Shown here piece after piece: positions 1 through 61,374 of a stretch of 61,374 nt of DNA. The stretch is from the IMG/VR virus record IMGVR_UViG_3300009790_000009, positions 1-61,374 of that record; one strand, given 5' to 3'. Within the stretch, counting starts at the first letter, position 1, and the number at the start of each line of letters is the position of its first letter. Source of the stretch: a virus. Taxonomy: Duplodnaviria; Caudoviricetes. The position numbers and the translations under genes were made by a program. The notes under the pieces are model-generated. The model made no database searches, had not been told where the DNA came from, and saw nothing but the letters and a program-made list of their open reading frames with translations.

Positions 1-1
1 A

Positions 2-1024
2 AATCCAGGAGCTGGATATAATATGGATCCATTAACATTAGTTCATAATCCATATATTGCTGGGTTTAATAGAAGAGATTTAATTGCAGTTGTATCAAAT
101 AAAGTTGGATCATTTAATCCAAATGAAAATTTACAACAAACAGTATCGTTACCAGGTTATTTAATTAACCACAGCAACAGTTCAACTAACGGTATAACAT
201 TAGCAGCTAATAGTGCTGCAATAACAATTGGTGAAGGTGTAATTCAATTAACAACTAATGCCACAGGCATTATTGAAAGTTCTAATGCTACACATATTAA
301 AGTAAAAGAAACAGTAGGAGCTTTTGATGATTCTTATGTTGTTCAAACACAATCATCAGGAGCTAACGTAACACCACTGACTAGTGGAGTAGTACAACAA
401 TCTGCATCAGCAATTGCAACAGGTGCATTTAAATCATCATCAACTGTTAATGGAGTAGAACAAATTAAAATTAGAAGATTAAAATTTGGTCAAGCATTTG
501 CAAATGGATCTACTTTAACAGGATTATCTTCTGGAGCAACAGCTACTGTTGAAAATGTATATGATGATGAAGATACAATGCCAATAGGATTAAATGCAAC
601 AATATCAGCAAACGTACAAACAGCTAACGGAATTGCAACAGGATTAGAGATTTTAGATTCTGGATATGGATATGAACAAAACTCAACAGTACAATTAACA
701 GCAGCTAATACAGCATATATTGTAACTGGTACAGCAGATGTTACAAAACAAGGCGTAGGACAAGGCTATTGGGTCAATAGGCGCTCGTTCCCAAGTGACA
801 TAAATAAAATACATGACAATGATTATTATCAGGACTATTCTTACGTAACAAGAACTGGTATATCATTAGAAAGATATGAAGACCAGTTAAAAGAGATTTT
901 ACACGTTGCTGGCCTAAAACTATTTGGTGAAGTTGTCAAAGTAGAAGATTCAGTTGCTTTAACACTATCAATAGCTAATAGTAGTATAGCCTCAGCTAAT
1001 GCTTATGAATCTTGGATGAATTAA
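2..1024 (+). CDS. gp7: Baseplate wedge subunit gp7-like, C-terminal part (frame open at window start)
   Basis: The frame is open upstream of the ATG at 23 (NPGAGYN-M). The C-terminal IHDNDYYQDYSYV...LHVAGLKLFGEV is typical of marine T4-like gp7, and the gene lies directly before gp8. Confidence 0.75.
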   Translation, partial: NPGAGYNMDPLTLVHNPYIAGFNRRDLIAVVSNKVGSFNPNENLQQTVSLPGYLINHSNSSTNGITLAANSAAITIGEGVIQLTTNATGIIESSNATHIKVKETVGAFDDSYVVQTQSSGANVTPLTSGVVQQSASAIATGAFKSSSTVNGVEQIKIRRLKFGQAFANGSTLTGLSSGATATVENVYDDEDTMPIGLNATISANVQTANGIATGLEILDSGYGYEQNSTVQLTAANTAYIVTGTADVTKQGVGQGYWVNRRSFPSDINKIHDNDYYQDYSYVTRTGISLERYEDQLKEILHVAGLKLFGEVVKVEDSVALTLSIANSSIASANAYESWMN

Positions 1025-3285
1025 TGAGTAAAGTAATAACAAAAAATTTCAACGTACACAGTGCAATCCAGTTTAAGGAAAGTTTCACAGAGCCTGCAAA
1101 TACGCTCTTATATCTTTTCTATGGTAATCATAAACCTTGGACAGACGATAACAACCCACCATCTACAAAAAATGCTATGGCGAATGTACATTTCGGTTCA
1201 TATGATAATATGATAGGTGGTAAACAGGTTACTGATACTGATGTACTCCATATGGTCAATAGAAAAACTTGGACCAATAACACACCTTACGCAATGTATG
1301 ATGATACTACTGAAGATCTTCATACTAAAGATTTCTTTGTGGTTGTTTCAGAACAATCAAAATATAATGTCTTTAAATGTTTAGATAATAACTATGGAGC
1401 CAATTCAATACAAGCTCCTTCTATTTTAGAGACTTCTGCGAATGATGAAGTATATATAACATCGACTGATGGTTATCAATGGAAATATATGTATACCATA
1501 CCATCAGCTAAGTGGGATAAATTTGCAACAGCAGATTACATGCCTGTGATCGCTAATTCTGATGTCACCTCCGCCGCAGTACCAGGTAGTATAAGTGCCA
1601 TCAAAGTAACGGATTCAGGCCGGGACTATGCAGCTTATGCTAATGGATTCGTTACGGAGTTTGGTGTAGGAGGTGATCCAAAATTAATAGCTATAGCTTC
1701 ACCATCATCATATGTGTATAGTTTCGGTACTGATTCTATATCAGGTTTTGTTAAAGAAGAAGTTGAAACAAAATATCTAGAATCAATATTAGTTGTTGAT
1801 GGAGGTGCAGGATTTGCAACTTCAGATACTATTACAGTTACCGGACCAGCTACTATTAATGCTACAGCTAATATAGCATCAGTAAATGCTACTGGTGGTA
1901 TAACTGGTATTAATATTACATCTCGTGGTAAATCATATTCAGGAACACCAACAGTTACTGTTGCAGGTGCTTCTAATACAGCTGCAGCTAATTTAATTGC
2001 AAGAGTTGGATCTGCTAATGGTGTTGTAGTATCATCTAATTCAACAACGTTGACAATTGGTAATATTAATGGTAACATAGATGATAATGATCAAATAAGA
2101 GGTGTATCATCAAATACTTATGCTAATGTGTCATCAAGAACAATGGAAGGTGATTCTTTATCTAGTAATACAGATTTCTATAAAGGATCTTCTTTATATG
2201 TTGAAAGAGGAACAGGAGCAGGACAATTAGGTATTATTGATGAGTATATTGTTACAGCCAATGAAAAGAGAGTATTATTAGCAAATTCATTTAGTGTTAA
2301 CTTAGATTCAACATCATTTTATAGTATTGGACCACAAGTTCAAATATTAGGTGATGGATCCGGAGCATCAGCTAGAGCTGTAATTAATAGCACATTAAAT
2401 GCTAATGTTGTAGCAAATGTCCAAATGGTTACTACAGGTAATAGTTATACTTGGGCATCATGTACAATTCAAGGTAATACAGGATTTGTAACTAATGCAG
2501 TATCAAATTCTTATATTACAACATCTTCAACTGCTCGAGCAATTATATCACCACAAGGCGGACATGGATCAACTGTATTACAAGAATTATTTGCAAATAA
2601 AATTGGTATTAGTGTATCAATAGCTAATACAGAAAGTGCTAAATTAGCAACTTCAAATGATTTTAGAGAAATTGGATTATTAAAAGATCCTTTATTTGCA
2701 AATGGTACTTTTGTATTAACAAGTAGTACAACAAACTTTACTGCTGGAGAAAAAATTACAGGTCAAACATCTAATGCAACTGCTATTACAGTATCAGCAA
2801 ACGCATCAGGTATTGCATATAAAGATATAAGAGGCTTCTTTACAGCTGGTGAAACTATTAAAGGTAATACTTCACCACAAGGTAATGCAGTAATACAAAC
2901 AGTGGCTCAACCGACAACTGTGTTTAGACAAACACATAAATATACTACAGAACTGAGTTATGCTGGAACATTGGGTGATGGTCTAGTTGAAGATGAAAAA
3001 GTATCACAAGATTCATCTTTAGCAAATGGTTATGTAGTAACTACTCCAGGCTCCGCGAATGGCGCTGTAGAATTGACAGGAGTTAAGAATGTTTTCTTAC
3101 TGTCGGATGTTTCGGGAGATAAATATTTTAGTGGAGCTAATAGTGCTGCACAAATGAAATTAACAGAGGTTGCTCTACCAGAAGTAAAAGACGGATCTGG
3201 AGAAGTAATCTATAAAGAATCAATGAGTCCTGTCGCGAGAGCAAATAACCAGACAGAGACATTTAAACTAGTATTGGAATTTTAG
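1024..3285 (+). CDS. gp8: Baseplate wedge subunit gp8 with a large internal insertion
   Basis: Contains VFKCLDNN, DGYQWKYMYTI, NDFREIGLLKDP and the C-terminal SGEVIY...R...QTETFKLVLEF. Start placed at the TAATG overlap at 1024 rather than 1012. Confidence 0.85.
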   Translation: MSKVITKNFNVHSAIQFKESFTEPANTLLYLFYGNHKPWTDDNNPPSTKNAMANVHFGSYDNMIGGKQVTDTDVLHMVNRKTWTNNTPYAMYDDTTEDLHTKDFFVVVSEQSKYNVFKCLDNNYGANSIQAPSILETSANDEVYITSTDGYQWKYMYTIPSAKWDKFATADYMPVIANSDVTSAAVPGSISAIKVTDSGRDYAAYANGFVTEFGVGGDPKLIAIASPSSYVYSFGTDSISGFVKEEVETKYLESILVVDGGAGFATSDTITVTGPATINATANIASVNATGGITGINITSRGKSYSGTPTVTVAGASNTAAANLIARVGSANGVVVSSNSTTLTIGNINGNIDDNDQIRGVSSNTYANVSSRTMEGDSLSSNTDFYKGSSLYVERGTGAGQLGIIDEYIVTANEKRVLLANSFSVNLDSTSFYSIGPQVQILGDGSGASARAVINSTLNANVVANVQMVTTGNSYTWASCTIQGNTGFVTNAVSNSYITTSSTARAIISPQGGHGSTVLQELFANKIGISVSIANTESAKLATSNDFREIGLLKDPLFANGTFVLTSSTTNFTAGEKITGQTSNATAITVSANASGIAYKDIRGFFTAGETIKGNTSPQGNAVIQTVAQPTTVFRQTHKYTTELSYAGTLGDGLVEDEKVSQDSSLANGYVVTTPGSANGAVELTGVKNVFLLSDVSGDKYFSGANSAAQMKLTEVALPEVKDGSGEVIYKESMSPVARANNQTETFKLVLEF

Positions 3286-3293
3286 GATAAGTA

Positions 3294-6200
3294 ATGGCGA
3301 ATTTAACAACTGATTTTAACGTAAGTCCTTATTACGACGACCACGATGAGTCAAAAAAATATTCACGTGTGCTATTTAAACCTGCTGTTGCTATTCAAGC
3401 GAGAGAGTTAACACAACTACAAACATTATTACAGGCACAGGTTGAAAGATTTGGTAATAATATCTATAAAGAAGGGACTATTATCGAAGGTTGTCAAATA
3501 ACTTTTGATGATTATTATTCATTCGTTAAAATTACTGATTTAGATACTGCAGGTGTTGTAGTAGCACCATCAACATATACTGGATACTTTGCAAAAGGTT
3601 CAACTACAGGTGTTGTAGCACAAGTATCAGCATACGCAGACGGTCTTGTATCACAGGATCCAAACTTAACTACTTTATATATTGATTATATTAAAGCAGG
3701 ATCAAGTGGTCAAAAAATATTTAATCATTCTGAAACAATCGAAATTCATTCAAGTGAATTTGCAAACGATTCAAGTCCAATAGCAACTATTACAGCTGCT
3801 GGTGGATCAATAACTACTGCAGCACAGGCAGTTGGTGATGCATTTGCAGTTCAGACATCAGAAGGTATAATTTATTCAAAAGGGCATTTCTTAAAAGTAG
3901 GTGCTAATACAGTTATTGCATCTAAGTATGACAGATATCCAGATAATGTGTCTGTTGGATTTAATGTTAAAGAAACAATTGTTACAGCAGATAGTGATAA
4001 CTCATTAAAAGATAATGCAGCTGGATTTAATAACGAAAATGCACCTGGTGCAGATAGATTAAAATTAGATCCTTATCTAGATGCTATTCCAACATCACAA
4101 GCAAGAGCAAATACAGACTTCTTAGCATTAGTTGATTTCCAGGCTGGTTTAGCTACATCAAAAAGATTTGATACACAGTGGAACTCTATTGGCGAAGAAA
4201 TGGCCAAGAAAACAAAAGAGACATCTGGAAGCTTTACAGTAACACAAAACCAATTTGCATCAGAATCAGCAAACACAACACACTTTAAAGTAGCAATTAG
4301 TCCAGGACTACATTATGTAAATGGACAAAGAGCAGAACAATTTAATACAACTAGAATAGCAGTTCCTAAAGCAATTGCTAATGCTAGTATGTCAGATGTA
4401 ACAGTAACTACAAACCAAGGTTATTATGTTGTATGTAAAGAATTAATTGGTAACTTTGCATCTAATACAATGCCAACTGTTTCATTAAGAGACACGGCTG
4501 GAACTTCAGTTACTGATGGTGATGCATTAAGTGTTGCACCAGGTAACGAAATAGGAACAGCAACATTACAAACAGTCATTCATTCTGAGGGTGGTAATAT
4601 AGCTAAGAATGCTACTTATAAAGTATTCTTAATGAATATTAAAATGAGTGCAGGAAAGAGATTCCATGAAGTTAGATCACTTCATGATTCTGGCGAAGGA
4701 ACAGCTGACATTGTTTTAGAGAATGATGGTATAAGAAATAAAGCTGTATTAAAAGAACAAGGCGCTACTATGATGTTGTGGCCTTTACCAATGCCAGCAA
4801 TTAAAGAAACAACTAGTGCTGATTTCATTTTTAGAACACAATCACAAGCATCAGTTTCATCATCAAACGTTATATCACTATCATTAGGATCAGGGTTATC
4901 ATTCCCTTATAGTGGTACTTTAACAGAAGAACAAAAGAAAGATTGGATTATAACTGCTAATACTACTGGATCAAATCTAGTACAAGGTGTACCATTATGG
5001 ACATCAGCAGCTAATATTCAAATATCAGGAACTACAGCCAATATAGATATTTCGGGCATAACTTCAGGAGCTCCATCTTCAGCATTTAATATTACATATA
5101 ATGCTAGGAAGGCTTCTGCTACACCATTAAAGAAAACAGAAAAGACCATATATGTCAAATTAGATACTGCTAACAATGCAGCAACAAATGCAGGACCATG
5201 GTCGTTGGGTGTACCAGATGTCCAATCAATTGAAGCTGTTTATATTTCTAATACATCAGTGTATGCTAACTCTACAGGATCTAGTTTTACTGACTCTAAA
5301 GACAACTTTATGTTAGAAGATGGTCAGAAGATTCAGCATTATGGATTATCAAATCTTTCATTGAAACCAGGTAATTCAGTAACATCAAATTATAAGATGT
5401 TAGTTAAATGTAAAGTATTTCAATCTGATTCCCCATCTGGAGGTGTTGGATTCTATACTGTATCATCATATAAACAATCAGATGGTACAACTGCATTAGA
5501 TCCAAGTGATATACCATTATTCGTTGATCAAGATAGAGGCAGATCATACGATTTAAGAAATGTTATTGATGGTAGACCTCAAGTAGCCAATACTGGAGCA
5601 TTTGGACTTACAGTAGCTGCAGCTACAATTAACCCAACTGCAACGGAAGCATTTACGTCAGCTGACCACTTTATAGCTTCCCCAGATCAACAGTTTACAA
5701 CAGATCTAGTTTACTACTTAGGTAGAATTGATAAGTTAATGATTACATCGACAGGGTATATTACTACCAAGAAAGGTGTACCATCATCTAAACCGATTCC
5801 TCCACAAGACGTGCCAGATTCAATGAACTTGGGTACAATAGTAGTACCTCCTTATCCTTCATTAACTTCTAATGAAGCAAGAAGTAAAAAACGAACAACA
5901 CAATCAGTTAAAATTAAGCCAGCAACTAATAGACGTTATACAATGTCAGAAATTGGTCAAATAGATAGAAGGCTTAAAAACTTAGAATATTACACAACAC
6001 TTAGTCAGCTAGAACAAAAAACAAGTAATATGGCTATTACTGATGCACAAGGTAATGATAGATTTAAAAATGGTATCTTTGTAGATCCAGCAACAGATTT
6101 AAATTCTTCAGATATAAGAAATAGAGAATTTAGATGTAAGGTTGATCCAACAGCATCAGTATTTCATCCACCTGCACCAAAAGATGATATAGATTTAGTT

Positions 6201-7640
6201 GTAGCTAATACATCAAATGTAATAGACCAAGACGGTCAATTCATGCTTAAAGCATCAGAGCACTTATTAAAAGAACAGACAGGTGCTACACATGCAAGAA
6301 CATGTACAGAATCATATTATAAACATTTTGGTTCAGTAAAAATATCCCCACCAATGGATAACGGTTATGATGTAACTGAAATGCCTACACAGGAAATTAT
6401 TAATGATACTGCAACAGGTGTTCAAGAATTGTTTGATGGTATTAATGAATTTTATCCATTAACTAGAACATCTACAGAACTTATTGGATCTGATGAACAA
6501 TCACAATCTGAATCAGAAGTAACCAAAGATCATTTCGATTATTACTGGCATGACTGGGATTACTATACAGGTTATAATGGTCATTGGCGTAATGATGGTT
6601 ACTATGGGCATTATGGTCAAGACTATGGATGGTATGGTTGGGGCTATGAAGGTTACGTAGAAACAACAACTACAACAACTACAACAGAAACAACAGATAC
6701 TTATTTAAAGACAACTGAACAATTGGCTATAGGTGTTAAAGAAACTACTGAAAAGGTAGGTGACTTTATAACTGATATATCATTCAATCCATTCATGAGA
6801 GCTAAAACAATTAAGATAGTTGCTTGGGGATTGAGACCAAATTTAAGACATTATTTCTATTTTGATAATCAGTCTATTGATGATAAAGTTAAAAAAGGAT
6901 TCCTTAATCCACCTGGCTGGACTAATGGTGAAGTTATCGGCAATGTTGCTGGAGGAATTCATCCTAAGTTCGTAGAACCAACAGGTACTAAAGGAGAAGC
7001 AGTCACAGCAGGTGCTCAAGGCATGCTCGCAGCAGTGTTCTATTTACCTGCTAGCACATTCCATGTCGGAGATAGAGAATTAGTTATTTCAGATTCTTCA
7101 TCACTAGCTGGCCTTAAAGGTTCTGTTTCTAAAGCAAGTGTTAAATATAATGCTTATAACTATAGCGCTGAGAAAACAGAATATACAATGACAACTAGAG
7201 CTCCAACATTTAGTATGTCATCTTCACACGACCAATATGAAGAAGTGACTGTAGATACACATACTGATGTAACATCTAATACATATTGGAGTTGGAATGA
7301 TAACTATTATGATCAATATTATTCAAATGGTTATTGGACATCTGATGGTCTTGTAATTAATAGCTATGCAAATTCATCAGTAAATACAATATGGGCAGAT
7401 TCAGAAATAGGAATTACTTCTATTAACGCAGCTGCATATACAGGATTGAATTTCTCATATGATGCAACAGACTTAAAAGTATATCCTAATACTACTACCA
7501 CAACAACAGGAACAGGTGATAAAGCTACAGGAGCTATTACAGGATCCGGAGGCGGAGCTAATAATTATAGTTATGTCGATGACTTCGCGAAGAATTGGAC
7601 TGATGGAACGTTCAATCTTATGATAGGGGGAATATTCTAA
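3294..7640 (+). CDS. Large virion structural protein, DUF4815/VrlC-like (N-terminal part of the family)
   Basis: Contains FNVSPYYDD, RVLFKP..QARELTQLQ, APGADRLK, RRYTMSEIG.I..R..NLEYYT.LS.LE and RFKNGIFVD; follows gp8. Confidence 0.8.
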   Translation: MANLTTDFNVSPYYDDHDESKKYSRVLFKPAVAIQARELTQLQTLLQAQVERFGNNIYKEGTIIEGCQITFDDYYSFVKITDLDTAGVVVAPSTYTGYFAKGSTTGVVAQVSAYADGLVSQDPNLTTLYIDYIKAGSSGQKIFNHSETIEIHSSEFANDSSPIATITAAGGSITTAAQAVGDAFAVQTSEGIIYSKGHFLKVGANTVIASKYDRYPDNVSVGFNVKETIVTADSDNSLKDNAAGFNNENAPGADRLKLDPYLDAIPTSQARANTDFLALVDFQAGLATSKRFDTQWNSIGEEMAKKTKETSGSFTVTQNQFASESANTTHFKVAISPGLHYVNGQRAEQFNTTRIAVPKAIANASMSDVTVTTNQGYYVVCKELIGNFASNTMPTVSLRDTAGTSVTDGDALSVAPGNEIGTATLQTVIHSEGGNIAKNATYKVFLMNIKMSAGKRFHEVRSLHDSGEGTADIVLENDGIRNKAVLKEQGATMMLWPLPMPAIKETTSADFIFRTQSQASVSSSNVISLSLGSGLSFPYSGTLTEEQKKDWIITANTTGSNLVQGVPLWTSAANIQISGTTANIDISGITSGAPSSAFNITYNARKASATPLKKTEKTIYVKLDTANNAATNAGPWSLGVPDVQSIEAVYISNTSVYANSTGSSFTDSKDNFMLEDGQKIQHYGLSNLSLKPGNSVTSNYKMLVKCKVFQSDSPSGGVGFYTVSSYKQSDGTTALDPSDIPLFVDQDRGRSYDLRNVIDGRPQVANTGAFGLTVAAATINPTATEAFTSADHFIASPDQQFTTDLVYYLGRIDKLMITSTGYITTKKGVPSSKPIPPQDVPDSMNLGTIVVPPYPSLTSNEARSKKRTTQSVKIKPATNRRYTMSEIGQIDRRLKNLEYYTTLSQLEQKTSNMAITDAQGNDRFKNGIFVDPATDLNSSDIRNREFRCKVDPTASVFHPPAPKDDIDLVVANTSNVIDQDGQFMLKASEHLLKEQTGATHARTCTESYYKHFGSVKISPPMDNGYDVTEMPTQEIINDTATGVQELFDGINEFYPLTRTSTELIGSDEQSQSESEVTKDHFDYYWHDWDYYTGYNGHWRNDGYYGHYGQDYGWYGWGYEGYVETTTTTTTTETTDTYLKTTEQLAIGVKETTEKVGDFITDISFNPFMRAKTIKIVAWGLRPNLRHYFYFDNQSIDDKVKKGFLNPPGWTNGEVIGNVAGGIHPKFVEPTGTKGEAVTAGAQGMLAAVFYLPASTFHVGDRELVISDSSSLAGLKGSVSKASVKYNAYNYSAEKTEYTMTTRAPTFSMSSSHDQYEEVTVDTHTDVTSNTYWSWNDNYYDQYYSNGYWTSDGLVINSYANSSVNTIWADSEIGITSINAAAYTGLNFSYDATDLKVYPNTTTTTTGTGDKATGAITGSGGGANNYSYVDDFAKNWTDGTFNLMIGGIF

Positions 7641-9667
7641 TGGCATTAACAAACAGTGATTACAAAGTAGATAGAAATCCTATCGCACAAACATTTAGGG
7701 TAGAAGCTAAAGATATTCCTGGTTCAGATGGTTGTTACTTAACAGCTGTTGATTTATTCTTTAAATCTGCAGCACCTAAAGCAGGTGTAACTGTATGGAT
7801 AGCTAATTGTGACAATGGTAAACCAGTAACATCACAATTAATAGAAGGAAGTGAGACTCATCTAATAGCAGATCAAATTCAAATATCAGATAATGCTACA
7901 ATACCAACAAGGGTTATATTTCCAGGTGCGGTATATGTAAAAGCAGGCAGACAATATGCAATATGTGTATATCCAGATGGTGGTAATCCAGACGTCAAAA
8001 TATTCGTTGCTCAACAAGGCGAAGAAGATGTTCTGTCAGGAGCAAAAAATCCAAACAATTGGAATGGTGGTACATTCTTTGCATCAGCTGGCGGCGCGTG
8101 GGAACCTAAATTAGATACTGATTTAAAATTTGCAATATATAGAGCAACCTTTGGAGCTGGTTATACTGGTAATGTAACCTTAACAAATGCTGACTTAGAG
8201 TTCTTTACATTAACAACTCAAACAGGAACCTTTACAAAAGGTGAAGAATTATGGCAAGTACCATCTTCTTATGTTAATGGTCATGCAACAGCAACATCTG
8301 GTAATACAACATTAGCAGGAACAAGTACAAAATTTAGTACTTGGTTTAGTGCTGGTGATACAATTGCATTGTATGCTAATTCAACAGTTTCAGATGTTGT
8401 TAAAATTAAATCAATTACATCTAATACCTCTATGGAATTATATCAAGGACCTTCGTTTGGTGCAACAGCTAATTTAGCATTAACGCCTTGTGGTGTTGTT
8501 GAAAAATATGAAACCAAAGACGGTGTTGTAAAGATTATAGTTAAAGATTCAACTGCTAAGACAGGAACATTATTTACACAATCAAGTAATATTAAAGGTG
8601 TAGATTCAAATGCTAATGCAGTAATTAGTACTATTGATAGTCATCCAATAAGTTATCTTAAACCATTTGTTGGTAGAACTACTCCATCAGCAACAAGAGT
8701 TTCATCAACCTTTACATCAACTAATGCTGCTGATATTACAGACACAGTAACTAAACCACTAATGTTCGGTTCTGATAATAGAATATCAGATCATGAAGGA
8801 GCTGTATTCTCCAAATCAAAAGAGATAGCAGATAATAGTGGTAATAAATCTTTTGTAGTAAGCACAACAATGAAAACAACTAATAAATTTGTTTCGCCAA
8901 TTGTTGATGGTGATATATCAATGTTAGAAACATATCATCATAAAATTAATAATGATAGTTCTAATGAAAGAACTTTTGGTCAAGGATCCGCTAATACTAA
9001 GTATGTTTCAAAAACAGTTACATTAGCAACAGGATTAGAAGCTGAAGATTTAAATGTTTATTTAACAGCATATAGACCAGCTAATACTACATTAGAATGT
9101 TATGCTAGAATTATTAATGCATCTGATACTGATACATTAATTGATAGACAGTGGACTAAATTGTTTGAAGAAGACGCACAGAAAAGTATGTTCAGTGATA
9201 ATAATCAATTGAATGATATGAGAGAATTTAAATTTAGTATACCACAAATACCTACAATAGATAGTACAAATAAACAAGCATATACTGCTAATACTACATC
9301 AGGTAGTACAGATATAACCACTAATGGTTCTGGATTTAGTTCCGGAGACTTAGTTGTAGTTTCAGATGGTACATGGGATACATATGCAACTGGTAGAGTT
9401 GTATCAGCAAACACAACTAAGATTGTATGTGGATCTGGAGTAGATGTAACTATTAGTAACGGTGACTTATATAAAGTTAAAACAGATGAAAAGAGATCAG
9501 CATTTAAACAAACAGTTGGATCATCATTTAGATTGAGATATTTTGATTCTTCAGGCAGAGAATTTGAGAACTTTAATATGTTCCAAATTAAGGTTGTGAT
9601 GTTAGCAGAACAAGCAAGAAGAGTTCCAAGAATTGCTGATGTAAGAGCAATAGCGTTGAGCGCATAA
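7640..9667 (+). CDS. Virion structural protein resembling the C-terminal part of VrlC/DUF4815-type proteins
   Basis: Contains PIAQTF.V..G.YLTAVDLFF, DLKFAIYRA.F, KYVSK.VTL and the terminal FQIKVVM...VPRIADVRAIAL; TAATG-coupled to the upstream gene. Confidence 0.7.
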   Translation: MALTNSDYKVDRNPIAQTFRVEAKDIPGSDGCYLTAVDLFFKSAAPKAGVTVWIANCDNGKPVTSQLIEGSETHLIADQIQISDNATIPTRVIFPGAVYVKAGRQYAICVYPDGGNPDVKIFVAQQGEEDVLSGAKNPNNWNGGTFFASAGGAWEPKLDTDLKFAIYRATFGAGYTGNVTLTNADLEFFTLTTQTGTFTKGEELWQVPSSYVNGHATATSGNTTLAGTSTKFSTWFSAGDTIALYANSTVSDVVKIKSITSNTSMELYQGPSFGATANLALTPCGVVEKYETKDGVVKIIVKDSTAKTGTLFTQSSNIKGVDSNANAVISTIDSHPISYLKPFVGRTTPSATRVSSTFTSTNAADITDTVTKPLMFGSDNRISDHEGAVFSKSKEIADNSGNKSFVVSTTMKTTNKFVSPIVDGDISMLETYHHKINNDSSNERTFGQGSANTKYVSKTVTLATGLEAEDLNVYLTAYRPANTTLECYARIINASDTDTLIDRQWTKLFEEDAQKSMFSDNNQLNDMREFKFSIPQIPTIDSTNKQAYTANTTSGSTDITTNGSGFSSGDLVVVSDGTWDTYATGRVVSANTTKIVCGSGVDVTISNGDLYKVKTDEKRSAFKQTVGSSFRLRYFDSSGREFENFNMFQIKVVMLAEQARRVPRIADVRAIALSA

Positions 9668-9921
9668 TGTCAGAAAGATTTCAAAAAACAAATTTGCCCG
9701 GAATGGTTAAAGACCATGCGACTGGTGCAATACTAAATACTAATAAGGATGCTTTTGTAGCATATAAATCTAGGAAGGCTAAGATCATGGAATCGAATAA
9801 TAGAATTGATTCTATAGAGATGGTAGTAGCTAACTTACAAGTTGAATTACAAAAGAGTGATGATAAAATAACAGAGATTCATTCCATGTTAAAGGCAATG
9901 GTAGGAAATAATGGCGGATAA
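9667..9921 (+). CDS. Small conserved hypothetical protein with a C-terminal coiled coil
   Basis: VKDHATGAILNTN motif followed by a heptad-like helix; translationally coupled. Confidence 0.65.
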   Translation: MSERFQKTNLPGMVKDHATGAILNTNKDAFVAYKSRKAKIMESNNRIDSIEMVVANLQVELQKSDDKITEIHSMLKAMVGNNGG

Positions 9922-12658
9922 AAAATATATATCAGCAAATATAGCGTATCAAACTGATACATTTGGTGCTTGGGTTGAAAGAACCAACCAGATGGTATTT
10001 GATATGTCTGAAAGAGTAGTTACTGCACAAGTAAACTCCATAGGTGCTGCTACAACAGGTAATGTCGTAGTAACATCTAATGTATGGAATAGTGATACTA
10101 GCGCATATGTAAATTCAACAGGTGGTGTATTTCAAGCTAATACAATAGCAGCATATGATTATTTAAGAGGTGGTAGTGTAGCCACAGAAGGTATTTTATA
10201 TATTACTTCTAATACAAATATGTCTAATGGAAGTGTTAATGTAGCATCTAACTCAACAGTCAATTCAGTAACAATTAAAGGCACATGGGCAGATATAGAA
10301 TCAACAACAGCTTATGTAAATGGTACAACATTACAAGTTAGTTCTAATGTTCATATTAATAGTACATCAACTAACACATCAATTAATTCAACATCATTAC
10401 ATGTAACTGGTACAACATTAGATATTAATTCAACAACAGTTGATATGGATGGCACCGCATTAACATATGACGGTGATAATGTTACAGTAACTGCTAATGA
10501 TATAACATTAAAATCAAATTCAACTATATCAGTTGTAGACATTAATGGAGACGGAACTTCCTCTTCAGTAACACTTGCTGGTAATTTAGTTACAGTAGAT
10601 TCAGACGAATCAAACTTTAATGCTAATGTTACATTTGGATCCAATGATAGTGATACTGTCACAGTAACATCAGTAATAGATTCAGATGTTAAACCTTCTG
10701 CTAATTCAAAAGCATTAGGTAATACAACAGCCAGATGGGATATTAGTGCAGAAGATATAGATGCATCTAATACATTAAACGTATCTGGTAATGCAACTTT
10801 CTTAAGCGATGTTCAATTAGGTAATGCTAATACTGATACAATTGATTGGCAAGCCGAAGTAGAAGGCAATATAAATCCAATATCTAATTCATATGGATTA
10901 GGTTTAAATGATGCTAGATGGGATATTAAAGGTACAGCAGGTAACTTTAGCACAGACTTATCAGTAACAAAAACAATTACAGGATCCAATACATTAACTA
11001 TAGCAGGACAAGCTAATTTAAATAGCACAGTTAATATTACAGGAGCAGCAGCTTTATCAAATACACTAGGTGTTACTGGCGCTGCTACATTAAGTAATAC
11101 ACTAGGTGTTACTGGTGCTACTACTTTATCAAATACATTAGCGGTAACAAATACAGCTACATTTAGTAATACAGGATCCTTTGCAGGATTATTATCAACT
11201 GTAGATATTAATACTACTGGATCTGTTAATGCAACAGCTGGTATGAATGTAGGTGCTAATGTTAATGTTAATACTTCACAAATTTCAATTGGTAACTCAA
11301 CACAGAATACTTATTTTAATGCAACAGGAATCGAAACAGACGGAACATTAGGTGTTAATAAGACTATTACAGGAGCCAACACTCTAGTAATATCCGGAGC
11401 TGCAACTCTTCAAAACACCTTAGCGTTAACAGGTGCTGCTACATTAAGTAATACTTTAGGCGTTACCGGTGTAACAACATTTACTGCTAATGCCGTTAGT
11501 GGTAATGTAGAAATTTCACAAGCTAAAATCACAGTAGGTAATTCAACTGTTAATGCAGTAATAGCAGATAGCGGTAATATAACAACAGATGGTGCATTAG
11601 ATGTATTAGGTGGATCTACACTTAGAGGTGGATTAACATCTGTAGCTGGTGCTACTTTACAAGCAGGAGCTGATGTCACAGGTAATGTTGATGTTAATGC
11701 TGCTGTTAATATTGGTGCTAATGTTACTTTAGGAACTGAAACACTTAAAATAGGTAACTCAACAGTCAATGCAGTTGTTGGCGCAGCTGCTGGTATTCAT
11801 ACTAAAGGTGACATTACTGGTAATGGTGCTATCACTGTTGGTGGCGCAGGTGCTATAGGAACAACTTTATCAGCTGGTAATACAGATATAACAGGTTATA
11901 TAAATGTATCATCAACATCTAATGTTGGTGGTGTTGCATGGTTTAGAAATAATATAAATCAAGCTACAGGCAAGTATGCTAATTTATCTAATGTTAAAAT
12001 AACCGGTAATGTAACAACCAATGTAATACATACAGGTACAAGAGCAAGTTTAGTTTCAAATAATATAAACTTAACAGCTTCAGCATTAACTGTAACTCCA
12101 GATGCTACATTTAACGAAGATGTTACTGTATCTGGTAACTTAACAGTTCAAGGAACAACATCATTATCATCTAGTAGTGCATTATCATTAAACGTCGCTA
12201 CAATGACTTCTTTAACAGTATCGGGTTCTGCTAACCTAGCAGGTAACGTCCATATTGGTGAAACGTATGCTGACGATGTTATTAATTTTAATGGTAAACT
12301 TAATACAAACATCATGCCACTTGCTAATGGTAAGTCACTCGGTAATACAACAAAAACATTTAACGTCTATGCTGGAACAGTCGATGCGTCTGGAGCAGTA
12401 GGTGTTGCTGGTGCACTAACAATTAACACTTCATCACAAACAGGGTCCGCAGTACATTCTGGTGACGTTAGAATAGGTAATTCAACTTCTAATACTATTA
12501 TTTCCGGCTCAGGTGGTGCAATGACGGTAGATTCTACTTTAACAGTAGATGGCTCGTCAAATGTCGTAGGAGATTTTAGTATCCATTCAGATATAAAGAA
12601 TGAATCGGGAACACCGTTCAGAGTCTTATATGCGAATGGCGACGTAGCTTGGCCATAA
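9911..12658 (+). CDS. Tail fibre-like or baseplate-attached structural protein (915 aa)
   Basis: N-terminal DTFGAWVERTN attachment-type motif, S/T/N/G-rich beta repeats and 12-aa repeats GA(A/T)xLSNTLxVT. Confidence 0.65.
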   Translation: MADKKYISANIAYQTDTFGAWVERTNQMVFDMSERVVTAQVNSIGAATTGNVVVTSNVWNSDTSAYVNSTGGVFQANTIAAYDYLRGGSVATEGILYITSNTNMSNGSVNVASNSTVNSVTIKGTWADIESTTAYVNGTTLQVSSNVHINSTSTNTSINSTSLHVTGTTLDINSTTVDMDGTALTYDGDNVTVTANDITLKSNSTISVVDINGDGTSSSVTLAGNLVTVDSDESNFNANVTFGSNDSDTVTVTSVIDSDVKPSANSKALGNTTARWDISAEDIDASNTLNVSGNATFLSDVQLGNANTDTIDWQAEVEGNINPISNSYGLGLNDARWDIKGTAGNFSTDLSVTKTITGSNTLTIAGQANLNSTVNITGAAALSNTLGVTGAATLSNTLGVTGATTLSNTLAVTNTATFSNTGSFAGLLSTVDINTTGSVNATAGMNVGANVNVNTSQISIGNSTQNTYFNATGIETDGTLGVNKTITGANTLVISGAATLQNTLALTGAATLSNTLGVTGVTTFTANAVSGNVEISQAKITVGNSTVNAVIADSGNITTDGALDVLGGSTLRGGLTSVAGATLQAGADVTGNVDVNAAVNIGANVTLGTETLKIGNSTVNAVVGAAAGIHTKGDITGNGAITVGGAGAIGTTLSAGNTDITGYINVSSTSNVGGVAWFRNNINQATGKYANLSNVKITGNVTTNVIHTGTRASLVSNNINLTASALTVTPDATFNEDVTVSGNLTVQGTTSLSSSSALSLNVATMTSLTVSGSANLAGNVHIGETYADDVINFNGKLNTNIMPLANGKSLGNTTKTFNVYAGTVDASGAVGVAGALTINTSSQTGSAVHSGDVRIGNSTSNTIISGSGGAMTVDSTLTVDGSSNVVGDFSIHSDIKNESGTPFRVLYANGDVAWP

Positions 12659-12676
12659 AAGGGGGAATAAAAGATT

Positions 12677-15148
12677 ATGTCGAATCCCCTAAAAATGATC
12701 GCACACGCCAACGGGGTATATGCGAATGGCGTTCAAGAGACTTCTTCTGCAGAATTAGACTATCTGTCTAAGCTTCTCTTAATTAAAATGGGTACCGAAT
12801 CTGGTACTGGAGATAATACTGCCGATCTTAATATTGATTCAACAGGATCCTCTGTAGGTACTTTTGTTGATGAATATGCCAATGCAGAAATACTTTCTCA
12901 TGATAGCCCAGCTATTACAAGCACGACTTATACTTTTAAACAAAATACAGCTACAGCATCTGAATCTGGTATTCATCATTTAGTCACACATGATGGTGAT
13001 AATAGTAATCCAGGAACAATTAGAATATTAACAGATGCAGAATTAAATGTAGTAATAGATTTAGCAATATCAGAAATATCAAAAGCTAATTCAACTTATG
13101 CTGCACCAGGAACATATTACGTAAGTTCTTCTTCTCCAAGTATTGGTGGTACGTGGGTAGCACAAGATACTTTCTATGATGAATTAACCAATCATGCAAA
13201 TGATGATGATGAAAAAGTTACTTATAAACTTTGGCGTAAAACATCATATGATAATTCTCCATCTACTATTCCATTATTAAAACAAATTAATGGTGCTCTT
13301 AAAGTTCAAACAGAAGATGAATTAGAAAATTTAACATCTAGATTAAGAAATAGAATTATAGGGACTAGTAAAGGAAAATATGTTTTCCAAGCCTCTGCAC
13401 CAGGAGCAGGAACATGGGTAGCTAGAGGAACAGCAACAAATAGAAAACCACAAATTAGTGGTGTTCAATATACTGGAACTTATTCAGATCAATATGCTGG
13501 CCAGTATGGTAGAGCTTTCGCTAGACAGTTTGCTCGCCAATTTACCAGACAATATTCTGCACAATATACAGTTCAGTTTTTAAGACAGTTTCAAAGAGTT
13601 TATACTGGTCAATATGAAAGACAATACTCTAGACAATTTGCTAGAGGAACAGCTGGAGCTCAGTTTGCAGCTACTCAATATGCTAGAGTTTATTCAGCGC
13701 AATATACAAGAGAAACACCAAGCACAACATATTCAGATGGTCAATATGATAGAGTAACACCAGGACCACAGTATGGAGTTCAATATACTAGAATATATTC
13801 TGCCAACTATTCAGATGGTCAGTACGATAGAGAAAGACCGGGACCACAATACGCATCACAGTTCTTAAGAGAATATGCTGGTGGCACTTATGCCGTTTCG
13901 TATGTTCGTCAAACTCCTAGTACACAATATAATGCTCAATATCAAAGAATATATTCTGTTAACTATTCAGTTGCTTATACAAGATCAAATTATACTAGAA
14001 TATATGGTGGTTACGGTTATGCAATAGGTTATGCTGTTACTTATGGAGTATTATACGCTAGAACTAGACCAGGACCTAATTATAATAGATCAACACCAGG
14101 ACCACAATATTCTGGTACATCATATCAGAGATGGTTTGCATCAGGCCCATATCCAGAAAACTATTATCTAGGACCATATTATCCGTTTGGACCTATTCCT
14201 TATGCAAGACATGCATTTACTGGTATGTTCTATAGAGGACCTGCTTATGCAAGAGCAACTTACCATGCTCCAGGTACTGGTTATACGAGTTTCCATGCTA
14301 CCCCTATAGGGGAACCTGTCATTCTAACTTTCTATAGAACGGCTGGTTTTGGTAGAGTTAGCTATTCCGGGCCTGGTTCTGGTTATGCTAATATTTTCTA
14401 TAGAGAATTTGCTGGTCCACAATATGCTCCACAGTATAGTAGAACTTATTCAGCCCAATATGGTAGAACTTATACAGCTCAATATTCAGTTTACTATACT
14501 AGAACATATTATTTTAGAAACTATTATTATAGAGCAAGACCTGGACCAAATTATGCACAAACGTATTCCAGATCATTTGCTAGAAATAATCCTGGTCCTC
14601 TATATGCTGGTACACAATATACTAGAATGGTCTATGCACTATATACTGCAACAGCATATTCAAGATATAGACCAGGTCCACAATATACAGGTCAGTTTGC
14701 TAGAGCATATGATGGTCAATATGCAAGACAATTTACTAGATCAACTCCTAGCACACAATATACAGTTCAATATGCTAGAGAATATGCTGGCCAATATGCA
14801 AGACAATTTACTAGAGTAGTTACAGCTCAGTATACTAGAATTACTCCTGGTCCACAATATAACCTTACATATGAGAGACAATATGTTGGTCAATATACAG
14901 GTTATTATGCTAGGGGTGATCAATATACTAGAGCAACTCCAGGACCTATATATGCAGGAGCACAATATACTGTGCAATATGCCAGAACTACGGGTGGCCC
15001 ACAATATGAATCGCAATATGCAGGGGCACAATATACTATACAATATACAGGACAATATGCAGGATCAAGGTTACATCAATATACCGGAGACACAGTTACA
15101 GCAACTAATGATTCCGATACAAAGACCTTGTGGTTAAGGGTAGCATAA
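12677..15148 (+). CDS. Tyr/Arg/Gln-rich repeat protein 1, putative long beta-hairpin virion fibre
   Basis: About 260-aa N-terminal domain paralogous to the next ORF (KLWRKTS, LRNRII, FQASAPG.GTW), then QY/RxY/PGP repeats around a unique centre; ends LWLRVA. Confidence 0.7.
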   Translation: MSNPLKMIAHANGVYANGVQETSSAELDYLSKLLLIKMGTESGTGDNTADLNIDSTGSSVGTFVDEYANAEILSHDSPAITSTTYTFKQNTATASESGIHHLVTHDGDNSNPGTIRILTDAELNVVIDLAISEISKANSTYAAPGTYYVSSSSPSIGGTWVAQDTFYDELTNHANDDDEKVTYKLWRKTSYDNSPSTIPLLKQINGALKVQTEDELENLTSRLRNRIIGTSKGKYVFQASAPGAGTWVARGTATNRKPQISGVQYTGTYSDQYAGQYGRAFARQFARQFTRQYSAQYTVQFLRQFQRVYTGQYERQYSRQFARGTAGAQFAATQYARVYSAQYTRETPSTTYSDGQYDRVTPGPQYGVQYTRIYSANYSDGQYDRERPGPQYASQFLREYAGGTYAVSYVRQTPSTQYNAQYQRIYSVNYSVAYTRSNYTRIYGGYGYAIGYAVTYGVLYARTRPGPNYNRSTPGPQYSGTSYQRWFASGPYPENYYLGPYYPFGPIPYARHAFTGMFYRGPAYARATYHAPGTGYTSFHATPIGEPVILTFYRTAGFGRVSYSGPGSGYANIFYREFAGPQYAPQYSRTYSAQYGRTYTAQYSVYYTRTYYFRNYYYRARPGPNYAQTYSRSFARNNPGPLYAGTQYTRMVYALYTATAYSRYRPGPQYTGQFARAYDGQYARQFTRSTPSTQYTVQYAREYAGQYARQFTRVVTAQYTRITPGPQYNLTYERQYVGQYTGYYARGDQYTRATPGPIYAGAQYTVQYARTTGGPQYESQYAGAQYTIQYTGQYAGSRLHQYTGDTVTATNDSDTKTLWLRVA

Positions 15149-15184
15149 ATAAAAATACAAAACTAAACACGGGGAAAGTGAAGC

Positions 15185-18043
15185 GTGGCGAATCCTTTAA
15201 AAATTAATACAAGTTCAGGTCAACCAAATACCACAAACTGGTCTGGCCTAAAAACAATGTCTGCAGCAGAGATGGACTATGCTTGTTATAAAATCCTTAC
15301 AAATTTCGCTACCGAAGCTAACTCAACTACATCTTATGTTGGTGATTTAAATACAATAGGCCTTGGTACTTCAAGAGGTGCTTACACAGATCAACGTTTT
15401 CAAGATGCAGTTGGCACTCACCCCTCAGCCGCATCCACTAATACTGTAGTAACAACTTTTTATCAAAATACTGATAGTGCATCAGAAACTAGTTTGATTA
15501 GACCATTAGAATGGCAAACCGGTGGACCTAAAGAACAAACAGACACTACTTTAAATAATTCTATTATAGATAGATGTTTAACTAAAATTGCAAATACATC
15601 TTCAGCTGCAATTGGTGAATATTATATTGATTCAACTGCTCCAGCAGGTGGAACATGGACAGAAGAAAAATCATTTACTGATACCTTAACTGCATCTGAT
15701 GGTACACATGCTACTTGGAAGCTTTGGAGAAAAACTTCTGATACCGCCCCTACAACAGTAAGACCTATTAAATGGTCTAATGGTGAAGGTCAGGATGGTA
15801 TTAATGAAATGACTGATACTGAGATTAATCATCTCACAGCTAGATTAAGAAATAGAATTATAGCTACTGGTGTTGGTACTTATGCATTTCAAGCTTCAGC
15901 ACCGGGAACAGGAACATGGACTCAAGTATCTGGTAATATAACAGATAATCAAGCTTCAATTGTAGCTACACAATATTCAGGACAATATACTGGAACATTC
16001 GGTAGACAGTTTGCCAGAACTTATTCAGCTCAATACGCTAGACAATTTACTAGAATATATTCAGCACAATATGGTAGACAGTTTGCCAGAACTTATTCAG
16101 CTCAATACGCTAGACAATTTGCTAGAACTTATTCTGCAGGCTATGGTCGACAATTTGCTAGAACATATGCAGGACAGTATGCAAGACAATTTACTAGAGT
16201 ATATCTAGGTCAATATCTTAGAGCTACAGATGGTCCTCAATACACAGTTCAATATACAAGAAATACTCCTGGACCACAATATACAGTTCAATATACAAGA
16301 ATAAATCCTGGACCTAATTACACTGATGGCCAATATACTAGAGCTACGCCAGGTCCTCAATATACTTCACAGTATGATAGAGCTACACCTGGACCTAATT
16401 ACACTGATGGTCAATATGCTAGAGCTACTGGTGGACCTCAATATACAGTTCAATACGCTAGAACTTATGCAGATCAATATACTGTTCAATATGCCAGAAC
16501 TTATTCTGCACAATATTCTAGACAGTTTGGTAGAGTATATTCAGTTACTTATGCAGTTCAATATGCAAGGGTATATTCAGTTAACTATGCTGTAAACTAT
16601 ACAAGACAATTTACAAGAGTAAGACCAGGACCTAATTATGCAGTTAACTATGGTAGATCAAGACCAGGACCAGCATACGGTGTTGCATATGGTAGATCAA
16701 GACCAGGACCAGCATACGGTGTTGCATATGGTAGATCAAGACCTGGACCTAGTTATTCTGTAGGATATACTGTTAACTATGGTAGAGTCTATTACGGATC
16801 TTATACAGTAAACTATGGTAGAGTATATTATGGATCCTATACAGTAAACTATGGTAGAACTTATTCTGGATCCTATACCAGTAACTATGGTAGAGTATAT
16901 TCTGGTAACTATGCTGGACCTGCTTATCAAAGACAAACTCTACATGAATTTTTTAATCCATGGAGTTATGAACCATATTTTAGATGGATAAATGGACCAA
17001 CTTATGGTGGTGGTAACTTTGCTAGGTCTAGACCAGGACCTGCTTATGGAGTATCATATGGTAGATCTAGACCAGGACCTGCTTATGGAGTATCATATGG
17101 TAGATCTAGACCTGGACCTGCTTATGGAGTATCATACGGTAGATCAAGGCCAGGACCAGCTTATGGAGTGCAATATTCTAGAAGCTTTGGTAGAGTCTAT
17201 TATGGATCCTATACTGTAAACTATGGTAGAGTCTATTATGGACAATATACTGTAAACTATGGTAGAGTCTATTCTGGGTCTTATGCTGTTAACTATGGTA
17301 GAACTTATTCTGGTCAATATAGTGGATCGGCATATGCTGTAAACTATACTAGACAAACTGGTGGACCACAATATACAGTAAACTATACTAGAATAAATCC
17401 TGGACCACAATATACAGTAAACTATGATAGAGCTACACCTGGTCCTCAATATACTGTTCAATATACTAGAGCTACTGGTGGACCTCAATATACTGTTCAA
17501 TACGCTAGAACTTATTCTGCACAATATGCTAGGCAGTTTGGTAGAATATATTCAGCACAATATGGTCGACAATTTGCTAGAACATATGCAGGACAGTATT
17601 CAAGACAATTCGGAAGAGTTTATTCCGTTCAATATACAATACAATATACTAGAGTATACGCTGGACAATATACAATACAATATACTAGAGTATATGGTGC
17701 TCAATATGATAGAGCAAGACCTGGACCTGGTTATTCCGACGGTCAATATACCAGAGCCACACCAGGACCTCAGTATAATATAGATTATGCTAGAGCGACT
17801 CCTGGTCCTCAATATACGGGAGATCAATATGCTAGAGCTACTGGTGGACCACAATATACTTCACAGTATGATAGAGCGACTCCCGGACCTAATTATACTG
17901 ATGGCCAGTATACTAGAGCTACTGGTGGACCACAATATACAGTGAATTACACTCAACAGTTTACAGGACAATATACTGGAGATACAGTGACATCAACTCC
18001 TGCGCTTAATAGTACATTAAAACTATGGCTTAGGGTTGCATAA
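15185..18043 (+). CDS. Tyr/Arg/Gln-rich repeat protein 2, putative long beta-hairpin virion fibre (GTG start)
   Basis: Paralogue of 12677-15148 with 48 repeat units of 12-13 aa around a 31-aa unique centre; ends LWLRVA. Confidence 0.7.
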   Translation: MANPLKINTSSGQPNTTNWSGLKTMSAAEMDYACYKILTNFATEANSTTSYVGDLNTIGLGTSRGAYTDQRFQDAVGTHPSAASTNTVVTTFYQNTDSASETSLIRPLEWQTGGPKEQTDTTLNNSIIDRCLTKIANTSSAAIGEYYIDSTAPAGGTWTEEKSFTDTLTASDGTHATWKLWRKTSDTAPTTVRPIKWSNGEGQDGINEMTDTEINHLTARLRNRIIATGVGTYAFQASAPGTGTWTQVSGNITDNQASIVATQYSGQYTGTFGRQFARTYSAQYARQFTRIYSAQYGRQFARTYSAQYARQFARTYSAGYGRQFARTYAGQYARQFTRVYLGQYLRATDGPQYTVQYTRNTPGPQYTVQYTRINPGPNYTDGQYTRATPGPQYTSQYDRATPGPNYTDGQYARATGGPQYTVQYARTYADQYTVQYARTYSAQYSRQFGRVYSVTYAVQYARVYSVNYAVNYTRQFTRVRPGPNYAVNYGRSRPGPAYGVAYGRSRPGPAYGVAYGRSRPGPSYSVGYTVNYGRVYYGSYTVNYGRVYYGSYTVNYGRTYSGSYTSNYGRVYSGNYAGPAYQRQTLHEFFNPWSYEPYFRWINGPTYGGGNFARSRPGPAYGVSYGRSRPGPAYGVSYGRSRPGPAYGVSYGRSRPGPAYGVQYSRSFGRVYYGSYTVNYGRVYYGQYTVNYGRVYSGSYAVNYGRTYSGQYSGSAYAVNYTRQTGGPQYTVNYTRINPGPQYTVNYDRATPGPQYTVQYTRATGGPQYTVQYARTYSAQYARQFGRIYSAQYGRQFARTYAGQYSRQFGRVYSVQYTIQYTRVYAGQYTIQYTRVYGAQYDRARPGPGYSDGQYTRATPGPQYNIDYARATPGPQYTGDQYARATGGPQYTSQYDRATPGPNYTDGQYTRATGGPQYTVNYTQQFTGQYTGDTVTSTPALNSTLKLWLRVA
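16651..17168 (+). repeat. Coding tandem repeats: 39-nt units (GRSRPGPAYGVxY) and 36-nt units (GRVYYGSYTVNY) flanking a unique centre
   Basis: Near-identical 39-nt units occur at about 16651-16750 and 17024-17168, for example agatctagaccaggacctgcttatggagtatcatatggt. Confidence 0.9.
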
Positions 18044-18088
18044 TAAATAACAATATAGTATAATATAATACATTATGGAGAAATTGAC

Positions 18089-18514
18089 ATGGCCCGATTT
18101 AAGTCTGTCTTATGGGAAGACCCCAATACAAAATTAAGAGTTAGAGCGCGAGAAATCACCGATGGTGGTAGTCGTGATGTCATTATTGACAAAAATGATA
18201 AAGAGAACTGGGATGCAGTAATTGCAGAATTTCCTTTAGAAGAAATAGATAAAGCATCTCAAGAAGATGTAGAACAACATCGTGTAAGAAAGGCAAAGCA
18301 AGAAGCTGAAGAACGCGATAGTATGGAACGAAGATTCCAAGAAGAACTATTCAACGTTAAAGTTGAAGTATTTGAAATACCTGAAATAAAAGAATGCACC
18401 GACAAATTAATGAAGAGGCGTATTAGAAAGTCTAAATCATTTGCAGAGCTATATGTTTATGCAGCTGCAATAGTAGTAGCAGACGATCTTGCGAAAGCTG
18501 ATGTTTCAGGGTGA
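18089..18514 (+). CDS. Hypothetical charged helical protein (possible fibre assembly factor)
   Basis: GGAG RBS; immediately follows the two repeat genes. Function inferred from position only. Confidence 0.55.
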   Translation: MARFKSVLWEDPNTKLRVRAREITDGGSRDVIIDKNDKENWDAVIAEFPLEEIDKASQEDVEQHRVRKAKQEAEERDSMERRFQEELFNVKVEVFEIPEIKECTDKLMKRRIRKSKSFAELYVYAAAIVVADDLAKADVSG

Positions 18515-18893
18515 TCTATTAAATGGATGGCCAGAAGATGGCGAACCAGATAAGTCTACTTTATATAAAGTAAATATAAATGATATTGGTGGCGAGTTAT
18601 TAAAAGACACTGCACAATATACATTAAAAGATAATAAGCGTCTTAATAATTTAGTTCTTAGTAGCACATTCCTTAGAGCAAACCAAAAAACAAATGGCCA
18701 TACTCATAATGGTCAAGAAGAAGTATACTTCTTTATTAAAGGTAAAGGAAAGATGACTATTGATGATATTACTTTTGAAGTTAAAGAAGGTGATGTTATA
18801 TTAATTCCAGACGGCGCTTATCATAGAGTAATTAATGATAGTCATGTAGGACTATATTTTGTATGCGTGTTTGATGGAAAAAGAAACCACTAG
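18501..18893 (+). CDS. Cupin-domain protein
   Basis: HTHNGQEEVYFFIKGKG and GDVILIPDGAYHRVIN are the two cupin motifs; ATG at 18501 preferred as start. Confidence 0.85.
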   Translation: MFQGDLLNGWPEDGEPDKSTLYKVNINDIGGELLKDTAQYTLKDNKRLNNLVLSSTFLRANQKTNGHTHNGQEEVYFFIKGKGKMTIDDITFEVKEGDVILIPDGAYHRVINDSHVGLYFVCVFDGKRNH

Positions 18894-19017
18894 TATACTA
18901 GATAAAATAGAAAAAGTCCACCCAATGAGACAAGTATTTTGGGCTTCGATAGTACAAATTTGTGTGTTGGGTTTTATGGCTTTATGTATGTTTATAATAG
19001 GAGCAACAATTGGATAA
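18874..19017 (+). CDS. Small single-TM protein (47 aa, not in the ORF track)
   Basis: Translates as MEKETTSILDKIEKVHPMRQVFWASIVQICVLGFMALCMFIIGATIG* and fills the gap between its neighbours with short overlaps. Confidence 0.55.
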   Translation: MEKETTSILDKIEKVHPMRQVFWASIVQICVLGFMALCMFIIGATIG

Positions 19018-19777
19018 AGGCTTTGTAATATGTGTAACAGTGAAACCAGTCTTTGTTACGTTAGCATTAAATTTAATCGATTCTATTGATGAGTATTATC
19101 CTGATGCCAAAATAATGGTATCAACATTACCTCAATGGGCAGATGCATTTAAAGTATATGATCAAGTAGTAGAAGTTAGAACTGATGGTCCTAACAATAT
19201 AAGAAATAAGTTGTGGGCTTTACAGCATACACCATTTGATAAAACTTGTTATCTCGATGCTGATATGGAATTTAAATCAGAAAGAGCTAGTGAAGTGTGG
19301 GATCTATTAGATGATGATCATGATGTTGCATTCACTCAAATATGTCCACCAACAGGTATGACTACTGCAATTTATGAAGAAGAAGGTCGTAAAGAAATAA
19401 GAGATAATAATGTAGAAAGGCATTTAAGAAATCATGGAGGTTTCTTTCTATGGCATAAACATAAACCAAATGCTGTAAAAGCTATGAAGCGTTGGTGGGA
19501 ACTTTGGCAAGAGATTAATGAGAATGATAAATGGTGGGATGAGCGTCCTGAATACTTTAGAGCAAATCAATCATGGGATCAATTTTCATGGTGGTGGTTA
19601 ACTCAAAAAGAGATGCCAGAATTAAAAATACAAGAAATAGAAAATGATACTGCATATCAATATCAGTGGAATATGAATCCACAAGTATTTAAATTTATAG
19701 ATAAACCTGATGATTGGGAATTAATTATAGATCATCATCCAGCACATAAGGTGAAGAATGAGAGCGTACCAATATGA
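19010..19777 (+). CDS. Glycosyltransferase, GT-A fold (GT8-like)
   Basis: Contains NKLWALQHTPFDKTCYLDAD (DxD motif), NHGGFF and WDQFS; TTG start with a GGAG RBS. Confidence 0.75.
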   Translation: MDKGFVICVTVKPVFVTLALNLIDSIDEYYPDAKIMVSTLPQWADAFKVYDQVVEVRTDGPNNIRNKLWALQHTPFDKTCYLDADMEFKSERASEVWDLLDDDHDVAFTQICPPTGMTTAIYEEEGRKEIRDNNVERHLRNHGGFFLWHKHKPNAVKAMKRWWELWQEINENDKWWDERPEYFRANQSWDQFSWWWLTQKEMPELKIQEIENDTAYQYQWNMNPQVFKFIDKPDDWELIIDHHPAHKVKNESVPI

Positions 19778-20601
19778 TAATGAGAGATATCAATATAAGA
19801 AATAAAGAATTTATTGATTTGCTGAACAAACTAGAAGTAGTAATTAAGGACTGGGTTGAAAACAGATCCGATAAAATTATGGAGTTATTCCATATACATC
19901 AAAATCAACAATGTCCTGATGCAAGAAAAAGAGATGATAAGGTCCCAATGGATCATCCAGGCGGAGCAAGTGAATTATATGCTGCGCATGATTTATATCC
20001 ACCTTGTGGCAGAGAAATGTTGGACTTGATGATAGAAAAGACTAAACAACATGGACCGCATGCTGAACTTACTAATGGGTTTCCTAGTAGAGAAAATTTA
20101 GTTGCATATAGATCAATTGAATCACAACCATGGTATGATGAGACAAAAGAACCTTTAGAGTCAGCTATCAAGGATATATCTTATAAATATTTAGGTGGAG
20201 GGTCAATGGCATTAGCTGCGTTTTATCCTCCTGGTGGATATATAGGATGGCATCATAATGGTAATGCTCCAGGTTATAATATATTATTACATTATAATTT
20301 TGGGGGCACTGGGAATTTCTATACATTTGATAATAATGAAATAATTGCTTATCCAGATAAACCTAATGAATGGGTTTGTAGAGCAGGCGACTTCGTTATA
20401 GCACATAACGATTCACGTGCAGAAGAAGTCATACAAAGAGGACACCAAGTCCAGGGCGCTGTTCCAAGGGTAGCAAAAGATGTTGAAGGAATGTCATGGC
20501 ATTCAGCTGAGAATCCGGATACATGGAGATTTACATTATCAACTGTAATTAATGATTTCGACATAAGAGAAGATTTATTAGATGAAATAGAAACCCCCTA
20601 A
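19774..20601 (+). CDS. Putative 2OG-Fe(II) oxygenase or other double-stranded beta-helix enzyme
   Basis: Contains FYPPGGYIGWHHN, a distal SWHSA and WRFTLS in the spacing of DSBH oxygenases; HxN replaces the usual HxD. Confidence 0.6.
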   Translation: MIMRDINIRNKEFIDLLNKLEVVIKDWVENRSDKIMELFHIHQNQQCPDARKRDDKVPMDHPGGASELYAAHDLYPPCGREMLDLMIEKTKQHGPHAELTNGFPSRENLVAYRSIESQPWYDETKEPLESAIKDISYKYLGGGSMALAAFYPPGGYIGWHHNGNAPGYNILLHYNFGGTGNFYTFDNNEIIAYPDKPNEWVCRAGDFVIAHNDSRAEEVIQRGHQVQGAVPRVAKDVEGMSWHSAENPDTWRFTLSTVINDFDIREDLLDEIETP

Positions 20602-20644
20602 TATCTAGATTGCCTAAATATATACAATAAATTTAGAGGGTAAC

Positions 20645-20992
20645 ATGGCAACTAAGTCAAATTTTACTATTGATAAAGGGACCGACTGGTCTACAGTAGT
20701 AGCAGTAACATCAGCAAATGGAGCAATCTTTGATGTAACAGGTTATGCCTGTACATGTAAATTCAGAAAGCATTGGTCTTCAAATAACGTATATCAAATA
20801 GCTGCGGACGTAAGTTCGGGCACTGAAGGTGAAATTACATTATCATGTCAGACTACAAATAGTTCAGCTATAGCATACTCCCCTAATTACGTACCAGGTA
20901 GATTCTCATATGATCTTGATGTCGTCAGTGACGGAAAGACTACTAGAGTATTACAAGGTACTGTAACTATAACTCCGGAGATGATATACTAA
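20645..20992 (+). CDS. Small virion structural protein (Ig-like, baseplate-upper-protein-like)
   Basis: IDKGTDWS...YDLDV...TRVLQGTVTITPE pattern common in marine T4-like phages. Confidence 0.6.
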   Translation: MATKSNFTIDKGTDWSTVVAVTSANGAIFDVTGYACTCKFRKHWSSNNVYQIAADVSSGTEGEITLSCQTTNSSAIAYSPNYVPGRFSYDLDVVSDGKTTRVLQGTVTITPEMIY

Positions 20993-21213
20993 TGTCGAAC
21001 ACAGCAATATCAGCAACAATTAAATCTACATCAAATCCTATAGTAACTAAAATTATTGCAGGGAAACAAGCAGTAGATAGTTTAAACGGAACTAATATAA
21101 CATATCCTGTTACAAATGGCCACGTTTTAGCTTATAATTCTACGTCTAACACATTCTCACCTGTATCAGTATCTTCAGCACGTGGATCTATTGATGGTGG
21201 AGAAGTGACCTAA
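20992..21213 (+). CDS. Small structural protein
   Basis: NGHVLAYNSTSNTF motif and an IDGG C-terminus shared with neighbouring fibre genes; TAATG-coupled on both sides. Confidence 0.6.
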   Translation: MSNTAISATIKSTSNPIVTKIIAGKQAVDSLNGTNITYPVTNGHVLAYNSTSNTFSPVSVSSARGSIDGGEVT

Positions 21214-24200
21214 TGTCTGATTTAATCCAGATAAAACGTTCGCAATCGGTTAACGCATTTGCGAATATTGTCTTTGGTGAATTAGCATTTACTACGAATG
21301 GCGATGTATTAGTCGTTGGTGATAGTACCAATGGTGTATCTATTCCTATAGCAGGTAGAAGAACACCAGGAACATTATCAGCCAACCAAGCAATCGTAGT
21401 TAACTCAACATCATGGGTTGATAATTTAAAGTCTGTTGACTTATCTATTTCAAACACAGCAACAGTTAATAACTTAGTTGTATCAACATCATTTGATCCG
21501 GGCAATGATGCAATACAAGATACTAAATTTCAAGGATTCAAAAAGACTTTAACCGTATCGGGTGGTAAATTCGTTACAGATGGTACATCTCAACAAGTCT
21601 TAACTTTAACTCCCGGAGTCAAGTATTATTTTGATCAATCAGATAATACTAATGATACTCATGTATTAAAATTCTCAGAAACATCAGACGGAACACATGG
21701 TGGTGGATCAGCATATACTACAGGTGTTACATCTGTAGGAACACCAGGAACAGCTGGAGCATATACCACTGTAAAATTAGAAGCTGATGCCCCAACAAGA
21801 TTATTCTATTTCTGTTCTGCTCATAGTGGTATGGGTGGAACTGTTAGAGTTCATGAACCACAAGTAATAGCTTCTAATAGTACTGTAATGACTATTACAG
21901 GAACATTACATGCAAATGATTTATCAATATCAAATAATTTAACAGTTAATGGCGATTTAATATTAAGAGGATCTAGTATTCAATTAGGTGATGGTGGTGA
22001 TGTAATATCATTAGGTGCTACAGTTAATACTAGCATTATTCCATCAGATAATGTAACATACGATTTAGGATCTTCAGCAAAACAATATAGACAAGTATAT
22101 GCTAATCAAATGACAGTATCAACAAATCCTGCAAGTGATTATCAAGTGTCTACTAAAAAATATGTTGATGATGAAATTGCAGGTATATCTGTAGTTGGTA
22201 ATACTATGAATATAGGAACACCAACAGATGGTACATCTGCAAATGGTAAAGGCACTGGAGCAGAAGGTGCAATCACTATAGCAGCCACAGATAAAATTGC
22301 AGATGCAGTTGACAGTCTTAATGAAGTAATGTATAATGTATATACTAATAATTATGTTAGAGACGTAACTGTAACTTGCACATCTGGTAATACAGGCGGA
22401 GCTCCATTAACAGCAACATTAACTTTAGCCGTTACTGGTAATGCTACACACTATGATATTAATTGGGGAGATGGTGATTGGTCTAATAATACAACTGATT
22501 CAACTCCTTCACACACATATTCTAATAATGCATTATCACCTTTTGATGTAACAGTAACAGCTAAAAATACATCAGCATTAGGTTCAGGTAATTCCGCATC
22601 ACATTCAGTAACAGATTTAATAACATTATATACTGCAGATCCAAATGCTGCTTTTGATATAATGTCAGCTTCATCTGGTGGTACTTCAATAACAGAAGCT
22701 AATATAAATCAAATAATATATGTTGATAATAATACAACAAATGCAAATGATGTAGTATCTACTTTCTTTATTAATTGGGGAGATGGTAGTTCAAACTCTA
22801 TTTCTAATACCTCTGTATCTGGTGGTACACAAGGTGCAAGAGAACCTCATACTTATACATCAGGAACAGGAACTGGATCCAATACAATAACATTATCTAT
22901 TAATACACATGCTACAGCTAATCCATCAGTATTGCCTGATTCAGCAACAAAGACAATTAAAATATTTGATACAGGTATTGCAGCACCAGATGGACTGTCA
23001 GCTAAAACATTTACTGTAACTGGATCTACAGGATCTAGTCCAAGAGTAGCATCCGGATTTATTAATAATTCAACACTGTCAACATATAGTGTAGGCGATA
23101 CTCCAATTAGAAAAACTGGAGCTTCAGCAGTAGAATCTAGTGGTACATCATTAACACAATTAGCATACAATGGTGCAAGCGGAACAATTAAAGCATATGT
23201 TAATGGTGCAGAAGATGGATCAATAACATTAGATTCAAGTAATAACGTAGGTGGTAATCAGTCTGTTGAGGTAACCGCAGATGAAGATTATTATAATGCT
23301 AACTCTATAGGTGAATCAATCTCCGCAGCAGTAAGAACATATGCACCAGGTTTATATGCAGGATTTAAATCTAAAGTAACTAAGTCAGCAAACCCAACAG
23401 GCGCTACTACTTATATGTTAAGTCATAGTAGTTCAGGTAATACATCTGTTGATAAATTTATATTAGATAATTTAACAGGCACACCAGTAATGCATTTTGG
23501 TGGAACTTCAGTTACACAAAACTCAGCTGGTACATTAGCATATGTATCAGGTATACCTTATTACACAAATGATGCATCTATAAATGTTGTTGGTGCATTA
23601 GTAAGTAACGTTGCAGGTCAATGTTATAGAAATACAACTACACCATTTAGTATAACAAGTGGAACTAATGTTGAGGGCGATAGTGGATCAGCATTTGCAT
23701 CACAAAATAAAGATTATACAATACTTCCTTCTGGTACATTAAACAGCAGCAAACCCATAGCTAACACAGGCATAGGCGCGAATGTAACGATTGATACCTT
23801 CCAGGTGTTAGTAAACGGTGGGGGCAGACGTACAGAAGGATTTGCAATGAATATGAACAACGTAAATGGCACAGGATCCACAGTTCAATTTGCAAATGTA
23901 TTAATACAAACACAGAATGGAAATTCGTCAGGTGTTAATGAAACTGCTATTGCAGTATCAGATAGTTTAGGAGCAGTTTATGATACAGACGGAAAACGAT
24001 TATCAAACTTCTCATCTACCAACGCAACTCCAAACTTTGCGAACAACGTTGACTACTACGTTAATAACGCTTGGAGCGGTGGTGTTACTGTTGCTGGTAC
24101 AGATGAAGCAATCGTTAGATATGGAACATTAAAACACTATACAACAAATTTAAGTTCAGGTTATTTACCTGCAGGTCCAGATCTTAATACAGGAAGATCA

Positions 24201-24584
24201 GGAACACAATATTTTAGAATGGCCTTTAAGAGGTCAACAATGTCAAGCTTCGATGTTAGATTAACTGGTAATTGCTCATCATTCCATATAGCAGCACCAG
24301 GAACTGATATTGATGATACATCAGATAGTAATGGATGGTTAAACTGTTCAGCAACTTATGGTGGTTCAGGAACTCCTGGCGCTAATACAACAGCTGGAGG
24401 AAATGGATCCGATGGTTGTGCATTTACATCTGGTGATAGAATAACAACAAGTACAAACCATAGTAACGCATCTTTTACTATGACCTTAGGGGATCAAAGT
24501 GCATCTAGCTCAACTAATAATCAAATAATAATTAGTATTGGTCTTGCTTCAGGTCAAAGTATTACCAAGTTGGAAATAGAATAA
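21213..24584 (+). CDS. Tail fibre-like protein with PKD/Ig-like domains (1123 aa)
   Basis: N-terminal IQIKRS...GELA fibre motif, a LFYFCSAHSGMGG module and two INWGDG...HTY PKD-type motifs. Confidence 0.7.
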   Translation: MSDLIQIKRSQSVNAFANIVFGELAFTTNGDVLVVGDSTNGVSIPIAGRRTPGTLSANQAIVVNSTSWVDNLKSVDLSISNTATVNNLVVSTSFDPGNDAIQDTKFQGFKKTLTVSGGKFVTDGTSQQVLTLTPGVKYYFDQSDNTNDTHVLKFSETSDGTHGGGSAYTTGVTSVGTPGTAGAYTTVKLEADAPTRLFYFCSAHSGMGGTVRVHEPQVIASNSTVMTITGTLHANDLSISNNLTVNGDLILRGSSIQLGDGGDVISLGATVNTSIIPSDNVTYDLGSSAKQYRQVYANQMTVSTNPASDYQVSTKKYVDDEIAGISVVGNTMNIGTPTDGTSANGKGTGAEGAITIAATDKIADAVDSLNEVMYNVYTNNYVRDVTVTCTSGNTGGAPLTATLTLAVTGNATHYDINWGDGDWSNNTTDSTPSHTYSNNALSPFDVTVTAKNTSALGSGNSASHSVTDLITLYTADPNAAFDIMSASSGGTSITEANINQIIYVDNNTTNANDVVSTFFINWGDGSSNSISNTSVSGGTQGAREPHTYTSGTGTGSNTITLSINTHATANPSVLPDSATKTIKIFDTGIAAPDGLSAKTFTVTGSTGSSPRVASGFINNSTLSTYSVGDTPIRKTGASAVESSGTSLTQLAYNGASGTIKAYVNGAEDGSITLDSSNNVGGNQSVEVTADEDYYNANSIGESISAAVRTYAPGLYAGFKSKVTKSANPTGATTYMLSHSSSGNTSVDKFILDNLTGTPVMHFGGTSVTQNSAGTLAYVSGIPYYTNDASINVVGALVSNVAGQCYRNTTTPFSITSGTNVEGDSGSAFASQNKDYTILPSGTLNSSKPIANTGIGANVTIDTFQVLVNGGGRRTEGFAMNMNNVNGTGSTVQFANVLIQTQNGNSSGVNETAIAVSDSLGAVYDTDGKRLSNFSSTNATPNFANNVDYYVNNAWSGGVTVAGTDEAIVRYGTLKHYTTNLSSGYLPAGPDLNTGRSGTQYFRMAFKRSTMSSFDVRLTGNCSSFHIAAPGTDIDDTSDSNGWLNCSATYGGSGTPGANTTAGGNGSDGCAFTSGDRITTSTNHSNASFTMTLGDQSASSSTNNQIIISIGLASGQSITKLEIE

Positions 24585-25318
24585 TGGCTATAACAGATAC
24601 CAAAAAGATAGACTTACTTTGGAAAAAGGTCGCCTTCGGTAAAATGAAGACCGACACCAACGATAATAAAAAAGCACCCAATGAATCTATTGTTTCAGAG
24701 TTCATTGTTAAACCCTCTCAATTGTGGTCAGAAGCTGGAAGTGTACCCTCTACAATACCCGCTAGCAATTCAGGAGTCTTAATAATTTACACTGGACATG
24801 AAACAACGGAAGATGCTACCTCGACCGCAAGAAGAACGTGGAAAGCAGGTATATCTAATTGGGTGCCACCTACATTTGGATCTACATATCAATTAAAAGT
24901 ATATGTTGATTCAGCAGGATCCGGCAATCCAACATCTAATGGAACTCAATTATTTGAGACCGGATCTGGATCTAGTGATGAGTGGTTCTTTGATTATCAA
25001 TCAGGAACTTTACATTTCATTGGATCAAGTCTCCCTAGTGGAGTAACAAGCGGAAAAAGCATCTTTATTTCGGGTGCTAAATATAATGGTAATACTGGCT
25101 ATACTTCAGCTAATTTAGTAAGTGCCACTATTACAAGTTTAACGGCGCCATTAAGCACAGCTTATGGTGGTACTGGGTTAAGTTCATTTACAGCTAATGC
25201 TTTAATGGGAACTGCAAATACTAGTACAATTGATTTTAAAACCGGATCAAACGGACAGATTATGATTGTGACTGATAACGATGTTGACTTCGGTGATTTA
25301 GATGGTGGAACATATTAA
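24584..25318 (+). CDS. Virion structural protein
   Basis: Contains KIDLLWKK, WFFDYQSGTL and GGTGLSSFT; ends DLDGGTY. Confidence 0.6.
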   Translation: MAITDTKKIDLLWKKVAFGKMKTDTNDNKKAPNESIVSEFIVKPSQLWSEAGSVPSTIPASNSGVLIIYTGHETTEDATSTARRTWKAGISNWVPPTFGSTYQLKVYVDSAGSGNPTSNGTQLFETGSGSSDEWFFDYQSGTLHFIGSSLPSGVTSGKSIFISGAKYNGNTGYTSANLVSATITSLTAPLSTAYGGTGLSSFTANALMGTANTSTIDFKTGSNGQIMIVTDNDVDFGDLDGGTY

Positions 25319-25319
25319 T

Positions 25320-25592
25320 ATGATGAATTGGTTATTTAAAAAAACAACAAAAGATTTAAGCAATGATGATTTGGATACTATAGAATTAAAAGTGATTAGT
25401 AAATATATCCATAATCAGAAAGCAATAATAGAACAACTTTCGGAACGCAACATGCAATTAACTGCAGAAATAGAAGTATTACGCGAAGTCGTTGACGAGC
25501 TTAGTAGTATAAATAATATGAGTATAGATAAAGCAGTGAAAACTCGCAACGCAAAACGCCAAGCTTCTGCTTTTCGAAAAGTAAATAATTAA
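25320..25592 (+). CDS. Hypothetical coiled-coil protein (possible fibre chaperone)
   Basis: Heptad pattern IEQLSERNMQLTAEIEVLREVV; start moved to the ATG at 25320. Confidence 0.5.
   Translation: MMNWLFKKTTKDLSNDDLDTIELKVISKYIHNQKAIIEQLSERNMQLTAEIEVLREVVDELSSINNMSIDKAVKTRNAKRQASAFRKVNN
25508..25515 (+). promoter_or_regulatory. T4-type late promoter TATAAATA
   Basis: Exact gp55 consensus about 90 nt upstream of the 25607 fibre gene. Confidence 0.6.
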
Positions 25593-25606
25593 CTTAGGAG
25601 TTAAGA

Positions 25607-26713
25607 ATGGCTAGACAAGCACTTATTAAACTCAGGAGGGGTACGGGCGCTCCTGCGAATAATGTGCTGGCTGAAGGCGAATTAGCAATTGATATAGCGG
25701 CAAAGAAACTATACAGTGCTAACTCAAACGGTAATGCGTTTACACTTTCGGGCGACCAGTACAATATGTCACAGTCCGGTAATGCCACACATGGTATTAT
25801 CACCCTTACTGTTGACAACACGACTCTATCAAATGATAGTGTATTAATTACTGGTGGATCAGATATTACCGTTGCTGGTAATTCTACTGTAGTAAATGTA
25901 AATTCTACATCAACACTAGATACCGTACTAGGAAGAGGAGCATCTTCTTCTAAAACTCTAGGCGTTGGAAACACAACAATAACAGGTTTTGCTAATGTTA
26001 CTTCAACATTAGAAGTAGGTAGCACATCACAATTTGATGGAGCTATCACAGTAGGTAACTCAACAGTCAATGCAGTAATTGCAGCATCTGGTAATATAGA
26101 TACAGATGGATTATTAACTGTTGGTGGCAATACCGCATTAAGTGACTCTTTAACCGTAGCAGATACTTCCACATTTAGTGGCGCAGTAACTGTAGGTAAT
26201 TCAACTGTCAATGCTGTTATAGCAACATCAGGTAATATTAATACCGATGGTACATTAACAGTAGCTGGTAATACAGCATTCAACGGCGCTAATAATGAAA
26301 TCGCCGGTCAAGTAAATATCAATGATACAACAACTTCATCTTCTGTCTCTACTGGAGCATTAGTTGTAGATGGTGGTGTTGGTATTGCAGAAAACTTATT
26401 TATTGGTGGTAACTTATCAGTTGCAGGTACAACAACAACAGTATCTTCAACAACAGTTACAATTGATGATAACTTAATTAAACTTGCTGCTAATCAAACA
26501 GCAGATGATACAGACGCAGTTGACACGGGGTTATATTCTACCTATGATGTAGGTGGAACACAAAAATATTCAGGTTTCGTTAGAGATACTTCAAATTCAA
26601 ATAAAGCATTTATATTCTTTGAAGGTATCACAAGTGAACCTGCAGGAACAGTCTCGTACACTGCATCAGACCTTGCTTACATAGAAGCTATTGTGGATGG
26701 TGGAACGTACTAA
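25607..26713 (+). CDS. Tail fibre-like protein (368 aa)
   Basis: IKLRRG...LAEGELAI N-terminus and TGALVVDGGVGIAENL motif; ends VDGGTY; AGGAG RBS. Confidence 0.7.
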   Translation: MARQALIKLRRGTGAPANNVLAEGELAIDIAAKKLYSANSNGNAFTLSGDQYNMSQSGNATHGIITLTVDNTTLSNDSVLITGGSDITVAGNSTVVNVNSTSTLDTVLGRGASSSKTLGVGNTTITGFANVTSTLEVGSTSQFDGAITVGNSTVNAVIAASGNIDTDGLLTVGGNTALSDSLTVADTSTFSGAVTVGNSTVNAVIATSGNINTDGTLTVAGNTAFNGANNEIAGQVNINDTTTSSSVSTGALVVDGGVGIAENLFIGGNLSVAGTTTTVSSTTVTIDDNLIKLAANQTADDTDAVDTGLYSTYDVGGTQKYSGFVRDTSNSNKAFIFFEGITSEPAGTVSYTASDLAYIEAIVDGGTY

Positions 26714-26742
26714 TATATAAAATTGAATTGAGGAGTTAAATT

Positions 26743-27009
26743 ATGGATTCGTTTATAAAAGCAGATGATTTGTATGTTAAAAATTATATAGCACAAATCA
26801 ACACAGAACATCAAACTAAATGTTTAGAAGTTCTAAGTTTAAAGGCTCGTGTGGATGTTCTTAATACGCAAGTACAAGAATTAGCATTAAGACTACAGGA
26901 ATATGAACCTCCTACGACCGAAGAAGCTCTTGGTGAAGATGAAGTTGTAGATACAACCACAGACGTTCGAGACCCGGACGCACCAAAAGCAGATAAGAAA
27001 AAGAAGTAG
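26743..27009 (+). CDS. Hypothetical coiled-coil protein (possible fibre chaperone)
   Basis: GAGGAG RBS; heptads LKARVDVLNTQVQELALRL; similar size and position to 25320-25592. Confidence 0.55.
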   Translation: MDSFIKADDLYVKNYIAQINTEHQTKCLEVLSLKARVDVLNTQVQELALRLQEYEPPTTEEALGEDEVVDTTTDVRDPDAPKADKKKK

Positions 27010-27061
27010 GTGAGTAGAGGATAGTGATTCTTCACCTCTTATATAAGAGGAAATAAGCCAC

Positions 27062-28180
27062 ATGGCAGCAAAGTTTTTAGTTAAACGTTCTTCGGTATCG
27101 GGGAACAAACCTAATACATCACAAATATCAACAGGAGAGTTAGCACTTAACTTACCTGATGGTGTTATGTATGGGTCTAATGGCACCGTAGTATTTGAAA
27201 TCGGTGCTAATACTACAGTTATGTCTGTCGGCGCGAATAATATTCATGCTAATTCATCTACAGCAAAAGTCAACACAGCACTTACAGTTGGTAATATCAC
27301 AATACCAAGAACTGATGGTAGTGCTAATCAAGTTTTAACAACAGACGGAAGTGGATCCCTTTCATGGGTCAATCAGTCTGGAGGCGGTGGCGGTGGCGTC
27401 ACTATTAAAACATTTACCTATGATATCACATCTAATACAACTGTAGTCGGCGGAGCCGATAGAAATAGTAATACATTAAGTTATACTACAGGTGAAGAAG
27501 ATGTTTATTTAAATGGTGCAAAATTAATAGATGGTGGTTCAGACTATGCTGCAACCAACGCATCTCATATAACCTTACAATCTAATGCAGTTAATGGTGA
27601 CACTGTTGAAGTCATTAACATAGTTGGGATTAAAGGAAGAAAAGAATTTACCTATAGCATATCGTCTGGTTCTACAACAATAACAGGCGCAGATGATGAT
27701 AGTCAAATATTATCTTATGTAGAAGGTAAAGAACAATTATTTATTAATGGTGTTAAGTTCGTAAGAGGATCAGACTATACTACACCAAATACATCACACA
27801 TATCATTAGTAAGTGCAGTAACAAGTGGTGATATTGTAGAAGTAGTAGTATATCCTTCAGCAACAAATGACTTAGATGAAGCAACAGGTATCGCATCAAG
27901 TGATACAAGTACATTTACTTTAAATACATTTAACGCTAGCACCTATCGAACTGCTAAATACTATATACAAGCAAATACATCTTCGCACTATCATTCATGT
28001 GAATTGATGGTAACACATAACGATTCAGATGCTTATGTAACTCAATATGGTTCTGTTAAATCAGGATCCGATTTATTTACAGCAGCAACAGATGTTAATA
28101 GTGGTGATGTAAGATTAAGAATAACGCCCGCGGGAAACGGGACAACGTTTAAACAAAAAAGAATTTTAATTAAGGTGTAA
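27062..28180 (+). CDS. Tail fibre-like structural protein
   Basis: VKRSSVSG..P...GELALN N-terminus, DGSANQVLTTDGSGSLSW, duplicated YLNG.KL..G.DY modules and a YRTAKY C-terminal domain. Confidence 0.7.
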   Translation: MAAKFLVKRSSVSGNKPNTSQISTGELALNLPDGVMYGSNGTVVFEIGANTTVMSVGANNIHANSSTAKVNTALTVGNITIPRTDGSANQVLTTDGSGSLSWVNQSGGGGGGVTIKTFTYDITSNTTVVGGADRNSNTLSYTTGEEDVYLNGAKLIDGGSDYAATNASHITLQSNAVNGDTVEVINIVGIKGRKEFTYSISSGSTTITGADDDSQILSYVEGKEQLFINGVKFVRGSDYTTPNTSHISLVSAVTSGDIVEVVVYPSATNDLDEATGIASSDTSTFTLNTFNASTYRTAKYYIQANTSSHYHSCELMVTHNDSDAYVTQYGSVKSGSDLFTAATDVNSGDVRLRITPAGNGTTFKQKRILIKV

Positions 28181-28181
28181 C

Positions 28182-28592
28182 ATGGCATTGACAAAGGCAA
28201 ATGAACTAGCAGAAATAGTAAGACACTTTACATATGATAATAGTAATGCGAAATTTACTACTACTAAGCCAATTGATACAGGAAGAAGAACTGGTAAAAC
28301 ATTTACTGCAGCTTCTACTAATGCGGCTAACTTAGATACTTTCGCACACGCAACATACAGAGGCGCTCAGTATTTTATTATCGTAAAGGCAGGTTCAGAT
28401 TACCACGGAGTCGGCATAAATGTTATACATGATGGTACAAATGCATACTATAACCAGTATGGTGATGTGAAGTCAAGTGGAGACTTGGCTACATTTACGG
28501 CAGATATAAGTGGCGATAACGTCAGAATCCGTATTACTCCTACAAGCGCTAGTGCAACTGCGACGTTCCAGCGAGAACTCGTGGATGTATAA
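28182..28592 (+). CDS. Structural protein paralogous to the C-terminal domain of 27062-28180
   Basis: YRGAQY...HDGTNAYYNQYG.VKS..L.TF.AD.SG..VR.RITP aligns with the C-terminus of the upstream gene. Confidence 0.65.
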   Translation: MALTKANELAEIVRHFTYDNSNAKFTTTKPIDTGRRTGKTFTAASTNAANLDTFAHATYRGAQYFIIVKAGSDYHGVGINVIHDGTNAYYNQYGDVKSSGDLATFTADISGDNVRIRITPTSASATATFQRELVDV

Positions 28593-28595
28593 ATA
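28588..28595 (+). promoter_or_regulatory. T4-type late promoter TATAAATA
   Basis: Exact consensus just upstream of the 28628 gene. Confidence 0.7.
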
Positions 28596-28627
28596 TAGAC
28601 GATACAACTAGGGGAAAGTGATCCAAG

Positions 28628-31600
28628 ATGGCAAATCAAAATTTTAGAGTCAAACACGGTCTAGAAGTAGGCGGCGTAGAGATAGCAAATAGCTCTGGAG
28701 CCGTTAATGCTTCAAGTTTACCAGCATCAGGTGTTACAGCAGCATCATATGGTAATACTACAAAGATAGCAAAATTAACTGTTAACGCAAAAGGTTTAAT
28801 AACTGCGGCAGAGGATGTCACTCCAGGTGGAATGGTATCAGATTTTGATTATACTGCTGCTAATACAACATATACATTAGTAACTGGTGGTGGAACTTAT
28901 GCACAAACAATTCCAGTAGCTAACTCAACTGTAAGAGGTTTAGTAGCTTTAGCTAATGGTATAAGTGCTAACGCAACTGGCTATTTAAATGTATTAGCTG
29001 GTAACTCACAAGTCGTATCGAATACAACAGGTGTATGGATTGCAGAAGGCAATATAGACATACACAACTTATCAGGCTATGTAGCCAACGAAAATATAGA
29101 TCATTCAAGTGTTAATATAACAGCTGGAAATGGTCTAACAGGTGGTGGAGATATATCGGCCACAAGAACAGTATCAGTAAATGCTAATAATGGTATTACA
29201 GTAAATTCAACTGGTACATTCGTCAGATCAGGAACAGGAACAACTGTTAACTCTACTGGTGTTCATATTGGACAAGCAGTAGGAACTACATCTGACGTAG
29301 AATTTAGAGACTTAACTATATCTGGTAATTTAACCGTAACAGGTACACAGACAACAGTTAATACAACTAACATGATAGTAAACGATGCTATCATTACTCT
29401 CGCTTCAGGACAAACAGGAACTCCTTCATTAGATTCAGGATTTGAAGTAGAACGTGGATCCGCAGCCAATGCCCTATTCTATTGGGATGAGTCAACAGAT
29501 AAATGGACTCATAAGTTAGCTGGTGGAACCGAATATAAATTCTTTACTAAAGCAGAAGATATCGCTTTAGGAACAGATACTTCAGGTAATTATATGACAG
29601 ATACTTCTGCCGGTAACGGTATGTCAGTATCTCATACTCCTGGTGAAGGATCAACAGCAACAGTAACAGTTAATGCACAAACAGGTTTAACTGCTAACTC
29701 AACTGGTTTATATACCAATGATGGTGAAATAGATATTCACAGTCTTTCAGGTTATGTTGCAAATGAACATATAGATCATAGTTCAGTATCAGTTACTGCA
29801 GGTAACGGTCTAGAAGGTGGTGGTACAATTGCTGCTACTAGGACAGTTGCAGTTTTAGCTAATACAGGTATTACATCTAACTCAACTGGTGTATTCACTA
29901 AAGATTCAGAAATAGATCACGATAGTTTATCTAACTTCGTAGCTAACGAACATATAGATCATAGTAGTGTTACTATGACAGCTGGTAATGGTTTAACAGG
30001 TGGTGGTACAATTGCTGCTACTAGAACATTAGCAGTAAATCCAGGTACAACATCTCCATTTATAGCTAACTCAACAGGATTGTGGTTAAAAGCTAACACA
30101 GGTATTGTTGCTAACTCATCCGGTGTCTTTGCAGGATCCGGTGGTATTGTTCATGATGACTTATCTGGATTCGTAGCTAACGAACATATAGACCACTCAG
30201 GTGTTGATATAACAGCTGGTAATGGTTTAACTGGTGGCGGTGATATTACAGCTACTAGAACATTAGCAGTAGAAGCTAACACAGGTATTGTTGCTAACTC
30301 TGATGGTGTGTTTGTTAATGCTGGCCAAGTAGATCACGATGGTTTATCTAACTTCGTGGCTAACGAACATATCGATCACAGCACAGTATCTGTAACCGCA
30401 GGTAATGGTTTATCTGGTGGTGGCACTATAGCAGCTACTAGAACATTAGCGGTAGTTGGTAATACTGGTATTACATCTAATTCAACTGGTGTATTCACTA
30501 ACGATTCAGAAATTGATATACATAGTCTTTCAGGATACGTAGCCAATGAGCATATAGATCATAGTAGTGTTACTATGACAGCTGGTAATGGTATAACTGG
30601 CGGTGGTACAATCGCTGCTACAAGAACATTCGCAGTAGAAGGAAATACAGGTATTACTGTAAGTAGTGATGGTGTATTTACAAACGATAGTGAAATTGTT
30701 CATGATAGTTTAAGTGGCTTTGTAAGTAATGAGCATATAGATCACTCGAGTGTTAGCGTAACTGCTGGCAATGGATTATCTGGTGGTGGAGATATAACTA
30801 CTACTAGAACAATAACTGTTAAAGCTAATAATGGTATTTCAGCAAACTCATCTGGAGTCTTTGCAAAGGTTGGATCATCATTAGTAGTTAACTCAACAGG
30901 TATTCATACACCTCAGGCTTTAAGCACAACAGATAACGTACAGTTTAACGATTTAACAGTAGCTGGTAACTTAACAGTATCAGGTGCTACAGTAACAATT
31001 GATGCAACAACATTATCAGTTAATGATAATATAATCACACTTTCATCCGGTCATTCAGGTGCACCTTCAGCAGACGCAGGTTTATCTGTTAATAGAGGAT
31101 CCTCTGCTAATGCAGAACTTTATTGGGATGAATCGACTGATAGATGGACACACAAATTAGCTGGTGGATCTGAATATGCTGTTCACACAAAAGCAAATGA
31201 TATTGCTTTAGGAACAGATACTTCAGGTAACTATGTTGATAATGTCACAGCTGGAGTTGGTCTTGCAGTAACAGGATCAGCAGGAGAAGGTTGGGAACCA
31301 GCAGTAGCAGTAGTAGCCAATACTGGTATTACAGCTAACTCAACAGGTATATTTACAAACGATTCAGAAATTGATATACACAGTTTATCCGGATATGTAG
31401 CTAATGAACATATAGATCATAGTGGAGTTACAATAACCGCTGGTAATGGTTTATCAGGTGGTGGAGATATAACTGCTACTAGAACATTAACATTACAAGC
31501 AAACAATGGTTTAGTTGCCAACTCAACTGGTGCCTTTGTAGTAGCCGGAACTGGAGTAACAGTAAATTCAACAGGTGTTCATATCGGTCAATCTGTAGGC

Positions 31601-31711
31601 ACAGGTGACGATGTAACATTTAACAACGTAGATGTCGATGGAGACCTAAGAGACGGCTCAAACAGAGTATTTAAGGTTTACAATTCAAGTGGCACGGTTG
31701 TATGGGGGTAA
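28628..31711 (+). CDS. Long tail fibre-like protein with eight His-containing repeats of about 60 aa (1027 aa)
   Basis: FRVKHGL N-terminus, eight copies of H..LS.(Y/F)V.NE(H/N)IDHS.V..TAGNG..GGG.I..TRT and a duplicated YWDESTD.WTHKLAGG module. Confidence 0.75.
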   Translation: MANQNFRVKHGLEVGGVEIANSSGAVNASSLPASGVTAASYGNTTKIAKLTVNAKGLITAAEDVTPGGMVSDFDYTAANTTYTLVTGGGTYAQTIPVANSTVRGLVALANGISANATGYLNVLAGNSQVVSNTTGVWIAEGNIDIHNLSGYVANENIDHSSVNITAGNGLTGGGDISATRTVSVNANNGITVNSTGTFVRSGTGTTVNSTGVHIGQAVGTTSDVEFRDLTISGNLTVTGTQTTVNTTNMIVNDAIITLASGQTGTPSLDSGFEVERGSAANALFYWDESTDKWTHKLAGGTEYKFFTKAEDIALGTDTSGNYMTDTSAGNGMSVSHTPGEGSTATVTVNAQTGLTANSTGLYTNDGEIDIHSLSGYVANEHIDHSSVSVTAGNGLEGGGTIAATRTVAVLANTGITSNSTGVFTKDSEIDHDSLSNFVANEHIDHSSVTMTAGNGLTGGGTIAATRTLAVNPGTTSPFIANSTGLWLKANTGIVANSSGVFAGSGGIVHDDLSGFVANEHIDHSGVDITAGNGLTGGGDITATRTLAVEANTGIVANSDGVFVNAGQVDHDGLSNFVANEHIDHSTVSVTAGNGLSGGGTIAATRTLAVVGNTGITSNSTGVFTNDSEIDIHSLSGYVANEHIDHSSVTMTAGNGITGGGTIAATRTFAVEGNTGITVSSDGVFTNDSEIVHDSLSGFVSNEHIDHSSVSVTAGNGLSGGGDITTTRTITVKANNGISANSSGVFAKVGSSLVVNSTGIHTPQALSTTDNVQFNDLTVAGNLTVSGATVTIDATTLSVNDNIITLSSGHSGAPSADAGLSVNRGSSANAELYWDESTDRWTHKLAGGSEYAVHTKANDIALGTDTSGNYVDNVTAGVGLAVTGSAGEGWEPAVAVVANTGITANSTGIFTNDSEIDIHSLSGYVANEHIDHSGVTITAGNGLSGGGDITATRTLTLQANNGLVANSTGAFVVAGTGVTVNSTGVHIGQSVGTGDDVTFNNVDVDGDLRDGSNRVFKVYNSSGTVVWG

Positions 31712-31714
31712 TTA

Positions 31715-32461
31715 ATGGCGCTTCCCGCGAGTAGAACAGCTTTTAAAGAATATTGTTTAAGGAAGCTTGGTTATCCAGTTATTGAAATTAACGTAGAGGA
31801 TGATCAATCAGAAGATAGAATAGACGAAGCTTTATCTTTTTATTGGGACTATCACTTTGATGGATCCGAAAGAACTTTCTATAAATGGACAATTACAGAT
31901 GATGATATTGCAAACAAATATTTAACTGTACCAGAAAATATTATTGGTGCTGTTAGAATATTTGATATTGGTGATGCTCTTTCTACAAATAATTTATTCA
32001 ATATTAGATATCAGATCGCATTAAACGATCTATATGATTTAACTTCTTTTAATCAATCATTAGTAACATATTATACTAATATGATGCATATTAGATTTAT
32101 AGAAGAAATATTAGTTGGTAGACAACCAATTAGATATAATAGACATATTAATAAACTATATGTTGATATGGATTGGGATAAGATGCAAGCAGGCGAAAAG
32201 ATTATTGCTGAGTGTTATCAAATAGTAGATCCTGATACTTATACAGATGTATGGAAAGACAGATGGTTGCAGAATTATGCAACTGCTAAAATAAAATTTC
32301 AATGGGGATCTAATCTATCAAAGTTTGAAGGTCTTCAATTGCCAGGTGGTGTACAATTTAATGGTACTAAAATACAGGATGATGCATTGCAAGAAATTGC
32401 AAAGTTAGAAGAGGAGATGCTTGTATCCTATAGCTTACCTGTAACAGATATGATAGGATGA
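31715..32461 (+). CDS. gp13: Neck protein gp13
   Basis: Contains YCLRKLGYPVIEINV.DDQ..DRIDEAL and QWGSNLSKFEG.QLPGGV.FNG. Confidence 0.93.
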   Translation: MALPASRTAFKEYCLRKLGYPVIEINVEDDQSEDRIDEALSFYWDYHFDGSERTFYKWTITDDDIANKYLTVPENIIGAVRIFDIGDALSTNNLFNIRYQIALNDLYDLTSFNQSLVTYYTNMMHIRFIEEILVGRQPIRYNRHINKLYVDMDWDKMQAGEKIIAECYQIVDPDTYTDVWKDRWLQNYATAKIKFQWGSNLSKFEGLQLPGGVQFNGTKIQDDALQEIAKLEEEMLVSYSLPVTDMIG

Positions 32462-32467
32462 TAAAGC

Positions 32468-33223
32468 ATGGCCAGAAGCAACTACTTTCAAAACTATCAA
32501 GCTAGTGGTGAGACTCGTTTAATAGACGATCTCATTATTGAGGCTATAGGCATATATGGCCAAGAAGCCTTCTTCCTACCTAGAACGGTAGTTAATCAAG
32601 ACAACCTATTTTCCGAAGATACTATTTCACAGTTTGCGGGTGCATATCCGTTAGAGATGTATATTAAGGATGTTGAAGGGTTCTCTGGTGAAGGTGATTT
32701 CTTATCTAGATTTGGTTTAGAAATTAGAGATCAGATAACAATGTCTATCTCTAGAAGAAGATTTGGTGAAGAAGTAACAGAATGGGATACTTCAATAACA
32801 AGACCAAGAGAAGGTGATTTAGTTTATCTTCCTTGGATTAAAGGATCCTTACCGTCAGCAATAGGTGCTTTATTTGAAATCAAGTATGTAGTCCATGATG
32901 CACTATTCTATCAATTAGGGGATTTATATACTTATGATATGACCCTAGAAAGATTCGAATATAGTGATGAGAGATTAGATACAGGATTAGAATTAATTGA
33001 TAATATTGAAGTAGATGAATCTCAATCTTATCAAATAACTAAAGCGCAATTAGCAACAGAGACAGGAGCCATTATCGCAATGGAGAATGGCACATATTTA
33101 ATTAATGATAATTATTCTAAACGATTAGTAGATAAGGATGATGATTCAGATTTCTTCCAAAGCGGTGGATCTGGATTCATAGACTTCTCAGAAATAAATC
33201 CGTTTAGTGAGGGAACATTTTAA
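32468..33223 (+). CDS. gp14: Neck protein gp14
   Basis: Contains [34 protein letters not shown] and DFSEINPF. Confidence 0.92.
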
Positions 33224-33438
33224 TGATAGAAAAAATATTAGCAGAGCAGCTTGGCATTAGCGAAGATGCAATTAAAGACGAATCTAACTTTATGGAAGAT
33301 TTAGGTGCGGACTCATTGGACATTGTTGAATTAGTAATGTCTATAGAAGAAGAATTTGATATAGAAATATCTGATGATGAAGCAGAAACAATAAAAACAG
33401 TTAAAGATTTAAAAGAACATATTGAGGCTTATTCCTAA
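33223..33438 (+). CDS. acpP: Acyl carrier protein
   Basis: [30 protein letters not shown] carries the phosphopantetheine Ser motif. Confidence 0.93.
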
Positions 33439-34271
33439 TGTTCGGACAGAAGTTTTACAACGGAGTTATTCGTAAGTATGTTATATACTTTGGAACCCTA
33501 TTTAATCAAATAGAAATTGATAGAGTAGATGGTTCAGGTGATACCATACAGAATATTCGTGTGCCTATATCATATGGGCCAAGGCAAAGCTTCATAGAAA
33601 GACTTAATGTAGATCCTAACCTCGATAGACAAGTAGCAGTACAATTACCTAGAATGTCATTTGAAATGTCTAACATGCAATATGCACCTGAAAGAAGATT
33701 GAACCCAGCTAGAAAATTATATCAAGTTAAGTCAGACGACACACATAGATTTAAATCAACATTCACTCCAACACCTTTTGATATTAACTTTCAATTATCA
33801 ATTGCGGTTAAGAACGCAGAAGATGGAGTTAGAATATTAGAACAAATATTACCATTCTTTACACCTGAGTATACTGCGACATTAAAGTTATTAGATGACT
33901 TTGATGTTAAGATGGATATACCAGTTGTATTTCAATCATTAACGTCTGAAGACACATATGAAGGTGATATGGAAACGCGAAGAGCATTAATACATACTTT
34001 AGACTTTATTGTTAAAGGATATATATTTGGTAGAGTATCTGATCAAGGCGGATTAATTAGATCTGCTAATACACAATTCTTTGTTGATACAACAGCGAAT
34101 GGTGCATTTACTTTAGACGGATCCGATCCATCATCTAAGGTGGTTATCAAACCAGGTCTAGATGCAAATGGCAATCCTACAAGTAATTCTAGTGTTAGTA
34201 TAAATACTAATAGTATTAACGCCAATGATAATTTTGGTTATATAAGTGAGAAGACGGTAGAAAATGGATGA
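33438..34271 (+). CDS. gp15: Tail sheath stabiliser/terminator gp15
   Basis: Contains FGTLFN.I, VPISYGP, LPRMSFEM, ILEQILPFFTP and D.YEGD..TRR. Confidence 0.92.
   Translation: MFGQKFYNGVIRKYVIYFGTLFNQIEIDRVDGSGDTIQNIRVPISYGPRQSFIERLNVDPNLDRQVAVQLPRMSFEMSNMQYAPERRLNPARKLYQVKSDDTHRFKSTFTPTPFDINFQLSIAVKNAEDGVRILEQILPFFTPEYTATLKLLDDFDVKMDIPVVFQSLTSEDTYEGDMETRRALIHTLDFIVKGYIFGRVSDQGGLIRSANTQFFVDTTANGAFTLDGSDPSSKVVIKPGLDANGNPTSNSSVSINTNSINANDNFGYISEKTVENG
34199..34206 (+). promoter_or_regulatory. T4-type late promoter TATAAATA
   Basis: Exact consensus upstream of the terminase genes. Confidence 0.6.
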
Positions 34272-34668
34272 TAAAATTGGTAAGTTTCTTGAACTAGATC
34301 CTTTAGAACAAGATATATCAAAAGCAAAAGATATAGTAAAGGACTCTAAAATAGACAATGACTTTGAATATGCACGTGGTAATTTATACCAAGTTGTAGA
34401 ACAAGGAAGTCATGCGCTCGAAGAATTATTGCAAGTAGCGCAAGCAAGTCAACACCCCAGAGCATTTGAAGTAGTAGCAACATTAGTTAAAGTATTGGCT
34501 GACGCCAATATGACCTTAATGGATTTAACTAAGAAGAAACAAGATATAACAAATGAATCTGGTAAAGGACCCAACACAGTTAATAATACTTTGTTCGTTG
34601 GATCTACCGGCGAGCTCCAAAAATTAATCAAGAAGCAAATAAAAAATGTCGACAGCACAACAAATTAA
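34264..34668 (+). CDS. gp16: Terminase small subunit gp16
   Basis: Contains DFEYARGNL, HPRAFEV and NNTLFVGSTGELQKL. Confidence 0.92.
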   Translation: MDDKIGKFLELDPLEQDISKAKDIVKDSKIDNDFEYARGNLYQVVEQGSHALEELLQVAQASQHPRAFEVVATLVKVLADANMTLMDLTKKKQDITNESGKGPNTVNNTLFVGSTGELQKLIKKQIKNVDSTTN

Positions 34669-36265
34669 AGAGAATTATCTAGGTAATCCTAATTTAAAAC
34701 GAGCTAATATACCACAGGAGTTTACTCCGGAGCAGGTAGAAGAGTTTGTTAAGTGTTCACAGGATCCTCTTTATTTTATACAAGAGTATATTAATATTGT
34801 CAACATTGATGAGGGCTTAATAAAATTTGAGCCTTATGATTTTCAAAAAGAAATAATAGAATTAGTCAAAGACGAAAGGTTTGTCATATGTAAAATGCCT
34901 AGACAGACCGGTAAGACAACTACTATATGTGCAGTCTTACTTTGGTATATGATGTTCACAGAGAGCTTTAACATAGCTATACTCGCGCATAAGAGCTCAC
35001 AATCGCGAGATATTCTTGGACGTATACAGTTGGCATACGAACACTTACCGCGATGGTTACAACTAGGTATAGTAGAGTGGAACAAAGGTAATGTAGAGTT
35101 AGAGAATGGATCTAAGATCCTAGCAGCTTCTACATCAGCATCGTCTATTAGGGGTGGATCATTTAACCTAATATACTTAGATGAGTTTGCTTTTGTCCCT
35201 ACACATGTACAAGAAGAATTCTTTGCTTCTGTATATCCTACGATATCTTCTGGTCAATCATCAAAGGTATTAATCACATCTACGCCTAATGGTTTAAATT
35301 TGTTTTATAAACTATGGCATGATAGTGAAGAAAACTTAAACGAATATAAAAGAATAGATGTTCATTGGTCAGATGTTCCTGGTAGAGATAAGGAATGGCA
35401 AGAACAGACTATAAGAAATACAAGTGAAGAACAGTTCAGACAAGAGTTTGAATGTGAATTTATAGGATCGACTAATACGTTAATTAGTCCTAGTGTATTA
35501 AAAAGGCTGGTTTATGAGAAACCTGTTACTCAGAATGAGCATGTTAGAGTGTATGATGAACCGAAGCCAAAACATATATATACTATAGTTGTTGATACTT
35601 CTAGAGGTGTTAATCAAGATTATTCTGCATTTGCAGTAATAGATGCAACAGAGTTACCACATAAGGTAGTATGTTGTTATCAGAATAATGAAATATCACC
35701 AATGCAGTATCCACAAGTTATACAAGGATTTGCTAAATCATACAACGAAGCGTTTGTTTTAGTAGAGTCAAATGATATTGGAATGGCAGTGGCAGAGTCA
35801 CTACATTCCGAATTAGAAGTAGATAATGTATTAATGTCTGCTGCTAGAGGAAGAGCTGGTCAGGTGTTATCTTCTGGATTTGGGGGTGTAGGCCAACAAT
35901 ATCTTGGAGTTAGAACAACTAAACAAGTAAAACGTAATGGTTGTTTACATCTAAAAACAATTATTGAGAAAGATCAGCTTATTATTAATGATTACAAGGT
36001 GCTAGAAGAATTAACACACTTTGTACAAAAGGGGGAGTCTTACGAAGCCGAAGGTGGGAACCATGACGATTTAGTCATGTGTTTAGTATTATATGGTTGG
36101 CTTTGTGTTCAAGACTACTATAAAGAGCTTATAAGCTCAGACATAAGAAAGCATATACAGGATCAGAACGCGAAAATTGTAGAAGATGATATGATCCCGT
36201 TTGGATTTGTTAATGACGGTGTTGAAGAATTACCTGAAGGATATGCCCAAGAAGGCAGTTGGTAA
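34646..36265 (+). CDS. gp17: Terminase large subunit gp17
   Basis: Contains YLGNPNLK, Walker A PRQTGKTT, IYLDEFAFV, ITSTPNG and HDDLVM. Confidence 0.97.
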   Translation: MSTAQQIKENYLGNPNLKRANIPQEFTPEQVEEFVKCSQDPLYFIQEYINIVNIDEGLIKFEPYDFQKEIIELVKDERFVICKMPRQTGKTTTICAVLLWYMMFTESFNIAILAHKSSQSRDILGRIQLAYEHLPRWLQLGIVEWNKGNVELENGSKILAASTSASSIRGGSFNLIYLDEFAFVPTHVQEEFFASVYPTISSGQSSKVLITSTPNGLNLFYKLWHDSEENLNEYKRIDVHWSDVPGRDKEWQEQTIRNTSEEQFRQEFECEFIGSTNTLISPSVLKRLVYEKPVTQNEHVRVYDEPKPKHIYTIVVDTSRGVNQDYSAFAVIDATELPHKVVCCYQNNEISPMQYPQVIQGFAKSYNEAFVLVESNDIGMAVAESLHSELEVDNVLMSAARGRAGQVLSSGFGGVGQQYLGVRTTKQVKRNGCLHLKTIIEKDQLIINDYKVLEELTHFVQKGESYEAEGGNHDDLVMCLVLYGWLCVQDYYKELISSDIRKHIQDQNAKIVEDDMIPFGFVNDGVEELPEGYAQEGSW

Positions 36266-36283
36266 TATTAAGAACAGTAGTCT

Positions 36284-36291
36284 TATAAATA
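36284..36291 (+). promoter_or_regulatory. T4-type late promoter TATAAATA
   Basis: Exact consensus in the gp17-gp18 intergenic region. Confidence 0.8.
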
Positions 36292-36332
36292 TATCCAAAC
36301 AGTTTATATGACATTTATAAAGGAGACAAAAA

Positions 36333-38426
36333 ATGGGATTTCAAGTTAGTCCTGGTGTTAATGTTAGCGAAATAGACTTAACAACCGTTGTCCCTGCGGT
36401 CTCTACGACTGAGGGCGCCATTGCTGGTGTGTTCAATTGGGGTCCAGTAGAACAACGAGTATTAGTCGATAGCGAAACAACATTAGTATCACGATTCGGT
36501 AAACCTACCTCCGATAACGCAGAGACTTTCTTTACTGCGGCTAATTTTTTAGCTTATGGTAATAAGTTGTATGTGGTAAGAACTGCGTCTTCAGGTGCTT
36601 TAAATGCTACCGGTGTTACATCTTCGGGTGGAAACACAGATGGTGTTTTAATTAAGAACCAAGACCTTTTTGAATCTAATGGTGTAACTGCCAATGCTAA
36701 CTGGATTGTAGCAGCAAAATATGCTGGTACAGACGGTAATAGTTTAAGAGTTGAAGTATGTGATACTCCAGCTGCTTTCTCTAGTAACGTTGATCCAGCT
36801 TGGGGTGGCGGTACTTCCAATAATGCTTCATTAGACCCAGCAGATGCTAATACTCATTTAGCATTTACAATTGGTTCTAATACAGCTACATTGGTATTAA
36901 GAGCTACAGATTCAAGTATTACCAATACTGCACTTAGTACTTTAGCTGATAACGTAGTTGCAGATTTACAAGTCGGCGATCTTATCAAGGTTGGAAATTC
37001 TTCTATCGGTGAACAATCATTAGAAGTAAGCGCTATTGCAGCAAGCGGAGCTGATTCATACGCAGACACAGGTTCAAGCGTATTTAACGTAAGCAGAAAC
37101 ATTAGCTTAAAGAACAGATATACTTTATCTGAAGATATTAATATGGGTACAATCCAAAGACGTTGGAAATATTTCGAGTCTTTCGATTCAGCACCTGGCA
37201 CAACTGACTATGTCTCTGACAGAAGCGGCGCTGGTGATGAACTTCATATTGTTATCGTAGATGAAGACGGAACAATTTCAGGAATACCTGAAACAATATT
37301 AGAATCATGGCCTAGCATGTCTAGAGCAACAGACGCGAAGACTGAGTCTGGAGATTCTAATTATTATTACGATAAAATTAATCAGTCATCCAGTTGGTGT
37401 TATTTCATTAACCATCCAGCAGGAAGCTATTCAACAACTGCAAGTGCTTCAGCAGCGTTAGCAACAGCATTACCTTATAGATATTCTATGGGCGGTGGTG
37501 TAAGTGGTAACAATGAAAGCGCAATCAGCTTGGCAGATCTAGCAAAAGGATATGATTTATTCGCAGATGCTACAGACGTAGATGTTTCCCTAGTTATGCA
37601 GGGAAGAGCAAAAGGCGGCACTAATGGTGAAGGCCTATTCAACTACATCGTAGATAATATAACATCTAAGAGAATGGATTGTGTTGTATTTGGATCTCCA
37701 GAAAAAGCAGATACAGTTGGTGTAACATCAGCATCAGATGCAGCAGACAATGTTGTAGCATTCAGAAACTCATCTAGATCAAGCTCTTACGCTGTTCTAG
37801 ATAGTGGTTATAAGTATCAATACGACAAGTATAATGACGTATATAGATACATTCCATTGAATGGTGATTCAGCAGGTCTAGTAGCTAGAACTGATTCTGA
37901 TAGGGATCCTTGGTTCTCACCAGGTGGATTCAACAGAGGTCAAATTAAGAACGTTGTTAAACTTTCTTATAACCCACGTCAAGCATATAGAGACATTCTT
38001 TATAAAGCAGGCGTTAACCCAGTTGTATCATTTCCAGGACAAGGAACAATTCTATATGGTGACAAAACATTACTTGCTAAACCAAGTGCATTTGATAGAA
38101 TCAACGTAAGACGTTTATTCATCGTACTTGAGAAAGCAATTAGTACTGCTGCTAAATTCACATTGTTTGAATTCAATGATGAGTTTACAAGAGCACAGTT
38201 TGTTAACTTAGTAGAACCTTTCTTAAGAGATGTTCAAGGAAGAAGAGGAATTCAAGACTTTAGAGTTGTTTGTGACGAATCAAATAACACAGGCGAAGTC
38301 ATTGATAGAAACGAATTTGTTGGAGACATATATGTTAAACCAGCAAGATCAATTAACTTCATTCAGTTAAACTTCGTGGCTGTTAGATCAGGCGTTGAGT
38401 TTTCTGAAGTCGTAGGTAAATTTTAA
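36333..38426 (+). CDS. gp18: Tail sheath protein gp18
   Basis: Contains FQVSPGVNVSEIDLT, PWFSPGGFNRG, FDRINVRRLF and KPARSINFIQLNF. Confidence 0.97.
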   Translation: MGFQVSPGVNVSEIDLTTVVPAVSTTEGAIAGVFNWGPVEQRVLVDSETTLVSRFGKPTSDNAETFFTAANFLAYGNKLYVVRTASSGALNATGVTSSGGNTDGVLIKNQDLFESNGVTANANWIVAAKYAGTDGNSLRVEVCDTPAAFSSNVDPAWGGGTSNNASLDPADANTHLAFTIGSNTATLVLRATDSSITNTALSTLADNVVADLQVGDLIKVGNSSIGEQSLEVSAIAASGADSYADTGSSVFNVSRNISLKNRYTLSEDINMGTIQRRWKYFESFDSAPGTTDYVSDRSGAGDELHIVIVDEDGTISGIPETILESWPSMSRATDAKTESGDSNYYYDKINQSSSWCYFINHPAGSYSTTASASAALATALPYRYSMGGGVSGNNESAISLADLAKGYDLFADATDVDVSLVMQGRAKGGTNGEGLFNYIVDNITSKRMDCVVFGSPEKADTVGVTSASDAADNVVAFRNSSRSSSYAVLDSGYKYQYDKYNDVYRYIPLNGDSAGLVARTDSDRDPWFSPGGFNRGQIKNVVKLSYNPRQAYRDILYKAGVNPVVSFPGQGTILYGDKTLLAKPSAFDRINVRRLFIVLEKAISTAAKFTLFEFNDEFTRAQFVNLVEPFLRDVQGRRGIQDFRVVCDESNNTGEVIDRNEFVGDIYVKPARSINFIQLNFVAVRSGVEFSEVVGKF

Positions 38427-38436
38427 GGAGTAAGAA

Positions 38437-38982
38437 ATGGCATTTAATGTAAATGAAATCAGATCACAGCTTACTTTAGGCGGTGCTAGGAACTCCTTAT
38501 TCCAAGTAAGAATTAATAACCCAGCTAATTCAGCTGGTGACTTAAAAGTACCTTTCTTGGTTAAAGCTACGCAAATTCCTGCATCAACCTTAGGCGTGAT
38601 AGAAGTACCTTATTTCGGTAGAAAGATGAAGATCGCTGGTGATAGATTATTCGCCCCTTGGCAAGTAACAGTCATCAATGATGAAGACTTTCTAATCAGA
38701 AACTCTTTAGAAGAGTGGATGGGAGAAATAAACAAGCATGCAGAAAATACTAGAGGATTCGGCTCAGCTGGACCAGACGGTTATAAGAAAGATGCTACTG
38801 TCACACAATTTAGTAAAACTGGTGTTCCGATTAGAGAATACAAATTTGTAGGAATATATCCTGCAGAGCTTGCGGAAATCGATTTAAACTGGGAAGCAGT
38901 TGATCAGATTCAAGAGTTCCAATGCATTTTCCAATACGATTATTGGACAGTGTCTGGTGCTACTGGTAACGCAGGTACATAA
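38437..38982 (+). CDS. gp19: Tail tube protein gp19
   Basis: Contains GGAR..LFQV, VPYFGR..KIAGDR.F..W.VTVINDEDF and FQYDYW. Confidence 0.95.
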   Translation: MAFNVNEIRSQLTLGGARNSLFQVRINNPANSAGDLKVPFLVKATQIPASTLGVIEVPYFGRKMKIAGDRLFAPWQVTVINDEDFLIRNSLEEWMGEINKHAENTRGFGSAGPDGYKKDATVTQFSKTGVPIREYKFVGIYPAELAEIDLNWEAVDQIQEFQCIFQYDYWTVSGATGNAGT

Positions 38983-38990
38983 ATATAATT

Positions 38991-39029
38991 GAAAGAGGGA
39001 TAAGGATGGTCCTATCCCTCTTCATTTTT
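38991..39029 (+). terminator. Putative intrinsic terminator or hairpin between gp19 and gp20
   Basis: Stem aagagggata...tatccctctt followed by a short T run. Confidence 0.55.
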
Positions 39030-39044
39030 GACATGGAGAAATAA

Positions 39045-40697
39045 ATGGCAGAACTTTTTGGTTTCGAGATCAAAAGGAAATCCGAAAGCGACTCAAACGC
39101 TAAGGAAGTTTCATTTGCAGCACCCCAACAAGACGATGGAGCCTTACAGGTTTCAGCTACGGGCGGTGCGTATGGAACGTATGTTGACCTCGAAGGAACA
39201 GCAAAAAACGAAGCCGAACTTGTTACTCGTTATAGAAAGATGGGCATGCAGCCTGAATGTGAGCATGCTATCGATGATATCGTTAATGAAACAATCGTTT
39301 CAGATCCTACAGAAAAAGTAGTAGATATCAATTTAGATAATGTAAAGATCACAGCGAATGTTAAGAAAGCCATCATGGCAGAATTCGAAAACATTACGTC
39401 ACTTCTTAATATTAACAAACTCGGTTATGAAATTTTCAGAAAATGGTATGTAGATGGTAGACTCTACTTTCATGCTATCATAGATGAGAACGCACCAGAA
39501 CATGGTATTAAGGAATTAAGATACGTGGATCCACGGAAGATTAGAAAGGTCCGTGAGGTTAAAAAACAAAGAGATAGAAATAACGTTATACATCAGAAAG
39601 TCACTAAAGAGTTTTATGTATATAACGACAAAGGGTTTCATAGTAAATCATCTATGACACCTGATCCAATAGCTGCTGGTGGCGGCGCAATGGGCTTAAA
39701 GATTGCTAAAGATTCTATCGTCCACGTTACATCTGGATTAACAGATGAAAATAATAAAATGGTAGTTAGCCATTTACATAAAGCAATCAAACCATTAAAC
39801 CAGCTACAAGTATTAGAAGATGCTTCAGTTATCTATAGGATATCTAGAGCACCTGAAAGAAGAATATTCTACATCGATGTAGGTAATTTACCTAAGATGA
39901 AAGCAGAACAGTATCTACGTGATATGATGACTAAACATAAAAATAGATTAGTCTACGATGCAGCATCTGGTGAAATAAGAGACGATAGAAAGTTCATGAC
40001 TATGATGGAAGATTTTTGGTTACCACGAAGAGAAGGTGGTAGAGGTACTGAAATTACTACATTACCGGGCGGACAGAACTTAGGAGAAATGGAAGATATT
40101 GAATACTTTAAAAAGAAATTATTCAGATCTTTAAATGTTCCCGTATCTAGATTAGAACCAGAAGCAGGATTTACCTTAGGTAGAGCTTCAGAAATATCTA
40201 GAGATGAACTTAAATTTAATAAGTTTATAAGAAGATTAAGACTTAGATTCTCTCAGTTGTTTGATAGTTGCTTAGAGAAACAACTAGTATTTAAAGGCAT
40301 TTGTACAATTGATGAATGGCATGAAATGGCACAAAGCATTAAATACGATTATGTTGAAGATAATCACTTCGCAGAATTAAAGAACTCAGAGGTCGTAAGA
40401 GAAAGATTACAAACACTAAATGACATTGAAAACAGTGTCGGTGTTTATTATTCCAAGGATTGGATTAAACGTAATGTTCTTAAACAGAATGAACAAGAAA
40501 TTAAGGACATGCAATCAGAGATGGATGCTGAAAGAGAAGACAGTGATGACTTCGGTCCAGGTGGTGGTTCAAGACCAGATGCACCTTGGAATGCATTAGC
40601 TACCAGACCTGGTTATGTCGCTCAACCGGGCGCGAATCCAGAGCCTGAACAAGAACAACTAAACAGTGAGTTGAAAAAAACCAGCCGTAAAGGTTAG
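39045..40697 (+). CDS. gp20: Portal vertex protein gp20
   Basis: Contains IYRISRAPERRIFYIDVGNLPKMKAEQYL and EDFWLPRREGGRGTEITTLPGG. Confidence 0.97.
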   Translation: MAELFGFEIKRKSESDSNAKEVSFAAPQQDDGALQVSATGGAYGTYVDLEGTAKNEAELVTRYRKMGMQPECEHAIDDIVNETIVSDPTEKVVDINLDNVKITANVKKAIMAEFENITSLLNINKLGYEIFRKWYVDGRLYFHAIIDENAPEHGIKELRYVDPRKIRKVREVKKQRDRNNVIHQKVTKEFYVYNDKGFHSKSSMTPDPIAAGGGAMGLKIAKDSIVHVTSGLTDENNKMVVSHLHKAIKPLNQLQVLEDASVIYRISRAPERRIFYIDVGNLPKMKAEQYLRDMMTKHKNRLVYDAASGEIRDDRKFMTMMEDFWLPRREGGRGTEITTLPGGQNLGEMEDIEYFKKKLFRSLNVPVSRLEPEAGFTLGRASEISRDELKFNKFIRRLRLRFSQLFDSCLEKQLVFKGICTIDEWHEMAQSIKYDYVEDNHFAELKNSEVVRERLQTLNDIENSVGVYYSKDWIKRNVLKQNEQEIKDMQSEMDAEREDSDDFGPGGGSRPDAPWNALATRPGYVAQPGANPEPEQEQLNSELKKTSRKG

Positions 40698-40702
40698 ATA
40701 AA

Positions 40703-40710
40703 TATAAATA
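40703..40710 (+). promoter_or_regulatory. T4-type late promoter TATAAATA
   Basis: Exact consensus upstream of the prohead core genes. Confidence 0.75.
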
Positions 40711-40725
40711 TAATGGAGAGATATA

Positions 40726-41238
40726 ATGCCAGAACCAGAATTTAGTGTTGATGACATGATTCAGAACGCGATCGGGGATAAACCCGTAGGTGTTCAAAAA
40801 GCTTTTGATCAAGTAATGGTTCAAAAGGTTGCCAATTTAATTGGCGGTAAGAAAGAAACTTTTATGAAAGGATTATTTGATCCTGAGATGGTTCCAGAAG
40901 AACCAGTAGAAGCGGAAGAACCTGTTGACGTTGATAATGAAAGCGATGAGTCTTTAGAAGCAGAACCTACAGAAGATGAAATTCAAGCAGCGCTTGACGA
41001 CATCGAACAACAAGGGGAAGCAAATGAAGATGATAATGAAACGGGCGAAGAGCCAGGGGAAGAAATTCCACAAACTGATGAAAGCGGGGAGAATCCAGAA
41101 GGTATGCCGGATGGTGACGCACCCGAAGAAGTCGAAGAACCAGAAGAACAAGAACCTTCAGACGACGTAGAGGTTGAAGAACCAGAAGCAGAAGAAGCTG
41201 AAGAAATAGAAGAACCAGAGGAAAATAACAATGGCTAA
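40726..41238 (+). CDS. Highly acidic prohead core protein (gp67-like by position)
   Basis: Glu/Asp/Pro-rich and located between gp20 and gp21, as T4 gp67 is. Confidence 0.5.
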   Translation: MPEPEFSVDDMIQNAIGDKPVGVQKAFDQVMVQKVANLIGGKKETFMKGLFDPEMVPEEPVEAEEPVDVDNESDESLEAEPTEDEIQAALDDIEQQGEANEDDNETGEEPGEEIPQTDESGENPEGMPDGDAPEEVEEPEEQEPSDDVEVEEPEAEEAEEIEEPEENNNG

Positions 41239-41752
41239 AATGTTAAAAGATATCTTAGGAATGTGGCAAGAAGCTGCATTAGATGCTCCTCACCATGGTC
41301 GCGAAGAAGCTGAAGGTGAAGTACAATTCAAAAAAGCACATACAGATAATGTTAATATAAAAGATTATCCTGTCGATGCAAAAAACCAATTCAAAGCTGA
41401 TAAAATTAAAAAGGATAAATCTAAGAAAGCAGGTTTATCTCATGAGGAAGAAATCACAGCATACGAACATGTTAATGCTGAAATAGAAAAGATCCTTATG
41501 GAAGAGAATGAAGTTGTTGAAGGGGTTATGGAACAACTTAAAGCAATCGCCGAATCAGGTGAAGATGCTGAAATAACATTAAACGATGATACTACAATCG
41601 AAGTAGACTCACAAACAGCAAGCGCTGTTATTGATGTTATGGAATTTTTAAACGATAATAACAAACAACAATTTGAAGATAAGATCGAAGCAAACCAAGA
41701 AGACTTTCTTAAGATGGTAGACTTCGCAATTCAAATGAGAGGTGGCGAATGA
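41231..41752 (+). CDS. Prohead core protein (gp68-like by position)
   Basis: Acidic helical protein between gp20 and gp21. Confidence 0.45.
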   Translation: MAKMLKDILGMWQEAALDAPHHGREEAEGEVQFKKAHTDNVNIKDYPVDAKNQFKADKIKKDKSKKAGLSHEEEITAYEHVNAEIEKILMEENEVVEGVMEQLKAIAESGEDAEITLNDDTTIEVDSQTASAVIDVMEFLNDNNKQQFEDKIEANQEDFLKMVDFAIQMRGGE

Positions 41753-42000
41753 AGATCATTATTCTAAAGGGTAATGAAGTCGCAGCCGGCGCTGATTTAG
41801 CTAACGCTAGTACAATCAGTAATGCAAAAGTAGTTAAACATTATCATACTGCAGCAGCAACTATTACATTAGTTGATAGTGCTAATACTGCAATTGGTAA
41901 TACTACTGTCGCAGCAGGCGTTTCTTACTTTGAGAAAGCCACCGACGATAAGATTTACGCAACAGCAGGAAAATTTACTCCTGTAGGGTACGGACAGTAA
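41749..42000 (+). CDS. Small hypothetical head-associated protein
   Basis: ATGA-coupled beta-rich ORF immediately before gp21. Confidence 0.55.
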   Translation: MKIIILKGNEVAAGADLANASTISNAKVVKHYHTAAATITLVDSANTAIGNTTVAAGVSYFEKATDDKIYATAGKFTPVGYGQ

Positions 42001-42001
42001 T

Positions 42002-42670
42002 ATGAAACTAATAGCCGAAGTATTAGACGGTAGCGTAGAATACGTTACTGAAGAAAATAAAAAGACTGGTGAAAAAGATTTTTTCATCGAAGGTGTTTTT
42101 ATACAGACCGAACAGAAAAACCGTAACAATAGGATTTATCCTAAACATGTTATGGAAAAAGAAATTGATAGATATAATAAAGAACATATCAATAAGAATC
42201 GGGCTTACGGCGAATTAGGACATCCACAAGGTCCGACAATTAACTTAGAAAGAGTTTCCCATATGATACAGTCTTTGAAAGAAGAAGGCAACAATTATAT
42301 TGGAAGAGCTAAAGTTATGGATACCCCATACGGTTCTATTGTAAAGAACCTTATGAAAGAAGGTGCACAGTTAGGTGTGTCTTCAAGAGGGATGGGATCC
42401 CTCAAAGCGAATAAGAACATCATGGAAGTCCAAGATGACTTCATGTTGGCAACCGCAGCTGATATTGTTGCGGATCCGTCAGCTCCTGACGCTTTCGTCA
42501 AGGGTGTAATGGAAGGGTGTGAATGGATCTATGATTCTGAAAACGGTAGTTGGTCTAAACAAACTATAGAAATAGTTGAAGATATACTAGATACTGGTAA
42601 GAAGAGTAGTAGGGAATTAATGGAAAGGAAGATTGAATTGTTCGACCGTTTCCTTAAATCCTTAAAGTAA
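42002..42670 (+). CDS. gp21: Prohead protease gp21
   Basis: Contains NRNNRIYP, GELGHP, LGVSSRGMGSL and DIVADPSAPDAFV. Confidence 0.96.
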   Translation: MKLIAEVLDGSVEYVTEENKKTGEKDFFIEGVFIQTEQKNRNNRIYPKHVMEKEIDRYNKEHINKNRAYGELGHPQGPTINLERVSHMIQSLKEEGNNYIGRAKVMDTPYGSIVKNLMKEGAQLGVSSRGMGSLKANKNIMEVQDDFMLATAADIVADPSAPDAFVKGVMEGCEWIYDSENGSWSKQTIEIVEDILDTGKKSSRELMERKIELFDRFLKSLK

Positions 42671-42683
42671 ATAGTTCTGTTCT

Positions 42684-42691
42684 TATAAATA
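42684..42691 (+). promoter_or_regulatory. T4-type late promoter TATAAATA
   Basis: Exact consensus upstream of gp22-gp23. Confidence 0.8.
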
Positions 42692-42731
42692 ATACAAAAT
42701 ACAATTTAAAGATATAACAGAGGAGTCTCAA

Positions 42732-43754
42732 ATGTCTGAAAAAGAATTGGAAGTGAACCAAGAAGACGTACAACTTGACGAGTTCAAGGCGACTGGTGAT
42801 GCTTCTATGGTCGCTGATCCGATTGCTACTAAGAGCAATAAGAGACCTGCTGATAAAGAACAAGGTGATAAAGCCGTTCCTACGCTCAGCAGAGCTGGTC
42901 AGATTTCAGCTATCGTACAAAAGCTTAACAGCTTTAGCGGTGGTGAAGTCGGCGACGCATATAACGTCATCTTCGGCAAGTCTGCTCCAGATAATTCAGC
43001 TAAGAATAAAATGTCTATCACACCGAAAGGTATGAAAGAAGACATTGATGAAATATTCGGTGGTGAAGAATTTGATGCGGATCTTAAAGAGAGAGCTGAA
43101 ACAATTTACACAGCAGCAGTTAACGCTAAAGCAGGTGTAGAAATTTCAAGACTCGAAGAAGAGTACGCCGAAAAGCTTGAAGAAGCTAAAAATACTTTCG
43201 TCGAAGAATCTGGAAAGAAAATCGATGAATACGTTACTTATGCTGCTGAAGAGTGGGCTAAGGAAAATGAAGTCGCAATCGAGTCTTCATTTAAAGTAGA
43301 AGTTGCTGAGAACTTCATGAATGGTATTAAATCATTGTTTGAAGAAAACTATATCGACCTACCGGAAGAGAAAGTTGACTTAGCTGCTGAAGCTATCGAA
43401 AAAACAGAACAACTTGAATCCGATCTTAACGAATCCGTAAAGGAAAAGATCGAGCTTCAAAAAGAAATTGACGATCTGAAAGTTAGTGCAATCGTTGCCG
43501 AGTCCGGCGAAGGTTTAACATTGACTGAAAGAGAAAAATTATCTTCACTAGCTGAAGGTATTGAATATGATGATCTTGAGGATTTTAGCAAGAAGCTAGA
43601 TGTAATCAAGGAAAACTACTTTGCTTCAAAAAGCGAATCACCTGATGTATTTCAGGAAAATGACGAGCCGCTAGAAGAGGCAGAAGAGAAGGCTGCAATC
43701 GATCCGTCGATGGAAAGATATGCTAGTGCGATAACTCGTACAATTAAAAAATAA
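42732..43754 (+). CDS. gp22: Prohead scaffold protein gp22
   Basis: Acidic coiled coil with W.KEN..AIE, LFEENYID.PEEK and IKENYF; directly precedes gp23. Confidence 0.92.
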   Translation: MSEKELEVNQEDVQLDEFKATGDASMVADPIATKSNKRPADKEQGDKAVPTLSRAGQISAIVQKLNSFSGGEVGDAYNVIFGKSAPDNSAKNKMSITPKGMKEDIDEIFGGEEFDADLKERAETIYTAAVNAKAGVEISRLEEEYAEKLEEAKNTFVEESGKKIDEYVTYAAEEWAKENEVAIESSFKVEVAENFMNGIKSLFEENYIDLPEEKVDLAAEAIEKTEQLESDLNESVKEKIELQKEIDDLKVSAIVAESGEGLTLTEREKLSSLAEGIEYDDLEDFSKKLDVIKENYFASKSESPDVFQENDEPLEEAEEKAAIDPSMERYASAITRTIKK

Positions 43755-43782
43755 TTGATAAGGAATATTTAGGAGAGCTATA

Positions 43783-45108
43783 ATGAACCTTAATTCACAA
43801 TTAGTTGAGAAGTGGCAGCCAATACTAGAGCACGAAGATTTACCATCTATTGGTGATTCACATAAACGTGCCGTGACTGCTCAACTTCTAGAAAATACTG
43901 AGATTAGTCTCAGAGAAGGGTCTACTTTCTCTAGTCAATCACTATTAAGCGAGGCGACTCATACGCCTACTAACGCTACTGGTAATGACGTAGATAATTA
44001 TGATCCTGTACTAATCAGCTTAGTACGAAGAGCGATGCCTAATCTAGTTGCTTATGACATGTGTGGTGTTCAACCTATGTCAGGCCCAACTGGCTTAATT
44101 TTCGCTATGAGAAGCAAGTACTCAAACCAAAGTAACTCAGCTACTGAAGCATTTTATAATGAAGCTAATACTTCATTCTCTTCAGTTGTTGCAAATGCTA
44201 ACACACTTGGTGACAAGCACGTCGGAAGCGTTCCTGTATCAGCAAACAATGCTGAAGCTGGATCATATAACTTCGGAGACGGAATGCCTACTAACCAAGC
44301 TGAAGCATTAGGTCATGCATCTAACGTTGCATTCCCTGAAATGGCTTTTTCAATCGAGAAAGTCTCTGTAACTGCTGGTTCAAGAGCTTTAAAAGCCGAG
44401 TACACAATGGAATTAGCACAAGACCTTAAAGCAATTCATGGTCTAGATGCTGAAACTGAGCTTGCAAATATCTTATCTACTGAGATCCTAGCGGAAATCA
44501 ACAGAGAGATAATTAGAACTATTAACGTAGTTGCTAAGCAAGGTGCTCAAGATGATACCACAACTGCTGGTACTTTTGACTTAGACGTTGATTCAAATGG
44601 AAGATGGTCCGTTGAGAAATTCAAAGGATTAATGTTCCAGATTGAAAGAGATGCTAACCAGATCGCAAAAGACACAAGAAGAGGAAAGGGTAACGTATTA
44701 ATCACATCTAGTGATGTTGCTTCTGCTCTTCAAATGGCTGGCGTGTTGGATTATGCACCTGCACTTAACTCTAATAACCTACAAGTTGATGACACAGGTA
44801 ATACTTTTGCTGGTGTTCTTAACGGTAGATATAGAGTTTACATTGACCCATACACTACTGGAAACTACTATACTTTAGGGTATAAAGGTTCTAGTGCGTT
44901 TGATGCTGGTTTATTCTATTGCCCATACGTACCTCTACAAATGGTTAGAGCCGTTGGCGAGAATACTTTCCAACCAAAAATCGGATTTAAAACACGTTAC
45001 GGCGTTGTTGCAAACCCATTTGCGGAAGGTGCTACAGCTGGTCTTGGTGCATTAACTAAAGATTCTAATGTATATTACAGAAGAGTTCTAGTTAACAACA
45101 TCATGTAA
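43783..45108 (+). CDS. gp23: Major capsid protein gp23
   Basis: Contains DPVLISLVRRAMPNL, GVQPMSGPTGLIFAMR, ELAQDLKAIHGLDAE and FQPKIGFKTRYG. Confidence 0.98.
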   Translation: MNLNSQLVEKWQPILEHEDLPSIGDSHKRAVTAQLLENTEISLREGSTFSSQSLLSEATHTPTNATGNDVDNYDPVLISLVRRAMPNLVAYDMCGVQPMSGPTGLIFAMRSKYSNQSNSATEAFYNEANTSFSSVVANANTLGDKHVGSVPVSANNAEAGSYNFGDGMPTNQAEALGHASNVAFPEMAFSIEKVSVTAGSRALKAEYTMELAQDLKAIHGLDAETELANILSTEILAEINREIIRTINVVAKQGAQDDTTTAGTFDLDVDSNGRWSVEKFKGLMFQIERDANQIAKDTRRGKGNVLITSSDVASALQMAGVLDYAPALNSNNLQVDDTGNTFAGVLNGRYRVYIDPYTTGNYYTLGYKGSSAFDAGLFYCPYVPLQMVRAVGENTFQPKIGFKTRYGVVANPFAEGATAGLGALTKDSNVYYRRVLVNNIM

Positions 45109-45126
45109 GCCAAACCTTTTAGGTTT

Positions 45127-45155
45127 AAAAAGAGCTCTTCGGAGCTCTTTTTTTT
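45127..45155 (+). terminator. Intrinsic terminator after gp23
   Basis: aaaaagagctc-ttcg-gagctcttttttttt is a perfect stem with a UUCG loop and U tract. Confidence 0.9.
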
Positions 45156-45159
45156 GCCT

Positions 45160-45167
45160 TATAAATA
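45160..45167 (+). promoter_or_regulatory. T4-type late promoter TATAAATA
   Basis: Exact consensus immediately after the gp23 terminator. Confidence 0.75.
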
Positions 45168-45219
45168 TTATTAGGTAAGACATGAGGTCGAACCATACAC
45201 ACACATACAGGAGAATACT

Positions 45220-45444
45220 ATGGCAACTACAGCCGGAAAATCTGGGTACGAAATACGTGCCGATCTATTAAACCAAGCACAAGGACTTGTTGAAGGAAAC
45301 ATTCAACGTGAGTTCGATGCGGTTTATATGCATAACGATAACTTTCCTAACGACAAAAAACCTCTACCAAGTAGAGACATTGTTGTTACAGATGTTATTG
45401 CAATTGCAAAAGAGCTAAATGAATTTGTTACCTCACAGGTATAA
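45220..45444 (+). CDS. Small hypothetical protein in its own late transcription unit
   Basis: AGGAG RBS and SGYEIRADLL motif; flanked by a promoter and a terminator. Confidence 0.7.
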   Translation: MATTAGKSGYEIRADLLNQAQGLVEGNIQREFDAVYMHNDNFPNDKKPLPSRDIVVTDVIAIAKELNEFVTSQV

Positions 45445-45456
45445 TCATAAGATCAG

Positions 45457-45480
45457 AAAGGGAGAGAAATCTCCCTTTTT
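45457..45480 (+). terminator. Intrinsic terminator
   Basis: aaagggaga-gaaa-tctcccttttt forms a stem with a GNRA loop and U tract. Confidence 0.8.
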
Positions 45481-45483
45481 ATG

Positions 45484-45512
45484 TTGACATCTATATAACG
45501 TTTTATTATAAT
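45484..45512 (+). promoter_or_regulatory. Sigma70-type promoter TTGACA-17-TATAAT
   Basis: Perfect consensus -35 (45484-45489) and -10 (45507-45512) with a 17-nt spacer; a late TATAAATA follows at 45537-45544. Confidence 0.8.
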
Positions 45513-45549
45513 AATCTATGTAGATGCGGGAAGTAATATAAATAATAAT

Positions 45550-46092
45550 ATGGCAGCAATAACTCAACAACCTAAAAACGTTAATTTCTTATCCCCTTTA
45601 AAGTTTAGCTTTACTGTTAAGAAATTACCTAACGTTAACTTCTTTGTACAACAATGTACTCTACCTAATATTGCTATTGGTAGATTTGATGTTCCTACTC
45701 CCTTTATTAAATTACCGGAGCCTGGAGATCATTTAGAATTTGGAGAACTTCAATTAACATTCCGTTTAGATGAAGATATGAAAAACTATCTTGAACTCTA
45801 TAATTGGATGATGGCTTTAGGTTTCCCAGAGAAATTCGAACAATATAAAACTCTAGCAGATAAGGATCAAAGGAGAACTGGGTTTAATGCTTCTGGTGAT
45901 GATAGTTTAATGAGTGATGCCACTCTTATGATATCTAATAGTAATGTTAATTCTAATATAAAGGTCAACTTCCTTAACTTATGGCCTACAACAATTCAAG
46001 ACCTCATATTTGACTTCAGACAATCAGACGTAGAATATATGGAATGTTTAGTTACATTTGCATATGAACGTTTCGATATAATAGACGTATAA
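45550..46092 (+). CDS. gp3: Tail completion / tube terminator gp3
   Basis: Contains NFLSP..F.F....LP.V.FF.Q...LP, PGD.LEF..L...F.LDEDM.NY.EL.NW and SDATL; located between gp23 and uvsY. Confidence 0.85.
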   Translation: MAAITQQPKNVNFLSPLKFSFTVKKLPNVNFFVQQCTLPNIAIGRFDVPTPFIKLPEPGDHLEFGELQLTFRLDEDMKNYLELYNWMMALGFPEKFEQYKTLADKDQRRTGFNASGDDSLMSDATLMISNSNVNSNIKVNFLNLWPTTIQDLIFDFRQSDVEYMECLVTFAYERFDIIDV

Positions 46093-46100
46093 AAAATACG

Positions 46101-46129
46101 TTGCATTCCACATAAAAATACCGTATAAT
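46101..46129 (+). promoter_or_regulatory. Sigma70-type promoter TTGCAT-17-TATAAT
   Basis: The -10 box ends 7 nt before the ATG at 46137. Confidence 0.65.
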
Positions 46130-46136
46130 ATAGTAT

Positions 46137-46619
46137 ATGATTAATAAGGATAAGATAGTTATCCGGGATAATGTATTAGATCCTGATCAATGTTCGCACT
46201 TAATAGAAATTTTTGAGCGCGAAGATGTTGTGCTTAAAACTAATAGTAAAGTATTATCTATACAGAAGCACCCATATTTAGATATAATAACGGGTCATAG
46301 TAATACTAATTTTAAGACGGCAGAGTATTGGGCCCAGATAGTAAAGAGATCCAAAGGTCAATATCAGAAGTTACATACTGATGAAGCTAGTGAAACAACT
46401 TTATTAACTAGTGTTACATTCCTCAATCAAAATTTTGAGGGCGGCGAATTAGTCTTTAATGATTTATTTGTTAAACCAAAGGCTGGTCGTCAAGTAATGT
46501 TTGATGGTCAATATTATCCACATGCGGTTATGGAAATAATCAATGGTGATAGATACACTGTTAATTGTTGGTATGATACTCATAAACCAAAACAGAATTT
46601 TACTTTAAGAACAAAATGA
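46137..46619 (+). CDS. 2OG-Fe(II) oxygenase (prolyl-hydroxylase-like)
   Basis: Contains LHTD, FLNQNFEGGEL.F, PHAV..I..GDRY and the terminal W. Confidence 0.85.
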   Translation: MINKDKIVIRDNVLDPDQCSHLIEIFEREDVVLKTNSKVLSIQKHPYLDIITGHSNTNFKTAEYWAQIVKRSKGQYQKLHTDEASETTLLTSVTFLNQNFEGGELVFNDLFVKPKAGRQVMFDGQYYPHAVMEIINGDRYTVNCWYDTHKPKQNFTLRTK

Positions 46620-47050
46620 ATTTAGAAGAGATACTAGACACATGGGCAAGTGATTGCAATATAGATAGAACAGAGCTCGGTGAGGAATCATTAAAAATAC
46701 CACAATTACACTCAAAGTATTTTAAGATCTTCTCTACCGAGCGCCTTGCTATGCGTAAGATTGAAGAGAGTATGAAAGAACTTAGAAAGTTGAAATATCA
46801 ATATTATGATGGTACACTAGATAAGTATGAATTAGATGAACATGGATGGGAACCAAACCCACTTAAAATTTTGCGCGGCGATTTAAAAGACTATGTCGAT
46901 GCAGATAAAGATGTAATAGATTATAACCTTAAGTTAGCTTACGCTAAAGAAAAGGTAGATCTCTTAGAGAATATAATAAGGTCTTTAAACACCCGAGGGT
47001 ATAATATTAAAAGTGCTATTGATTGGGAAAAGTTTAAAGTTGGAATTTAA
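46616..47050 (+). CDS. uvsY: Recombination mediator UvsY
   Basis: Contains W..D..ID, ESLKIPQLHSKY and R.YNIKSAIDW.KF; directly precedes uvsW. Confidence 0.9.
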   Translation: MNLEEILDTWASDCNIDRTELGEESLKIPQLHSKYFKIFSTERLAMRKIEESMKELRKLKYQYYDGTLDKYELDEHGWEPNPLKILRGDLKDYVDADKDVIDYNLKLAYAKEKVDLLENIIRSLNTRGYNIKSAIDWEKFKVGI

Positions 47051-48537
47051 TGTCAGACAACATAGCGATAGAGAAGTATGATGACGTGCACGTGCGTTGT
47101 TATTGCGAACCTGGTATAGGATACGAACTACAAGAATACTTTACATTTGAAGTTCCTGGAGCAAGGTTCATGCCACAGGTCAGGAATAAATTCTGGGATG
47201 GTAAAATAAGATTATTTAATCCTGCAACGGGATTAATATATGCGGGTCTAGTTCCTTATATAAGAGAGTTTGCAAAGAACTATGAATACACTGTAGAGCT
47301 AGATGATGATCTATCTGATGAATCATTTTCATTAAAAGAAGCCAAATCATATGCTACTAAACTATTAGAAGGGACAGGATTCACACCTAGAGATTATCAA
47401 TTAAAAGCTTTTGCACATGCAATGAGAACAAGGAGAGCTTTATTATTATCTCCCACAGCGAGTGGTAAGTCTCTTATAATTTATATGATAGCCCATATGA
47501 TGAAAGAGATGGGCAATAAAATATTAGTAATAGTTCCAACAACATCATTAGTATATCAAATGCAAACAGACTTTAAGGACTATGGATTCGGAGAACAAAC
47601 AAGAGTTATAGATGGAACCCAAGACAAGTCGTGGCGTAGCTCTATAGATGAATCAATAGTAATATCAACATGGCAATCTATATATAAGATGCCCAAGCCG
47701 TGGTTCAACCAATTCAAATGCGTTATTGGTGATGAAGCACATAATTTTAAATCTAAATCCTTAACTACTATAATGACTAAGTTAATAGACTGTCCTTATA
47801 GATTTGGTTTTACAGGAACATTAGATGAGACACAGACACACAAATTAGTATTAGAAGGGTTGTTTGGATCCGTTAAAAAGGTTACAAGCACATCTGAACT
47901 AATAGAAAAGGGAACCCTTGCGGAGCTTGGAGTTAAATGTATTGTATTAAAACATCCTGCAGAGTCTGCTGCTTTATTAAAGAAAGCAACATACCAAGAT
48001 GAACTACAACACATTGTAGGATCCAAAGCAAGGAATAGTTTTATTAATAATTTAGTTTTATCACTAGACGGCAACACATTAGTTTTGTATCAATTGGTTG
48101 AAAAGCATGGCAAAGTGTTGTATAATAATATATTAGAACAGCAACAAAAAGAGGTTGTTGATCGAAATGTGTTTTTTGTTAGTGGCGAAGTTGATGCAAA
48201 AACCAGAGAAGAAATAAGAGGATTGGTAGAGAATGATACTGATGCAATTATAGTAGCTTCCTATGGTACGTTCGCAACAGGCATAAATATTAAAAACCTA
48301 GACAATGTGGTATTTGCCTCCCCGAGTAAGTCCAAGATTAGAGTTTTACAATCTATAGGTAGAGGTCTAAGAAGGTCAGAAAGGAAATCAAAGGCTACCT
48401 TATTTGATATAGCAGATGATCTGCAACACAAAGCGCATAAGAATTTTACTCTTAAACACTTTGCAGAGCGTGTGAAATATTATAATGATGAAAAATTTGA
48501 TTACAAAATATACCAGGTTAAACTAAATGGAATTTAA
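47050..48537 (+). CDS. uvsW: SF2 DNA helicase UvsW
   Basis: Contains WDGKIRLF, SPTASGKS, GDEAH, GFTGTL and LQSIGRGLR. Confidence 0.96.
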   Translation: MSDNIAIEKYDDVHVRCYCEPGIGYELQEYFTFEVPGARFMPQVRNKFWDGKIRLFNPATGLIYAGLVPYIREFAKNYEYTVELDDDLSDESFSLKEAKSYATKLLEGTGFTPRDYQLKAFAHAMRTRRALLLSPTASGKSLIIYMIAHMMKEMGNKILVIVPTTSLVYQMQTDFKDYGFGEQTRVIDGTQDKSWRSSIDESIVISTWQSIYKMPKPWFNQFKCVIGDEAHNFKSKSLTTIMTKLIDCPYRFGFTGTLDETQTHKLVLEGLFGSVKKVTSTSELIEKGTLAELGVKCIVLKHPAESAALLKKATYQDELQHIVGSKARNSFINNLVLSLDGNTLVLYQLVEKHGKVLYNNILEQQQKEVVDRNVFFVSGEVDAKTREEIRGLVENDTDAIIVASYGTFATGINIKNLDNVVFASPSKSKIRVLQSIGRGLRRSERKSKATLFDIADDLQHKAHKNFTLKHFAERVKYYNDEKFDYKIYQVKLNGI

Positions 48538-48922
48538 ATATTTTAAACTAACAGATAAAACAATAATTCTAGGTGAAGTGTCTGGAGAAGATGATAACAC
48601 TGTCCAGCTTCACAATGCCGTTGAATTGGGAGTAGATAATACCTCTCTCGAATTATATGTAGAACAAAGATATTATTTTAAAGGTATGTACTGTCCTTTT
48701 GTAAAAGGAAATCCAATAATCTCAAACATTAGTAAAGACAAGATTGTAAGCATTCATTCTGATATGGAAAATGATTTAAGAGAACAGTATAACAAATTTT
48801 GTAAGGAGTGGTTCAAGCAGAGAGTGTTTAGAAAACCAACAGAGGAAGCAGCTAGAGAAAATTTAGAAGAGCTTACTGCGTGGTTAGAAAGAACAGCTAT
48901 CTCCAATAACCAAATACACTAA
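48527..48922 (+). CDS. Hypothetical protein (possibly Sm-like) between uvsW and gp55
   Basis: FKL....I.GE N-terminus and conserved position in marine T4-like phages. Confidence 0.55.
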   Translation: MEFKYFKLTDKTIILGEVSGEDDNTVQLHNAVELGVDNTSLELYVEQRYYFKGMYCPFVKGNPIISNISKDKIVSIHSDMENDLREQYNKFCKEWFKQRVFRKPTEEAARENLEELTAWLERTAISNNQIH

Positions 48923-49494
48923 TGGGAAAACATTACGTAGATAATAAAAGACTATATGCAGTCTTGGTCCAATATAAAAAGGATCGAACAAAAGCAGAGA
49001 AGGCAAACAAACCAATACCACCAATACCAAATTATATTGGTGAGTGCCTATTACAAATAGCAAACAGACTATCCTATAAACCTAACTTCGCAAACTATAT
49101 GTTTAGAGAAGAAATGGTAGGTGATGGAATAGAAAACTGTATTAATTATTTGAACAACTTCAATCCGGACAAGTCAACAAATCCGTTCGCGTATTTTACT
49201 CAAATAATATATTATGCATTTCTCAGACGAATAGAAAGAGAAAAAAGACAATTGTACATCAAGCACAAAGCTCTAGAGCAAAGTGTTGTACATGATGAAT
49301 TATCCGATGCACATGAAAGTGCTGGTGGTGAAAAGAAACAAGGTGAAATTAAAATTAATTTACACACAGACTATATGAAAGATTTTGTGGGTAACTTTGA
49401 GCAAAAGATAGCGGATAGAAAGGCTAAGCGTGAAGCTAAGAAAGCTGAAGCTAAAGGTTTAGAAAAATTCTATAACCGTCCGGAGACTAAATGA
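48922..49494 (+). CDS. gp55: Late-transcription sigma factor gp55
   Basis: Contains HYVDNK, YIGEC.L.IA.RLS.KPNF.NY.FRE.M..DGIENC and NPFAYFTQIIYYAFLRRI. Confidence 0.96.
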   Translation: MGKHYVDNKRLYAVLVQYKKDRTKAEKANKPIPPIPNYIGECLLQIANRLSYKPNFANYMFREEMVGDGIENCINYLNNFNPDKSTNPFAYFTQIIYYAFLRRIEREKRQLYIKHKALEQSVVHDELSDAHESAGGEKKQGEIKINLHTDYMKDFVGNFEQKIADRKAKREAKKAEAKGLEKFYNRPETK

Positions 49495-50543
49495 AGATAG
49501 CACTAGTAACTGATTTACACTTCGGTGTAAGAAATGACAACCAAAGAGTAGCTGACTTTCAAGAGAGATTCTTTAAGGAAGAATTCTTCCCTTACTTAGA
49601 TGAACATGGTATTGATACCGTTGTTGATTTAGGTGATACATTTGATAGAAGAAAGTTTATTAATTTCTATTCTTTGGATAGAGCTAAAAAGATGTTCTTT
49701 GAACCTCTTAGAGAACGCAATATAACCCTACATGCATTAGTAGGTAATCATGATGCATTCTATAAAAATACTTTAGAAATTAATAGTATGAATCTCTTAG
49801 CAGAGTCATATGAAAATATTATAGTATATAATGAAGCTAAAGAATGGAATGGGATTCTAATGATACCTTGGATATGTGGTGAGAATGAAGAAGAAATATT
49901 TAATGCAGCTAGGACTACTAACTGCCAAGTATTGTTTGGTCATTTAGAACTAGAAGGTTATTGCATGTATAAAGGCCAGGTATTACATTATCATGGCATT
50001 AAAGATGATTGGTTAAAGAAATTTGATGTTGTATGCACAGGACACTATCATACAAAATCTACAACAGGCAACGTTCATTATTTAGGAACTCCATATGAGA
50101 TGACATGGAATGACGCAGATGATGATAAAGGATTTCATGTATACGATACTGAAACAAGAGAACTAGAGTTCATTAAGAACCCTAATAGAATGTTCAAGAA
50201 GATATGGTATAATGATAAAGACGCAGTAGTAACTGATATTATAGAACAAGACATGGATCAATATTCCAATTGTTTTATTAAATTAATAATCAAGAACAAA
50301 ACAAACCCCTATTGGTTTGATATGTTTATTGAGAGATTAGAAAGAGCAAATCCAATTCACTTACAAGTAGTAGAAGATCACTTGAATTTGGATTTAGAAG
50401 ATGATGATGATGTTATAGCAGAAGCCGAAGACACCCTAACAATTTTAAATAATTATATTACAGGGTTAGAAATTGCTGCTAATAAAGAGGAAGTAACAAA
50501 AGAGGTTCACGATCTTTATAGTGAAGCGTTACAAATTAGTTAA
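49491..50543 (+). CDS. gp47: Recombination nuclease subunit gp47 (Mre11/SbcD-like)
   Basis: Contains TDLHFG, LGDTFDRRK, GNHD and GHYH. Confidence 0.95.
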   Translation: MKIALVTDLHFGVRNDNQRVADFQERFFKEEFFPYLDEHGIDTVVDLGDTFDRRKFINFYSLDRAKKMFFEPLRERNITLHALVGNHDAFYKNTLEINSMNLLAESYENIIVYNEAKEWNGILMIPWICGENEEEIFNAARTTNCQVLFGHLELEGYCMYKGQVLHYHGIKDDWLKKFDVVCTGHYHTKSTTGNVHYLGTPYEMTWNDADDDKGFHVYDTETRELEFIKNPNRMFKKIWYNDKDAVVTDIIEQDMDQYSNCFIKLIIKNKTNPYWFDMFIERLERANPIHLQVVEDHLNLDLEDDDDVIAEAEDTLTILNNYITGLEIAANKEEVTKEVHDLYSEALQIS

Positions 50544-52258
50544 TGATTACATTTAAAAGTTTGAAGTGGAAGAACTTTCTATCCACAGGAAATTCATTTA
50601 CAGAATTAGATTTAGAATCTAACCCATCAACGTTGGTTATTGGGGATAATGGTGCAGGTAAGTCTACCTTCTTAGATGCGTTATCGTTTGCCTTATATGG
50701 TAAAGCGTTTAGACGTATTAATAAACAACAATTAGTTAATAGTATTAATCGTAAAGGATTAGTAGTAGAAGTTATATTTGATGTTAAAGGTCAAACCTAT
50801 AAAGTAGTAAGAGGTGTTAAACCAAATTACTTTGAAGTTTGGAAAGACGATAAGATGATTAATCAAGATGCAAGTGTTAGAGACTATCAAGAGTTTTTAG
50901 AGAAGCATGTTCTTAAATTATCTCATAAGGCATTTAGTCAAGTTGTTGTATTAGGATCCACAACGTTTGTACCATTTATGCAAATGGATGCTAAGAGTAG
51001 AAGAGAAATTATAGAAGACTTATTAGACTTACAAATATTCTCTGTTATGAATTTATTATTAAAGGATAAGGTTACAGCTGTTCAACAGGATGTTCAGGAA
51101 GCAGAATTTGAGGTTAGATCGCTTAATGATAAGATAGTAATAGTAGAGGACCATATAACAGAATTAGAAGCAGACAACGCGTCTAAGGTCGATTTAAACA
51201 ACAGGAAAATCGATGTTCTGAATGGAGAGACGAATACTTATAATGAGATCATTCAAGAAAATTCAGAAAAGATAACAGGGCTTCAAAAGATAGTTAAAGA
51301 TATTAATAAACAAAAAACAAGATATAGTGAATTACAAAAGCTGGGTGGTAAACTATCAAATAAGATATCTGATTTAGAAGAGCATATTAAATTTTATGAT
51401 GATCACGACAACTGTCCTGTATGTAAACAAGACTTGGATCCTGAACTAAAAGAATGTGAAGTAACTAAAAGCAGAACAAAATTACAAGAAACTATTACTG
51501 GCAAAGAAACTTTAAACACAGAAGTACAATTAACATTAGAAAAGATATTAGAAATAGAAAAGACCAATGAAGAAATAACTAAGATTCAGAATATTATATC
51601 TGAAAACAATTGGAAGATAAAAACTAATATGGATCAATTAAAACTTCTTCATGAAGAAAATATTTCGTTAAGTGATGTTAAAGGTTCTAGACAAAAAGAA
51701 TATAAAAAATTAGATAGCTTTAAATCAAGTCTGTTAAAGCAGATGGAAATCAAAGAAGAAACTTCCCACCGCAAAGAAACATTAAATGTAGTGTCAATGA
51801 TATTAAGAGACACGGGAATTAAGACTAGAATTATAAAACAATACATTCCTATAATGAACAAACTTATTAATAAGTATCTTGCTTCAATGGACTTCTTTGT
51901 TCAATTTGAATTAGACGAAGCCTTTAATGAAACAATTAGATCTAGACATAGAGATGATTTTACTTATGCGTCCTTTAGTGAAGGTGAGAAGATGAGAATT
52001 GACTTAGCATTATTGTTTACATGGAGATCAATAGCCAAGATAAGGAATAGTGCATCTACTAATTTATTAATAATGGATGAAGTGTTTGATAGTAGTTTAG
52101 ACTCCACTGGAACAGACGAATTCTTAAAAATAATAAATGAGTTGATTTCTGACACAAATGTTTATATAATAAGTCATAAGGGAGATCAATTACTAGACAA
52201 GTTCCATAATGTAATTAGATTTGAGAAACATAAAAACTTTTCGAGGATAGCTCAGTGA
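50543..52258 (+). CDS. gp46: Recombination ATPase subunit gp46 (Rad50/SbcC-like)
   Basis: Contains WKNFLSTGN, GDNGAGKST, the CPVC hook, FSEGEKMRIDLALLF, MDEVFDSSLD and ISHK. Confidence 0.96.
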   Translation: MITFKSLKWKNFLSTGNSFTELDLESNPSTLVIGDNGAGKSTFLDALSFALYGKAFRRINKQQLVNSINRKGLVVEVIFDVKGQTYKVVRGVKPNYFEVWKDDKMINQDASVRDYQEFLEKHVLKLSHKAFSQVVVLGSTTFVPFMQMDAKSRREIIEDLLDLQIFSVMNLLLKDKVTAVQQDVQEAEFEVRSLNDKIVIVEDHITELEADNASKVDLNNRKIDVLNGETNTYNEIIQENSEKITGLQKIVKDINKQKTRYSELQKLGGKLSNKISDLEEHIKFYDDHDNCPVCKQDLDPELKECEVTKSRTKLQETITGKETLNTEVQLTLEKILEIEKTNEEITKIQNIISENNWKIKTNMDQLKLLHEENISLSDVKGSRQKEYKKLDSFKSSLLKQMEIKEETSHRKETLNVVSMILRDTGIKTRIIKQYIPIMNKLINKYLASMDFFVQFELDEAFNETIRSRHRDDFTYASFSEGEKMRIDLALLFTWRSIAKIRNSASTNLLIMDEVFDSSLDSTGTDEFLKIINELISDTNVYIISHKGDQLLDKFHNVIRFEKHKNFSRIAQ

Positions 52259-52815
52259 GTAAGGGTAAATATATTATACCATTAGGTGATCAAAACGACA
52301 TGCTTCTAGACAAAGGCCTAGAGGCTTTTAATTTTGAAGATCCTCAAAAGGATCCTATTAAGTTCGCAAAGGAGTTAATAGAGACGATGCAAGAGAATAA
52401 TGGGATTGGATTAGCTGCTAATCAAATTGGAGTCCCATTAAAAGTATTTTGTATGCAAACAGATCCACCAATGGTTTGTTATAATCCTAGGATTACATAT
52501 GCCTCTGAAGAGACCGTCATATTAGATGAGGGTTGTTTATCTTATCCTGGTGTCTGGGTAAAAATAGAAAGACCACAAATGATAAGATGCAGGTTTCAAG
52601 ATCCCTATGGTAACATGGTTACAAAAAAATTCGCCGGTATGGCAGCTAGAGTATTTCAACATGAGATGGAACATCTAGAAGGTAAGCTATTCTGGCAAAA
52701 CGCTAATTGGTTTAATCAAGAGAAATTCCAGAAGCGTTGGATTAAAGCTAAAAGAACATTAAGAAACGCAACAAGACCAACAAAGAAAAGAAAGAGTAAA
52801 TTTAGAAAGAAATGA
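52255..52815 (+). CDS. def: Peptide deformylase
   Basis: Has the three PDF motifs GIGLAANQIG, EGCLS and QHEMEHL; GTG start. Confidence 0.93.
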   Translation: MSKGKYIIPLGDQNDMLLDKGLEAFNFEDPQKDPIKFAKELIETMQENNGIGLAANQIGVPLKVFCMQTDPPMVCYNPRITYASEETVILDEGCLSYPGVWVKIERPQMIRCRFQDPYGNMVTKKFAGMAARVFQHEMEHLEGKLFWQNANWFNQEKFQKRWIKAKRTLRNATRPTKKRKSKFRKK

Positions 52816-53360
52816 AGATCAATTTAATATATGGTACGGAGACCGGATATACTGAACTCATCGGTGAAGATATAATGGAACGATGGGTAAGAGCTTGGCC
52901 GGATGATGATTTTAAAATAGTAAGAGTAGATGAGACTATACCAGAAGATTGGAAAGCGGATCTATTAATATTAGGAGCACCTACATGGTGTGAACCAAGA
53001 CTAGAAGTTTTGGGGGAGCTAAGTGAAGATTGGAATGGTGAGATGGATGACATCAAGAAAAGAGACTTCACTGGACAGAAAGTAGCAATATATGGTTTAG
53101 GAGATCAACATGGTTATGGTGATAACTTTGTTGACGGTTTGGGTTTATTAGCTAAACCTATTATCGAAAATGGAGGAACCATTATTGCTACAACCTCTAC
53201 AGCAGGATATAGTTTTACTGAGTCTTATGGACTTATAGATAAAGACACATTTTATGGTTTGGCAATAGATGAAGACCAACAAGCCAATAGAACAAACGAC
53301 AGAATTATAAATTGGTTACATCAAATAGAACGAGAATTATATGACGGCGATAGGACATAA
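52812..53360 (+). CDS. fldA: Long-chain flavodoxin
   Basis: Contains YGTETGYTE, GAPTW, VAIYGLGDQHGYGDNFVD, GLAIDED.Q and RI.NW. Confidence 0.92.
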   Translation: MKINLIYGTETGYTELIGEDIMERWVRAWPDDDFKIVRVDETIPEDWKADLLILGAPTWCEPRLEVLGELSEDWNGEMDDIKKRDFTGQKVAIYGLGDQHGYGDNFVDGLGLLAKPIIENGGTIIATTSTAGYSFTESYGLIDKDTFYGLAIDEDQQANRTNDRIINWLHQIERELYDGDRT

Positions 53361-54252
53361 CCAGAGACAATACGCTTACTCTGAAATCTTTGATTCAATA
53401 CAAGGTGAAGGACATTATACCGGCCGTCCTACAGCATGGTTAAGATTTTTCTTATGTAATTTACAATGTAATGGATTTGGTCAAGACGATCCAACGGATC
53501 CAGATTCGTATGAACTTCCATATAAAGACTTTGAGGGTATGGAAAAAATAAAGGTTATGACAGACTTACCTGTATGGGAGAAAGGTTGTGATAGCTCTTA
53601 TTCTTGGTCTAGAAAATTTAAACACCTACAACATAAAGAGACTGCGGAAGAGATAGGTGATAGAATTAGAGCTGAATTTACAAATGAACATAATGATGGC
53701 AAGTGGTTAGAAAGACATATGTGTTTTACAGGTGGTGAACCTTTGATGAAACATGCACAACAGTGTAGCATGGATGTTATGAAATATTGGATAGAGGAAA
53801 GAGACTTTCCTAGATATGTAACATATGAAACTAATGGAACACAAGTCTTAAGAGATGATTTTAAAGAATTTTGGATGGAATACAGAGACGTTTGGGGAGG
53901 TGAATTATTCTTCTCTTGTAGCCCAAAATTATGGAATGTAGCAGGTGAGAAAACAAAACGTGCTATCAGACCAGAAGTGGTAGCTGAATACTGTCAAATA
54001 ATAACTCCAGGTAAAGGTCAATTGAAGTTCGTAGTGAACGGAACACCTGCATGCTGGGAAGAGTTAGATGAGACAATAGAAAAATTCAGATACTATGGAG
54101 TGGATTGGCCAATATGGATAATGCCTGTAGGGGCTACTGTAGAAGGTCAAAAATTAGTAGATGGTGATGTAGCCGCAGAAGCCTTTAAAAGAGGTTATAA
54201 TGTTAGTGCCAGGGTACACACCTATCTCTGGGGCAACTTAATTGGAGTATAG
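53341..54252 (+). CDS. queE: 7-carboxy-7-deazaguanine synthase (radical SAM)
   Basis: Contains YSEIFDSIQGEG...G.P...LRF..CNLQC...CDS, FTGGEPL, ETNGT, SCSPKL and R.H..LWG. Confidence 0.88.
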   Translation: MTAIGHNQRQYAYSEIFDSIQGEGHYTGRPTAWLRFFLCNLQCNGFGQDDPTDPDSYELPYKDFEGMEKIKVMTDLPVWEKGCDSSYSWSRKFKHLQHKETAEEIGDRIRAEFTNEHNDGKWLERHMCFTGGEPLMKHAQQCSMDVMKYWIEERDFPRYVTYETNGTQVLRDDFKEFWMEYRDVWGGELFFSCSPKLWNVAGEKTKRAIRPEVVAEYCQIITPGKGQLKFVVNGTPACWEELDETIEKFRYYGVDWPIWIMPVGATVEGQKLVDGDVAAEAFKRGYNVSARVHTYLWGNLIGV

Positions 54253-54805
54253 TAAAACAACAATTCTTAATGATGATGAAGTAAAATATCTACGAGATGA
54301 ATTATTACCATCATTAGAAGTTACTAGGCTTCGAAGATACTATAACTTATTCTATTGTGATAAGATAGGTATACCTCAAGGCATCCCAGAATTTAAAGCA
54401 ATATCAGAAAAACTTTTAAACGGCGCAGGTGATAGTACAGGCGTATACTCTCATTACTTTATGAGATATAAGCACCCATCTTTCGTTAGAAGACATGCTG
54501 ATAATGCAGATGAAGTCTCTAACACTCTAATAACTCTTCTTCAAGAATGTGAAGAAGGTGGTGAAACTATTATATATGGCGTTCATCGTAAAGATGATTA
54601 TCCTTGGGAGGATGACTCAGACGTTAATAGATATAATAAGGGGGATGATTGTATAGACGATCCAATTATTCCATTAGTTATGAAACAAAGTGTAGGTGAA
54701 ACATTAATATATGATCGAGATGTTCTACACGAGGTCGCGCAAGTTCAAAAAGGTGAACGAATAGTCTTGGTCAGCTGGTTTAAAAATGAGCAAAGAAAAA
54801 ATTGA
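54242..54805 (+). CDS. 2OG-Fe(II) oxygenase
   Basis: Contains RHAD, EGGET and LHEVAQVQKGERIVLVSW. Confidence 0.75.
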   Translation: MEYSKTTILNDDEVKYLRDELLPSLEVTRLRRYYNLFYCDKIGIPQGIPEFKAISEKLLNGAGDSTGVYSHYFMRYKHPSFVRRHADNADEVSNTLITLLQECEEGGETIIYGVHRKDDYPWEDDSDVNRYNKGDDCIDDPIIPLVMKQSVGETLIYDRDVLHEVAQVQKGERIVLVSWFKNEQRKN

Positions 54806-55256
54806 ATATTCATACGAACAGTTTGAAGAAGGTATCGATAAGATACGTGATAACATTTTAGCACTAGGTAATCCATTTAATAGAATAGTTGGTGTATGTA
54901 GGGGTGGACTTTTCCCTGCAACTAGGTTATCATATATGTTAAAGTTACCTTTGACTACATTATCTTGGTCCCTCAGAGATTACAATTCAGAAAGAGAATC
55001 TTTAGAGTGGTTAGCACAAGACATTAATGCAGGTCAAAAAATATTGTTAGTCGACGATATCATTGATAGCGGAGAAACAATTAATAGTATCCTAGCAGAC
55101 TGGGATGCGAATGTAGGAGGTACATTAGACAGAGAAAATATTTCTATTGCTACATGTATCTATAATATGGACTTAGAGATTACTCCCGATTTTTGGGATC
55201 AAGCAATCTCTAGAAAAGAAGATCAACGATGGGTTGATTTTTGGTGGGAGAAATAA
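54786..55256 (+). CDS. Type I purine phosphoribosyltransferase (Gpt-like)
   Basis: Contains GVCRGGL.PA, the PRPP loop ILLVDDIIDSGET and a terminal W.DFWWE. Confidence 0.85.
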   Translation: MSKEKIEYSYEQFEEGIDKIRDNILALGNPFNRIVGVCRGGLFPATRLSYMLKLPLTTLSWSLRDYNSERESLEWLAQDINAGQKILLVDDIIDSGETINSILADWDANVGGTLDRENISIATCIYNMDLEITPDFWDQAISRKEDQRWVDFWWEK

Positions 55257-55712
55257 ATGCATAAGAGTACAAAAACATATGGACATCATGAAGGACTATC
55301 ATGTGTCTTTAGACAACCTAATGCAGATCATTCTCATTGCAGCTTATTACATGGATATGCTTTATCCTTTAGGTTTGAATTTGGTTGCAATGAATTAGAT
55401 GAAAGAAACTGGGTTGTAGATTTTGGCGGTCTTAAAGAATTGAAGCAATGGTTAAAGGATAGCTTTGATCATAAAACTGTCTTAGATACTGCGGATCCAA
55501 AGAAAGGACTTATAGAAGCACTAGTGCCTGAAGGCATTGCTGAAGTAGTATATTTCGATGGAGTAGGATGTGAGAAGTTTGCAGAACATGCTTTAAAGAA
55601 AGCTGATGAAATAGTTCAAAGAATAACAGGTGGAAGATGCTATTGTATATCATGTGAAGTATCAGAACATGGTGCAAATAGCGCGATATTTTTAAGAGAA
55701 GATTTCGATTAA
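55257..55712 (+). CDS. queD: 6-carboxy-5,6,7,8-tetrahydropterin synthase
   Basis: Contains SHCSLLHGY, WVVDFGGLK, FDH, GCEKFAE and EVSEHGANSA. Confidence 0.88.
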   Translation: MHKSTKTYGHHEGLSCVFRQPNADHSHCSLLHGYALSFRFEFGCNELDERNWVVDFGGLKELKQWLKDSFDHKTVLDTADPKKGLIEALVPEGIAEVVYFDGVGCEKFAEHALKKADEIVQRITGGRCYCISCEVSEHGANSAIFLREDFD

Positions 55713-55717
55713 ACCTG

Positions 55718-55746
55718 TTGCATTATAATACATTCTGTGTTATAAT
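55718..55746 (+). promoter_or_regulatory. Sigma70-type promoter TTGCAT-17-TATAAT with an extended -10 TG
   Basis: Same architecture as 46101-46129; the -10 box ends 7 nt before the ATG at 55754. Confidence 0.65.
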
Positions 55747-55753
55747 ATATTAT

Positions 55754-56176
55754 ATGAGTGTGAATAAGTTTAGTATTGATTGGCAGATTTGTAGGGTGAG
55801 AGCTCGTAGTATAAAAGATGTCGACAATAAAATTAAGTTTGTGATTAGTTTTCTAGAGACTTATAGATCTAAAGAAAATGTAGAACGCGTGCTTAATTGG
55901 CTAAAGATGACGCGAGTCGGTTATAAAGACGAAGCGATCAGAAAGAAATTCGATAGAGTTATAGATGATGTTAAAGTGACAGGTCTAGACTATTTCGAGA
56001 AAGATAATGTAAATGATCTAAGTTGTGTATCTGATGAAGATATAGAAATGGTATTAAAAGATCTGAATAAAAGAAAATATGGATTTCAGTTTAATAAAGT
56101 ACCAAAAGATCATGTTAAATTTGTTTCAGCTTTAGAGGCTGAATTGGAGATCAGAAATGATAGTAAATGTTGGTGA
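55754..56176 (+). CDS. Hypothetical protein
   Basis: In-frame ATG at 55754 downstream of the promoter; the TTG start given at 55718 is the -35 box. Confidence 0.6.
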   Translation: MSVNKFSIDWQICRVRARSIKDVDNKIKFVISFLETYRSKENVERVLNWLKMTRVGYKDEAIRKKFDRVIDDVKVTGLDYFEKDNVNDLSCVSDEDIEMVLKDLNKRKYGFQFNKVPKDHVKFVSALEAELEIRNDSKCW

Positions 56177-56666
56177 GACATTCCCTTCTTTTGAAATAGA
56201 TGTAGTGAATGCAGACAACGAGATGGTTAAAGAAACCGTCGAACCAGATGGTCAGTGGAAAGTAATATACTTCTATCCTAAAGACTTTACTTTTATATGT
56301 CCAACTGAAATTTCAGATATGGATAAGCTTACAGGAAAAGCAAGAGTTATGGGAATCTCAGGTGATAATGAGTTCTGTAAATTAGCTTGGAAACAATCAA
56401 ACGAATTGATAGGATCTATCAAACATAGTTTGGGTGCAGACACAGGTCTTAATATATCAAGACAAATTGGTGTCGTTAATCCAGAAGCAACAGTATGCCT
56501 AAGAGCTACTTATATTCTAGATGGTGCTAGTAAGGTTAAGCATGTATCAGTAAATGAACTTGACACAGGTAGAAATGCAGATGAAATTCTTAGAACTTTT
56601 GAAGCATTACAAGCTGGCGGTCTTACAGGATGCGCATGGCAGCCTGGTGATGATTTTGTAGCGTAA
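56157..56666 (+). CDS. ahpC: Peroxiredoxin (AhpC/TSA family)
   Basis: Peroxidatic motif FYPKDFTFICPTE, RATYI.D, GRNADEILR and a C-terminal GCAWQPG. Confidence 0.92.
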   Translation: MIVNVGETFPSFEIDVVNADNEMVKETVEPDGQWKVIYFYPKDFTFICPTEISDMDKLTGKARVMGISGDNEFCKLAWKQSNELIGSIKHSLGADTGLNISRQIGVVNPEATVCLRATYILDGASKVKHVSVNELDTGRNADEILRTFEALQAGGLTGCAWQPGDDFVA

Positions 56667-57442
56667 TGAATAACACATTAATTAGCGTAGAGCTTCCTAA
56701 ACAATTATTTTATAAACATGATGACTATAATGATTGTGCGTTTGTATTATTGCATAAGTTATTAGAGGATCCTGTTTATGAAGACTTCTATACCAATTAT
56801 AAAGGGTTTAAAATATTAGATAATAGTTGTTACGAATTAGGCGAGTCTATGTCTAATGAAACCTTGGCAGAATGGGTTACAAAAATTAATCCAAATGTTT
56901 TTATCTTACCTGATAAGTTAGGAGATATGGACGTTACTGTTCAAAGATCAATGAATTTCTTAGAACAATATCCCTTCTTTAAAGATAGAGCAATGCCGGT
57001 GGTTCAAGGTAGCACAGTAGATGAATTCTTCCAGTGCTATCAATATTTCAGAGATGAGATTAAGCCTGAGTTTATTGGGATCCCATTTTGTTTTCCTTGG
57101 ATAGAACCTTGGGACGATGGAGAACAACAAGCTCAAGAAAGAGTCAATCTCCTTCATGCACTAGATAAAAATGGAGCTGTAGATAAAACTATCAAGCATC
57201 ATCTATTAGGTACATGGAGAGTTTTTGAATATGAGTTTTATAAAGACTTTGATTGGGTTTATAGTATTGATACTAGTAATCCTATTGCAGCAGCATTCGA
57301 AGGAACAAAGTATGAAGCTCATGGTTTAGATTATAAACCAAAAATTAAGTTTGATGAGTTTTACGAGAAAGAAATTTCCCGTGACATTCTGAATACTTTT
57401 AAGTATAATATGAAAAGATTGAGGAGTATAGTAAATGGCTGA
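56666..57442 (+). CDS. TGT-like barrel protein, candidate DpdA-type 7-deazaguanine transglycosylase
   Basis: The motif order ILDNS..E, ILPD, MPVVQG, IGI, HHLLG, SIDTS parallels the tRNA/DNA guanine transglycosylase motifs (LDSG, VQG, HLLG, xD(S/T)); lies inside the que cluster. Confidence 0.55.
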   Translation: MNNTLISVELPKQLFYKHDDYNDCAFVLLHKLLEDPVYEDFYTNYKGFKILDNSCYELGESMSNETLAEWVTKINPNVFILPDKLGDMDVTVQRSMNFLEQYPFFKDRAMPVVQGSTVDEFFQCYQYFRDEIKPEFIGIPFCFPWIEPWDDGEQQAQERVNLLHALDKNGAVDKTIKHHLLGTWRVFEYEFYKDFDWVYSIDTSNPIAAAFEGTKYEAHGLDYKPKIKFDEFYEKEISRDILNTFKYNMKRLRSIVNG

Positions 57443-57686
57443 TAAAATTAATCCACAGCATTATCAAAATAGAAATGATAATCTGCAAGTAATTGATGTG
57501 ATAGAACAATTTAATTTGAACTTTCATAGGGGCAATGTTGTTAAGTATGCTATACGTGCCGGTCGTAAAGACGAACAGGGTTATGAAAACCTTGAGAAGG
57601 CGATTGAAGATCTTGAAAAAGCTAAGTGGTATTTGGATAGACAGATACTTGATTATAGAAATTTAATGGAGAAAAGCGATGATTAA
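57435..57686 (+). CDS. DUF3310-family protein
   Basis: Pattern INPQHY...IDVIE...F..GNVVKY..RAG.K...EDLEKAKWYL.R. Confidence 0.85.
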   Translation: MADKINPQHYQNRNDNLQVIDVIEQFNLNFHRGNVVKYAIRAGRKDEQGYENLEKAIEDLEKAKWYLDRQILDYRNLMEKSDD

Positions 57687-58359
57687 TCGTGAGAAGTGTG
57701 ATCCTCTTTTAGGGGAACAAGTATTTGAACATATGGTTGATGTTGGTCTTGAGACACCAACTACTGAATTGGTAAGTGTACCAAGGGAAGATAAGTTAGC
57801 AAGGCTTGAACCTGCTTTGACTGAGTTTGTAGAAACATTAGGTCTAGACCTAGATGATGATTCAATTCAAGATACACCTAGGCGTTTAGCTAAGATGTAT
57901 GTTGATGAACTTACATGGGGATTGAATTATAATAACTTTCCTAAATGTACAAGGATCGAAAATAAAATGAATTATAAGGGATCCTTTGTATTAGAAAGAG
58001 ATGTACAATGTATGTCTTTGTGTGAACACCATTTTGTAACTATTGATGGGTTAGCTAGTATAGCTTATATACCTGATCAATATGTATTAGGGTTATCTAA
58101 GTTAAATAGAATTGCACAATTCTTTAGTAGACGCCCACAAGTTCAAGAAAGATTAACAGAACAAATAGCAGAGGCGATTGCCTTTGTTGCTGGTACAAAC
58201 GATGTAGCAGTAGTAATGAGAGCTAATCATTATTGTGTTAAGTCAAGAGGTATTATGGATGCAAATTCAGATACATTGACAGCCGCCTTTAGAGGTGTGT
58301 TTGAAGACTATGATGGGGCTTTAAGAAAAGAATTCTTATCGTGCTGTAAAAATGGTTGA
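57679..58359 (+). CDS. folE: GTP cyclohydrolase I
   Basis: Contains DTPRRLAKMY, SLCEHHF, LGLSKLNRI..FFSRRPQVQERLT and HYCVKSRGI. Confidence 0.95.
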   Translation: MINREKCDPLLGEQVFEHMVDVGLETPTTELVSVPREDKLARLEPALTEFVETLGLDLDDDSIQDTPRRLAKMYVDELTWGLNYNNFPKCTRIENKMNYKGSFVLERDVQCMSLCEHHFVTIDGLASIAYIPDQYVLGLSKLNRIAQFFSRRPQVQERLTEQIAEAIAFVAGTNDVAVVMRANHYCVKSRGIMDANSDTLTAAFRGVFEDYDGALRKEFLSCCKNG

Positions 58360-58501
58360 TAAGATAAAAGAACAAATTGAAATATGCAGATGCAATTGGA
58401 AGACTCTATTTGTAGGAAGCTTCGTAATGCACTTCTTCTTTGACTGGGTTGTCTTAGCAGTAGGTGTTTTAATTGGAATGCATATAGGACACGGACATTA
58501 A
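58352..58501 (+). CDS. Small membrane protein (49 aa, not in the ORF track)
   Basis: Translates as MVDKIKEQIEICRCNWKTLFVGSFVMHFFFDWVVLAVGVLIGMHIGHGH* and fills the gap after folE. Confidence 0.55.
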   Translation: MVDKIKEQIEICRCNWKTLFVGSFVMHFFFDWVVLAVGVLIGMHIGHGH

Positions 58502-58502
58502 T

Positions 58503-58697
58503 ATGAGAATATTACATGAATATCAAAACCCCGATAATGAAGGGGTAAGAGCAGAAGTAGTCTTTGATGGTAAAGTCTTTGGTTGTAATTTTTATAATCA
58601 AGGAGTTTTAGTTAAGACAGAAATGTATGAAGGCAAGAGTGAAGCATGGGCAGAGAGCGCAGCTGATAACTATGTGTTGGGAATTAAACTATTGTAA
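58503..58697 (+). CDS. Hypothetical protein
   Basis: 64-aa ORF with a KSEAWAESAADNYVLGI motif. Confidence 0.65.
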   Translation: MRILHEYQNPDNEGVRAEVVFDGKVFGCNFYNQGVLVKTEMYEGKSEAWAESAADNYVLGIKLL

Positions 58698-58699
58698 TT

Positions 58700-58828
58700 A
58701 TGACAAGAGCTTGGAGAAAGAAAAATATACAAGGTCGAAGACAGGTTGCTTTAGATAATTTATTAAAGGTTAAAGAACCTAATAAAAGACAATTGAAAGA
58801 AATTGAAACAATACAAAAGAGATTATAA
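58700..58828 (+). CDS. Small basic hypothetical protein (42 aa, not in the ORF track)
   Basis: Translates as MTRAWRKKNIQGRRQVALDNLLKVKEPNKRQLKEIETIQKRL*; TAATG-coupled to queC. Confidence 0.5.
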   Translation: MTRAWRKKNIQGRRQVALDNLLKVKEPNKRQLKEIETIQKRL

Positions 58829-59592
58829 TGGATTTACAAACGGCTTTAGATAGATTACCAGATACTAATAAGAATGTATTAGCAGTATTGTCTGGAGGAT
58901 TAGATTCCTCTGTAATGACAATGATGTTGGTAAAGAAATATGGCGCTAATGCAGTATCAGCCATTAGTTATGACTACGGACAGAAACAAAGAGTAGAGTT
59001 GGAAAAGGCTTTTGAACTTTGTAATAAGTTAGGTATTTCACATAAGATTTTAAATTTAGATATTTTAGGTGAAATAGCTAGACCGATGTCTGCTAACATA
59101 GGCGGTACAGATATAGCTATGCCTAATATTAAAGACGTTTTAGGGGATCCACAACCCCCGACATATGTTCCTTTTAGGAATTTAATAATGTTGTCTCTAA
59201 CAATGAGTGCAGCAGAAGTGGCAGGTGCAAGTCATGTATTCACAGGACTACAAGTTCATGATGAATATGGATACTGGGATACTAGTCAAAAGTTTGTTGA
59301 TAGTATTAATGCAGTAGCAGCACAAAATAGAACATTTAAAGTAGAAGTCCTTGCTCCTTTTAGTGAGATGAGCAAGCAACAGGAAATTGAATTAGCAATT
59401 GAGATGGATCAATTTGATTTATTGGGTAGTACAATAAGTTGTTATGATCCAGATAATGGTAAGTCTTGTGGCGTATGTCCAACATGTGCAGAAAGAATAA
59501 TGAACTTTATTCGAACAAGAACACAAGATCCAATTGAATATGTAGAAGGATTTGATTGGAGTACTGTAGTATCTAAGTATGAGGTGACATAA
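58828..59592 (+). CDS. queC: 7-cyano-7-deazaguanine (preQ0) synthase
   Basis: Contains the PP-loop LSGGLDS, YDYGQ, TYVPFRNLIMLS and the Zn site SCY...CGVCPTC.ER. Confidence 0.93.
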   Translation: MDLQTALDRLPDTNKNVLAVLSGGLDSSVMTMMLVKKYGANAVSAISYDYGQKQRVELEKAFELCNKLGISHKILNLDILGEIARPMSANIGGTDIAMPNIKDVLGDPQPPTYVPFRNLIMLSLTMSAAEVAGASHVFTGLQVHDEYGYWDTSQKFVDSINAVAAQNRTFKVEVLAPFSEMSKQQEIELAIEMDQFDLLGSTISCYDPDNGKSCGVCPTCAERIMNFIRTRTQDPIEYVEGFDWSTVVSKYEVT

Positions 59593-59597
59593 ATAAT

Positions 59598-60230
59598 ATG
59601 TGCGCTATATTTGGAAGCTACGATCAGGAAAAGCTAGAGGAACTAGCAGAGCTTAATAGTTATAGAGGGCAATTGTCTTATAGTATAAGCGAATTTGACC
59701 CTAAAACCAAACAATTATTCCTGAAGCGAAAGAGTATGGGAGCCTTTAGTCTTGAGCACGTGCAGCTCAATGACGGGATGTATAAAATCGCCCACATCCA
59801 GGCCCCGACCACCGCGGCTTCTGCCACAGCAAGCATTCACCCGAGCGCGCGCAATGAGGACGGTGATCTTCTGTGGCATAACGGTATTCTAAAGGAATCT
59901 TTTGTAGAGCATATGCAAAAGGCCCTAGACTCTGATGAAGAGTGGGACACTGGTCTATTACATGACTGGATCCTAACTGGAAAAGAGTTGAGCGAGGTTG
60001 ATGGAACCTTCGCTTGTGTAAGATGTAATAACTATGATATGAGAATATTTCGAAATGAAATTTCTCCCATGTTTTACGACGGGAACCTAAATATTAGTAG
60101 TACCAAATTTGAGGGATCCCAATCCCTTCCACCCAATAAAATATTTGTTATGGACTTTAATAAACGTGATCTTTTAACAGTATCCACATTTACAACAAAA
60201 GAAAATCCATACTACTTTGGAGATGAATAA
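59598..60230 (+). CDS. Class II (Ntn) glutamine amidotransferase-like protein
   Basis: N-terminal MCAIFG (Cys2 nucleophile), YRG, HIQAPT, IHP, LWHNGIL, WDT, DGTFA and RNEISP. Confidence 0.8.
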   Translation: MCAIFGSYDQEKLEELAELNSYRGQLSYSISEFDPKTKQLFLKRKSMGAFSLEHVQLNDGMYKIAHIQAPTTAASATASIHPSARNEDGDLLWHNGILKESFVEHMQKALDSDEEWDTGLLHDWILTGKELSEVDGTFACVRCNNYDMRIFRNEISPMFYDGNLNISSTKFEGSQSLPPNKIFVMDFNKRDLLTVSTFTTKENPYYFGDE

Positions 60231-60722
60231 GTGATCCACATAGGAAGTAAATTTACTAAGAGCTCTTTAACTAACGTACAGGATGGAGATGTCCAACCTA
60301 ATGCTGTTGATTTAAGAGTTGATAAGATATTTGATATCAAACAAGAAAGATTTTATATCAGTAATGATAAGAAACAACATAGAGGTAGCACAGAGAAGCT
60401 ACTCTCTAGAGAAGGTGAATGGTTTCTGCAACCAGGAGCTTATGAAGTTATCTTTGAAAACATTATTGATGTTGCAGAAGGTGAAGCTGGTTTTGTTATA
60501 ACCAGATCTTCATTAAATAGAAACGGATTATATTTAACTACTGGTCTATATGACAGTGGGTATAATGGAGTTATGGCAGCGGTGTTACATGTGACTACAG
60601 CGCCAGCTGTTATAAAGAAAGGAACAAGACTTGGACAATTCTTATTGTTTAAGTCTGAAACACTATCAATGTATGATGGTGATTATGGGCTCAATAAAGA
60701 GCACGATAAAAAATACGATTAA
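60231..60722 (+). CDS. dCTP deaminase / trimeric dUTPase-family protein
   Basis: Contains VQPNAVDLRV, ITRSSLNRNG, GLYDSGYNG, RLGQF and YDG.Y; GTG start. Confidence 0.82.
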   Translation: MIHIGSKFTKSSLTNVQDGDVQPNAVDLRVDKIFDIKQERFYISNDKKQHRGSTEKLLSREGEWFLQPGAYEVIFENIIDVAEGEAGFVITRSSLNRNGLYLTTGLYDSGYNGVMAAVLHVTTAPAVIKKGTRLGQFLLFKSETLSMYDGDYGLNKEHDKKYD

Positions 60723-60734
60723 TAGGAGTATATT

Positions 60735-61184
60735 ATGTTAGTCAATCCAATTGATTTTGTGAAAGGTGTTAAAGAAGGAACAGGTTATTCAGTTCCAGTT
60801 AACGCTTCAGCAGTTGAAGGATACCAAGGCAATCCATTTGTTATGACAAGTGCTGAAGGTAAAGATTCTCAACTTGATAGAACCACCTACGAACTACAAA
60901 CTATGATAGATCCGGGTGACTTAGAAAAGAAAAGAGAAATTAACCACATGTATCCAGGAGTATATAAATTTACTAGTGATGTTTATTTAGATCTTCCTGA
61001 AGATATGGTTGCAACCTTAGTAGCTAATGAAAGAATGCAAGCTGGTGGTTGTAGTGTTATGGGAACATTCGCACCAGGATTTAAAGGATTAATCTCCGGT
61101 CAACTTAGAGTTGATGGTGGAGAGTTCTTCTTCGAACCGGGTGAAGATGTAGCTGAACTACTAGTACAAAAAGTAGAGGGCTGA
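60735..61184 (+). CDS. Degenerate dUTPase/dCTP deaminase-fold paralogue
   Basis: PGVY, LDLPEDMVA, FAPGFKG.I and PGE.VAEL fit the fold, but the RSS and DxGY catalytic motifs are replaced; AGGAG RBS. Confidence 0.5.
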   Translation: MLVNPIDFVKGVKEGTGYSVPVNASAVEGYQGNPFVMTSAEGKDSQLDRTTYELQTMIDPGDLEKKREINHMYPGVYKFTSDVYLDLPEDMVATLVANERMQAGGCSVMGTFAPGFKGLISGQLRVDGGEFFFEPGEDVAELLVQKVEG

Positions 61185-61185
61185 T

Positions 61186-61374
61186 ATGGAATTACAAGTA
61201 CAAATTGCAGACCTACAAAAGAAGAAACTCTTTGTAGCTGCCCCAATGTATGGCGGTCAATGCGCGGGAATGTTTTGTAAATCCACCAATGATTTAAGTG
61301 CTTTGTTTAGAGCACATGGTATTGAATTAAAGTTTTACTACTTGTTCAATGAGAGCTTAGTTACTAGAGCAAGA
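61186..61374 (+). CDS. Glycosyltransferase-like protein, N-terminal fragment (truncated by the window end)
   Basis: Translates as MELQVQIADLQKKKLFVAAPMYGGQC...LFNESLVTRAR; PMYGG and NESL.TRAR are typical of a phage GT-A-like family. Confidence 0.55.
   Translation, partial: MELQVQIADLQKKKLFVAAPMYGGQCAGMFCKSTNDLSALFRAHGIELKFYYLFNESLVTRAR

Follow-up and report, generated by a model that had tools for sequence, protein, structure and literature searches.

Introduction

In the receptor-binding tip of the T4 long tail fibre, gp37 (collar, needle and head; PDB 2XGF), as in similar tips, for instance those of the Bas63 fibres, the chain reaches a small distal head and then doubles back. Outgoing and returning strands lie antiparallel in shafts of the gp37 type, and a trimer has six of them (excerpts of PMC12609058 and PMC9659904). 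The distal head of a gp37-type tip is variable and contacts the receptor. Each strand of the gp37 needle spans a few tens of residues, and HxH iron-binding motifs are a feature of this needle. Long, low-complexity, beta-rich repeats in tail-fibre modules include the triple beta-helix, the triple beta-spiral and the repeats of T4 gp12 and gp34. To our knowledge, the chains of these trimeric fibre repeats are arranged in parallel, leading from base to tip, with no mirror order in their repeats.

Here, we analysed a window of 61,374 nt of viral DNA (IMG/VR record IMGVR_UViG_3300009790_000009; Duplodnaviria; Caudoviricetes), in which two adjacent genes encode the fibre-like protein W1 and its paralogue W2. 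As an analogue, the fold-back needle in T4 gp37 comes closest to W1, although W1 lies outside that family. Neither sequence nor profile searches linked it to gp37-like tips: Pfam yielded 0 families with W1, and a phmmer search with W1 and W2 against all PDB chains gave 0 matches at E up to 1. HxH motifs are found in neither protein (10 and 4 histidines). The proposed likeness is a chain that would double back at a variable distal tip, for which the sequence of W1 and its relatives gives strong evidence. Whereas the gp37 needle is short, the proposed fold-back of the W1 type would comprise the whole protein outside its base, with arms of about 210–320 aa, and of over 1000 aa in the phage C48C1. 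Two facing unit types with covariation characterize the proposed shaft of W1 and are not reported for gp37 in the excerpts of PMC12609058 and PMC9659904. Like the trimeric beta fibre repeats, those of W1 are long, of low complexity, putatively beta-rich and located in a tail-fibre gene module, but W1 matched no Pfam or PHROG fibre-repeat family.

Results

Organization of W1 and W2

The features of both proteins are collected in Table 1; the interval 13466–15090, singled out in an earlier note on this DNA, corresponds to residues 264–805 of ORF 12677–15148. Baseplate-wedge and tail-fibre-like genes flank the gene, both in this window and at other loci. Searching Pfam and PHROGs with W1 matched no family, and phage records gave no match in a megablast search with 25 kb. 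In W2, DUF5808 (Pfam) remained under its cut-off. DUF2158 reached 25.2 bits over the whole W2 protein (cut-off 22.3), but this match was set aside because it is confined to residues 725–745, within the repeats, and no single stretch exceeds the cut-off alone.

Table 1. Positions in the window of the features of W1 and W2.
Feature	Position	Strand	Basis
W1, whole ORF, 823 aa, fibre-like	12677..15148	+	open frame; homologues
N-terminal globular domain, residues 1–255, proposed proximal base	12677..13441	+	AlphaFold2; conservation
Outgoing base strand, residues 247–269, GTWV anchor	13415..13483	+	DSSP on AlphaFold2 model
Left arm, residues 279–484, 14 units, N to C BBABAABABABBAA	13511..14128	+	R-cut units, matrices, regular expressions
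Central non-repeat region, residues 485–575, proposed distal tip/turn	14129..14401	+	lowest conservation
Right arm, residues 576–797, 14 units, N to C BBAABABABBABAA, mirror complement of left arm	14402..15067	+	R-cut units, matrices, shuffles
Returning C-terminal strand, residues 798–823, ends LWLRVA	15068..15145	+	AlphaFold2; family-wide motif
W2, adjacent paralogue, 952 aa, B6 A6 B4 A4 B4 / centre / A4 B4 A4 B6 A6	15185..18043	+	R-cut units

W1 is 29–96% identical to its full-length homologues, and identity ranks in the order N-terminal domain > C-terminus > arms > centre. Conservation is highest in the N-terminal domain (80% identity to the relative P0002, 42% between W1 and W2) and lowest in the 91-aa centre, with 19–35% identity among relatives. 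In addition, 20 of the 33 differences between W1 and its 96% relative P0001 fall within residues 454–606. The arms of W1 span 206 aa (left, 279–484) and 222 aa (right, 576–797) and are shorter, as the note had expected, than those of W2 (about 309 and 317 aa). In each of the four arms, autocorrelation of Y, F and W peaked at lags 4, 8 and 12. The PGP motif raised the possibility of collagen-like or polyproline repeats; these were rejected, as no arm has a run of at least three G-x-x triplets and the periods are 4 and 12–13.

Mirror complementarity of the two arms

The arms of W1 consist of two kinds of units, A (RxxPGPxY) and B (RxYxxxY), 14 per arm. Splitting the protein at every R reproduced all 28 units listed in the earlier note, which start outward from the centre at residues 471, 462, 441, 424, 411, 398, 385, 372, 359, 345, 337, 323, 307 and 291 in the left arm, and at 589, 597, 619, 636, 650, 663, 676, 688, 701, 713, 721, 734, 752 and 770 in the right arm. 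Units were then classified blind: K-means on the R-started 8-mers of W2 alone gave four classes (A, B, an RQFx linker and the inner R of RxRPGP), and scoring matrices built from these paralogue-only classes were applied to W1. The matrices agreed with the label originally given in 27 of the 28 units. The one mismatch was RIYGG at 441, scored 1.3 as A and −5.0 as B though it has the B-marking aromatic at +2; the units at 323, 345, 398 and 650 received the right label with a negative score. Six R-started pieces (315, 436, 576, 609, 614 and 746) and the linkers had been skipped in the original unit list, and pairing by position avoids judgement over these pieces.

Every A of one arm was found opposite a B of the other (14 of 14). 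The sums of the paired R starts, outward, were 1060, 1059, 1060, 1060, 1061, 1061, 1061, 1060, 1060, 1058, 1058, 1057, 1059 and 1061; R485 and R576, at the borders of the centre, sum to 1061. Both SDGQYD linkers (379–384 and 353–358) are mirror-opposite ARQFT linkers (683–687 and 708–712), and short linkers are opposite short linkers. When two fixed regular expressions were used instead, 13 A–B position sums fell within ±2 of 1059, with 0 same-type pairs. None of 20,000 shuffles reached 13 under either of two null models, one shuffling all R segments (20,000) and the other shuffling within arms with arm composition kept (20,000); the maxima were 10 and 11. Furthermore, a centre picked without regard to unit type gave 12 complementary pairs out of 12 (permutation P about 0.001), and the score for parallel pairing was 8, which was matched by 961 of 5,000 shuffles and was not significant.

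Unit lengths were also mirrored. The length of left unit k+1 followed that of right unit k (r = 0.96, mean difference 0.85 aa), and at shifts of −1, 0 and +2 the correlation was about 0 (r = 0.01 at the same level). These lengths bear on a thin beta-solenoid, in which each 12–13-residue unit would form one coil and the arms would be side-by-side solenoids with A coils beside B coils of the same level, matched unit by unit instead of residue by residue. A unit of 12–13 aa has the length of the tightest known beta-helix coils, and the runs of 4–6 like units in W2 would stack well. However, the units of W1 range from 8 to 22 aa, far from a near-constant coil length, the one-unit-shifted length mirror is expected of an antiparallel ladder matched residue by residue rather than of coils, and the simple members of the family are plain GxYT-like tetrads with no 12–13 period. 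We consider such a solenoid very unlikely and favour antiparallel pairing of extended arms.

A DNA palindrome as the cause of the mirror order was ruled out, since a search of 5.4 kb found only three weak inverted repeats of 24–28 nt. Taken together, the shuffles, the mirror specificity, the unit lengths, the lack of a palindrome and the relatives described below support the long-range antiparallel correspondence that had been proposed for the arms, and from these sequence patterns we infer that it reflects physical strand pairing. Were the arms truly paired along the R–R mirror, each unit head would oppose the tail of the neighbouring unit, and an offset of about 7–8 residues would be required to bring heads opposite heads. 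Anecdotally, a shift of about +7 to +8 residues may place the two Asp of SDGQYD opposite two Arg; acid–base pairs counted at each fixed offset in 35 proteins showed no peak.

The pairing rule in relatives

In the periodic W2, a centre chosen without regard to unit type placed the register one unit off (15/8 complementary/like pairs), and later tests were therefore anchored at the termini. Two anchors outside the repeats, the W of GTWV and the W of LWLRVA, predict the centre. At the anchored offset W2 gave 18 complementary pairs and 0 like pairs. Across 36 proteins the complementarity peak lay 6 residues below the anchor sum, with 188 complementary versus 13 like pairs, and the 33 homologues left without W1, W2 and P0001 gave 173 complementary and 16 alike at a type-blind offset; because many homologues are kin, neither these pairs nor the switches counted below are independent events. 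Left-arm orders differed among the 33 homologues (for example AABAABAABABB, BBABAAABB, AAABAAABB, BBBABBAAB, AABBBBBAAAB and BBBBB), and lineages of 30–60% identity had different orders with complementarity kept at the same offset from the termini. When the rungs of W1 were followed on 23 homologues (322 comparisons), 197 were undefined, 104 were kept, 15 had a double switch and 6 a single switch; the double, compensatory switches occurred at rungs 2, 5, 7, 8, 9 and 11. Long paralogues from other viral contigs also followed the rule (14/0, 15/0 and 16/4). The C48C1 protein (OQ984149.1, 3347 aa) is built of other unit types and follows the rule in 29 of its 30 mirrored pairs; each of the six outermost pairs sums to 3587, the anchor sum minus 5.

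Mirror order could also be a relic of duplication, or could satisfy another constraint such as a balance of unit types, with no physical pairing behind it. W2 gives some substance to this view: a 300-nt direct repeat (78% identity; 16622–16921 and 17030–17329) copies an A4B4 block across the centre and produces local complementarity by itself. The order of W1, however, is aperiodic and far beyond what composition-keeping arm shuffles yield, and no palindrome is present; moreover, the divergent lineages differ in order and stay complementary at an unchanged terminal offset, and double switches exceed single ones (15 versus 6). We regard an origin without pairing as highly improbable, and physical pairing of the arms remains our preferred reading.

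The rule has limits. Three homologues fitted poorly at the standard offset (P0028, 4/2; P0029, 4/3; P0015, 3/3). Among 26 distant full-length relatives, a generalised form of the rule (aromatic at +2 or not) gave 17 complementary and 28 like pairs, and in P0110 all 9 of 9 mirrored pairs were alike. These 26 relatives and C48C1 (13/2) together gave 30 complementary and 30 like pairs, and we rejected ‘aromatic at +2 faces non-aromatic’ as a family-wide law. The heterotypic rule is thus not universal, and it is relaxed or fails in distant relatives. The earlier suggestion that an irregular order fixes a unique folding register is plausible for W1; it fails as a general rule because in several homologues the left arm is all B and the right arm opposite it all A.

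Conserved termini and the predicted base

Members of the family share a globular N-domain, tetrad repeats and a C-terminal ...LW(L/V)(R/K)(V/I/T)A strand. The N-terminal domain has 49 homologues. At E up to 0.001 it also matched 347 cluster representatives, the majority of which align over W1 residues 1 to about 320. When viral contigs were scanned with the W1 N-domain by itself, no relative was retrieved; with the alignment, 74 loci were. W1 and W2 both terminate in LWLRVA, the columns of this motif are invariant or nearly so in a 34-row alignment, and it also occurs in the 26 distant full-length relatives and in the viral loci. Among full-length relatives, the length varies between 273 and 1628 aa. 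Short relatives are without the arms, the 273-aa member having just a short hairpin between both motifs, and 5 of 8 short members have an obvious turn motif midway between the anchors. In the sequenced phage C48C1, the family protein is the largest protein, and its gene adjoins annotated tail-fibre and fibre-assembly genes.

AlphaFold2 was run on full-length W1 with the 34-row alignment. Residues 1–255 had pLDDT mostly of 80–95 (about 90 for 1–265, with blocks of 93–94 up to residue 260), and the last ~22 residues (802–823) were modelled confidently, with values of 95 and 93 over 811–823. DSSP assigned strands at 247–269 and 798–821 in this model. Between the two ends (267–801) pLDDT was below 50, and a central 303-aa piece folded alone had a mean pLDDT of 31; both runs were uninformative on the arms. 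The model confidence and the DSSP strands suggest that strand 247–269 contacts strand 798–821. With the full model, Foldseek against PDB and a search of BFVD gave no match at E up to 0.001, and the best Z of a wide VIA-align search of PDB was 3.8. Several tail-tube proteins appeared among weak fold-search rows (probability up to 0.28), a lead only, and matches in the ESM Atlas were unnamed viral clusters only, without a model.

The arms might instead pair between chains, two extended chains or two bundles lying head to tail, with a left arm opposite the right arm of the partner and the C-terminal strand of one completing the N-domain of the other by domain swap. Mirror complementarity, terminal anchoring and compensatory switches would be equally expected of such an assembly, and an AlphaFold2 monomer cannot separate cis from trans completion of the N-domain. 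Nevertheless, the family is continuous down to members of 273–373 aa, in which just a few residues of turn connect the two strands and only a cis hairpin is therefore possible. A head-to-tail rod would also carry attachment domains at both ends and lack a free tip, and yet the centre evolves fastest, as a distal tip should. For these reasons pairing between chains appears unlikely to us, and we prefer a hairpin formed within one chain.

Discussion

Our results point to W1 and W2 as probable examples of an architecture in which a very long antiparallel hairpin projects from a globular base and ends in a variable distal tip; we have good confidence in it on the strength of the sequence patterns. 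Both would serve a T4-like marine myovirus as fibre proteins whose chain goes out and then returns. The final ~25 residues would complete the N-terminal globular domain (1–255), and all that lies between these parts of the base would form a single, very long antiparallel hairpin made of tetrads, with every fourth position aromatic. The 91-aa centre would then form the distal, fast-evolving tip, a putative site of host contact. The arms are proposed to lie in residue register, with a B head, which has an extra aromatic at +2 from the Arg, opposite an A head, which has Pro-Gly-Pro and one residue more than the B head. The cause may be steric: at each level one bulky aromatic would pack against the small PGP segment of its partner, so that the chemistry of the rule would be aromatic packing against Pro-Gly-Pro. 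Three such hairpins may assemble into a shaft of six strands, like that of the T4 gp37 needle, giving a putative trimer, and the aperiodic order and the uneven linkers may help to set the register.

A further proposal, which we hold tentatively as close to but short of an even prospect, is that the arms carry a code at the protein level. Two kinds of units would pair solely with each other, and an aperiodic string of them would address a unique partner and set the register over hundreds of residues (over a thousand in C48C1), while like-with-like mispairing between chains would be disfavoured. Such a code would evolve by compensatory double switches, as RNA stems do, and would represent both a new fibrous fold and a new register principle for low-complexity beta proteins. 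Nucleic-acid hairpins are a conceptual analogue here and no relative: their arms run in opposite directions, are complementary and undergo double changes, and an aperiodic order can give one register. Unlike them, W1 is a protein, its ‘letters’ are units of 8–13 residues, and its rule is relaxed in distant relatives.

A full-text literature search, with most subscription journals outside its reach, found no description of the family or of mirror-complementary fibre repeats, and our results suggest that the fold-back hairpin of W1 and W2 is of a kind not yet described. Unit-level compensatory covariation would be rare protein evidence of long-range pairing in a case where structure predictors fail. 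A two-letter heterotypic register rule is also a possible design principle, for beta-rich fibres and for negative design against aggregation. For the large unannotated family itself (347 cluster representatives), the proposed reading would supply an architecture of base, fold-back shaft of adjustable length (proteins of 273 to 3347 aa) and variable tip, and it points to where host-range determinants may sit in abundant marine T4-like phages.

Mirror complementarity in the arms of W1

Splitting W1, the 823-aa protein with two 14-unit repeat arms around a 91-aa centre, at every arginine regained the 28 units of the earlier note in their reported places. For a blind classification, K-means was applied to the R-started 8-mers of the adjacent 952-aa paralogue W2 only; it separated them into A (RxxPGPxY), B (RxYxxxY), the RQFx linker and a fourth class, the internal R of RxRPGP, and scoring matrices for W1 were built from these. 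These matrices agreed with the A/B labels of 27/28 units. The only disagreement was RIYGG at 441, which scored weakly for both classes, and four further W1 units received the correct label with a negative score. The arginine positions of paired units summed to 1057-1061 in 14/14 pairs, so that the pairing involves no choice of small pieces to skip; this is a stronger fact than the earlier note's own statement, and was absent from it.

Units typed by two fixed regular expressions gave 13 A-B sums within ±2 of 1059 in W1, and no like pair summed to that range. A count of 13 was reached in 0/20,000 shuffles of all R segments (maximum 10) and in 0/20,000 shuffles within arms (maximum 11). When the centre was set blind to type, 12/12 W1 pairs were complementary (P ~0.001). 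The parallel-pairing statistic was ordinary, the observed value of 8 being matched by 961/5,000 shuffles. The complementarity claimed for W1 is confirmed as an observation and lies far beyond chance. Furthermore, left unit k+1 and right unit k matched in length (mean difference 0.85 aa, r = 0.96), while r was ~0 at shifts of -1, 0 and +2; such a one-unit-shifted length mirror is expected of an antiparallel ladder and not of level-matched stacked coils.

A DNA palindrome read on the other strand was rejected as the source of the mirror: the 5.4-kb region holds many direct repeats and only three inverted repeats, weak and of 24-28 nt. In W2, one direct repeat duplicates an A4B4 block on the other side of the centre and would yield local complementarity there for free, which makes the aperiodic W1 the sharper test, as had been argued from its irregular order.

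The pairing rule among homologues

We found 49 homologues of W1. Their expected mirror centre was derived from two tryptophans outside the repeats, one in GTWV, where the N-domain ends, and one in the terminal LWLRVA; their positions together give the anchor sum. Across 36 proteins, complementarity peaked at the anchor sum minus 6 (188 complementary and 13 like pairs), with 45 complementary and 24 like at offset 0. When the offset window was taken from W1 and W2 and the offset was then picked blind to type, 33 other homologues gave 173 complementary pairs and 16 like. Left-arm orders vary (BBABAAABB, AAABAAABB, BBBABBAAB, AABBBBBAAAB, or all B against all A), so the complementarity is not a single inherited pattern. 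Poor fits were P0015 (3 complementary/3 like), P0028 (4/2) and P0029 (4/3), and a homologue group at 32% identity has few typed units.

The 14 W1 rungs (mirrored unit pairs) were also placed on 23 homologues through pairwise alignment, giving 322 comparisons. Most were undefined (197/322) or kept both units (104/322); both sides had switched in 15/322 and a single side in 6/322. The double switches are spread over six different rungs, as in P0002, where rungs 5 and 7 changed from A:B to B:A. Close relatives share several of them, which reduces the independent events to fewer, at least six. In addition, long paralogues in other viral contigs follow the rule (998 aa, 14/0; 1253 aa, 15/0; 1480 aa, 16/4), and at three loci short and long family members form a tandem pair that, as in the window, follows a baseplate-wedge gene and a giant protein of phrog_358. 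This independent, family-wide evidence supports the long-range antiparallel pairing proposed earlier, as far as sequence comparison can carry it.

The N-domain family comprises 347 cluster representatives (E up to 0.001). Under a rule generalised for distant members (aromatic at +2 or not), 26 distant full-length members had 28 like pairs and 17 complementary ones, and in P0110 9/9 pairs were like; heterotypic pairing thus belongs to the W1/W2 branch and to phage C48C1 (Kyanoviridae) and does not extend to the family as a whole. Simple members have plain tetrad repeats with every fourth residue aromatic, a period kept in W1 and W2.

The sole match in the phage genome collection was a giant C48C1 protein, whose gene adjoins genes annotated as tail fibre, tail assembly chaperone and fibre assembly. 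Its N-domain ends as in W1, its terminus reads ...LYVRVA, and its unit types, S (RxRxxxY) and F (RxFxGxY), are unlike those of W1. At one centre, 29/30 mirrored pairs were S:F with matching irregular spacings. Every sum of the six outermost pairs was 3587, the anchor sum minus 5; inward, the sums fall stepwise to 3448, 3274, 3092 and about 2973, as if globular domains were looped out of the returning arm.

Arm composition and a possible basis for the rule

Both W1 arms are strongly basic, each with 23-24 Arg and 6-9 Asp plus Glu; Tyr or Phe make up ~1/5 of arm residues, and W1 is free of Cys. The B head has an aromatic two positions past the Arg, where the A head, longer by one residue, has Thr-Pro-Gly-Pro. 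In C48C1, the unit that faces the aromatic one carries Arg at this position. At each level of the shaft, a strand pair might accommodate one such aromatic, packed on a small or Pro-rich partner, so that B against B would clash and A against A would leave a gap. This proposed mechanism fits the strict heterotypic rule. If Arg stood opposite Arg, heads would face the tail of the neighbouring unit, and head-to-head packing would require an offset of ~+7 to +8; an attempt to derive the offset from acid-base pairs gave no fixed residue register.

Proposed base domain, short relatives and variable centre

Given W1 and a 34-row alignment, AlphaFold2 returned confident models of residues 1-265 and, separately, of the last ~22 residues (802-823), with residues 267-801 all below pLDDT 50. 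It placed long strands at 247-269 and 798-821, which we infer would be in contact. After trimming of low-confidence parts, structural alignments of W1 extended from residue 47 to residue 823, in keeping with a single compact base. Full-length relatives that have both terminal motifs are 273 to 1628 aa long; in the 273-aa relative a simple short hairpin connects both motifs, and 5/8 short members have an obvious turn motif at the anchor-predicted midpoint. Family members thus seem to share a base domain and to differ widely in how far its final beta hairpin has been extended.

In P0089, P0058, P0094, P0111 and P0077 (273-373 aa), what lies between the N-domain and the C-terminal motif is either no more than a hairpin or a pair of arms, each of ~40 aa, made of simple GxYT-like tetrads. 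Fold searches with the W1 model returned nothing significant. Among the top rows of both libraries, weak matches of the N-domain included many tail-tube/major-tail proteins (TP901-1-like, pyocin, T4, A-1(L), NF5), all short of significance (E at least 0.06, probability no higher than 0.28); that the fold is tube-like and bears an extended hairpin may be taken as a lead only.

Identity to relatives declines from the N-domain through the C-terminus and arms to the centre (80%, 73%, 48-54% and 26% against P0002), and 20/33 substitutions relative to P0001, a 96% relative, lie in residues 454-606. By this pattern, the W1 centre appears to behave like a distal tip.

Genomic setting

The 61,374-base viral record is estimated to be 34% complete, with ~35% GC, and carries a T4-like myovirus structural module (baseplate wedge, tail sheath, portal, major head protein, large terminase, UvsW-like helicase). 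The nearest relatives of its major head protein are in Stenotrophomonas phage DLP6 (75%), marine Methylophilales phage Melnitz (70%) and Synechococcus phage S-SKS1 (67%). W1 and W2, whose N-domains share 42% identity, are flanked by baseplate and tail-fibre-like genes; neither has a meaningful Pfam or PHROG family match or a sequence match to PDB chains. The 915-aa ORF directly upstream of W1 is probably a further fibre component. Open frames overlapping the repeats look like non-genic by-products of repetitive, stop-poor sequence.

Coordinates of features in the window and of related loci in other viral records
Feature	Coordinates	Remarks
915-aa ORF	9911-12658	Thr/Asn/Ser/Gly-rich; repeated ...TLxNTLGVTGAxTLSN... 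motifs; no Pfam or PHROG match
W1	12677-15148
W1 N-domain	12677-13441
W1 arms	13511-14128, 14402-15067
W2	15185-18043
Direct repeat within W2	16622-16921, 17030-17329	300 nt, 78% identity
Overlapping open frames	14349-14819, 14741-15055 (-), 14871-15137, 16326-16595, 17144-17524 (-), 17424-17783, 17600-17854 (-)	84-156 aa; other frames and opposite strand
Small cupin-domain ORF	18489-18893	directly after both fibre genes; PF07883, E 1.7e-13
Next two ORFs	19010-19777, 19774-20601	no family match
368-aa ORF	25607-26713	sub-threshold match to Mtd (major tropism determinant) N-terminal domain, PF18454, E 0.003, 17.9 bits (cut-off 26.3)
C48C1 protein, CDS0201	L004:2012-12055	OQ984149.1; 3347-aa 'hypothetical protein'
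Tandem short and long genes	L005:950-7276 (approx.)	811+1253 aa
Tandem short and long genes	L008:9001-16023 (approx.)	822+1480 aa
Tandem short and long genes	L015:8995-14600 (approx.)	843+about 1000 aa

Relation to known phage fibres

In its proposed topology W1 resembles the T4 gp37 needle, but it lies outside the gp37 family, having neither HxH motifs nor sequence similarity to gp37. Collagen-like repeats were ruled out for W1. Within the limited literature covered, we found no description of the W1 family or of mirror-complementary fibre repeats. Taken together, the sequence comparisons support long-range antiparallel pairing of the W1 arms; W1 is probably a fold-back phage fibre of a previously undescribed sort, and there is a real chance that it represents a new fibrous fold under a pairing code.

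What the first reader, a model, noticed from the sequence alone, without database searches (positions are those of the whole stretch)
14127..14401. Unique aromatic segments at the hairpin apex as candidate receptor-binding tips located mid-gene
Seen: the only non-repetitive sequence in each repeat region sits at the symmetry centre and is unrelated between the paralogues. It is about 92 aa here (RWFASGPYPENYYLGPYYPFGPIPY...HATPIGEPVILTFY...) and 31 aa at 16931-17023 (RQTLHEFFNPWSYEPYFRWINGPTYGGGNFA). Both proteins share the N-terminal domain and the final LWLRVA, which resembles the N-domain's KLWRKT strand. Inference: both termini form the virion-proximal base, and the middle of the gene encodes the distal variable tip, unlike ordinary fibres with C-terminal receptor-binding domains.
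Basis: inference. Interest (0 to 1): 0.7.

Follow-up and report, generated by a model that had tools for sequence, protein, structure and literature searches.

The report
Phage fibre built as one giant hairpin
Two neighbouring genes of a marine T4-like phage encode proteins whose two ends fold together into one globular base, so the long tyrosine/arginine repeat region between them is a huge hairpin with a variable, swappable segment at its far end, a plausible but untested host-binding tip.

Summary
The hairpin topology is well supported. The N-domain is three homologous repeats. The third lacks its last strand, which the C-terminal LWLRVA supplies. A 273-aa homologue has the domain uninterrupted, with a 14-aa loop where W1 has 541 residues. 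Docking of tail on N-domain scored 0.87 (best control 0.00). In 48 of 61 family proteins the longest unique stretch splits the repeats 40:60 or more evenly, over arms of about 45 to 567 aa. The centre is the least conserved region in 32 of 32 comparisons. It evolved about 6x faster than the N-domain at non-synonymous sites in the one pair with DNA, and comes in at least 21 types that do not follow N-domain kinship. Not shown: the fold of arms and centre (AlphaFold2 pLDDT below 45 per 10-residue block), oligomeric state, which end faces the virion, and any receptor binding. "Aromatic" does not mark the centre; lost periodicity and added Pro, Gly, Trp and His do. T4 gp37 is a small-scale precedent.

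The parts
12677..13462 (+). W1 base domain, aa 1-262. It consists of three homologous repeats; the third is incomplete.
   Evidence: AlphaFold2 (AF2) pLDDT is mostly 63-93 per 10-residue block, with one block at 53. By hhalign, repeat 2 against repeat 3 gives 98% probability, E 3e-13; repeat 1 against repeat 2 gives 82%, E 1e-5.
13463..14125 (+). W1 outgoing arm, aa 263-483. Tyr/Phe occurs every 4th residue, with Arg two residues away.
   Evidence: Aromatic spacing is 4 in 30 of 45 intervals, and Arg sits at +/-2 from the aromatic residue. AF2 pLDDT is below 35.
14126..14401 (+). W1 apex segment, aa 484-575. It is aperiodic and rich in Pro and Gly.
   Evidence: It is the only unique run in the repeat region. 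This centre type occurs only in W1 and its 96%-identical relative P0001 among 73 family proteins. It is the lowest-identity region in 32 of 32 comparisons.
14402..15085 (+). W1 returning arm, aa 576-803.
   Evidence: AF2 strand positions mirror those of the outgoing arm: 306-321/740-755, 338-343/719-724 and 431-433/631-633. Confidence in these strands is low.
15086..15148 (+). W1 C-terminal tail, aa 804-823 plus stop. It supplies the missing last strand of repeat 3.
   Evidence: pLDDT is about 92 for aa 810-823. Docking on aa 231-262 scores ipSAE 0.87 against a best control of 0.00. The tail aligns with the repeat-2 strand VTYKLWRK.
15185..15964 (+). W2 base domain, aa 1-260.
   Evidence: It is 42% identical to the W1 N-domain. 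AF2 pLDDT is 52-93 per 10-residue block.
15965..16930 (+). W2 outgoing arm, aa 261-582. The blocks of 12-aa and 13/14-aa (Pro-Gly-Pro) repeats run in the order A-B-A-C-D.
   Evidence: Tandem Repeats Finder (TRF) finds periods of 36, 39 and 42 nt.
16931..17023 (+). W2 apex segment, aa 583-613.
   Evidence: Unique run aa 572-617 at fraction 0.50. Its best match elsewhere in the family has E 0.068.
17024..17977 (+). W2 returning arm, aa 614-931. The blocks run C-D-B-A-B, which is the mirror complement of the outgoing arm.
   Evidence: The mirror correlation of the Gly-Pro track is -0.75, and 0 of 280 circular shifts are as low; the parallel control is +0.11.
17978..18043 (+). W2 C-terminal tail, aa 932-952 plus stop.
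   Evidence: pLDDT is 80-85 for aa 940-952. Strand 933-951 mirrors strand 244-263.

Best explanation
W1 and W2 are structural proteins of a marine T4-like myovirus. Each is built on a globular base domain made of three homologous repeats. The loop before the last strand of the third repeat has been expanded into two equally long arms of Tyr/Arg period-4 repeats: one runs out and one runs back. The C-terminal LWLRVA strand therefore re-enters the base, and the gene's midpoint is the point farthest from it. The aperiodic midpoint segment is a separate, fast-evolving, exchangeable module. I take it to be the exposed end that contacts a ligand, most likely on the host surface. Arm length is set by tandem duplication of 12- to 14-residue units. 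In W2, stretches with Pro-Gly-Pro units on one arm face stretches without them on the other. Shown by computation: the base domain needs the C-terminal strand; the arms are equal in length; the centre is the most variable part and is modular. Inferred: the arms pair as an extended antiparallel ribbon, the base is the virion-proximal end, and the apex binds the host. My odds are about 0.85 for the hairpin topology, 0.65 for the base being proximal, and 0.4-0.5 for the apex being a receptor-binding tip.
For: The window is a T4-like structural module, with baseplate wedge, sheath, portal and major head protein. The gene order around the pair is conserved in related phage contigs.

Base domain. 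Repeats 2 and 3 are homologous (hhalign 98%, E 3e-13), and so are repeats 1 and 2 (82%, E 1e-5). P0076 (273 aa) carries repeat 3 uninterrupted to its C-terminus. It aligns end to end with repeat 2 (94.9%, E 4.6e-8, 80 columns), with its ESLWLRIS on YKLWRKTS.

Docking. The predicted complex of aa 1-262 with aa 790-823 gave ipSAE 0.87 (three runs, 0.83-0.89) against a best control of 0.00. Partner pLDDT was at least 68, and at least 93% of contacts were shared between runs. The stated mark was reached by 58 of 80 solved complexes and 2 of 110 mismatched pairs. Contacts were aa 804-823 with aa 231-242 and 245-262. AF2 gives a confident tail in both proteins.

Size series. Insert sizes run from a 14-aa loop (273 aa protein), through 287-338 aa and 408-551 aa forms, W1 and W2, and 1278-2713 aa forms, to 3347 aa in phage C48C1.

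Equal arms. N-arm/C-arm lengths are 89/88, 107/108, 238/240, 311/314 (W2), 357/353, 473/465 and 567/554.

Centre. It is the least conserved region in 32 of 32 rows. For L007 paralogue 2 against L012, dN is 0.228 in the centre, 0.039 in the N-domain and 0.095-0.099 in the arms. The 42 proteins with a central core fall into 21 BLAST types. W1 and P0003/P0004 have N-domains 80% identical but unrelated centres.
Against: AF2 gave no usable model of the arms or the centre; pLDDT was below 45 per 10-residue block in both proteins. The mirrored strand positions therefore come from low-confidence parts of the models.

Mirror complementarity of Gly-Pro units is not significant in W1, the protein of this finding (r -0.12; 25% of shifts are as low). 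It is strong in only 11 of 52 proteins, and it is positive in P0041 (+0.59).

In 13 of 61 proteins the longest unique run is not central.

The centre is under purifying selection on average (dN/dS 0.18, with dS saturated). This comes from one pair only, and not from the window's own genes.

In contigs L007 and L004 the two paralogues share a centre type at 57% and 43% identity, while their N-domains are 41% identical. That fits a shared partner of any kind, not specifically a host receptor.

No virion proteomics, host or binding data exist. The docking test joins two parts of one chain, so a pass shows they belong to one fold, nothing more.
Confidence: 0.6

Rival explanations
1. Reversed polarity. 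The hairpin topology is right, but the apex module anchors the protein in the virion and the globular three-repeat domain is the outward-facing, ligand-binding head.
For: The best fold matches of the base domain in both models are beta-prism accessory domains of pore-forming and ESCRT proteins: 8b6v, 3tow, 2qp2 and 6sb1. Z is 4.8-6.1 over 109-120 residues (rmsd 3.5-5.2), and the next unrelated rows have Z 2.7-2.8. From recall, such domains often bind membranes or glycans. Two paralogues in one phage share the same centre type, as expected if both plug into the same virion site.
Against: Homologues of 273-296 aa have little or no arm and no apex module, so the conserved globular domain must carry the family's core role. 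The centre comes in 21 unrelated types and is exchanged between close relatives, which is unusual for a virion attachment site. All Z scores are below the tool's trust level of 8.
Confidence: 0.2
2. The repeat region is a flexible, largely unstructured Tyr/Arg-rich 'sticky' loop, not a rigid fibre. The midpoint segment would then be only the most decayed part of the repeat array, with no function of its own.
For: AF2 pLDDT is 23-42 per 10-residue block along the arms and centre of both proteins. The arms are low in complexity, with no Lys, Trp or (W2) His. W1's centre still contains repeat-like pieces. No solved structure matches W2 by sequence.
Against: The register is strict: aromatic spacing is 4 in 51 of 68 intervals in the W2 outgoing arm, and Arg is almost only at +/-2. 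The units are exact 36/39/42-nt repeats. Arm lengths are equal over a 12-fold range. W2 and L004 paralogue 2 show mirror complementarity of -0.75 and -0.77. Centre modules of about 60-110 aa are conserved across proteins whose N-domains are only about 40% identical, always at fraction about 0.5. These features point to a defined paired structure and a real module.
Confidence: 0.12
3. These are ordinary trimeric tail fibres with an N-terminal anchor, a repetitive shaft and a C-terminal receptor-binding end. The central segment would be a hinge or knee.
For: The genes sit among fibre-like genes downstream of the baseplate wedge genes. The N-domain is conserved, as in many fibres.
Against: The C-terminal 20 residues are among the most conserved parts (50-100% identity; L818, W819, L820, R821 and A823 are invariant). 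They dock on the N-domain and are homologous to an internal strand of that domain. No room is left for a C-terminal binding domain.
Confidence: 0.05

Closest known systems
T4 long tail fibre protein gp37, distal domains D10/D11 (stem and tip)
   Same: It has a nested-insertion topology. [quoted passage not shown] The tip forms the distal pole with the putative receptor sites (PMC6957217, Introduction passage read). So the chain goes out and comes back, and the binding tip is not at the C-terminus.
   Different: In gp37 the hairpin is about 50 residues per arm at the end of a 1026-aa trimeric fibre, and is held by iron-binding histidines (same paper). Here the whole shaft is the hairpin, at about 220-320 residues per arm and up to about 570 or more in relatives. 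It springs from a three-repeat globular domain, and the W2 arms contain no His. No sequence similarity to any solved chain was found for W2.
Beta-prism accessory domains (MABP domain of MVB12B 3tow; C-terminal domains of MACPF proteins 2qp2 and 8b6v; perforin-2 P2 domain 6sb1)
   Same: These are the best structural matches of the base domain in two independent models, and in all of them the aligned range runs to the last residue of the protein. Like a prism, the base domain has three internal repeats.
   Different: Z is only 4.8-6.1 at 4-11% identity. The base domain also has one helix per repeat. Foldseek found nothing at E <= 0.001 in PDB or BFVD. No functional link is implied.
Phage C48C1 hypothetical protein WJE88074.1 (3347 aa, Kyanoviridae record OQ984149.1)
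   Same: It is the only relative among 50,697 deposited phage records. It has the same N-domain (28.9% identity over 99% of the query, E 8e-11), period-4 aromatic repeats and a YTLYVRVA ending.
   Different: It is four times longer, with several non-repetitive, apparently globular inserts spread through its second half instead of one central segment. It is annotated only as hypothetical.

Membership tests
T4 gp37-type needle/tip | The chain runs to the distal pole and returns, so the tip is an insertion and not the C-terminus. | tested here: met
   The C-terminal strand completes the base domain. The unique segment sits at the midpoint. That the midpoint is 'distal' is inferred, not shown.
T4 gp37-type needle/tip | Histidine motifs along the stem that coordinate iron (as described in PMC6957217). 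| tested here: not met
   His is 0.0% in both W2 arms and 0.0-0.4% in the W1 arms.
T4 gp37-type needle/tip | Detectable sequence relationship to gp37. | tested here: inconclusive
   phmmer of W2 against all PDB chains found no match at E <= 1. There was no Pfam fibre family or PHROG hit. A profile search was not done.
T4 gp37-type needle/tip | Homotrimer forming a six-stranded needle. | not tested
The oligomeric state is unknown.
Beta-prism (MABP-like) fold, base domain only | Three-fold internal repeat. | tested here: met
   hhalign: repeat 2 against repeat 3, E 3e-13; repeat 1 against repeat 2, E 1e-5; P0076 repeat 3 against repeat 2, E 4.6e-8.
Beta-prism (MABP-like) fold, base domain only | Structural superposition on solved prisms. 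| tested here: inconclusive
   Z is 5.4-6.1 for the top three chains (rmsd 3.5-3.9, 109-120 residues aligned) in both models, falling to 2.7-2.8 for unrelated rows. This is below the tool's trust level of 8.
Annotated phage tail-fibre families (Pfam, PHROGs) | A match to a curated fibre model. | tested here: not met
   PHROGs gave 0 families for W1 and W2. Pfam gave 0 families for W1. For W2 it gave two short hits on repeat stretches with no stretch passing on its own: DUF2158 (25.2 bits, nominally above its 22.3 cut-off) and DUF5808 (below cut-off). Neither is a fibre family.

The most novel reading that the evidence does not exclude
This may be a previously undescribed way to build a phage fibre. 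A single chain forms a two-stranded hairpin rod that grows out of one loop of a pseudo-threefold globular domain. In W2 the out and back strands are 'complementary' repeat types: 12-aa units face 13/14-aa Pro-Gly-Pro units. Tandem duplication of a whole hairpin segment would then lengthen the rod while keeping the pairing, much as a nucleic-acid hairpin grows. That would explain a family that spans a 14-aa loop to inserts of some 3000 aa, with an exchangeable ligand-binding module kept exactly at the apex.
Probability: 0.3. Interest if true: 0.85.

Novelty: new variant of a known kind. Interest (0 to 1): 0.72.

Why it matters
If the model is right, the host-range determinant of these marine phages lies in the middle of the gene. 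Fibre annotation and engineering normally look at the C-terminus. Fibre length would also be tunable by repeat number without disturbing either end. The family has no annotation, although it has 267 clusters at E <= 0.001 among 1.84 billion representative proteins, and the window stretch occurs in marine metagenome runs from 12 studies. A strictly periodic Tyr/Arg ribbon of this length would also be a new structural motif worth solving.

Tried and rejected
- **Family libraries.** Pfam and PHROGs on W1, W2 and the upstream fibre-like ORF gave nothing useful.
- **Fold searches.** Foldseek of the W1 model against BFVD and PDB found no match at E <= 0.001.
- **ESM Atlas.** It returned only unnamed viral clusters, scoring 0.84-0.86, below the tool's lead level, and it holds no model of W1.
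- **AlphaFold2.** Both jobs modelled only the base domain and tail. There is no model of the arms or centres, so no statement on their fold can be made.
- **Locus scan.** A single-protein scan of viral contigs found no relative. The alignment-based scan then worked.
- **W2 relatives.** The N-domain search found no close orthologue (best 51% identity, in a fragment), so conservation of W2's own centre could not be measured.
- **Read recruitment.** Only Logan contigs were available, and the difference table was cut (53 rows not shown), so no per-site diversity profile could be made.
- **Literature.** The search for 'C48C1' returned one unrelated paper. The searches for cyanophage/tail fiber/tyrosine/repeat/beta-hairpin and for beta-prism/tail fiber/pseudo-threefold listed nothing on this family. 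These cover only the held open-access library.
- **First block reading.** I first took the blocks as a same-with-same palindrome. It is not: W2 is A-B-A-C-D | C-D-B-A-B. The inner C-D | C-D part is a direct 408-nt duplication at DNA level.
- **Arm-length correlation.** The Pearson correlation of arm lengths is uninformative (r 0.05), because in a few giants the longest unique run is not the apex.
Full report
**What is there**

The window is a 61-kb fragment of an IMG/VR virus record, with completeness estimated at 34%. It carries a T4-like structural module: baseplate wedge, tail sheath, sheath stabiliser, portal, scaffold, major head protein and large terminase. The major head protein is 75% identical to that of Stenotrophomonas phage DLP_6 and 70% identical to Methylophilales phage Melnitz.

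Two adjacent same-strand ORFs are paralogues. W1 is 12677-15148 (823 aa) and W2 is 15185-18043 (952 aa, GTG start). Their N-domains are 42% identical (E 2e-38), and both end in LWLRVA.

Between the N-domain and the last ~20 residues lie 541 residues in W1 and 671 in W2. In these, Tyr or Phe recurs every fourth residue; for example, 51 of 68 aromatic intervals in the W2 outgoing arm are 4. Arg lies almost only two residues from an aromatic residue. Lys and Trp are absent. At DNA level the units are 36 nt (12 aa) or 39/42 nt (13/14 aa, containing Pro-Gly-Pro).

**The observation**

The quoted segments are real. W2 aa 583-613 is nt 16931-17023. By a self-similarity scan, each is the only unique run in its repeat region, at fractions 0.48 and 0.50. 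The two centres share only a 13-residue low-complexity match.

'Aromatic' does not set the centres apart: they have 25-29% Y+F+W against 20-22% in the arms. What differs is the loss of the 4-residue spacing, two- to three-fold more Pro in W1, more Gly, the appearance of Trp and His, and less Gln and Arg.

**The family**

A search with the W1 N-domain found 44 proteins of 452-1441 aa, all from metagenomes and none with an informative name. It also found 15 shorter ones. An exhaustive HMMER pass over 1.84 billion representative proteins gave 267 clusters at E <= 0.001, 149 at <= 1e-10 and 13 at <= 1e-30. The domain sits at the N-terminus in nearly all of the 150 listed.

Among 50,697 deposited phage records only one has the domain: a 3347-aa hypothetical protein of phage C48C1, a Kyanoviridae record. 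Pfam and PHROGs gave no fibre family or other informative match for W1 or W2.

**Both termini form one domain**

Several independent lines agree.

1. *Internal repeats.* The N-domain consists of three homologous repeats. By hhalign, repeat 2 (aa 99-194) against repeat 3 (aa 195-262) gives 98% probability, E 3e-13. Repeat 1 against repeat 2 gives 82%, E 1e-5, over 81 columns that include their last strands TTYTFKQN and VTYKLWRK. Repeat 3 stops short of that last strand.
2. *The tail matches the missing strand.* The repeat-2 strand aligns with the C-terminal DTKTLWLR. On its own this is weak (8 columns, E 0.015).
3. *An uninterrupted homologue.* P0076 (273 aa) has repeat 3 running without interruption to its C-terminus, with a 14-residue loop where W1 has 541 residues. 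That contiguous stretch aligns end to end with repeat 2 (94.9%, E 4.6e-8, 80 columns), placing ESLWLRIS on YKLWRKTS.
4. *Confident tails in AlphaFold2.* AlphaFold2 gives confident base domains and confident C-terminal tails in both proteins: pLDDT about 92 for W1 aa 810-823 and 80-85 for W2 aa 940-952. Everything between is below 45 per 10-residue block.
5. *Docking with controls.* The complex prediction of W1 aa 1-262 with aa 790-823 gave ipSAE 0.87 (three runs, 0.83-0.89) against 0.00 for the best of three controls. Partner pLDDT was at least 68, and at least 93% of contacts were shared between runs. The tool's mark was reached by 58 of 80 solved complexes and 2 of 110 mismatched pairs. Residues 804-823 touch 231-242 and 245-262. 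These are two pieces of one chain, so a pass means they belong to one fold. No solved relative exists that could explain it by memory.
6. *Fold search includes the last residue.* The search without Foldseek returned the same top chains for both models, and the aligned range includes the protein's last residue. They are beta-prism accessory domains: 8b6v, 3tow, 2qp2 and 6sb1, with Z 4.8-6.1, rmsd 3.5-5.2 and 109-120 residues aligned. Z then drops to 2.7-2.8. This is below the tool's trust level of 8, so I treat the prism likeness as a lead only.

**The repeat region is a hairpin with the unique segment at its apex**

Given the closed ends, the chain must go out and come back. The family forms a size series. 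It starts at a 14-aa loop (273 aa protein). It continues through forms of 287-338 aa with arms of a few to about 25 residues, and forms of 408-551 aa. Then come W1 and W2, proteins of 1027-2713 aa in related contigs, and finally 3347 aa in C48C1.

In 48 of the 61 proteins that have a unique run (69 examined), the longest run splits the repeat region between 0.40 and 0.60. The median is 0.497 and the interquartile range 0.475-0.519. N-arm/C-arm lengths include 89/88, 107/108, 194/187, 238/240, 311/314 (W2), 357/353, 473/465 and 567/554. A simpler measure, the least self-similar 12-mer neighbourhood, gave 35 of 44. The sequences are related, so these counts overstate independence. Still, the pattern holds in subfamilies whose N-domains are only 30-40% identical to W1.

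In the shortest regular members the centre is little more than a Gly-Gly turn. The strands that AlphaFold2 drew in the low-confidence arms lie at mirrored positions:
- W1: 247-269/800-821, 306-321/740-755, 338-343/719-724 and 431-433/631-633, giving centres at 531-534.
- W2: 244-263/933-951 and 319-324/864-869, giving centres at 594-598.

This is suggestive only.

**Complementary arms**

In W2 the blocks read A-B-A-C-D | centre | C-D-B-A-B. A and D are 12-aa units, and B and C are 13/14-aa Pro-Gly-Pro units. Read from the base outwards, every Pro-Gly-Pro block on one arm faces a block without it on the other.

The mirror correlation of a Gly-Pro track is -0.75, and 0 of 280 circular shifts are as low (minimum -0.36). 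The parallel control is +0.11. A W2-type protein in contig L004 gives -0.77.

Over 52 proteins the mirror correlation is negative in 43, but it beats 99% of shifts in only 11. In W1 it is not significant (-0.12), and in P0041 it is positive (+0.59). So this is a property of W2 and some relatives, not of the whole family.

The inner C-D | C-D part of W2 is a direct 408-nt duplication with 74% matches. Duplicating a whole C-turn-D hairpin in tandem would keep C opposite D, which offers a simple route to lengthening. That is my inference.

**The centre is variable and modular, but not random**

Against W1, the centre has the lowest identity of five regions in 32 of 32 aligned proteins. For P0003 the values are N-domain 79%, tail 75%, arms 52-58% and centre 29%. 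For the near-identical P0001 they are 100, 100, 93-95 and 92%.

W1's centre type occurs only in W1 and P0001 among 73 family proteins. W2's has no significant match (best E 0.068). The 42 proteins with a central core of 30 aa or more fall into 21 BLAST types. These types do not follow the N-domain: W1 and P0003/P0004 share 80% of the N-domain but have unrelated centres.

For the only close pair with DNA (paralogue 2 of contig L007 against L012, both W2-type):

| Region | dN | dN/dS |
|---|---|---|
| N-domain | 0.039 | 0.055 |
| Arms | 0.095-0.099 | 0.06-0.09 |
| Centre | 0.228 | 0.18 |
| Tail | 0.042 | 0.07 |

dS is saturated. The centre is therefore fastest, but it is still under purifying selection on average.

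Against a simple 'hypervariable tip' reading, the two paralogues in contig L007 share one centre type at 57% identity over 89 aa. Those in L004 share one at 43% over 42 aa. Their N-domains are 41% identical. Centre modules are thus conserved folds that are exchanged. In some phages both proteins carry the same kind, while in the window's phage they differ.

**What remains open**

- The fold of the arms is unknown. The pattern puts Tyr/Phe and Arg on one face of a beta strand, which would suit a Tyr-Arg ladder across paired strands, but nothing here shows it. An extended ribbon would be roughly 70-110 nm long, and a coiled form far shorter.
- The oligomeric state is unknown.
- Which end faces the virion is inferred from two facts. 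Forms without arms keep only the globular domain. And the centre, not the base, is the exchangeable part.
- No data bear on receptor binding.

**Comparison with what is known**

T4 gp37 already shows a nested out-and-back topology with the receptor-binding tip inside the sequence (PMC6957217; Introduction passages read).

What differs here is the scale: the whole shaft is the hairpin. The anchor also differs, being a loop of a three-repeat globular domain. The Tyr/Arg chemistry has no His. And the insert size range is enormous. I found no paper on this family in three searches of the held library. That library omits most subscription journals.

**Verdict**

The hairpin topology is well supported. 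The apex as the variable module is supported with caveats. Its role in receptor binding is plausible and untested.

Noticed in passing
window 18089-18514, 19010-19777, 19774-20601 (also 20645-20992): Homologues of these genes follow the family gene(s) in related phage contigs. All three of 18089, 19010 and 19774 are present in 6 of 10 loci examined; L028 has two before it ends, and 3 loci end too early to tell. This holds even where a single 466-475 aa family member stands alone. The 19010 family has an invariant D-x-D and weak, sub-threshold likeness to GT-A glycosyltransferases: Pfam Glycos_transf_2 in 5 of 8 members (best E 1.9e-4), and glycogenin-1 at E 0.15 by PDB profile. The 19774 family has an invariant WH.N.N...H pattern and no match. 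They could be assembly or modification factors for the Tyr-rich proteins, but this is untested.
   Followed up: partly
window 16705-16745, 16861-16898, 17026-17066, 17238-17275: Contigs from other marine runs skip exactly one repeat unit (39 or 36 nt) at these places in the W2 arms. Run X4 has skips in the outgoing C and D blocks and in the returning D block. Run X3 has one in the returning C block with no matching loss in the outgoing arm. These may be real length variants or assembly collapse of repeats in short contigs. Long reads would tell whether losses in facing blocks go together.
   Followed up: partly
window 12677-16171: One 14.6-kb contig of run X4 differs from the window at 66 letters and 5 gaps over this span. 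Among the 40 differences shown, only one (13337) lies in the W1 N-domain and the rest lie in the arms and centre; 53 more were not shown. An almost identical N-domain beside about 4% divergent arms suggests recombination at the domain boundary, not uniform divergence.
   Followed up: no
L001 1614-11657 (phage C48C1, OQ984149.1): This 3347-aa family member has several non-repetitive, apparently globular inserts separated by repeat stretches, plus a duplicated ~90-aa segment. It has no Pfam match. It is the only member found in a deposited phage genome, and so the best entry point for experiments.
   Followed up: partly
L028 6986-15124; L021 6995-11356; L007 9506-14023; L004 3443-7276: These are giant family members of 1278-2713 aa. 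In L021 and L028 they are preceded by a 2324-2330 aa ORF with repeat-level similarity to W2. In L028 the unique runs lie near both ends of the repeat region (fractions 0.07-0.13 and 0.88-0.92), not at the centre.
   Followed up: no
window 18489-18893: A 134-aa cupin-domain protein (Pfam Cupin_2, E 1.7e-13) sits between the paralogue pair's downstream genes. No homologue of it was matched in the related loci examined.
   Followed up: no
window 25607-26713: This 368-aa ORF has a weak, sub-threshold N-terminal match to the Mtd_N domain (major tropism determinant; E 0.003, 17.9 bits against a cut-off of 26.3) and a PHROG 'structural protein' hit. I did not look for a reverse transcriptase or template repeat.
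   Followed up: no
window 9911-12658: This 915-aa ORF lies directly upstream of W1. It is rich in Asn/Ser/Thr repeats and has no Pfam or PHROG match. It is conserved in the same position in related contigs at 36-46% identity. It is probably another fibre component.
   Followed up: no

Follow-up and report, generated by a model that had tools for sequence, protein, structure and literature searches.

A candidate out-and-back stalk of two complementary repeat types in a fibre-like protein encoded by an uncultured T4-like marine phage

The locus considered here raises the question of how a repeat region of 675 aa, inserted between a conserved N-terminal domain and a conserved C-terminal strand of a single phage protein, may be arranged in space. 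The window, i.e., the whole stretch of 61,374 nucleotides that was analysed (IMG/VR record IMGVR_UViG_3300009790_000009), harbors the gene in a T4-like phage module of baseplate and tail-fibre genes; among its neighbours are a gp6-like wedge protein, tail-fibre-like ORFs, terminase, sheath, portal and the major capsid protein. The GTG start of the ORF has a ribosome-binding-like site upstream (GGGGAAAG), and the gene, whose parts are listed in Table 1 together with a tandem paralogue, has syntenic orthologues. The best explanation for its product is a fibre-like structural protein in an uncultured T4-like myophage of marine origin, a function and a virion location suggested by the gene neighbourhood. 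A preliminary description of the sequence had proposed that the repeats run out and back as one antiparallel, self-pairing ribbon, with Tyr/Arg stacking and Arg-Asp bridges holding it together. With a probability of about 0.75, we consider that the protein is a virion fibre with an out-and-back stalk of two complementary repeat types and a variable tip at the apex.

Table 1. Coordinates in the window of the repeat-bearing gene, its parts, its internal DNA repeats and its paralogue
Feature	Position	Strand	Remarks
Whole gene	15185..18043	+	952 aa + stop; real ORF, GTG start
N-terminal globular anchor domain, aa 1-256	15185..15952	+	conserved family core; pLDDT mostly >90
Arm 1, aa 257-582, putative outgoing stalk half	15953..16930	+	from the unit parse
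Unique 31-aa centre, aa 583-613	16931..17023	+	aromatic/Pro/Gly-rich; putative apex or distal tip
Arm 2, aa 614-931, putative returning stalk half	17024..17977	+	A4 B4 A4 B6 A6 + closing tetrads
Conserved C-terminal strand (G-D-T-V ... L-W-L-R-V-A), predicted to return to the N-domain	17978..18040	+	pLDDT 91-97 at aa 926-950
A4 B4 block, left copy	16622..16921	+	direct DNA repeat, 78% identical to 17030-17329 (family D4)
A4 B4 block, right copy, across the centre	17030..17329	+	family D4
A6 region of arm 1	16249..16484	+	direct DNA repeat, 76%, of 17743-17978 = A6 of arm 2 (family D3)
Tandem paralogue, 823 aa	12677..15148	+	same plan, same C-terminal strand

Splitting the ORF at Arg bore out the two unit types and the block order proposed beforehand. 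Type A units read R-x-x-(P/G/D)-G-P-x-Y plus a linker of 5-6 aa (13-14 aa), type B units read R-x-Y-x-x-x-Y-x plus a linker of 4 aa (12 aa), and their full order is B6 A6 B4 A4 B4, the 31-aa centre (aa 583-613), A4 B4 A4 B6 A6, preceded in arm 1 by lead-in tetrads and a first linker (L0, RQFA). After reflection about the centre every A lies opposite a B (24 of 24 levels), as had been described. The arms, reported as 321 and 319 aa, are near-equal also when measured between the conserved anchors of the family (326 and 318 aa), and the core of low self-similarity was found at arm lengths of 319 and 317. The mirrored irregularities were likewise recovered: the two shortened units, of 8 aa each, coincide at level 6/7, lengthened linkers lie opposite one another at levels 16 and 20, RQF linkers of normal length face an Asp-containing linker in nine cases of nine, and TVQY-type linkers face TVQY or TIQY.

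By itself, the A/B run pattern is weak evidence for a hairpin, since any ten alternating runs would come out as "complementary", and the palindromic run lengths reach a p of ~10/210 (~0.05, by hand arithmetic) under a run-length shuffle. Decisive support for the pairing is provided by the linkers and the homologues. The true unit register gives nine Arg-Asp pairs with no mismatch, two long-long and one short-short match, as compared to six Arg-Asp pairs in the registers shifted by one unit. None of 200,000 free shuffles, and 59 of 100,000 rotations or flips that preserved the blocks, gave nine such pairs.

The same rule was found in three complete orthologues, where A lies opposite B at 37 of 37 (L005), 44 of 44 (L004) and 44 of 44 levels (L042), that is, at 149 of 149 levels over the four proteins including the 952-aa one. 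Run-length patterns differ among the four, and these differences in repeat count among related phages leave the pairing rule kept. In a subtype with NGP units (L035) a crude parse gave A against B at 18 of 21 levels. Among the 26 looser relatives scanned, A-A and B-B contacts were near zero at the best reflection centre, which lay within 6 residues of the apex predicted from the anchors in 21 of them, while five (P0005, P0007, P0017, P0039, and P0073) failed the reflection test. The tandem paralogue, which has the N-domain, irregular A/B arms and an aromatic centre of ~90 aa, showed 62 A-B residues, one A-A and no B-B at its best reflection centre, 2 units of i+j off the anchor prediction.

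Short members of the family can be read as plain hairpins of Y-x-G-x tetrads. In all six members with a recognisable tight turn, whose arms span 9-53 aa, arm 1 exceeds arm 2 by 7 residues, and this offset rule would place the apex of the 952-aa protein at aa ~596-599, in the middle of the unique centre. Finding the centre by 4-periodicity was unsuitable for arms with A units and was replaced by self-similarity, a heuristic measure by which 51 of the 77 homologues have their unique core between 0.4 and 0.6 of the non-core insert (20% expected) and the other 26 have it outside this interval. Close relatives differed least over the 100 aa of either arm nearest to the base and most near the centre in three pairs of four.

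Linker states and core residues covary at the hairpin register only. Counted as non-independent events (the repeats within a protein are related by duplication) and with the linker classes other than RQF-Asp defined post hoc from the data, 51 of the 60 rule-bearing linker pairs conform to the code at the true register and 9 break it, against 7-9 conforming and 80-81 breaking pairs if the register is moved by one unit, and 28-29 conforming and 37-42 breaking pairs if it is moved by two. For position 3 of the A core and position 5 of the B core, a pair also defined post hoc, Arg faces Gly in 54 cases, Arg faces another residue in 5, another residue faces Gly in 17 and neither is present in 73. 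Summed over the cores, mutual information was 10.95 bits in the true register and 5.4-8.2 bits in the shifted ones. Compensation of indels across the arms, which the hairpin was expected to impose, was also detected: 21 of 37 indels had a partner of the same sign within 12 aa of equal height on the opposite arm, where the null gave a mean of 6.5 and a maximum of 17 in 5000 trials. In the pairs P0017/P0039 and P0011/P0018, none of 10 indels was compensated. Orthologue antisymmetry, register-specific covariation, compensated indels and the 7-residue arm offset are four independent kinds of comparative evidence, and all support the central proposal that the two halves pair with each other in register and in antiparallel orientation, the chain running out and back.

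According to the reading that we favour, the first ~255 residues and the last ~20, the latter returning as a β-strand, would form a globular base, from which the chain would run out along arm 1, turn in the 31-aa centre and come back along arm 2, antiparallel and in register. The stalk would be made of 8-residue cores of two kinds (A, R-x-x-P-G-P-x-Y; B, R-x-Y-x-x-x-Y-x) spaced by linkers of 0-9 residues, a core A always lying opposite a core B and each linker opposite one that matches it in length. RQF would call for an Asp linker, R(A/S)F for a neutral one and TRGQF for GQ(Y/F) lacking Arg, and the Arg at A-core position 3 would pair with the Gly at B-core position 5. The additional Tyr of B may pack on the Pro-Gly-Pro of A, with B opposite B producing a clash and A opposite A a gap, and Arg-Asp pairs may fix the register. 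Of the Arg-Asp bridges formerly proposed to hold the ribbon, proximity of the two residues is indicated by covariation, but most Arg would be left without an acidic partner, since the insert of 675 aa contains 71 Arg and 14 acidic residues (and one His).

An A(n)B(n) block would be its own partner read backwards, hence a direct duplication across the apex could lengthen the stalk and keep the pairing, which would suit a family whose lengths vary so widely. The centre would be the distal tip and, judged from its variability, probably the host contact. We would further expect β structure along the entire stalk, pairing within a single chain and a stalk length of ~100 nm. Whether the whole amounts to a multi-letter pairing code of a single chain, comprising A/B cores, some four linker states and one or more Arg/Gly size switches and extendable by duplication, is a narrower proposition, towards which we lean only slightly.

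The best surviving alternative retains the antiparallel, in-register pairing and assigns it to different chains, arm 1 of one subunit lying against arm 2 of another, either in a domain-swapped dimer or in a head-to-tail polymer whose subunits complete the N-domain of an adjacent one with their own C-terminal strand. Phage fibres commonly occur as oligomers, covariation and indel compensation are blind to chain identity, and the AlphaFold monomer left the stalk unfolded. For the full 952 aa (113-row alignment) the N-domain and the strands 252-268 and 926-950 were confident, the last with pLDDT 91-97 and read as a strand irrespective of its partner, while aa 274-922 had pLDDT 30-45 and no secondary structure, confidence within each arm being limited to its first ~17-25 residues. 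In the model of a 373-aa homologue (P0044) the strands 231-251 and 343-371 were confident and the mid-stalk had a pLDDT of ~40, with a low-confidence hairpin (283-295/298-311) whose turn falls at the expected apex. The low-confidence stalk of the full-length model speaks neither for nor against a hairpin, and a three-copy prediction of a 308-aa homologue (P0094), run without controls, scored 0.00 and is silent on the oligomeric state. Against pairing between chains, members whose turn has 4 residues and whose arms have only 9-20 can hardly avoid folding on themselves, the C-terminal strand exceeds a pLDDT of 90 in monomer models, and the arm offset is constant at 7 from arms of 9 to arms of 53 residues; we regard this alternative as unlikely.

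Still less credit can be given to a disordered insert of the "sticker and spacer" type, or to a labile cross-β assembly, rich in Tyr, Arg, Gly and Gln and with no fixed partners. Such a state would suit the composition of the insert (Y 17.9%, G 12.7%, R 10.5%, T 10.2%, Q 9.3%, with zero Lys, Met, and Cys) and the very low AlphaFold confidence, but it predicts neither the antisymmetry in four orthologues nor register-specific covariation nor height-matched indels. Five local hairpins of adjacent B and A runs, or a β-solenoid, with the antisymmetry as a by-product of duplication, appear more improbable again. Adjacent runs are indeed equal in the 952-aa protein (6/6, 4/4, 4/4, 4/4, and 6/6) and its arms are in part direct DNA repeats of 75-78% identity; however, five local hairpins yield at most six Arg-Asp pairs, as compared to all nine in the global register. 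Moreover, the order in L005 is B12 A15 B3 A3 B1 A3, c, B3 A1 B3 A3 B15 A12, where neighbouring runs (12, 15, 3, 3, 1, 3) are unequal and facing runs equal, which excludes both local hairpins and a plain duplication history, and its direct-repeat partners carry swapped counts (B12 A15 against B15 A12), beyond what duplication can yield. A chance pattern in a low-complexity ORF, or a gene that is not real, can practically be dismissed. The run palindrome taken alone would speak for it, but this long ORF is conserved and includes a conserved domain, it has a paralogue and orthologues in synteny, shuffle controls reject chance and the rule is repeated in independent contigs.

The out-and-back protein belongs to a family with a ~255-aa N-domain and a conserved C-terminal strand, between which the insert ranges from a tight hairpin to more than 2000 aa. 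A search with the N-domain matched 391 library proteins at E ≤ 1e-3; 137 of the 169 stored family proteins have both the start and a C-terminal motif of the L-W-x-R-x-A type, and their total lengths are continuous from 227 to 2282 aa. Related loci were found with a six-row alignment, and the single N-domain as query gave no match in that search. Among deposited phages, tblastn of the N-domain and of P0130 found a homologue only in C48C1, in an ORF whose annotated coordinates imply ~3347 aa and which adjoins baseplate and tail-fibre genes; megablast of the gene against phages and tblastn with P0094 gave no match. The 952-aa protein and its paralogue matched no family in PHROGs and none standing alone in Pfam. 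DUF2158 and DUF5808 were reached in Pfam with whole-protein E-values of 1.4e-5 and 9.1e-5, with no single stretch passing and the best stretches (21 and 10 residues) inside the repeats, and were set aside as compositional. The N-domain retrieved only unnamed viral clusters from the ESM Atlas (scores 0.87-0.89) and a single chance-level row among PDB chains (E 0.17), while Foldseek returned nothing at E ≤ 0.001 for the full 952-aa model against BFVD or for the P0044 model against the PDB. A description of the family was not found in the main texts of the open-access papers searched.

Among known systems, the closest logic would be that of the A/P stalk of the streptococcal AgI/II adhesins and of the T4 gp37 needle. 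The AgI/II stalk, reportedly the subject of work by Larson et al. in 2010, has repeats of 82 and 39 aa, as compared to the 12-13 aa units described here. According to a published account, AgI/II proteins (SpaP/P1, SspB, BspA) have an out-and-back chain with one repeat type per arm and a variable apex domain, Tyr of one repeat type locking into Pro-lined (PxxP) pockets of the other and the base being locked by the N- and C-terminal regions (PMC7732690). The earlier statement that no comparable complementary-repeat stalk had been described is to be tempered accordingly, since in these adhesins two complementary repeat types form a stalk that runs out and back (PMC7732690). Two complementary repeat types on opposite arms and a variable apex are features found here too. 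However, the AgI/II stalk joins an α-helix to a polyproline-II helix, whereas the confidently modelled start of the stalk described here is β-strand; each AgI/II arm has a single repeat type, whereas here both types alternate in antisymmetric blocks with matched linkers; and AgI/II proteins are cell-wall adhesins, whereas this gene lies in a phage virion module. Pfam revealed none of the AgI/II domains (A, V, P, and C) in the 952-aa protein, and its C-terminus is L-W-L-R-V-A, not LPXTG. As a separate observation, the P-G-P cores could be PPII-like.

The tip of T4 gp37 was reportedly described by Bartual et al. in 2010, and the rescue of a glycine by an aromatic residue is said to have been described by Merkel and Regan in 1998. 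In a published account of gp37, the chain runs out and back, the collar domain D10 comprises residues 811-881 and 1010-1026, the receptor-binding tip lies at the turn, and a Gly packs on an aromatic side chain from a different strand (G921-F970; PMC6957217). A base assembled from the segments flanking an out-and-back excursion is paralleled by the N-domain, the C-terminal strand and the antisymmetric arms of the 952-aa protein. Nevertheless, the gp37 needle is a short, six-stranded homotrimer with seven iron ions on His triplets, whereas neither the 952-aa protein nor its paralogue has an H-x-H motif, and the former is 3-10 times longer than the needle and has two complementary repeat types. 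Homology to gp37 was not detectable, and T4 gp11 (1el6_A), which like gp10 and gp12 is related to its collar, was matched weakly (VIA Z 2.5 over 45 residues, Foldseek E 0.67).

Through the P0044 model, the base domain matched 8b6v_A (Z 7.0, 117 aa, 3.7 Å), 2qp2_A (Z 6.9), 3tow_A (Z 5.3), and 6sb1_A (Z 5.0), the four matches spanning 110-117 residues. These top four agree on an MABP β-prism type (MVB12B, perforin-2/MPEG1, Plu-MACPF), which can be taken only as a lead, as all MABP matches have Z 5.0-7.0 and a Z below 8 may reflect a common arrangement. MPEG1 is described with an "extraordinary elongated β-hairpin" that emerges from its MABP domain and binds membranes with its tip (PMC6753088). 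That hairpin has tens of residues and is non-repetitive, whereas the stalk discussed here has hundreds and is repetitive, and MABP domains have no sequence similarity to the base domain. SMC and Rad50 proteins have a head built from both termini, a long antiparallel arm with matched lengths and interruptions, and a functional apex. Their arms are α-helical coiled coils with heptads and their heads an ATPase; the likeness is one of topology and evolutionary constraint only.

If the out-and-back reading is true, it would provide the first structural and evolutionary explanation for a large group of unnamed phage structural proteins (the 391 library hits), and a natural repeat "code" that fixes the register of a very long antiparallel stalk, whose length changes by paired insertions. 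Under such a code, base and tip could lie as close as a 4-residue turn allows or be separated by arms of more than 1000 residues each, which would let fibre length be tuned between a few nanometres and hundreds, and the rule would be a protein counterpart of reverse-complement pairing, evolvable and suited to long rods of two segments. This would be useful for the design of rigid-rod proteins and for deriving fibre length from sequence in uncultured phages. As tip and adjoining stalk are contiguous in the gene, the distal and probably host-contacting part would constitute a single swappable cassette, which would bear on the evolution of host range in marine T4-like phages.

Cutting the 952-aa fibre protein at its Arg residues gives 48 units and a unique 31-aa centre (aa 583-613), arranged as B6 A6 B4 A4 B4, centre, A4 B4 A4 B6 A6. 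The repeats were redescribed as 8-residue cores joined by linkers (core A, R-x-x-P-G-P-x-Y; core B, R-x-Y-x-x-x-Y-x), and reflection about the centre places each linker k of the outgoing arm 1 (aa 257-582) opposite linker k+1 of the returning arm 2 (aa 614-931). The preliminary description had proposed that every A unit faces a B unit, and this holds at all 24 levels, i.e., pairs of cores facing across the centre. Its claims on the linkers and on mirrored irregularities were likewise borne out: the normal RQF linkers are each opposite an Asp linker (9/9), the two pairs of lengthened linkers meet across the centre, as do the two missing linkers. The permutation test that it had called for also favored Arg-Asp complementarity, as nine pairs were reached by none of 200,000 free shuffles and by 59 of 100,000 block-preserving rearrangements. 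The true unit register was the unique optimum, with nine Arg-Asp pairs and no mismatches vs. six pairs in the neighboring registers, and a model of five local hairpins, in which each stretch of the chain would pair with its neighbor, accommodates at most six. The A/B run pattern alone is about a 1-in-20 event in a run-length shuffle, and by itself is weak evidence for pairing; moreover, the arms contain direct DNA repeats (75-78% identity), while no inverted DNA repeats were found between them. For these two reasons, replication was sought in other proteins.

Scans of IMG/VR and of metagenome contigs yielded three further complete orthologues in the same synteny, whose arm 1 reads, from base to apex, B12 A15 B3 A3 B1 A3 in locus L005 (1277 aa), B13 A22 followed by B A B A B A B A B in L004 (1505 aa), and B15 A20 B3 followed by A B A B A B in L042 (1499 aa). 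In all four orthologues arm 2, read from the base, is the exact complement of arm 1, with A facing B at 37/37 levels in L005 (one degenerate A unit having been separated by hand), 44/44 in L004 and 44/44 in L042. L037, a near-identical copy of L005, gave 31/37 when the centre unit was counted as B, an off-by-one effect; the partial L003 agreed at the nine levels inspected by eye, and L035 (952 aa), of a subtype with N-G-P units, scored 18/21 by a crude parse. Facing runs in L005 are equal and adjacent runs unequal, and its direct-repeat partners carry swapped counts, [B12 A15] at the start vs. [B15 A12] at the end, an arrangement which duplication cannot produce and selection for pairing can.

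Matching extends to the linkers and to the cores themselves. Facing linkers in the fibre protein, L005 and L004 combined an Asp linker with RQF (29 cases), a neutral linker with R(A/S/G)F (25), two neutral linkers (17), two absent linkers (9), two long linkers (7) and TRGQF with GQ(Y/F) (6), with 9 exceptions, the Asp-RQF rule being the only one stated ahead of the inspection of the orthologues. In the true register 51 linker pairs conformed and 9 broke the rules, as compared to 7-9 and 80-81 after a shift of one unit, and 28-29 and 37-42 after a shift of two. Among the 149 facing core pairs of the four orthologues, Arg at position 3 of core A and Gly at position 5 of core B occurred together in 54, were discordant in 5 + 17 and were both absent in 73; the summed mutual information between facing cores was 10.95 bits in the true register vs. 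5.4-8.2 in shifted ones.

The N-domain, used as query against a representative library, retrieved 391 proteins at E ≤ 1e-3, and of 169 family proteins analysed, 137 have a start together with a conserved motif at the C-terminus (type T-x-x-T-x-x-L-W-x-R-x-A); the lengths of these 137 range without gap from 227 to 2282 aa. Given this motif conservation and continuous length range, the two chain ends are the conserved parts, and whatever lies between them is variable. No description of the family was found in open-access literature text. The single deposited phage with a homologue is C48C1 (Kyanoviridae), where the ORF coordinates imply about 3347 aa and the gene adjoins baseplate, tail-fibre and tail-chaperone genes. 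This ORF (record positions 141011-151054; its first part lies in locus L001) is annotated as hypothetical protein; tblastn with the family protein P0130 found 16 matching places within the record, so that the ORF is highly repetitive. By sequence reading, short family members are simple hairpins of Y-x-G-x tetrads, and in the six members with a recognisable tight turn (arm-2 lengths 9 to 53) arm 1 exceeds arm 2 by 7 residues in every case. Applied to the anchors of the fibre protein (aa 256 and 931), this rule predicts an apex at aa ~596-599, halfway through the unique centre. A heuristic survey of 77 homologues located the largest non-repetitive core within the middle fifth of the insert in 51 of them, vs. 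20% expected.

Units are irregular in the clade of the paralogue, the tandem 823-aa protein; here every possible reflection centre was scanned and scored as A-facing-B minus A-facing-A contacts. The best centre lay at most 6 residues from the anchor-predicted apex in 21 of 26 proteins, where A-A and B-B contacts were near zero (A-B/A-A/B-B of 62/1/0 in the window's paralogue and, for example, 70/0/0, 62/0/0 and 77/0/0 in others). The misses were P0005, P0007 and the P0017/P0039/P0073 group. P0005 (669 aa, on a 152-kb contig) begins like the 823-aa type, its N-domain and arm 1 being 76% identical to P0004, and switches at a B-to-A run junction to the 952-aa type, with the terminal A run and the C-terminus of the latter. 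A unique centre is missing, and complementarity is poor (A-B 40, A-A 13, B-B 13). The protein resembles a chimera of both tandem paralogues, originating either from a natural deletion between them or from assembly collapse. In the P0017/P0039/P0073 group, with two irregular regions and the largest unique core only ~65 aa into the insert, the best centre lies ~55-65 residues past the prediction, and the plan may be branched or include two excursions. The apex of L004 (aa ~833-928) resembles the centres of the P0006 group, of the other paralogue class; the shared motifs P-Y-(F/Y)-G-P-P-T, Y-Y-R-G and G-(Q/G)-Y-K-G-F suggest that tips have been exchanged between the two fibre genes.

The expectation that indels in one arm are compensated in the other was supported by comparison of close homologues. 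Considering indels of at least 4 aa outside the apex zone, 21 of 37 had a partner of the same sign within 12 residues of equal height in the other arm, against a null mean of 6.5 and a null maximum of 17 (5000 trials). In P0004 vs. P0009, +7, +16 and +9 at heights 170, 187 and 220 are opposite +7, +24 and +5 at 172, 197 and 224, and in P0012 vs. P0035 +16 at height 212 is opposite +18 at 219; the pairs P0011/P0018 and P0017/P0039 gave 0/10 compensated indels. Divergence is mirrored as well: in three of four close pairs, conservation is highest in the base-proximal 100 aa of both arms and lowest in the apex region.

AlphaFold, run on the fibre protein with a 113-row alignment, was confident for aa 1-270 and 925-952, including two long strands (252-268 and 926-950) that span the tetrads with which the repeat region begins and ends; aa 274-922 had pLDDT 30-45, with nothing predicted. 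For P0044, a homologue of 373 aa, the model was confident in the base strands (231-251 and 343-371) and not in the middle, where a hairpin (283-295/298-311) was drawn at low confidence with its turn at the expected G-G-R-N apex. The stalk begins as two strands, which, as we infer from the AlphaFold read-outs, would pair with each other at its base. Foldseek returned no match at E ≤ 0.001. The top four hits of an exhaustive VIA search were MABP-type beta-prism domains (Z 7.0, 6.9, 5.3 and 5.0 over 110-117 residues), a coherent set whose Z values are below the tool's safe level and which may serve as a lead, not as an assignment.

Overall, each unit of one arm is coupled to a unit of the other in antiparallel register, and the two chain ends constitute the conserved base. 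The chain would fold back on itself, the extra Tyr of each B core packing on the Pro-Gly-Pro of the A core opposite and the Arg-Asp linker pairs setting the register, with the centre as putative distal tip. At 0.33 nm per residue, the 326 residues would make a stalk of ~108 nm; with a twisted ribbon, this value would be the upper limit. Read in reverse, an A(n)B(n) block is its own partner, which would explain both why the arms are direct and not inverted DNA repeats and the varied lengths of the family. The stalk may consist of one two-segment ribbon, or several chains may be bundled as in the gp37 needle, which is trimeric (PMC6957217). The insert contains 71 Arg vs. 12 Asp and 2 Glu, with no Lys, Met or Cys, and the net charge of the stalk would be near +57.

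The window (61 kb) is part of the genome of an uncultured T4-like myophage, with a completeness of 34% as estimated by CheckV, encoding a gp6-like baseplate wedge protein, large baseplate-region and tail-fibre-like ORFs, terminase, sheath, portal, scaffold and a major capsid protein that shares 75% identity with its counterpart in Stenotrophomonas phage DLP_6 and 70% with the one in Methylophilales phage Melnitz. This neighborhood suggests that the fibre protein is a baseplate- or tail-associated fibre. Neither fibre paralogue has a PHROG family, and their sole Pfam rows were set aside as compositional.

Features of the fibre region and their positions in the window
Feature	Position	Product	Observations
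Upstream ORF	9911-12658	915 aa	Directly upstream of both fibre paralogues; no Pfam/PHROG family; 987-aa ORF in the matching position of L004
Paralogue	12677-15148	823 aa	Directly upstream of fibre gene; N-domain 42% identical
Fibre gene	15185-18043 (+)	952 aa	
Insert of fibre protein	15953-17977	aa 257-931	
Cupin-domain ORF	18489-18893		Small; Cupin_2, E 1.7e-13; between fibre gene and conserved downstream pair
Downstream ORF 1	19010-19777	255 aa	D-A-D motif; sub-threshold glycosyltransferase-2 match (E 0.03)
Downstream ORF 2	19774-20601	275 aa	Overlaps ORF 1; only weak leads, 2OG-Fe(II)/Asp-Asn hydroxylase clusters (Atlas score 0.86)

The overlapping pair just downstream of the fibre genes is kept in the same position in L004 (47% and 39% identity), and in L005, too, the orthologue is followed by ORFs of comparable size; speculatively, the two products might modify the Pro/Thr/Tyr-rich stalk or assist in its assembly. 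Among ORFs of at least 150 aa, none lies in the L004 and L005 intervals matching the cupin ORF.

Stalks that run out and back on complementary repeats are already known. In the AgI/II adhesins, Tyr residues of the A repeats lock into PxxP pockets of the P repeats, and the out-and-back stalk raises a variable domain by more than 50 nm (PMC7732690). This offers a precedent for the Tyr-on-Pro packing proposed here. The fibre protein resembles both the AgI/II stalk and the gp37 needle in the way it works, and is a member of neither, as it has no AgI/II domain and no H-x-H iron sites. The arms of SMC/Rad50 proteins follow a similar logic, but the fibre protein lacks their heptads and does not belong with them; no significant fold or sequence match was found for it. 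The novelty lies in the short unit code, whose two types are interleaved antisymmetrically on both arms and accompanied by additional matched linker states, in the demonstrable compensatory evolution of the arms and in the length range of the family. The interest of the pairing rule is that it is explicit, replicated and open to experimental test.
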